A stretch of 20,000 nt of DNA from an uncultured virus (IMG/VR IMGVR_UViG_3300032323_003315) (taxonomy: Duplodnaviria; Heunggongvirae; Uroviricota; Caudoviricetes), in IMG/VR virus record IMGVR_UViG_3300032323_003315. One strand, given 5' to 3'. The notes beneath the pieces were generated by a model. It did no database searches, was not told the origin of the DNA, and was given only the letters and a program-made list of their open reading frames with translations. Positions 1 to 20,000 of this stretch are shown here, in pieces. Position numbers and translations under genes: made by a program. The stretch's first letter is position 1. Every line of letters begins with the position of its first letter.

Positions 1-449
1 TTTGCTTTTGTGTCATACTCATACATCGCCAAAGTCAAAGTAGTATTATTGTCTTTGCGAAGACGGAAAAAATATTTCTTTTCGTCTTGTGGTGGCGGTG
101 GCGGAGGAGGAGGTGGTTGCTGATGCGGGTCTGTTGGTGGTGGTGGCGGCGGTGGCGGTGGATTGTCTTTGAACTCCTGCTTATCGCTCAACTCTTGGAA
201 ATATTGTGTTGCTTCCAAAGTGCCTTGCGTATCGGGGCTAAAAACTTTCTCTTCGCTCATGGTATCGCCGTCCATCTTGCCAACAAGGATATATGCAAAT
301 CCTTTATCGTCCAATATGTATTCAAGGAAAGCAATTACGCCGCTTTTTGGAAAAAAGTTTTCCCAACGAATACCCTGCCCATTGTTAGTTGGCATCTTGG
401 TAAACTTTGGTTTTTCGTAATTACTTTGTGAAGGATTTATGTCAATCAT
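1..449 (-). CDS. Hypothetical protein running off the left edge, with twin poly-proline tracts
   Basis: Hand translation from ATG at 449 gives MIDINPSQSNYEKPKF...QEFKDN-P9-TDPHQQ-P9-QDEKKYFFRLRKDNNTTLTLAMYEYDTKAK, open to the window edge. It starts 29 nt after the stop of the 799-aa gene. Missing from the ORF track because no stop lies in the window. Confidence 0.85.
   Translation of the reverse strand, partial: MIDINPSQSNYEKPKFTKMPTNNGQGIRWENFFPKSGVIAFLEYILDDKGFAYILVGKMDGDTMSEEKVFSPDTQGTLEATQYFQELSDKQEFKDNPPPPPPPPPTDPHQQPPPPPPPPPQDEKKYFFRLRKDNNTTLTLAMYEYDTKA
90..161 (-). repeat. Two CCN x9 (poly-Pro) codon tracts separated by 6 codons
   Basis: (ggt/ggc/gga)n runs on + strand at 90-116 and 135-161. 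Confidence 0.9.
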
Positions 450-478
450 AAATTATATGCAATCTTACTACTTTTATT

Positions 479-2878
479 CTACAAAACAAAGAAGTCGTCG
501 TTGAATTTGTTGCTAACCTCTTTCAATATACCGCCCTTTGCAAAGCCCGCATTTTCTACTTGCGTATTGAAATGCTCCGCACTTGCCCATTTGATTTGCT
601 CTTGGCGCAATACCATATAGCTTCCTGTTACGTTTTTCTCCCCATTGATTATGTCCTGCGGGTTGTCTTCGTACATCAAAATACCATCGTAAAAGGTTTT
701 TTCGCGCATGTAGTTAAGCAGGGCTGTATTGAATTTACGAATATAAACCCAAAACTGCATTGGGGTATCAAGGAAAGCGTTTAGTTGGTCTATTCCCGCG
801 CTTGCATACCTATCGTAATTTGGTAAAGCTATTTCACGGGGTATGTTATATTCATTCATAAGAACATCGCCAATGTTGCGTAATGGAACGGCATCAATTC
901 CAAAAGCCATTACGTCTATTGGGTTTTTAATGTCCAAAAACACTTGGTACATGAAGCCATCGCCATAAAGATTGGCAAACCATTGAGAGTAAGAACGATT
1001 GTCTGCAAAATAAGCAGCAGGGAAATCGCTAAAACGCCATGCCATAAAATCCGCACGCGAACCATGATAACAAACCAAAGGCTCTTTTGTGCGGGGATTT
1101 ATTGCTTTGCTTACGCCGCCATAGTTTCCTGTTCTGTATGCCATTTGCCAATCTCCGAACCACGATATGAAATTGTCTGTGCGTACTTTGTGCCATTGCT
1201 TATTTGTAAGTTCAGTAGGCACGCCGTTAATGCTCATCAGCGAAGTATCGGGCGTTTCTGTTTCTAAACGCTCCTGTATAAATGTATTACCAAGTTTGTT
1301 AAGCAGTTCTAATCCTGTATCTGTTTCTAAAAGGTATTTATCCTTTGCTTCGCGCAGTTCGGCAAGTTTACGGTCAATCTGCACTTGTTTGTCGGCATTG
1401 GTTTTATCCACCAAGCCGCGCAAAATGCTGTATTTGCTAATCTCTGCTTCTGCCGCTTTGGAAAGCAATTCATATTTAACCTTATCGCGGGTGTCCTTTT
1501 TGCGTACTTTACGAATAGCCTTATCTAAATCGGTGATAGTTTCATTGACAAAACGATATTCGGGTTCGCCTTTGGTTATATGGCTGCGTAATATCAAAGT
1601 ATGACCATAAAATACACCTGTTTCATAATTTACATATACTTTACCATTATATTCAAAAATTATATTTTGATAATTATAATCGCCACCTATTTGTACTTTA
1701 ATACCTAATAATTTAATACGCAATGTGTTACCACCATCAATAGATATATTTTTTGGTTCTATAATTCTATTTTCGTTGGCAATATAATCGTAATATGTGT
1801 TTTCATTTCGCTCGTAAGATACAACTTCAAAAAAACGCTCTGACCCCTCAAATTCTATATCAGCACTATCGTTTACGCAAAAAGCATAAGGAACATTAAA
1901 AGACTTACCTGTATTTATTCGCCTTACCCTTTCGCCATCATTATTTGGATATAAATATTCACATAAGTGAGTATTAGAAGGTTCATTTTTTCCATCTTTG
2001 AACACTATACACATTTGCCCTATTTTATCCGCGTAGTTGATTACGTTAGGAATGTTTTGTGGATATACAATTTCTTGGCTTGTGCTAAAATCAGCAGGTA
2101 ATTCAACCAATGGATTAGGCATTACAATTATTCTATCTGACGCACCATATTTAGTTGCGTCAAAAACAAAACTATTATATTCGTCATTTATAATCCTTGA
2201 GAGTTTTATACCTATGACTGCTGTATTATTATTGTCATAAATAAAACCTTTTACTTGAAAGGGTATATAAAAATTGTAACCATATTTTGCTATAACTTCA
2301 TCGTAATAATTACCAACATCTGAAAACAAATCCCTATCAGAGTTTTCCTCGTAGTATGGTTTAACAAATACGAAGCTACCAATAAAAATACTTTCATCAA
2401 AAGCATAACTATCCGTAGTTGTAGTATTACGCGCCGTGCAATCTATGTATAACGTATTCTCCTTATTAGACGCGTTAATTGCTACATACACAGTAGTATC
2501 AACATCATCGCGAAAACTTGCAACAACTTGTTTACCTGCATAATAGGTTGCAAATGGCTTGTTGTCCTCTGTACCTCCCAAAAACCTGCCACCATCACCA
2601 AATTTATGCTTGGAGATTTCTCCGCCCTCTTTGAAGGCTACGCCTCCATGGTCGCTGTTTAGCTTGCTCAAAATTTCTTTTGGTGTCATTTGCTTGCCCT
2701 CAAAAGTGTATTTCTGATTGCTTTCCACCGCAGGCTTTGTAATTACTACCTCTCCGCCCTCTACTTCTATGGGTTCATTGGTGTCAACATTGATACCTTT
2801 TATACCACCCTCGCTATGGGGCTTTCCAACAAGATAACCGCCTTTTTTAGCGTCCTTGGTCTTTATTGCATTTTTCAT
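479..2878 (-). CDS. Polyvalent protein: N-terminal GxxHxxGG...EVEGGE domain, AT-rich variable middle, helical linker, C-terminal ART-PolyVal-like ADP-ribosyltransferase domain
   Basis: C-terminal motifs VRTDNFISWFGDW, EPLVCYHGS, AAYFA, VFLDIKNP, YDGI and EQIK match the ART of phage polyvalent proteins and align with the 19184-19756 ORF. Recognised by eye. Confidence 0.8.
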   Translation of the reverse strand: MKNAIKTKDAKKGGYLVGKPHSEGGIKGINVDTNEPIEVEGGEVVITKPAVESNQKYTFEGKQMTPKEILSKLNSDHGGVAFKEGGEISKHKFGDGGRFLGGTEDNKPFATYYAGKQVVASFRDDVDTTVYVAINASNKENTLYIDCTARNTTTTDSYAFDESIFIGSFVFVKPYYEENSDRDLFSDVGNYYDEVIAKYGYNFYIPFQVKGFIYDNNNTAVIGIKLSRIINDEYNSFVFDATKYGASDRIIVMPNPLVELPADFSTSQEIVYPQNIPNVINYADKIGQMCIVFKDGKNEPSNTHLCEYLYPNNDGERVRRINTGKSFNVPYAFCVNDSADIEFEGSERFFEVVSYERNENTYYDYIANENRIIEPKNISIDGGNTLRIKLLGIKVQIGGDYNYQNIIFEYNGKVYVNYETGVFYGHTLILRSHITKGEPEYRFVNETITDLDKAIRKVRKKDTRDKVKYELLSKAAEAEISKYSILRGLVDKTNADKQVQIDRKLAELREAKDKYLLETDTGLELLNKLGNTFIQERLETETPDTSLMSINGVPTELTNKQWHKVRTDNFISWFGDWQMAYRTGNYGGVSKAINPRTKEPLVCYHGSRADFMAWRFSDFPAAYFADNRSYSQWFANLYGDGFMYQVFLDIKNPIDVMAFGIDAVPLRNIGDVLMNEYNIPREIALPNYDRYASAGIDQLNAFLDTPMQFWVYIRKFNTALLNYMREKTFYDGILMYEDNPQDIINGEKNVTGSYMVLRQEQIKWASAEHFNTQVENAGFAKGGILKEVSNKFNDDFFVL

Positions 2879-2879
2879 T

Positions 2880-3743
2880 TTAAATATCGTCTAATGTTAA
2901 ATTGGAATAATCGGGTGGGAATATACCACCCTTTTCATACTTGGCATCAATGTAAAACAAATCTCCCTCATACTCGTATCCTATCGCTTCCTGCCCCCAT
3001 TCGTTTGCCCATGCAGCTATTTGCTTCATAAGTTTGGCTTTGTTTTCCTTGAAACTTTCGGGTGTGGCATACGAAACTACCCTTACTACTTTCTCGTTCA
3101 CCAATTTGCCATTACTTGCCATATACCCACCGATATAATTTGCTGATGTATAACCACCAAACATATTTGCAAGCGTTCTTTTTACAATATCCACCCTGCT
3201 ATCCATTTCTTTTTGGGAAACCATTTCGCTTACGTTGGATGTGCTTGGAACATAAACGGCCATTTCTACGGGCAAGTGGAACATTTTGTTTTGCTTTGGC
3301 AAGCGTGGTACTCTACCGCCCGCAGCCATAACTTCCGCCATGCCGCCTTTTGCAAGGTTCAGTTGTTTGAGCCTGCTGTAATAATCAAGCGTTTCGTAAA
3401 TATGGTCTTGTGCAATAGACATGGCGATAAGAATATCGTCCGTATGCTCAAGTTCGTGTTTCATGCCTTCTTCCAAAAAAGGTAATAGTTGTTCTTCGGT
3501 GATATTATGCTTATCCATAATCTCTCCGATAGTGTGTTTTCCTATCTTTCTTTTTGGTCTGATAAGGTCAGTATATGTGTTTTTATCATCCATTTGGGTG
3601 TCTGTATTTTCGGAGGTAAGTAATATTTTGTGTGGTGTAAAATGATGATTTACCGTTGCATTGTAAGCGTCCTGCAAATCCATGTTTTGCCCAATAGGAT
3701 AGGCTTTTTGGTTGTTTTTATCGTCTATAAATAACGCTATCAT
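2880..3743 (-). CDS. Modular protein: DUF5661-like (EHT...DH...DYY) domain plus DUF3574-like domain, with GG-motif linkers
   Basis: First domain: GMKHELEHTDD...IAQDHIYETLDYYSRL. Second domain: FGGYT...GGYMASNGKLVNEKV...WGQEAI. Linkers LAKGG, MAAGG and YEKGG. Confidence 0.6.
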   Translation of the reverse strand: MIALFIDDKNNQKAYPIGQNMDLQDAYNATVNHHFTPHKILLTSENTDTQMDDKNTYTDLIRPKRKIGKHTIGEIMDKHNITEEQLLPFLEEGMKHELEHTDDILIAMSIAQDHIYETLDYYSRLKQLNLAKGGMAEVMAAGGRVPRLPKQNKMFHLPVEMAVYVPSTSNVSEMVSQKEMDSRVDIVKRTLANMFGGYTSANYIGGYMASNGKLVNEKVVRVVSYATPESFKENKAKLMKQIAAWANEWGQEAIGYEYEGDLFYIDAKYEKGGIFPPDYSNLTLDDI

Positions 3744-3759
3744 ATTCGTTCAGCAACGC

Positions 3760-3793
3760 TTTGTAAATACGCAAAGTTGTTGCTCTATTTTTG
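3760..3793 (+). promoter_or_regulatory. Bacteroidota-type sigma-A promoter, overlapping an imperfect inverted repeat at 3752-3784
   Basis: TTTG (3760-3763), 22-nt spacer, TATTTTTG (3786-3793; TAnnTTTG), then 21 nt to ATG at 3815. The spacer is one nt longer than the usual 19-21. Confidence 0.5.
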
Positions 3794-3814
3794 TTATGTC
3801 AAATATAAGATAAA

Positions 3815-3922
3815 ATGAAAGAATTTTTCAACATCAACAGCGACAAGTGGTTGGGCGGCGTGAATGTTCACAACACCATCACTATTGCCTTGCTTGCTTA
3901 CCTCGTTTACAAGAACCGTTAA
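3815..3922 (+). CDS. 35-aa small membrane peptide, below the ORF-track cutoff
   Basis: MKEFFNINSDKWLGGVNVHNTITIALLAYLVYKNR*. TAAA-ATG context, strong NNC codon bias, hydrophobic C-terminal helix followed by KNR, own promoter and terminator. Confidence 0.7.
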   Translation: MKEFFNINSDKWLGGVNVHNTITIALLAYLVYKNR

Positions 3923-3969
3923 TCGGACTTGAAATGAAGTAAATCATGCCTGTGCAATGACTACGCGAG

Positions 3970-4006
3970 TAAGGCGATTAGCGGAATGTTAGTCGCCTTA
4001 TTTTTT
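3970..4006 (+). terminator. Rho-independent terminator
   Basis: TAAGGCGATTAGC-GGAAT-GTTAGTCGCCTTA followed by T6. Two G.U pairs form only in the + strand RNA. Confidence 0.8.
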
Positions 4007-5261
4007 ATAGCAGTTCACTAAAAACAACTTTCCACGTTTCGGCTATCTTATCCCAATCGTATTCGCTCAATATCTGATTGTATAAGCCCTTATCCACGCC
4101 AATGCCATTGTGCGCGTCCATGTACGCTTGTATCATTTGGTTGGCCGTTTCCTCTACGCTTGGTATATGCCGTATGTTCTCATAATCGGCTATTTGGAAG
4201 TGGTTGTTTAATTCAGTTATTGGATAGCATGCTTTACCATCAAGGGTGATTTCTTTTAGACTTGTGTGCATAGGTGCAATAATTGGCAATCCTACTGCCA
4301 TAGCTTCTGTTACAGTTAATCCCCATCCTTCTGCGCCCGTTGTAGTAATGTAGCAATCCAAACAATTATATATCTCGTTCATTTCCTCAAGGGTATAAGC
4401 ACCACCTTTGATATATTCCTCTTTTGTTGGATAGTGAACGTATTGTGTTATTTCAAGGGCTTCGCATGCACGATAAAGATTTATGCCCGTGCTATCAGTA
4501 GGCGACATGTGCAGGTAAAGCGCAGGTGCTTTTATTTCGGGGTTGCTTCTTTTTTTGATGTGATACCATTCAACAAACATCCCAAACGCAAGCAAAGTGC
4601 CGCCAATGTTTTTACGGGAATTGTTTTTGTTTATGTTGCCAAATATGAATTTGTCTTTTGATAGTTTCCATTTGCTCCGTATTGCTTCCTTGTCAAAATT
4701 ATCAATCGCATAAAAATCATTTCTGTTTGCGCCATGGGGTATGACGGTAACATTTTTTCTGTATGGCTCTAATTGTTCAGCACCATAATTAGTGTAAGTA
4801 ACAAGAGTATGCCAAAAATCCAAATCATTCATAAATGTTGGATTTACAGGGCTGTCTATTGGAGCGTATAAAACCGCCTTAAATTTTTTCTGCTTGTTTT
4901 TTTCTTTATAGATATGCTTAATATCATGCAGTATATTCATGGTGGGAGAAAAAACAGGAATATCATTGATAGCCCAAAACAAATCCCAATTACCCTCATT
5001 CAGCATTTTAAGCATGCCGTCGCGATACCAAAGGTCGTTCAAGTTTTTTGCATGGTCTTTTGCGGAGCGCACATAAGCCTTTCCGCCATTTTTGCCATTG
5101 TACCAAAAAGGCTTGCCCGTAAAGTTGGTAGCGCAAATATGTACGTTTACATTTTTCTCGTTAAACCATATAAGTAACCTGTCAAGGAGATTATGGGCTA
5201 CACTTGCAAATCCCGTATGCACGGAAAAATCCATGTAGCACAACATGTTTTTTGTTTCCAT
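4005..5261 (-). CDS. GT-B glycosyltransferase (GT4-like)
   Basis: TGFASV at the N-terminus, NKNNSRKN, the EX7E signature EGWGLTVTEAMAVGLPII, and C-terminal YDWDKIAETW. Confidence 0.9.
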   Translation of the reverse strand: METKNMLCYMDFSVHTGFASVAHNLLDRLLIWFNEKNVNVHICATNFTGKPFWYNGKNGGKAYVRSAKDHAKNLNDLWYRDGMLKMLNEGNWDLFWAINDIPVFSPTMNILHDIKHIYKEKNKQKKFKAVLYAPIDSPVNPTFMNDLDFWHTLVTYTNYGAEQLEPYRKNVTVIPHGANRNDFYAIDNFDKEAIRSKWKLSKDKFIFGNINKNNSRKNIGGTLLAFGMFVEWYHIKKRSNPEIKAPALYLHMSPTDSTGINLYRACEALEITQYVHYPTKEEYIKGGAYTLEEMNEIYNCLDCYITTTGAEGWGLTVTEAMAVGLPIIAPMHTSLKEITLDGKACYPITELNNHFQIADYENIRHIPSVEETANQMIQAYMDAHNGIGVDKGLYNQILSEYDWDKIAETWKVVFSELL

Positions 5262-5265
5262 AAAA

Positions 5266-5604
5266 TTACTTCAATACCTCTAATTTGCTTTTTGGCTTTG
5301 CATCTACGTTGCTTATCGCAAGTTTATTTGGTATGGCTTCGCAGGTTTGAAAATAGAAAATATCATCGCCACTTTTTACAAGTTGCGCGCGCGTGCAATG
5401 CGTAGAGCATATTTCGTACTCTTTTGCATATTGCCCTTCTATTGTACCTTGCACTATGGCGTGCTGTACTTTATGGCATTTGCAGGGAAACCCGTCTTTC
5501 ACAAGGATTTTAACATTTTTCATTTCCCTTGCAGGATGTTCCATTAATTCGTACTGATGCAAATACTCAATGTTCTGTGCAGTTTTGTTTGCGTTGTCGT
5601 TCAT
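5266..5604 (-). CDS. Hypothetical Cys-containing protein (start revised from 5655 to ATG 5604)
   Basis: MNDNANKT... with CKCH, CSTHC and C. The revised start avoids overlap with the 5615-5857 gene. Confidence 0.7.
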   Translation of the reverse strand: MNDNANKTAQNIEYLHQYELMEHPAREMKNVKILVKDGFPCKCHKVQHAIVQGTIEGQYAKEYEICSTHCTRAQLVKSGDDIFYFQTCEAIPNKLAISNVDAKPKSKLEVLK

Positions 5605-5614
5605 GTTGGCAAAT

Positions 5615-5857
5615 TTAATTGTAATTGTCGTAACACCAAATAGGGGTTTTATCACCCATGTATGCTCCGCTTACATTATACTCAAAATACTCAAGAGCAT
5701 CTTCCTCGCTCATATCTCAGCAAAGAATTGTGAGGCATTTGGATACTGAATAAATCAGTCTTTCAGATTTTGTATCTACCCCTATAATAGCTTCGTCAAA
5801 ACCATCGGCGATTAAAAACTCCGTATCGGGGTGTGCTTCTATTATTGTTTCTAACAT
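5615..5857 (-). pseudogene. Conserved small phage protein (DGFDEAIIG...EYFEYNVSGAYMGDKTP) interrupted by an in-frame TGA at 5717-5719
   Basis: Hand translation: MLETIIEAHPDTEFLIADGFDEAIIGVDTKSERLIYSVSKCLTILC*DMSEEDALEYFEYNVSGAYMGDKTPIWCYDNYN*. It fills the 5605-5858 gap almost exactly, and both halves carry motifs of one family. Confidence 0.75.
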
Positions 5858-5858
5858 A

Positions 5859-6497
5859 TCAATCTATATCTGTTTCTCTTTTGGCAGGCGTACCCATGAC
5901 CTTGTAAGTCCATTCGTGGCTGCTTGCTTTTTTATGACTATGGCTATGCTCAATCATCCACTTTATCATTTCCCAATCATGTCCATAAAAATCACCTTGG
6001 TCGGGAACACCCCTATAAAACTCCATGCTTATACATAATTCGCTATGGCCAATCAGTCCTGCGGTTGCTTGTGTATCTCGTAATGTTCCAAGCGCATTAT
6101 TCCATGTATTGTAATAAACAAAGTCATGATTACTATTTTCTATTTCTGAAAGATAGTGTTCCAAATGGTTGATTTTTACAACGTCGTCATTGTCTATAAA
6201 GCAAATGTATGGTGCATCAGCAAGTTCTTTCATAAGGTTTCTTATGTAGTAACCATACCCACCATAATTTTTATCAAGGTTAAACGCTATCCATTCATTG
6301 CCCTTGTCTTCCTCCTCTTTTATTATTTCCTGCACCCAACCTCTGTCAAGGTCGGCTTGCCATACATGGCAACCATCACCAATCAGATAAACTTGAAAGT
6401 TGTTTATGGTCTGTTTGCGTAAGCAGTCAATTAGTCTTGCTGTTCTTTGAGGGCGACCAAATATCGGTACACATACTGTTATTCTCGGCGTATTCAT
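5859..6497 (-). CDS. GT-A glycosyltransferase (GT2-like)
   Basis: ITVCVPIFGRP, IGDG, RN, YICFIDNDD (DxD) and HDW motifs. Confidence 0.9.
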   Translation of the reverse strand: MNTPRITVCVPIFGRPQRTARLIDCLRKQTINNFQVYLIGDGCHVWQADLDRGWVQEIIKEEEDKGNEWIAFNLDKNYGGYGYYIRNLMKELADAPYICFIDNDDVVKINHLEHYLSEIENSNHDFVYYNTWNNALGTLRDTQATAGLIGHSELCISMEFYRGVPDQGDFYGHDWEMIKWMIEHSHSHKKASSHEWTYKVMGTPAKRETDID

Positions 6498-7108
6498 TTC
6501 TTTGGGTAAATGTATATGATGCCTCTCTTAACTTCTGTTGCTGTTTCGTCCGTATTATAATGATAGTAGTAACCATCTGCGCCATAAATGCTATCTAAAT
6601 AGGGTTGCATCGTAGCAAAAGATATATCCACCCCCTCATAGGCATCATACCCAAGTTCGGGTTCGTTTGGAACTAAACAGTCATGCACAACAATACATGG
6701 CTTCAAACCGCTTTCCTTTATGATTTCAAGTTCTTTGAGCAATGGTAAAGTTTGCCAATGGCTGTCTATGAAAATCAAAGTATCATCGCCGCAACCTGAC
6801 AACATAGTGTTCAATAGCGTTACGCTATCGCCTAAAAACGATACTATGTTTTTCAACCCCACGGCTCTCTGTAAGCCAATGTTGCGGAATTGTTCATTGA
6901 TTTCAACCGTGATTACCTGTTCAAAGTTTTCAGCAAACCACTTTGTTGAGCCAAAAACACAACTGCCCAACTCTACAAGGGTAGAAATGTTAAATTTGTC
7001 TTTCAGTTTTAAAAACTCTTTACAAGCAAACATGTCGCCGTTAAGGGGTAATGCTTGGTATGGCATTAAGATTGGTTCGTTTGGTAAAAGGCCGTCGTAT
7101 TTTCCCAT
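6494..7108 (-). CDS. Class I SAM-dependent methyltransferase (probable sugar O-methyltransferase)
   Basis: LVELGS (motif I), ITVEIN, LGDS, IFIDSH, PLLKEL and IVVHD. Confidence 0.8.
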   Translation of the reverse strand: MGKYDGLLPNEPILMPYQALPLNGDMFACKEFLKLKDKFNISTLVELGSCVFGSTKWFAENFEQVITVEINEQFRNIGLQRAVGLKNIVSFLGDSVTLLNTMLSGCGDDTLIFIDSHWQTLPLLKELEIIKESGLKPCIVVHDCLVPNEPELGYDAYEGVDISFATMQPYLDSIYGADGYYYHYNTDETATEVKRGIIYIYPKK

Positions 7109-7118
7109 AATTGATATT

Positions 7119-7784
7119 TTATACTTCTACCCATTGTCCATGGGGATTGTGCGGATGATATTGGCAATGCTGAAAATTTAAAGCAATTTTCATATTTGGT
7201 TCTGCAAGCAAATCTTTTCTAACCATGTACAGGTTCAAAGCGTCATTCTGAAAGACTATACGATAGCCCAACATTTCTGCAAGTTTTAAACCCGCGCTAA
7301 AAGAGAAGCCGTAATAATCGTTGCTATTCCAAGTATGGTTTGGATTGTATGCTATCTTTTTGCTTATGCCTTCGGGTATTGTTCCATTGACTTCGCATAC
7401 GATAAGCATAGGTTTGTAGTTTTGACAAATAGCATGAATAATATCAAAATCATTCCCATCTGTATCATAATTCAGCAACGTAAATTCCTTGGGGCAGCGA
7501 TATTTTTTCAATATGCTACACGCGTTCTCTGCTGTTACCCATTCCTCTTTAACCTCTTGGTTGCCATGGTTGTTGCCGTCTATCAGCAATTTTTTGAAAC
7601 CATGCTCCTCTATAAAGTAGCGGGTATTGCTTAAATGAAAACCATCCCAAGCACCTATATCCACAAGATACTTGTTTCCGTATCCTATGTTGTCCAAAAT
7701 AAATTTGATATAGCCCTCTTCTCCTGTTTGGCTATATTTCTGAAAGCGATGATTGCCTATTTCGGCTATCCAAGTGTCATTCAT
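7119..7784 (-). CDS. FkbM-like SAM-dependent methyltransferase
   Basis: YSQTGEEG, VDIGAWDG..SNT, DTDGND, IVCEVN, YYGFS and NLYMVR. Confidence 0.85.
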   Translation of the reverse strand: MNDTWIAEIGNHRFQKYSQTGEEGYIKFILDNIGYGNKYLVDIGAWDGFHLSNTRYFIEEHGFKKLLIDGNNHGNQEVKEEWVTAENACSILKKYRCPKEFTLLNYDTDGNDFDIIHAICQNYKPMLIVCEVNGTIPEGISKKIAYNPNHTWNSNDYYGFSFSAGLKLAEMLGYRIVFQNDALNLYMVRKDLLAEPNMKIALNFQHCQYHPHNPHGQWVEV

Positions 7785-8718
7785 ATTTGTGTATTAAGTC
7801 TTTTAGATTGTTGGCAAAGTTATGCCATGTGTATTTTGTTCTTACCAAACTACATCCGTTTCCTGCTATAAATGTTCTTTCGTCCTCATGCTCAAGATAG
7901 TATTTTATTTTCTCTAACAACTCGTCTAATGTTTTCCATGTTGCTATTTCATTTCCAATATTAAAATCTGCTTGTATGTTGGTATAATGATGCGTAAGGC
8001 AAAACGCCCCCGAACCCATAATTCTTAACATTCTATCGGAAGTATAACGGCTATAATCAAAATGGGAAAGGTTTATAGCTATTTTACATGTACGATATGC
8101 AACTGCTTCGTCCGCATATCTTGTCAAAATGCCATCTTTATTTGGCCAACCCGAACCATACAGACCAAAATCGCTATTAAACTCTTGTTTGAGAAGTTTT
8201 ACCATATCACATCTGAATTTGCTTAAAGGGAAGTTTATGGTATCAAAATAGTTTGAGCCTAAAAACAGAATGGGTTGAAAATATTTATTTGTACTGCCAA
8301 CGGGGGTAAAATCCACATCATCAAAACCAACTTGCAGATAATCTGACATAATGCCTTGCGCTCTAATTTCAAGCACATCATTCATGTTGGTAAAAAGTGT
8401 TAAGTGTATTTGCTTTCCTGTTTCTATGTAATGTTGTGGTAATGGGTATCTAACATCCCCTGTCCAATTTATAACTTTTGTTTTTGACGACAAAATCTTT
8501 AATGTTTTGTCAGTAACCACATTTCCGCTTTGAATGTGAAGTAAAACATAATTAGGGTTAAAATTATCTGTGGCTTGGATTATATCGTCTTGTAAAGCGT
8601 CTGAATTAAAACCATAATCTGTCCAATCTATGCTCTTGCAATCAAACACATCACTTAACGCTTCCGTAAGGCGTGGGTTATGATTACCCATGCGTAAGTA
8701 TAACAATCGTTTTTTCAT
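7777..8718 (-). CDS. GT-B glycosyltransferase, CgeB-like
   Basis: WTGD, FLGS, LYGSGW, KIAINLS, SDRMLRIMGSGAFCLT, KIKYYLEH..ER..IA and YTW. Confidence 0.85.
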   Translation of the reverse strand: MKKRLLYLRMGNHNPRLTEALSDVFDCKSIDWTDYGFNSDALQDDIIQATDNFNPNYVLLHIQSGNVVTDKTLKILSSKTKVINWTGDVRYPLPQHYIETGKQIHLTLFTNMNDVLEIRAQGIMSDYLQVGFDDVDFTPVGSTNKYFQPILFLGSNYFDTINFPLSKFRCDMVKLLKQEFNSDFGLYGSGWPNKDGILTRYADEAVAYRTCKIAINLSHFDYSRYTSDRMLRIMGSGAFCLTHHYTNIQADFNIGNEIATWKTLDELLEKIKYYLEHEDERTFIAGNGCSLVRTKYTWHNFANNLKDLIHKYE

Positions 8719-8719
8719 T

Positions 8720-9397
8720 TTATTGCGTTGGAGGTACTAACACATAAGGCGGTGGTACTCTCTGTATGTTTTCGCCGTTTATGTAATTGCGAATATTGCT
8801 CAAGTGGATATGATAGGTTTTTATAGACAGGGATGGATTAACAAGCGAGTATCCTGCGCTTTCAAGCAAGTATGCTATTGAATTATCGCACCCTGCTATA
8901 CCCATGGTGAAGTCTGCGCCCTCTACGTTTGGAACACCACCCTTGAAAATCCATGTATCTTGGCTGTCTGCTCTGTTAAATAACACGGCATTGCTTTGGT
9001 AGTTGGACATATCCGAAACATCCCACCTTGACAAAGCCAATGCTTTATTGCTTGTGGTAACGTATTGCTCTATAACTTCCATGGTGTCCTTGCAAATAAC
9101 AATATCCGAATTGCAGATGATATTGATATTGTCGGGTTGATTAAAGTATCTTTCGGTAATGTCAAAATAGTCATTATAGGTCGGTCTTTCCTGCATCACT
9201 CTCCTGTGCAATATTTTATCCCTTTGAATGGTGCGAGAAATAATACCATCATATTTTTTGCTGTCTTCGCCGTTAATGATTACATAGCAACAGTTGAATT
9301 TCTCGTTGTTGAGATTTTGCTCAAAACAGAAATCTATCTCTTTTTGCCTTTCGGGGTTTTTGTCTGTATAGTAGTTTACAAACAGGTTGTATTTCAT
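8720..9397 (-). CDS. Putative GT-A fold glycosyltransferase (start revised from 9454 to ATG 9397)
   Basis: IICNSDI (NxD variant of DxD), ALSRWD, SQDTWIF, GCDN, NPS and HIH. The revised start removes the overlap with the upstream gene. Confidence 0.65.
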   Translation of the reverse strand: MKYNLFVNYYTDKNPERQKEIDFCFEQNLNNEKFNCCYVIINGEDSKKYDGIISRTIQRDKILHRRVMQERPTYNDYFDITERYFNQPDNINIICNSDIVICKDTMEVIEQYVTTSNKALALSRWDVSDMSNYQSNAVLFNRADSQDTWIFKGGVPNVEGADFTMGIAGCDNSIAYLLESAGYSLVNPSLSIKTYHIHLSNIRNYINGENIQRVPPPYVLVPPTQ

Positions 9398-9402
9398 TGT
9401 GC

Positions 9403-10116
9403 TTATAAAAGTATTAAGGATATAATACCGCCCAACCCAAAACCAAACCACCACTTTTTATATATGGGCGTTTTGGGCTTAAACTGCGTGTTGTTCAATT
9501 TTGATATGTCCACGTTGGGGTTGTCGCTTACCACTTCAATTTTGTATTGGTCTGCTTTAAATATCCCTCCGCTTACTTTACCCGTAGTAATGGTTAATTC
9601 GTTTGGTATGCTCAAACTATCTATAACCACTCCGTCGGATTTTACTGTTCCTGCAATCTGAAAATATTTGTCGTTTTTTTCAAAAGGTAGCGGTGTCTTT
9701 ACAAAAGTTTGTGGATTGTTAGGATTTGAACTATCAACATATTTTATTACTTCCACCTTGTAAGGCACTTGCACTTCTTTGATTTGCGTTATGGTCTGTA
9801 CTTGCACCTGCCCCTGTATGCTCTTGAATTTGTTTATCGTTTTTACAAGGCGCATATTCTCTTTGGTTGCTTCCATAATTCTCTGCTCTTGCAGGGCTAC
9901 TATTTTTCCATTATCGGTTCTGTATTTTTTAAACTCCTGTTCTTTGTCAGAAAGTTGTTTTACCAATTCCCGTGCTTGCCTGCGATTGTTTAGCACCCAC
10001 GAAAAAAACAACAGCGCAAAAATTATGACGATTGCCCCATATAGGTACATTCTATATTTGGTTTTTTTATCGTTGCGCTCGTTTGCAACAAAGGGAATAT
10101 TCTCAAAATCGCTCAT
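9403..10116 (-). CDS. Membrane-anchored coiled-coil protein with hydrophobic N- and C-termini (possible lysis accessory or spanin-like protein)
   Basis: TM segment LYGAIVIIFALLFFSWVL, coiled coil, beta-rich part (SIPNELTIT, VVSDNPNV), C-terminal WWFGFGLGGIISLILL. Function is inferred. Confidence 0.55.
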   Translation of the reverse strand: MSDFENIPFVANERNDKKTKYRMYLYGAIVIIFALLFFSWVLNNRRQARELVKQLSDKEQEFKKYRTDNGKIVALQEQRIMEATKENMRLVKTINKFKSIQGQVQVQTITQIKEVQVPYKVEVIKYVDSSNPNNPQTFVKTPLPFEKNDKYFQIAGTVKSDGVVIDSLSIPNELTITTGKVSGGIFKADQYKIEVVSDNPNVDISKLNNTQFKPKTPIYKKWWFGFGLGGIISLILL

Positions 10117-10373
10117 GGTATGTTTTGTATTTGGTCAATTTCGTAAAAGCGCATGTTTAACTTGTTCAGTTTTGCAACAAGCAATGAAGCATCGGCAATA
10201 TTATAGCGAGAGGCTAATATGGGGCTTTTGACTACTGTGTATTGACATGTGTAAATATCCACGTCGCAAAGATAGCCCTCAAGGTTTACGTTCCTTTCAA
10301 GCATATCAGCATGCACCGCAATATCAAAGGGATTTGATTGATGCTTTTTGATTACATAATTTTTATTGCTCAT
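10113..10373 (-). CDS. Hypothetical protein
   Basis: ATGA overlaps with both neighbours. Confidence 0.7.
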   Translation of the reverse strand: MSNKNYVIKKHQSNPFDIAVHADMLERNVNLEGYLCDVDIYTCQYTVVKSPILASRYNIADASLLVAKLNKLNMRFYEIDQIQNIP

Positions 10374-10588
10374 TGTTGTATGTATTTAAGATAGACGAAC
10401 AGAATGACATAAAACGCGGTGGAAATCTTTATGTTTATTGGGGCTATTCTTTCCGTAAACACTTGCATTTCAGCCGTAGTCATAAACCTGCCTTCACGAA
10501 CATAGGTTATTACATCCATGATAGTCAATGCTACATAATAAAAAGGCAGAGATGTGAAAAATAGGATTATTGCTAAAAGTCGCTGCAT
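10370..10588 (-). CDS. Small membrane protein (2 hydrophobic segments)
   Basis: LLAIILFFTSLPFYYVALTIM and ISTAFYVILFVYL; tightly packed in the operon. Confidence 0.7.
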   Translation of the reverse strand: MQRLLAIILFFTSLPFYYVALTIMDVITYVREGRFMTTAEMQVFTERIAPINIKISTAFYVILFVYLKYIQQ

Positions 10589-10590
10589 GA

Positions 10591-11226
10591 TTATTGGTTA
10601 AAAGGTGTTGTATATGTTTCGTGTGTTGGTGCGCCACCCCATTTTTGCTCATAGTGTTTACGGCACTCAAAAACTTTGTCATAAAGAGATTTGTCTTTTT
10701 CTCCCGATTTGCTTGTCCTCAAAACTTCGGGCAAAATTATTTCGGTAGTAACAACATTGGCCTCTGCTAATTTCAAGCGATAGTTATAATCGGTATCCTC
10801 GTAATAAGCGGGATAATAGTTTTCGTCAAACTTGCCCATGGTCTGATAGGTTTTGAATGGTATGATAAAAGAACAATAAGAGCCGCAATGATAAAAGTCT
10901 GCGGGATTATGTTCAAGCCATGCTTCTATCTCTTGCGCCTTCCTGTGCAATACAACATCATCATTAAGAATAAGTATGTGGGTATATCCCAATCCTGCCT
11001 GTCTTTCTATGATTGCGTTCCATGATGCCGCAACGCCCAAGTTAGTTCCTGCATTAAACACCTTTATCTGCGGAGGGTTTTCGGAAATTTCTTGATTTCC
11101 ATTGTCTATAATGTAAATATGGCGATGCTTAAAGGTTTCTGCATATACCGCCAAGGCTTCCTCAAGTAAATCCTTGCGATTGATAGTGGGAATACCAAGG
11201 GCAAGTGTAGGTCGTATGTTGCTCAT
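10591..11226 (-). CDS. GT-A glycosyltransferase (GT2-like)
   Basis: GIPTINR, IIDNG, NLGVAASWN, LILNDD and FDENYYPAYYEDTDYNYR. Confidence 0.9.
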   Translation of the reverse strand: MSNIRPTLALGIPTINRKDLLEEALAVYAETFKHRHIYIIDNGNQEISENPPQIKVFNAGTNLGVAASWNAIIERQAGLGYTHILILNDDVVLHRKAQEIEAWLEHNPADFYHCGSYCSFIIPFKTYQTMGKFDENYYPAYYEDTDYNYRLKLAEANVVTTEIILPEVLRTSKSGEKDKSLYDKVFECRKHYEQKWGGAPTHETYTTPFNQ

Positions 11227-11555
11227 TCTATAATTTCTCCTGTTTCAAGGTCAATGGTGTCGTCATTATGGGTAAACAGATTAGTGAGTGCTGTTTCCAT
11301 AAGTTCTATTTTCTCCACGCTTAAATTGGTGTAATACCTATCGTTGTGTTTGCGGCATACAGGAATAAACCATATACGCACCTTATCGCCCTCTTTGATT
11401 TCCTTACGGGTAACAAGCATGCGGAACGGTTCACCTTTGATTTCAAACACTACGGGCTGTATCATACCCTTAATTCGCTTGCGTATCATTATGCTACCAA
11501 AGTATTCGTTTTTGGCTGTAATCTGCGCTATTTTACCTTCGGTGCGGATAAGCAT
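11223..11555 (-). CDS. OB-fold ssDNA-binding-like protein (DUF3127-like) with acidic tail
   Basis: EGKIAQI...VVFEIKG...EGDKVRIWF...RYYTNL pattern; tail DDTIDLETGEIIE. Confidence 0.6.
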   Translation of the reverse strand: MLIRTEGKIAQITAKNEYFGSIMIRKRIKGMIQPVVFEIKGEPFRMLVTRKEIKEGDKVRIWFIPVCRKHNDRYYTNLSVEKIELMETALTNLFTHNDDTIDLETGEIIE

Positions 11556-11563
11556 ATTTTTAT

Positions 11564-11587
11564 TTACAAAAATAATACTTTTTGTAA
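11564..11587 (-). promoter_or_regulatory. 9-bp inverted repeat overlapping a -7-like element
   Basis: TTACAAAAA-TAATAC-TTTTTGTAA. Minus-strand TATTTTTG at 11567-11574; no -33 TTTG seen. Confidence 0.35.
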
Positions 11588-11606
11588 TATGTTTTTACGT
11601 TTTTGT

Positions 11607-11846
11607 TCACATTAGCGGGTTATATTGTACCTTGCCCCTATATCTACGCTCAAAGAGTTCTTTGCCGCTCATGCCTTTCATGCCAAAACTTTTAAGTGCT
11701 TCGTTGTATGTGTCAGCCATGGCTTCAAGGTGTTCCTGTTCGGTTGGAAGCATATCGCGTAAAGCATGCAACATGTTCTCTTTGGTGATAACTTGATTGG
11801 GGTTTCTTTCAAGCATTTCTATTATGGCTTCTATGGGTGTTTTCAT
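11607..11846 (-). CDS. Hypothetical protein, distant member of the 'TAVEWL/AKEMEKEQI' small phage protein family
   Basis: MKTPIEAII...LPTEQEHL...GKELFERRY parallels the 12428-12673 product. Confidence 0.7.
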   Translation of the reverse strand: MKTPIEAIIEMLERNPNQVITKENMLHALRDMLPTEQEHLEAMADTYNEALKSFGMKGMSGKELFERRYRGKVQYNPLM

Positions 11847-11856
11847 TTGTCTGATT

Positions 11857-12081
11857 TTATATTTTAGGTTTTGGCTTTAAGTCGCCGTTATTGTCGTATT
11901 CGTAACAATTAGGGCAATAGTGATTATCGTTATCGTCTTTCTCCCAATCGCTATCCATCGCACATTGTTCTGCCCAACCTGCATCATCCCAATAAGCGTG
12001 TCCGTCTATGGCTTCGGAAGCGCATATTGTACCGCATGTATCGCACTCAATGGCATAAAATGTTTTTTCTTTAAAACTCAT
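11857..12081 (-). CDS. Small Zn-ribbon protein
   Basis: CDTC...CPNC; SD GGAGGT 5 nt upstream. Confidence 0.8.
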   Translation of the reverse strand: MSFKEKTFYAIECDTCGTICASEAIDGHAYWDDAGWAEQCAMDSDWEKDDNDNHYCPNCYEYDNNGDLKPKPKI

Positions 12082-12083
12082 TT

Positions 12084-12431
12084 TTAACCTCCCAACCTTT
12101 CGTTAAAGTAATTTTCAAAGTTCAGTTTGTTTTCGGAAATCTTATGAAATTCCACGCCCATCAGTTCTGATATATCTTGATAAGCAGCAATGGCAAAATC
12201 AATCATATTTTGCTTCTGTATTGCTTTGGCCTTTTTGTATATATCCGCCCATTCAGCAGGTGTGTTTGCTCTTTTGTATTGGTCGTCCTTCACTTGCTCT
12301 ATAAGCCATTCTACCCCGCCTATTTCGCGATAGTTGTTATCGGGGCAACATGCCAAATATCTTTCTCCGTTTTTATTTAGGCCAAGCGGTTCGTCATTCA
12401 GCCGCCCACAGCCCGTACACATTTTTATCAT
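12084..12431 (-). CDS. Cys-motif (CTGC...CC) domain fused to a 'VEWL...AK' family domain
   Basis: GVEWLIEQV...KKAKAIQKQNMIDF...ENYFNE; SD GGAGGT 5 nt upstream. Confidence 0.8.
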   Translation of the reverse strand: MIKMCTGCGRLNDEPLGLNKNGERYLACCPDNNYREIGGVEWLIEQVKDDQYKRANTPAEWADIYKKAKAIQKQNMIDFAIAAYQDISELMGVEFHKISENKLNFENYFNERLGG

Positions 12432-12673
12432 TTGTTACCTCCGTATTTGTCGTTGTAGTATTGTTCTGCCCAAGTTTTAGTTTCTTCTAAATTATAGGCA
12501 TCGCCATCACCTGCTTGATAAGCAGTTTCAATCTGTTGCTTTTCCATTTCTTTGGCTTGTTCTTTAATCTTATTCAGACGTTCACATTCTGACCAAGAAA
12601 GGTTACTACTAAAACAAGCCCATACTTCATCATATAAAAAATCTACTGCTGTTTGCCGTTTCTCTTTGCTCAT
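12428..12673 (-). CDS. 'TAVEWL/AKEMEKEQI' family small phage protein
   Basis: QTAVDFL...EQAKEMEKQQIETAY..G...AEQYYNDKYGGNK. Confidence 0.85.
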   Translation of the reverse strand: MSKEKRQTAVDFLYDEVWACFSSNLSWSECERLNKIKEQAKEMEKQQIETAYQAGDGDAYNLEETKTWAEQYYNDKYGGNK

Positions 12674-12698
12674 TTGTTACCTCCGTATGTTTCGTTGT
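12428..12698. repeat. 29-bp direct repeat (27/29 identical) at two consecutive gene junctions
   Basis: 12428-12456 and 12670-12698 share the exact 19-mer tcatttgttacctccgtat, which contains the SD, stop and next start on the minus strand. Confidence 0.85.
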
Positions 12699-12852
12699 CC
12701 ATAAGCCATGTTAATAGTGGTGTATGTTTTTTGTGGTTTGCCCCTGTTAAAATCCAAATAGGGTTTAAGATAAGTAGAATAAAAAACCCATCCAACATGC
12801 TGCATGGTAAAAAAAACAGCACTTGGCAAAAGCGTATCAAAATGTTTCTCAT
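12670..12852 (-). CDS. Small hydrophobic protein
   Basis: Long hydrophobic stretch; ends NETYGGNK. Confidence 0.7.
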   Translation of the reverse strand: MRNILIRFCQVLFFLPCSMLDGFFILLILNPIWILTGANHKKHTPLLTWLMDNETYGGNK

Positions 12853-12855
12853 GCT

Positions 12856-13053
12856 TTATTTGTTTTCTCGGCCAAAGGTAATGTTGTTTTTAACCCGTAT
12901 GTCCTTATGGGTAAAAGACCATAGCTGCCCGTCGTTAAGTATTACGGTGTATATAGTATCCGTTTCATGCCCATAGTCGGTTACAAGCCAAATAATGCCA
13001 TCGCCCTTGGGTGTGGAAACATCAACTCTGTTTTGCGGTTCGTATATAATCAT
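12856..13053 (-). CDS. Conserved small beta-rich phage protein
   Basis: TPKGDG...DYGHE...GQLW...DIR..NITFGR pattern recalled from aquatic phages; tightly packed in the operon. Confidence 0.75.
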   Translation of the reverse strand: MIIYEPQNRVDVSTPKGDGIIWLVTDYGHETDTIYTVILNDGQLWSFTHKDIRVKNNITFGRENK

Positions 13054-13056
13054 GTC

Positions 13057-13509
13057 CTATGGCAAATAATCAAATATAGACATTTGCCCCGTCATGTGGC
13101 TTTCTCCCCCCTCAATCAAAACTTTCTTTTGCCGTTCCATTTGCCTCTGTATCGCCGCCAAACTTTCGTGCATCGCCGCAATTTTGCCTCTCTGCATATC
13201 AATCCATCTTTCAATATCCTGTATGTTGGTCGCTACATAATAGCCATCATTGTTTGCAATCAGCAAGTCAAGCAAGTCATTGTTACGGATATGGAAGATG
13301 ATTTTACGAATTTGGCTATCGGCTATATCCTGCCCAAACTCTTTTAGCACCTTTCTAATCTTGGTGTTTGAAAATACCTTTTCCTTGTCCTTGCGGTGCT
13401 GCATCATATTCAGCACCAAAGGTAGCAATACGTTTTTCTCATGGTTTGATAGGGCGGCAAACGCGCTGCGGCTATCTACCTTTTCAATTACGTTCTCGTT
13501 GTCGTTCAT
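13057..13509 (-). CDS. Winged-HTH protein with C-terminal beta-clamp-binding-like motif
   Basis: IRKIIFHIR...IANNDGYY wHTH pattern, coiled tail, and GQMSIFDYLP end. Confidence 0.65.
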   Translation of the reverse strand: MNDNENVIEKVDSRSAFAALSNHEKNVLLPLVLNMMQHRKDKEKVFSNTKIRKVLKEFGQDIADSQIRKIIFHIRNNDLLDLLIANNDGYYVATNIQDIERWIDMQRGKIAAMHESLAAIQRQMERQKKVLIEGGESHMTGQMSIFDYLP

Positions 13510-13510
13510 G

Positions 13511-13726
13511 TTATTTAAGGGAATTTATTAAAAGTAATGTTAGGTTCTGTTGATGTTCATTTCGGCCTTCTGCTTCAATCGTAATTCGCACATGCGCCAA
13601 ATTCTTTTCCTTGTCCTCTCCAATCTTTTCAATGTTGGCATGGTAGTATGGATATTTGTCTGAATGGCTTTTTACAAGGTCGTAAACATGGGTTTCAACC
13701 CAAATCTCTATCGGCTCATTATTCAT
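13511..13726 (-). CDS. Hypothetical protein (start at ATG 13726 or 13747)
   Basis: ORF track; ATG 13726 overlaps the upstream stop region. Confidence 0.6.
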   Translation of the reverse strand: MNNEPIEIWVETHVYDLVKSHSDKYPYYHANIEKIGEDKEKNLAHVRITIEAEGRNEHQQNLTLLLINSLK

Positions 13727-14090
13727 CGTCTTTGTATTCGTCGTCATTTGATGTTATTGCTTCAATATACCTTGCCCAACCCATACCTCTTGCTGCAAAC
13801 GCATGTTTAACGGTATGTCCAACCATAGCACCTGTTTGCCCAAATTGCTCATCCTCTTTAAGATTATCATCTTTGCACATGTAATCAATCAATGGCTTCA
13901 ATTTAGCATGAAATACATCGGGCTTGTTTGAATTTATCCATGCGTGAAGTTCGGGGTTCTTATCAAAAAACTCCATGCCACGGATAACCATTCGCTGACA
14001 TTCAAGTTCGTAATCGCAAGGGTTTTTGTCGTCCTCTGAAAAACCGCTTAAAAAATCCCCTACGGGATAAGCGTACTTTTGTTGTTCCAT
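13719..14090 (-). CDS. Hypothetical protein
   Basis: 123-aa ORF in the co-oriented block with an A-rich leader. Confidence 0.75.
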   Translation of the reverse strand: MEQQKYAYPVGDFLSGFSEDDKNPCDYELECQRMVIRGMEFFDKNPELHAWINSNKPDVFHAKLKPLIDYMCKDDNLKEDEQFGQTGAMVGHTVKHAFAARGMGWARYIEAITSNDDEYKDDE

Positions 14091-14103
14091 ATTGTTGTCG
14101 TGT

Positions 14104-14418
14104 TTAAATTGTGTCCTTTAATAATGCTTGCTTGTATCTGCGGTGTCTTTTCATGGTTTCGTTCCATGCTTCTCCGCCTTTATAATAAATCTTTGAACCG
14201 CCCCTATCTTCTCTTGCTTGCAAATTCTTTTTATGCTTTTCGGGCTGCGTAGTAAAAATAACCAATCGTCTGCTCACGCTAAACATCGCGGCTATTTTCC
14301 TTTGGGATAAACCTTGCTGAAACCAATACTGCATCATTTCCTTTTGGCATGGCAATAGCTTGGTGCGCTTGTCAAGGAAAGGGTCTTGGATTTTAACCTT
14401 TTCAGTTTTGTATGGCAT
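14104..14418 (-). CDS. HTH DNA-binding protein
   Basis: QQGLSQRKIAAMFSVSRRLV helix-turn-helix. Confidence 0.75.
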   Translation of the reverse strand: MPYKTEKVKIQDPFLDKRTKLLPCQKEMMQYWFQQGLSQRKIAAMFSVSRRLVIFTTQPEKHKKNLQAREDRGGSKIYYKGGEAWNETMKRHRRYKQALLKDTI

Positions 14419-14429
14419 AGCAATTTAAA

Positions 14430-15248
14430 TTATGGCTTTATTTTGTAGTAATTCTGTATTGACTTGTATCTGCGTTTCATGTGGGCTGCAACTTCATCGT
14501 GGCAGGCTTTAATTGCAATCAACCTCTCTACATTATTATTAAAGGCAAACACATTATTGTCTTTAGTAGTTCTTCGTTTAAGTAGCCGTCGTGTTACATC
14601 TTCTCGTAGTGCGCTTTCGGGTTTTAGTTTTTCTACATGAACAGTATAGCTGCAAAACCCCAATTCTGCATCATTTTGTTTTATTCGGTTCTCATAATAC
14701 TTGATTGCTCTTGAATATATTGCTAATTGAGCCGTATAAATATCAAATACAAGATGCTGCAACATTTCATTCTTTGCCGCGTCTAAAAGTTCAATATCCA
14801 AGTGTTTCACCCAAGCATCATTTAAAAACAGTTCATATTTAATCCGCGCTTCAATCTGCTTGATACATTTTTTTACAGCACGAACACGAGGGCGCATTGT
14901 AAAAGGCATCCAATCATAACCTTGATTGATATATTTATCGCTTCCGTATTGCTGCCAACGACTACGCAACACATTTTTACCAACATTGTTTATTTTCAAT
15001 TCGTTGAATACAACAGAACATAACCCACTATGGTTGGGCCGAGTATGTGGCAAATGGCATGTAAATAACACTTTGCCAAAAATCTTAAATTCCCATTTAC
15101 GGGATATATGGCCAAGCATGCTTTGAAATTGATTTACTTCCCAAGTAAGGTGCAATAACTTGCCATATTTGGCAATAGCTTCTTTAGATGCGTCTTTTGT
15201 CGTGGTCATAATCTGTTGTTCACTTGCAAACTTACAACTTATTTTCAT
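14430..15248 (-). CDS. Hypothetical protein with an apparent internal duplication (GxCS...RxxAxKxC)
   Basis: 272-aa ORF, first gene of the leftward block; start position uncertain. Confidence 0.7.
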   Translation of the reverse strand: MKISCKFASEQQIMTTTKDASKEAIAKYGKLLHLTWEVNQFQSMLGHISRKWEFKIFGKVLFTCHLPHTRPNHSGLCSVVFNELKINNVGKNVLRSRWQQYGSDKYINQGYDWMPFTMRPRVRAVKKCIKQIEARIKYELFLNDAWVKHLDIELLDAAKNEMLQHLVFDIYTAQLAIYSRAIKYYENRIKQNDAELGFCSYTVHVEKLKPESALREDVTRRLLKRRTTKDNNVFAFNNNVERLIAIKACHDEVAAHMKRRYKSIQNYYKIKP

Positions 15249-15274
15249 ACCCGCAAACTTTTTTTTGTTTTATT

Positions 15275-15307
15275 TTTGCAAATAAGAATAAAAACACTTT
15301 ATCTTTG
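15275..15307 (+). promoter_or_regulatory. Bacteroidota-type sigma-A promoter for the rightward operon
   Basis: TTTG (15275-15278), 21-nt spacer, TATCTTTG (15300-15307), at the strand-switch point. Confidence 0.75.
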
Positions 15308-15327
15308 CAATCAGATAACACGAAACT

Positions 15328-15717
15328 ATGATGTTCCTAAAACAACTACTGCAAATCGTAATCCCACAATTCGCCTTTACATTCGTTATTGGCATGCTTT
15401 TCTTCTTCTATGTACGCAAACGCTACATTAGGGCAATCGTTGAGGTTATATCGGGCAAAGAGCATGGCGATTACAATAAGGTAAATCGTAAAATCAAAAT
15501 ACTTGGTGCATCCATTTTCGCCCTTATACTGCTGTTTGCTTTTTTACTTATTGAAACTTATAAGAGGCAGATGTTTGCGCTTTTGGATAGCAACTTTACC
15601 AAAGCGTTTTCGCTTTTCCTGTCTATCTTGGGGTTTTCAGTATCATTTATTGGAGGTGCTGAAATTGCATCTTGGCTTGTACATGACGAAGATTATAGAG
15701 AACAACAACCTAAATAA
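15328..15717 (+). CDS. Membrane protein (3 hydrophobic segments)
   Basis: Hydrophobic stretches near aa 10-27, 57-74 and 92-114. Confidence 0.75.
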   Translation: MMFLKQLLQIVIPQFAFTFVIGMLFFFYVRKRYIRAIVEVISGKEHGDYNKVNRKIKILGASIFALILLFAFLLIETYKRQMFALLDSNFTKAFSLFLSILGFSVSFIGGAEIASWLVHDEDYREQQPK

Positions 15718-15726
15718 CACATACAC

Positions 15727-16128
15727 ATGAAAAATCTTTGGACTAAACTCATGCGCTTACTTGGCTTTGCGCCCAAAAAGCCAACCAACACTTACCACCC
15801 TACCTTTGGATGGCCTGTTCCTGCCAAACATCTACCCGAAACCCACATTTGCAGTATGCAACAACCACAAGCTAATTCATGTGCGTATGGAGCGGGCAGA
15901 CCATCGCCTATTACTTTCAGCCAAACAGAAACCTTTATTTACCATATCCGTATGTGTGGCTTGGCAAGTACCAACAGCATGAAAAAGAAAGGCGTAACCC
16001 GAACCGCGCGTATCGTATCTGAACTGCGTAAGAAGGGTTGGGATTTTACAACCAAGATAGAAGTTAAAGGCGGAGTAAAGGACGTTATCTACATTTTAAA
16101 CAGCGAACCACAACCATTAGGAATATAA
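15727..16128 (+). CDS. Winged-HTH protein (HTH_39-like)
   Basis: GVTRTARIVSELRKKGWDFTT motif. Confidence 0.65.
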   Translation: MKNLWTKLMRLLGFAPKKPTNTYHPTFGWPVPAKHLPETHICSMQQPQANSCAYGAGRPSPITFSQTETFIYHIRMCGLASTNSMKKKGVTRTARIVSELRKKGWDFTTKIEVKGGVKDVIYILNSEPQPLGI

Positions 16129-16130
16129 CT

Positions 16131-16361
16131 ATGACGAAAGAGAAACCAAAATCCAAACTGCATGCCTTGCTTATACGGCGTGAAATGACACAAGAGGAAC
16201 TGCGCCGAATTATCTTTGAGCAATCGGGAGAGAACATCGGTAGCGACAGGATAAGCCGTATCGTAAACGGACAACTTACCAACTACTTCACCAAGACTGC
16301 CCGTTTAATTGCAACTGCATTAAGCGTGAACATTGAAGATATATTGGAGGACGAAAAGTAA
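16131..16361 (+). CDS. XRE/Cro-family HTH regulator
   Basis: KLHALLIRREMTQEEL...ISRIVNG...IATALSVNIEDIL. Confidence 0.85.
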   Translation: MTKEKPKSKLHALLIRREMTQEELRRIIFEQSGENIGSDRISRIVNGQLTNYFTKTARLIATALSVNIEDILEDEK

Positions 16362-16367
16362 TACACC

Positions 16368-17021
16368 ATGTTAAACATCGCCCCTGCGTTATATGGTCAA
16401 TCTAATAAGTATATCCAAGTATGGTTATACATATTTACATGTATTGCAAAAGGCGAACCCGTATCCGTTGCTAACATCATTACTGAATGTTCTGTAACGC
16501 GACAATCTTTGTATGACATTCTTAATCGTGGTGTGCATGTTTTTAACCAACACAACATACCACTTTCAATTAATCGTTCACATGCAAAAGATAGGTTTTT
16601 AATCATTGATTGTAATGTTGCTGAAACACCGCAAAAACAAAGTGTTTCATTAATGGTGCAGGAAGCACCAAAAGAGAAACCAATCAATACTAAAAACGAA
16701 GTTGCAATGAATGTTATTGTTACTTATCTGAATGAAGTAACAAACAAATCATACAGAACAAACAATGCTTCCACGATACGTTTAATCAATGCACGTTTGA
16801 ATAATGGTTTTACCGTTGAACAGTTCAAATATGTTATTGATATAAAAGCATCACAATGGATGAATACGGAACATGAAAAGTACCTGCGCCCCGAAACATT
16901 ATTTGGAAACAAATTTGAAGGATACCTCAATGAAACATTTACAACAAACAAACCAAACGACAGCCTTACAGCAAAGTTTAGAAACGCGGAAGAAAGTATT
17001 AACCGAGATTGGGGCGTTTAG
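16368..17021 (+). CDS. Phage replication initiator-like protein (N-terminal HTH plus Phg_2220_C-like C-terminus)
   Basis: YLNEVTNKSYR...INARLNNGFTVEQFKYVID...QW...YLRPETLFGNKFEGYLNE. Confidence 0.85.
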   Translation: MLNIAPALYGQSNKYIQVWLYIFTCIAKGEPVSVANIITECSVTRQSLYDILNRGVHVFNQHNIPLSINRSHAKDRFLIIDCNVAETPQKQSVSLMVQEAPKEKPINTKNEVAMNVIVTYLNEVTNKSYRTNNASTIRLINARLNNGFTVEQFKYVIDIKASQWMNTEHEKYLRPETLFGNKFEGYLNETFTTNKPNDSLTAKFRNAEESINRDWGV

Positions 17022-17820
17022 TCAGAACAAAGAAGAGGAAGGAATTATTCGCGCTCAATTAGCGGATAGCCAAATTAAGTTCTATGACTTTAACAAACCC
17101 GAACACAAAAAGGTTATTGTATCCATGCTTTTAGAGTGGTCAATTATGTTGGGTATAAAAGAACCCATGACACCCGAACTGAATATCGTGAACGCAAAAT
17201 TTCTGATAGAGAACTTTGATTACTTAACCATATCCGAAATTCGCCAAGCGATACAATGGAGCATAACGGGTAAATTGGATATTGACCCTACCCCATACGG
17301 TATATTAGCACCTATCTACATAGCCAAGATTTTAAACAAGTACATGGACAAGCGGGATGCTGTTATGCAGATGCTTCATTTTCGCAGGAACGAACAACAT
17401 GGCAAAAAGCAACTTGAGATAAAAAACCACATACCATACGAGAAGGCTGTAAAAGACCATAGGAAGTTTTTAACCGAACACATGCAAGCCATGAAAGATA
17501 AAAATGCTTCTGATGTGGCAGGAAACCTTGTATGGCGTTTTTTGCTTCGCACAAAGGCCGTAAACCCAAAGATGCTTGATGCTGAAAGTGAGGAGCATGC
17601 CAAAGAGCGAATGGCCAACTTAAAGATTACCCGTGATTACAGGGATGAAATAATGAAGCTATCCAAAACGCAAATTGAGTTAAAGGCTGAAGCTACCATA
17701 GAGCGTTTTATGCAGGATTACGTTATCCATAAAATTTTAAAAAATTTGCCACACATTTCCGAATATATTGCGAGCCAACCCGACGACATCATATTACCAA
17801 AAGTAAAAACTAAAAAATAA
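16930..17820 (+). CDS. Hypothetical helical protein, possible helicase loader (start at 16930 or 16873)
   Basis: Overlaps the 3' end of the initiator gene, in the position a loader occupies in lambda O/P-like pairs. Function inferred from position only. Confidence 0.55.
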   Translation: MKHLQQTNQTTALQQSLETRKKVLTEIGAFSQNKEEEGIIRAQLADSQIKFYDFNKPEHKKVIVSMLLEWSIMLGIKEPMTPELNIVNAKFLIENFDYLTISEIRQAIQWSITGKLDIDPTPYGILAPIYIAKILNKYMDKRDAVMQMLHFRRNEQHGKKQLEIKNHIPYEKAVKDHRKFLTEHMQAMKDKNASDVAGNLVWRFLLRTKAVNPKMLDAESEEHAKERMANLKITRDYRDEIMKLSKTQIELKAEATIERFMQDYVIHKILKNLPHISEYIASQPDDIILPKVKTKK

Positions 17821-17832
17821 ACCAATAACAAC

Positions 17833-18648
17833 ATGACTAACAACAAATCAAAAAAAGCAGTTCTTTTATTTCCGAGCGAAATGAACAACGAACCAAACTT
17901 TCAAGTTATCCAAAAACTTGCGGATGAACTTTCTGAAAACGGCTATTCAGTAATGCCACACATTTTTCATTATCTGTTAGATAATACATACATGGCAAAA
18001 CAAATAGACATTTTGGATAACGTGGACAAAATTGTAATTGTATATTACACCAACGATAACCCGCACGACGACTTAATGAGTGAAGCAGACATGCGTAAGA
18101 GATATAGTTATGTGTATAAACACATAGCTAAACATCCAACCAAAGCAAGCATTTACACATATAACACAACACATGGCTTGTATGCGGGTAAGTCCATGAG
18201 CGAAGCTAACAATCAAAATGAAGTATTAAAACGATTGGATGCCATTGAGAAAAACATACACGCTCTTACGCAACAGATAAACCAAATGAGCGAATTTATG
18301 GGTGATGAGTGGGATGTAATGTGGGAGAAGACAAAAGAACTGCTTGACATAGCAATAAACGACCAAAAAGAAAAAACAGCACCCATAGATAATACACCCG
18401 AAGATTTGGCAGAAGCAAAGAATGATAAGAACGAAGACCACATGCTTCTTACTTCTGAACAGGCTGCTGATTTGGTTGGTTGTAATGTTTGTGTAATTTA
18501 CAACAGATGCACATACGGCGTAAAGGGAAATTATTTAAGCTACGTTCCATGGGGCGAGGGTAAAAGACATAAGAGATTTATCAAGTCAGAACTGATAAAG
18601 CACTTTAGCAAGTATCCCGTACAGAAAAGACGATACAGCAGTCGTTAA
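17833..18648 (+). CDS. Multi-domain protein: flavodoxin/NDT-like N-terminus, coiled coil, C-terminal excisionase-type HTH (HTH_17-like)
   Basis: C-terminal LLTSEQAADLVGCNVCVIY...RFIKSELIKH; N-terminal KLADELSENGYSV...ILDNVDKIVIV. Confidence 0.55.
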   Translation: MTNNKSKKAVLLFPSEMNNEPNFQVIQKLADELSENGYSVMPHIFHYLLDNTYMAKQIDILDNVDKIVIVYYTNDNPHDDLMSEADMRKRYSYVYKHIAKHPTKASIYTYNTTHGLYAGKSMSEANNQNEVLKRLDAIEKNIHALTQQINQMSEFMGDEWDVMWEKTKELLDIAINDQKEKTAPIDNTPEDLAEAKNDKNEDHMLLTSEQAADLVGCNVCVIYNRCTYGVKGNYLSYVPWGEGKRHKRFIKSELIKHFSKYPVQKRRYSSR

Positions 18649-18670
18649 TAGCAAAAAACATTCTGATAGG

Positions 18671-18696
18671 AAGCCCCGCCAAAAGCGGGGTTTTTT
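18671..18696 (+). terminator. Rho-independent terminator
   Basis: AAGCCCCGC-CAAAA-GCGGGGTTT followed by a T run, 22 nt after the stop. Confidence 0.85.
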
Positions 18697-18705
18697 ATTG
18701 CTTTC

Positions 18706-18891
18706 CCATGTAAGGTTTCCATGTAAAGTTTCCATGTAAGGTTGCCATGTAAGGTTTTAATCATTCACAAAGTACGATAAAGCAAGTAATAATAATAGTT
18801 TGAGGTGTGTTTTTCCATGTAAGGTTTCCATGTAAGGTTGCTATGTAAGGTTTCCATGTAAGGTTGAGGTGCAAGTTTCCATGGTGAGTTT
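18706..18891. repeat. Two tandem arrays of four 13-bp units CCATGTAAGGTT(T/G), iteron-like
   Basis: Units start at 18706, 18719, 18732, 18745 and at 18815, 18828, 18841, 18854, with a degenerate copy at 18879. A 57-bp spacer separates the arrays. Confidence 0.9.
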
Positions 18892-18985
18892 CCATATTGC
18901 AATGTCTTCGCACCCTATCTGCGTACCGCCTCAAACTTTCTGTAAAAATCAGATTATGTAAAAAATATATAAACCACATTCCCTG

Positions 18986-19122
18986 TTTACGGGGCTTTCA
19001 GCGTATGCTACCCCATTTGGTTTTTGAAAAATATTGTTTATGGAGGTTTATGGCATTTAACACTTTACCTGTTTGTTTTTTATTTCAAAATATTTTTTTT
19101 GAGGATTTACGGGGCTTTAAGC
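18986..19122. repeat. Dispersed 17-bp direct repeat TTTACGGGGCTTT(C/A)AGC
   Basis: Copies at 18986-19002 and 19106-19122, 120 bp apart, flanking AT-rich DNA. Confidence 0.7.
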
Positions 19123-19148
19123 AATTTGGATGTATGGTAGGTTGTCAT

Positions 19149-19179
19149 TTTGAAGTCGTAATGCCTTAATATATCTTTG
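19149..19179 (+). promoter_or_regulatory. Bacteroidota-type sigma-A promoter, probably giving a leaderless mRNA
   Basis: TTTG (19149-19152), 19-nt spacer, TATCTTTG (19172-19179); ATG only 4 nt further downstream. Confidence 0.7.
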
Positions 19180-19183
19180 TTGT

Positions 19184-19756
19184 ATGAATAAGCTACTTGC
19201 CCCCAATGGTAAACCGAGCAACCTCACGCCCAAGCAGTACAAACTCGTAAGAACCAAGGCGTTTAAAAATTGGTTTGGCGATTGGGAAAAATACCCTGCC
19301 AATGCTTCAAAGGTTGTGGACGAGAACGGCGAGCCTTTGGTGGTGTATCATACAACGAATAATGAGTTTTATATTTTTAGCAAAAAGAAATCAAGGGATG
19401 GGTTTTTCTTTTCACCTCAAAAGCAACGATTATATGTTTACGGAAAGTCAAAGGTCAATTCATATTTTTTGAATTTAAGAAACCCATCACACGAAATATT
19501 CCAAACAGATTTGAAATCTCTTATTTCAAAAGGTTACGATGGTATAATGGATTATGGATATGCAAAACATTTAGGAAATAAATCCTTATATGAAATCATA
19601 GCGTTTGAACCCACGCAAATCAAACTTGCCGACGGCACTAACACGGCATTTGACGGGAGCAACCCCGATATTAGGTTCTCCGCAGGCGGCCTAATCCATA
19701 GCCTCAAGCGAATTTTGCCGAAGAGAATACTAAAACTCTCGGACTTGCCCTTTTAA
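19184..19756 (+). CDS. Stand-alone ART-PolyVal-like ADP-ribosyltransferase
   Basis: LAPNGKPSNL, VRTKAFKNWFGDW, SKVVDENGEPLVVYHTT, GFFFS, FLNLRNP, GYDGI, YEIIAFEPTQIKLA, NPDIRFSAGG. Confidence 0.85.
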   Translation: MNKLLAPNGKPSNLTPKQYKLVRTKAFKNWFGDWEKYPANASKVVDENGEPLVVYHTTNNEFYIFSKKKSRDGFFFSPQKQRLYVYGKSKVNSYFLNLRNPSHEIFQTDLKSLISKGYDGIMDYGYAKHLGNKSLYEIIAFEPTQIKLADGTNTAFDGSNPDIRFSAGGLIHSLKRILPKRILKLSDLPF

Positions 19757-19843
19757 ATACAAATACCCTGTTTCCTGCCCCTGTAATCAATTAAAACACC
19801 AAAAGGGGTATCTTACCATACCAAAGCACTTAAAAGTCGCCCC

Positions 19844-19876
19844 AAGGGAACGCATGCAAGCCGTTCCTTTTTTTTT
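19844..19876 (+). terminator. Probable rho-independent terminator
   Basis: AAGGGAACG-catgcaagc-CGTTCCTTT followed by a T run. Confidence 0.65.
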
Positions 19877-20000
19877 GGCTCTGCGGGCAAGGTTCATAAC
19901 AATGGGGTGGGGTAAATATAATACCCATGGTTGTCCACATGTTATTCACTACGCTTGGAATGTTATTGGCAATCCCCTACATTACGAGGGGCTGCACATA

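Follow-up and report, generated by a model that had tools for sequence, protein, structure and literature searches.

A Conserved Diglycine Motif at Module Junctions of Polyvalent Effector Proteins in a Group of Uncultured Viruses

Polyvalent proteins are regarded as mixtures of enzymes, for anti-defence and for takeover, that reach the host at infection. A motif found in the locus studied here bears on the question of their disassembly. The analyzed stretch of DNA (the window, 20,000 nt) belongs to an uncultured virus of the class Caudoviricetes. A first-pass annotation of its sequence had claimed that a hydrophobic residue followed by x-x-Gly-Gly recurs in three modular proteins and had stated that the function of such a motif was not described; no earlier description was found in the literature. 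According to the present analysis, the motif is a sequence-specific junction element in polyvalent effectors of a large group of uncultured viruses, and it is probably the place where these modular effectors are cut or held.

Iyer et al. (2017, PMC5512222) proposed that polyvalent proteins are processed by peptidases embedded in them, which release the domains. The passages of that paper on this subject mention peptidases of the zincin-like, assemblin-like and Lon types but no junction motif, and the words “glycine” and “linker” do not occur in its main text. The proteins considered here resemble the polyvalent proteins of those passages in carrying several unrelated effector domains per chain, with ART-PolyVal, zeta toxin, RelA/SpoT and GNAT domains in common; unlike in the peptidase-bearing ones, no such peptidase domain was seen in them.

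Motif-Bearing Proteins of the Window

The three proteins and their parts are located in the window as follows.

479..2878, minus strand: P0001, a modular (polyvalent) protein of 799 aa
2579..2878, minus strand: N-terminal module of P0001 (approximately residues 1–100), the most conserved part, which ends in two motif copies
569..1084, minus strand: ART-PolyVal ADP-ribosyltransferase domain of P0001 (residues 599–770)
482..529, minus strand: C-terminal tail of P0001, ILKEVSNKFNDDFFVL (residues 784–799)
2880..3743, minus strand: P0002, 287 aa
3360..3524, minus strand: DUF5661 helical domain of P0002 (residues 74–128)
2940..3272, minus strand: C-terminal module of P0002 with a phage SAM-lyase-like fold as predicted (residues 158–268)
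2883..2924, minus strand: C-terminal tail of P0002, IFPPDYSNLTLDDI (residues 274–287)
19184..19756, plus strand: P0003, a stand-alone ART-PolyVal protein of 190 aa
19691..19753, plus strand: C-terminal tail of P0003, LIHSLKRILPKRILKLSDLPF (residues 170–190)

In P0001, the conserved N-terminal module is followed by a variable beta-rich middle part, a helical linker, the ART-PolyVal domain, the junction motif and the tail. P0002 consists of a small N-terminal module, DUF5661, a double motif, the SAM-lyase-like module, a further motif and the tail. The AlphaFold model of P0002 has a mean pLDDT of 63.5, and for the C-terminal module the Foldseek search indicates fold similarity to solved phage SAM lyases of the T3 SAMase/Svi3-3 kind (6zm9, E = 8.9e-5; 6znb, 6.9e-4; T3 SAM lyase 8bb1_E, 1.1e-2). 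The sequence profile of P0002 gave only chance-level rows against solved structures (E ≥ 0.11).

For the N-terminal module of P0001, AlphaFold confidence is low. Sequence search of this module against solved structures likewise yielded chance-level rows (E ≥ 0.11), Pfam at E ≤ 10 gave nothing useful for the module or for the linker and tail pieces, and the Foldseek matches of the P0001 model did not go beyond weak Tudor- or clamp-like ones, whose rmsd was large. The ESM Atlas search related the module to unnamed viral clusters (0.93), with a weak crAss_CARG1 lead (0.87) below the mark of the tool. A sub-threshold crAss_CARG1 match was also seen in one relative, P0250.

The seven motif copies claimed for the three proteins are all present, and their coordinates are exact.

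2621-2635, minus strand: FKEGG, P0001 residues 82–86; F82, G85 and G86 invariant in 37 homologs
2588-2602, minus strand: FGDGG, P0001 residues 93–97; G96 and G97 at least 90% conserved
530-544, minus strand: FAKGG, P0001 residues 779–783; G782 and G783 invariant; 9 residues past the Pfam ART span
3342-3356, minus strand: LAKGG, P0002 residues 130–134; L130 and G133 at least 90% conserved in 14 orthologs
3315-3329, minus strand: MAAGG, P0002 residues 139–143; M139, G142 and G143 invariant
2925-2939, minus strand: YEKGG, P0002 residues 269–273; Y269, G272 and G273 invariant
19676-19690, plus strand: FSAGG, P0003 residues 165–169; within the family-wide ending NPDIR[FY]xxGG

FKEGG and FGDGG form a tandem doublet with a distance of 11 aa. 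The last copy lies 16, 14 and 21 residues before the C-terminus in the 799-, 287- and 190-aa proteins, within the 14–21 aa previously noted, and the observation that I, L, V or F stands two positions past the Gly-Gly holds for six of the seven copies, the exception being LAKGG-MA.

In the three proteins (1276 aa), [FYML]xxGG was found 7 times versus 1.26 in residue shuffles (0.04% of 5000 shuffles reach 7), and [FYML]xxGGx[ILVF] 6 times versus 0.32 (none of 5000 shuffles), an approximately 6- to 19-fold enrichment from a post hoc test, the motif having been defined on the same proteins. No significant excess is seen in the window's remaining 22 ORFs (4295 aa; 4 versus 2.3 and 1 versus 0.6, respectively). 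Independent support for the motif comes from its conservation in orthologs and its recurrence in other proteins and viral contigs.

Conservation and Distribution of the Motif

A search for related loci with P0001 alone found none, and the alignment as a query found 37. Lack of conservation in orthologs, which had been named as grounds for rejecting the motif, was not observed: the Gly-Gly is invariant in orthologs down to 35–55% identity. In the 37 P0001 homologs, F82, G85, G86, G782 and G783 are invariant against a mean column identity of 21%, and in the 14 P0002 orthologs the same is true of G142/G143 and G272/G273. The proposed scan of relatives for enrichment gave 183 strict copies versus 17.9 expected (628 ORFs of the 37 related viral loci). 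These copies are concentrated in 70 ORFs, and 558 of the 628 ORFs have none. The motif is thus confirmed as real, non-random and conserved.

The consensus is K-[YFM]-A-[KDE]-G-G-x-[IVT]. A logo built from 259 de-duplicated Gly-Gly contexts shows a 3.4- to 4.3-fold preference for Y/F/M at -3, a 4.5-fold preference for A at -2, and a 2.6- to 2.9-fold preference for I/V/T two residues past the Gly-Gly.

Among stand-alone ART proteins, 117 of 121 carry the motif. It is found on over a thousand relatives of the ART family (1017 at E ≤ 1e-3) and on dozens of unrelated modules. Copies flank nearly every module, as in the motif-A-motif-B-motif-C-motif-D layout of P0035, and reach 15 per protein, often as doublets (P0115, 15 copies versus 1.5 expected). 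P0116, a polyvalent protein from another lineage, contains one copy versus 1.1 expected. Such clade specificity, together with the many ORFs lacking a copy, argues for a reader that co-evolves with the motif and against a generic hinge. In the cultured-phage collection, no DNA match was detected, and protein matches were short, limited to the ART domain and found in 7 records.

These data bear on the alternative that the motif reflects chance or composition, namely Gly-rich linkers or GG codons that encode the ribosome-binding site of the next gene. Besides the post hoc character of the window test, it could draw on two small ORFs ending in YGGNK, in which GGAGG is indeed encoded shortly before the start codon that follows, and on the YIKGGAY of the window's glycosyltransferase, which is present as described earlier and looks like a random match. 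Its probability is nevertheless negligible in view of the invariant Gly-Gly in orthologs, the excess of copies in 628 independent ORFs and the near-universal occurrence in ART proteins. In the three proteins, moreover, the stop codon is 42 nt or more away from any copy, and a Shine-Dalgarno sequence is missing from most genes here. Chance or composition is refuted for these proteins, and the ribosome-binding site explanation holds only for the two YGGNK ORFs. A DNA-level signal was also rejected: both Gly codons (GGC GGT, GGC GGA, GGT GGC, GGC GGC and GGT GGT) and flanking codons vary among the copies, so the signal lies in the protein.

Position of the Motif Relative to Modules

The claim that the copies lie between domains was supported by comparison with Pfam spans: these cover 20.4% of residues and contain only 1 of 81 copies (binomial p = 2e-7). 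All six copies of P0001 and P0002 are in or border AlphaFold segments with pLDDT < 50. The distances between copies have a peak at domain size (61–100 aa, 155 of 596) and a second one corresponding to tandem doublets (8–13 aa, 69 of 596). The data show that the motif lies in a short non-globular stretch ending each module, is excluded from folded domains and is kept invariant while the neighbouring residues drift. Boundary marking in unrelated effector domains, just ahead of short C-terminal tails, is thereby borne out.

The motif also proved to be an exchange point for modules and C-terminal tail peptides between proteins. P0002 and a protein of the related locus L019 share their first two modules up to MAxGG, diverge right after it, and remain wholly different until the terminal KYEKGG. 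When HSPs share 60% identity or more, homology breakpoints fall within 5 aa of a copy in 38% of 539 cases versus 6% of random positions; with a limit of 45% identity the value is 20% of 1485 versus 6%. Without an identity limit (HSPs of 50 aa or longer), it drops to 11% of 2931 versus 6%, a modest enrichment; the restriction to more identical HSPs was chosen after the result for all HSPs had been seen.

Such a distribution could be produced by an uncleaved hinge and module-exchange joint, in which a flexible Gly-Gly with short hydrophobic anchors lets the modules fold and work independently and the motif persists because only recombinants joined there are viable. The sharp breakpoints, the divergence of P0002 and its L019 counterpart, the low-pLDDT linkers, the recurrence of the same tails behind different modules and the lack of a detected protease in the scanned records (see below) are consistent with this reading, which we consider only slightly less probable than processing (see below). 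A passive joint leaves unexplained the invariant aromatic residue at -3 and the beta-branched residue past the Gly-Gly, which stand beside unrelated folds, as well as the absence of the motif from the other-lineage protein P0116; copies at the extreme N- or C-terminus join nothing; the breakpoint excess shrinks with all HSPs; and the variable Gly codons make DNA micro-homology a weak explanation. Should the motif be a hinge and nothing more, it would document the shuffling of effector modules by these viruses all the same. In either case the motif provides a practical rule, according to which uncharacterised giant phage proteins can be cut into functional modules at the motif.

Possible Processing at the Motif

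The first-pass annotation had proposed cleavage at the motif by analogy with viral diglycine proteases. The sites of adenain and PLpro have the form h-x-G-G, with the hydrophobic residue (M/I/L) at P4. The motif resembles the sites of the adenovirus protease, ASFV pS273R and PLpro in having a hydrophobic residue, then Gly-Gly, between the units of a viral multi-unit protein. The analogy is only partly upheld: Gly-Gly at the putative P2-P1 is invariant as a feature of the sequence, but the hydrophobic residue is at P5 rather than P4. In the 259 contexts, P4 is A in 22%, E in 15% and K in 12%, and Y/F/M stand at P5, which argues against processing by an enzyme of the adenain/PLpro type. In addition, unlike adenovirus, ASFV and coronaviruses, the present virus infects bacteria.

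A co-occurring protease, which the annotation had proposed to look for, was not found by family search. Peptidase_S78, C48, C39, Prok-JAB and C5 each matched none of five records from related viruses, of which one is complete, and no clan CE or other Gly-Gly-specific peptidase family was detected in them, in contrast to the adenovirus, ASFV and PLpro systems. In the complete 84.4-kb genome G004, no protease family was recognised among the 75 of 109 ORFs scanned with Pfam (at least 90 aa) or the 48 scanned with PHROGs. Most of the scanned G004 ORFs had no family at all, and a divergent enzyme or one of the host could escape such searches. The copies also differ from double-glycine leaders, the N-terminal substrates of C39 peptidase/ABC exporters, in being internal or C-terminal.

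DUF5661 was considered as the missing protease, a zincin with an HExxH motif, and rejected because the first His is not conserved: HELEH occurs in close orthologs, but many of the 34 family members compared, out of 150 listed, have VEMEHT or VELEHT. The 50 best Foldseek rows contained no zincin. As an obligate partner DUF5661 was rejected too, being present in only one of five motif-using viral records.

Processing that releases the modules is, with these data, a tentative reading to which we give some preference short of even odds. In its favour are the invariant motif residues, the position-specific consensus, the bracketing of modules by copies, their exclusion from folded domains, the peaks in spacing and the clade specificity, and it has a precedent in the proposal of Iyer et al. 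The mode of action would be endoproteolysis on the C-terminal side of Gly-Gly, the protease coming from the virus or from its host, whereby a multi-effector precursor could be split into separate enzymes such as ADP-ribosyltransferase, SAM-lyase-like protein, zeta-kinase and RelA/SpoT. The N-terminal handle and the C-terminal tails might then be cut off once used, as in MARTX toxins or T4 internal proteins. MARTX effectors are released by a cysteine protease domain, and the T4 capsid-targeting sequence is removed by the prohead protease; the respective sites are Leu-X and (L/I)xE, and in each case a known protease is encoded together with its cargo. Modular cargo with units or targeting peptides divided at short conserved inter-unit sites is common to these systems and the present one, which differs in its [YFM]xxGG site and in that the protease is only putative. 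Besides the family searches, the P5 register and the conservation of the tails past the last copy, the terminal copies speak against processing: in 50 of 236 proteins a copy is located 1–3 residues from the C-terminus, and some copies are a few residues from the N-terminus, where cutting achieves little. The junction signature would offer a defined target for mutation and terminomics, and a bait with which a reader protein could be sought.

C-Terminal Tails and Possible Docking

The annotation had also considered a tag shared by unrelated cargo domains. A short C-terminal peptide common to unrelated proteins was indeed found. The tail of P0003 occurs in identical form on P0140 after a different module, and the PPDYxNLTLDDI tail of SAM-lyase-like P0002 also ends two P0001 homologs, the ART proteins P0042 and P0044. 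The tails LSDLPF, TPDYLK, WEWFGIKF, YWYKGLF and xIGGL are found on both ART and non-ART modules, and most P0001 homologs end in a related tail with the consensus LNx[LIM]DF[VAG][FLI]. In total, there are at least seven tail classes. The three tails of the window are mutually different, so no single shared tag operates here. Being conserved and portable, the tails past the last copy appear to act while attached, at least part of the time. The motif also directs attention to these portable peptides as candidate addresses.

The TPDYLK tail is similar to PAYLRR, a peptide of FtsZ in Bacteroidota. P0003 ends in LSDLPF, and SSB from a Saprospiraceae MAG ends in DDDLPF, a match of the last four residues only; the P0003 tail before DLPF is basic, in contrast to the acidic D-D-D-[IL]-P-F of the SSB C-terminal tip. 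Co-folding of P0003 residues 150–190 with E. coli exonuclease I, run without controls, gave a score of 0.00, which is no answer and counts neither way.

These tails are relevant to a further alternative, in which the motif copies are bound without cleavage by one shared partner and the tails add targeting. A packaging receptor on the capsid or portal is one possible partner, and the adjoining MoxR-like AAA+ ATPase is another: in each of the four loci compared (L019, L012, L015 and G004), the first or second gene downstream of the P0001 homolog encodes an AAA_5/MoxR-like ATPase. The motif is sequence-specific, disordered and clade-restricted, as a docking site would be, and its terminal copies fit a tag. 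In form, the portable tails look like cargo-loading peptides. Encapsulin cargo-loading peptides and the C-terminal capsid-targeting signal of the HK97 protease are short peptides on cargo enzymes, and like them the tails are short, conserved and C-terminal, follow a flexible linker with Gly and occur on cargo enzymes that are not related to each other. In contrast to those systems, there are several tail classes, with three different ones in the window, no shell partner was found, and the Gly-Gly motif also occurs internally, many times per protein, whereas a single copy would suffice for docking. Since no partner of any kind was found and no recognised virion gene lies nearby either, docking seems unlikely.

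A combination of processing and targeting, in which modules ending in [YFM]xxGG would be cleaved clade-wide by a putative protease and the tails would serve as address peptides, is quite improbable. Some tails would in that case mimic the C-terminal docking peptides of host hub proteins (SSB tip DDDLPF, FtsZ PAYLRR), and the effectors might be brought to host machines, or into the virion, ahead of their release.

Gene Neighbourhood and Probable Hosts

No virion genes were recognised beside the motif-bearing genes, and G004 yielded no recognisable capsid or portal gene and no clear terminase gene. The neighbours encode glycosyltransferases, AAA_5/AAA+ ATPase, unknown proteins and replication proteins; since none of these was recognised as a virion gene, packaging stays an assumption. 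Zeta_toxin, GNAT, RelA_SpoT and DUF5824 domains were identified in the relatives. The hosts of the motif-using virus group are probably Bacteroidota; the search for the host matched MAG contigs only, one of them from Saprospiraceae.

Occurrence of the GG motif

The [FYML]xxGG motif was analyzed in three proteins encoded in the window:

479–2878, minus strand: P0001, 799 aa, ART-PolyVal at residues 599–770 (Pfam)
2880–3743, minus strand: P0002, 287 aa, DUF5661 at residues 74–128 (Pfam)
19184–19756, plus strand: P0003, 190 aa, stand-alone ART-PolyVal (Pfam)

All seven copies proposed by the first-pass annotation were confirmed in sequence and position. As it had stated, six of the seven have I, L, V or F two positions after GG, and a copy lies 14–21 aa from each C-terminus (the final copies end 16, 14, and 21 residues before the ends of P0001, P0002, and P0003, respectively). 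Comparison with residue shuffles gave 7 copies observed vs. 1.26 expected in the three proteins and, for the strict form with [ILVF], 6 vs. 0.32, a number reached in 0 of 5000 shuffles; the remaining 22 window ORFs showed no excess (4 vs. 2.3 and 1 vs. 0.6, respectively). Since this test was post hoc, reliance was placed on independent data. A 150-aa ORF (13057–13509, minus strand; PHROG 2113), ending with KKVLIEGGESHMTGQMSIFDYLP, a looser h-x-x-GG followed by a short hydrophobic-acidic tail, is possibly a fourth bearer of the motif system in the window.

Enrichment was also observed in related viruses: in 628 ORFs of the 37 viral loci recovered by an alignment-based scan, the strict motif [FYM]xxGGx[ILV] occurred 183 times vs. 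17.9 expected, being absent in 558 ORFs and present in two or more copies in 44. G004, the one relative with a complete genome (84.4 kb, inverted repeats at the ends), has its 13 strict copies confined to 6 of 109 ORFs. Multi-domain relatives contain 15 copies vs. 1.5 expected (P0115), 8 vs. 1.4 (P0109), and 6 vs. 1.2 (P0021); P0116, which is polyvalent but belongs to another lineage, contains 1 vs. 1.1. Chance is excluded as the origin of the motif. The logo of 259 de-duplicated GG contexts shows K at −4, Y/F/M at −3, A/E at −2, K/D/E at −1, then G-G and I/V/T two residues later.

Conservation and position relative to folded domains

Across 14 P0002 orthologs (53–97% identical), there is no variation at M139, G142, G143, Y269, G272, or G273, and conservation of L130 and G133 reaches at least 90%. 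In 37 homologs of P0001 (mean column identity 21%), F82, G85, G86, G782, and G783 are invariant and G96, G97, and F779 at least 90% conserved; residues between these positions are variable, and the middle 350 are barely alignable. P0003 matches 1017 proteins at E ≤ 1e-3; [FYMLIVW]xxGG is present in 117 of 121 ART proteins (the query and 120 listed among these matches), nearly always as the module ending NPDIR[FY]xxGG. Glycine codons vary between copies, so selection acts on the protein.

The claimed location at domain boundaries holds: only 1 of 81 copies lies inside Pfam spans, though these comprise 20.4% of residues (16 proteins with spans; binomial p = 2e-7). The motif follows the end of the ART span by 9 residues in all three proteins with a full-length ART match and a downstream copy. 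According to the AlphaFold models, all six P0001 and P0002 copies lie within or border on segments whose pLDDT is < 50 (P0001 1–52, 73–102, and 780–799; P0002 135–157 and 272–287), although strong conservation of P0001 residues 1–100 leaves the alignment with little covariation, and low confidence there need not equal disorder. Non-motif GG pairs are mostly within confidently folded domains of these models. Spacing of successive copies peaks at 61–100 residues (155 of 596) and at 8–13 residues (69 of 596, tandem doublets), and some copies lie a few residues from the N-terminus. Among 236 proteins, the last copy is ≤3 residues from the C-terminus in 50, 4–30 in 142, and further in 35; 9 have no copy.

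Module exchange and C-terminal tails

P0002 and the syntenic protein of the related viral locus L019 share 42% identity over residues 1–145, up to the MAxGG copy; past it their modules are unrelated, yet KYEKGG ends both, and the synteny with the window continues downstream of the P0001 homolog. Of 2931 alignment breakpoints from all HSPs, 11% fell ≤5 residues from a copy vs. 6% of random positions; the proportion was 20% of 1485 for HSPs ≥45% identity and 38% of 539 for HSPs ≥60%, the two stricter cuts having been chosen after the all-HSP figure was known.

Recurrent classes of the tail after the last copy (236 proteins) are xDFxF (54), TPDYLKxFLG (33), [YF]x[IV]GGL (33), L[TN][LF][DE][DE][IFL] (15), WxWFGIKF (10), LSDLPF (3), and YWYKGLF (3), and ART and non-ART modules carry the same tails. 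The P0002 tail also ends two P0001 homologs (P0042 and P0044). In L019, a 333-aa ORF without the GG motif (16597–17598) ends with ...LASKYEELDLDF, which closely resembles ...LKAKYNDLDFVF, the tail of that contig's P0001 homolog; an acidic-aromatic tail may therefore be shared within one genome independently of the GG motif.

Individual modules

2940–3272, minus strand: P0002 residues 158–268, FHLPVEMAVYVPST...GDLFYI, PHROG 3543
2579–2878, minus strand: P0001 residues 1–100, extremely conserved module, GGYLVGKPHSEGGIKG...PIEVEGGEVVITKPAV...
19691–19753, plus strand: P0003 tail, ending LSDLPF

In fold, the C-terminal module of P0002 resembles phage SAM lyases (Foldseek: 6zm9, E = 8.9e-5; T3 SAM lyase 8bb1_E, E = 1.1e-2); it probably represents an anti-restriction enzyme joined to DUF5661. 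SAM-lyase-like modules occur in many architectures with the motif on both sides; stand-alone proteins of 159–185 aa (P0027–P0030, P0032) are without it. Residues 1–100 of P0001 could be assigned to no Pfam family or PDB structure, nor confidently with AlphaFold. This module, found in 37 viral loci (one on a 354-kb contig) at either terminus of large polyvalent proteins, may be their constant handle.

The 21-residue P0003 tail recurs unchanged in P0140, after a different module. Its last four residues, DLPF, also close the SSB of a Saprospiraceae MAG (tip DDDLPF), and the P0003 tail may mimic the SSB tip. The commonest tail in stand-alone ART relatives (P0118–P0235), [ST]x[TV]PDYLK[MF][FL], has P-x-Y-L-[KR] in common with ...EPAYLRR... 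near the C-terminus of Saprospiraceae FtsZ (L061–L065); at the sequence level, TPDYLK only resembles the PAYLRR peptide. The P0002 tail PPDYSNLTLDDI likewise has PDY in common with that ART tail, a resemblance only.

Possible reader of the motif

For a motif that is sequence-specific, clade-restricted, and located beside unrelated folds, the simplest explanation is a common reader, which could be a protease or a binding partner. No protease family is present among the annotated window genes, as the first-pass annotation had noted. The co-occurring C48/C5-like, JAB, or prohead protease that it suggested was not found either: Peptidase_S78, C48, C39, Prok-JAB, and C5 were each detected in 0 of 5 related viral records. 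Of the 109 ORFs of G004, 75 scanned with Pfam and 48 with PHROGs contained no protease family; the scans covered ORFs of at least 90 aa other than three spanning locus borders, and, for a 5338-aa ORF, the first 2679 residues with PHROGs.

DUF5661, which contains HELEH in close P0002 orthologs, was rejected as the protease: many of the 34 members read among 150 listed (1106 matches in the wider family) have VEMEHT or VELEHT, and the family is present in 1 of 5 motif-using viral records. In each of the four loci examined, an AAA_5/MoxR-like ATPase is encoded shortly downstream of the P0001 homolog; this ATPase is a candidate reader.

Cleavage at the motif is tentatively favored, because a copy occurs at nearly every module boundary, GG would occupy P2-P1, and polyvalent proteins are expected to be processed (PMC5512222). 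No description of the motif was found in the text of that article ('glycine' and 'linker', 0 occurrences), though its supplementary alignments might show the ART ending; full-text literature searches found none. The boundary position and the GG pair described earlier are upheld. No protease was found, and the register differs from that of the viral GG cleavage sites cited for the motif. Both points, together with the conserved tails, leave room for a hinge that stays uncleaved, which is only slightly less likely than cleavage, or for a docking motif, which is less likely still.

Genomic surroundings

In the scanned ORFs of G004 (loci L045–L049), Pfam and PHROGs detected no family of capsid, portal, terminase, protease, or DNA polymerase. 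The 5338-aa ORF of G004 is collagen-like, and the genome also encodes a series of small proteins that terminate in a hydrophobic helix plus basic residues, numerous glycosyl- and FkbM methyltransferases, SLT and PAP2 domains, and a DUF2958-RelA/SpoT protein.

In the window, five or more glycosyltransferase genes (4005–11226, minus strand; GT4/GT1 and GT2 types, Glyco_trans_1_2) are clustered immediately upstream of the DUF5661 gene, and L019 shows the same arrangement, with glycosyltransferases followed by the DUF5661 protein, the P0001 homolog, and the AAA_5 ATPase. Two small adjoining ORFs (12428–12673 and 12670–12852, minus strand) each have YGGNK at the C-terminus; the DNA there, ACGGAGGTAACAA followed by ATG, supplies the overlapping next gene with a Shine-Dalgarno-like GGAGG. 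Almost all remaining window genes have A-rich leaders without a Shine-Dalgarno sequence, as is usual in Bacteroidota.
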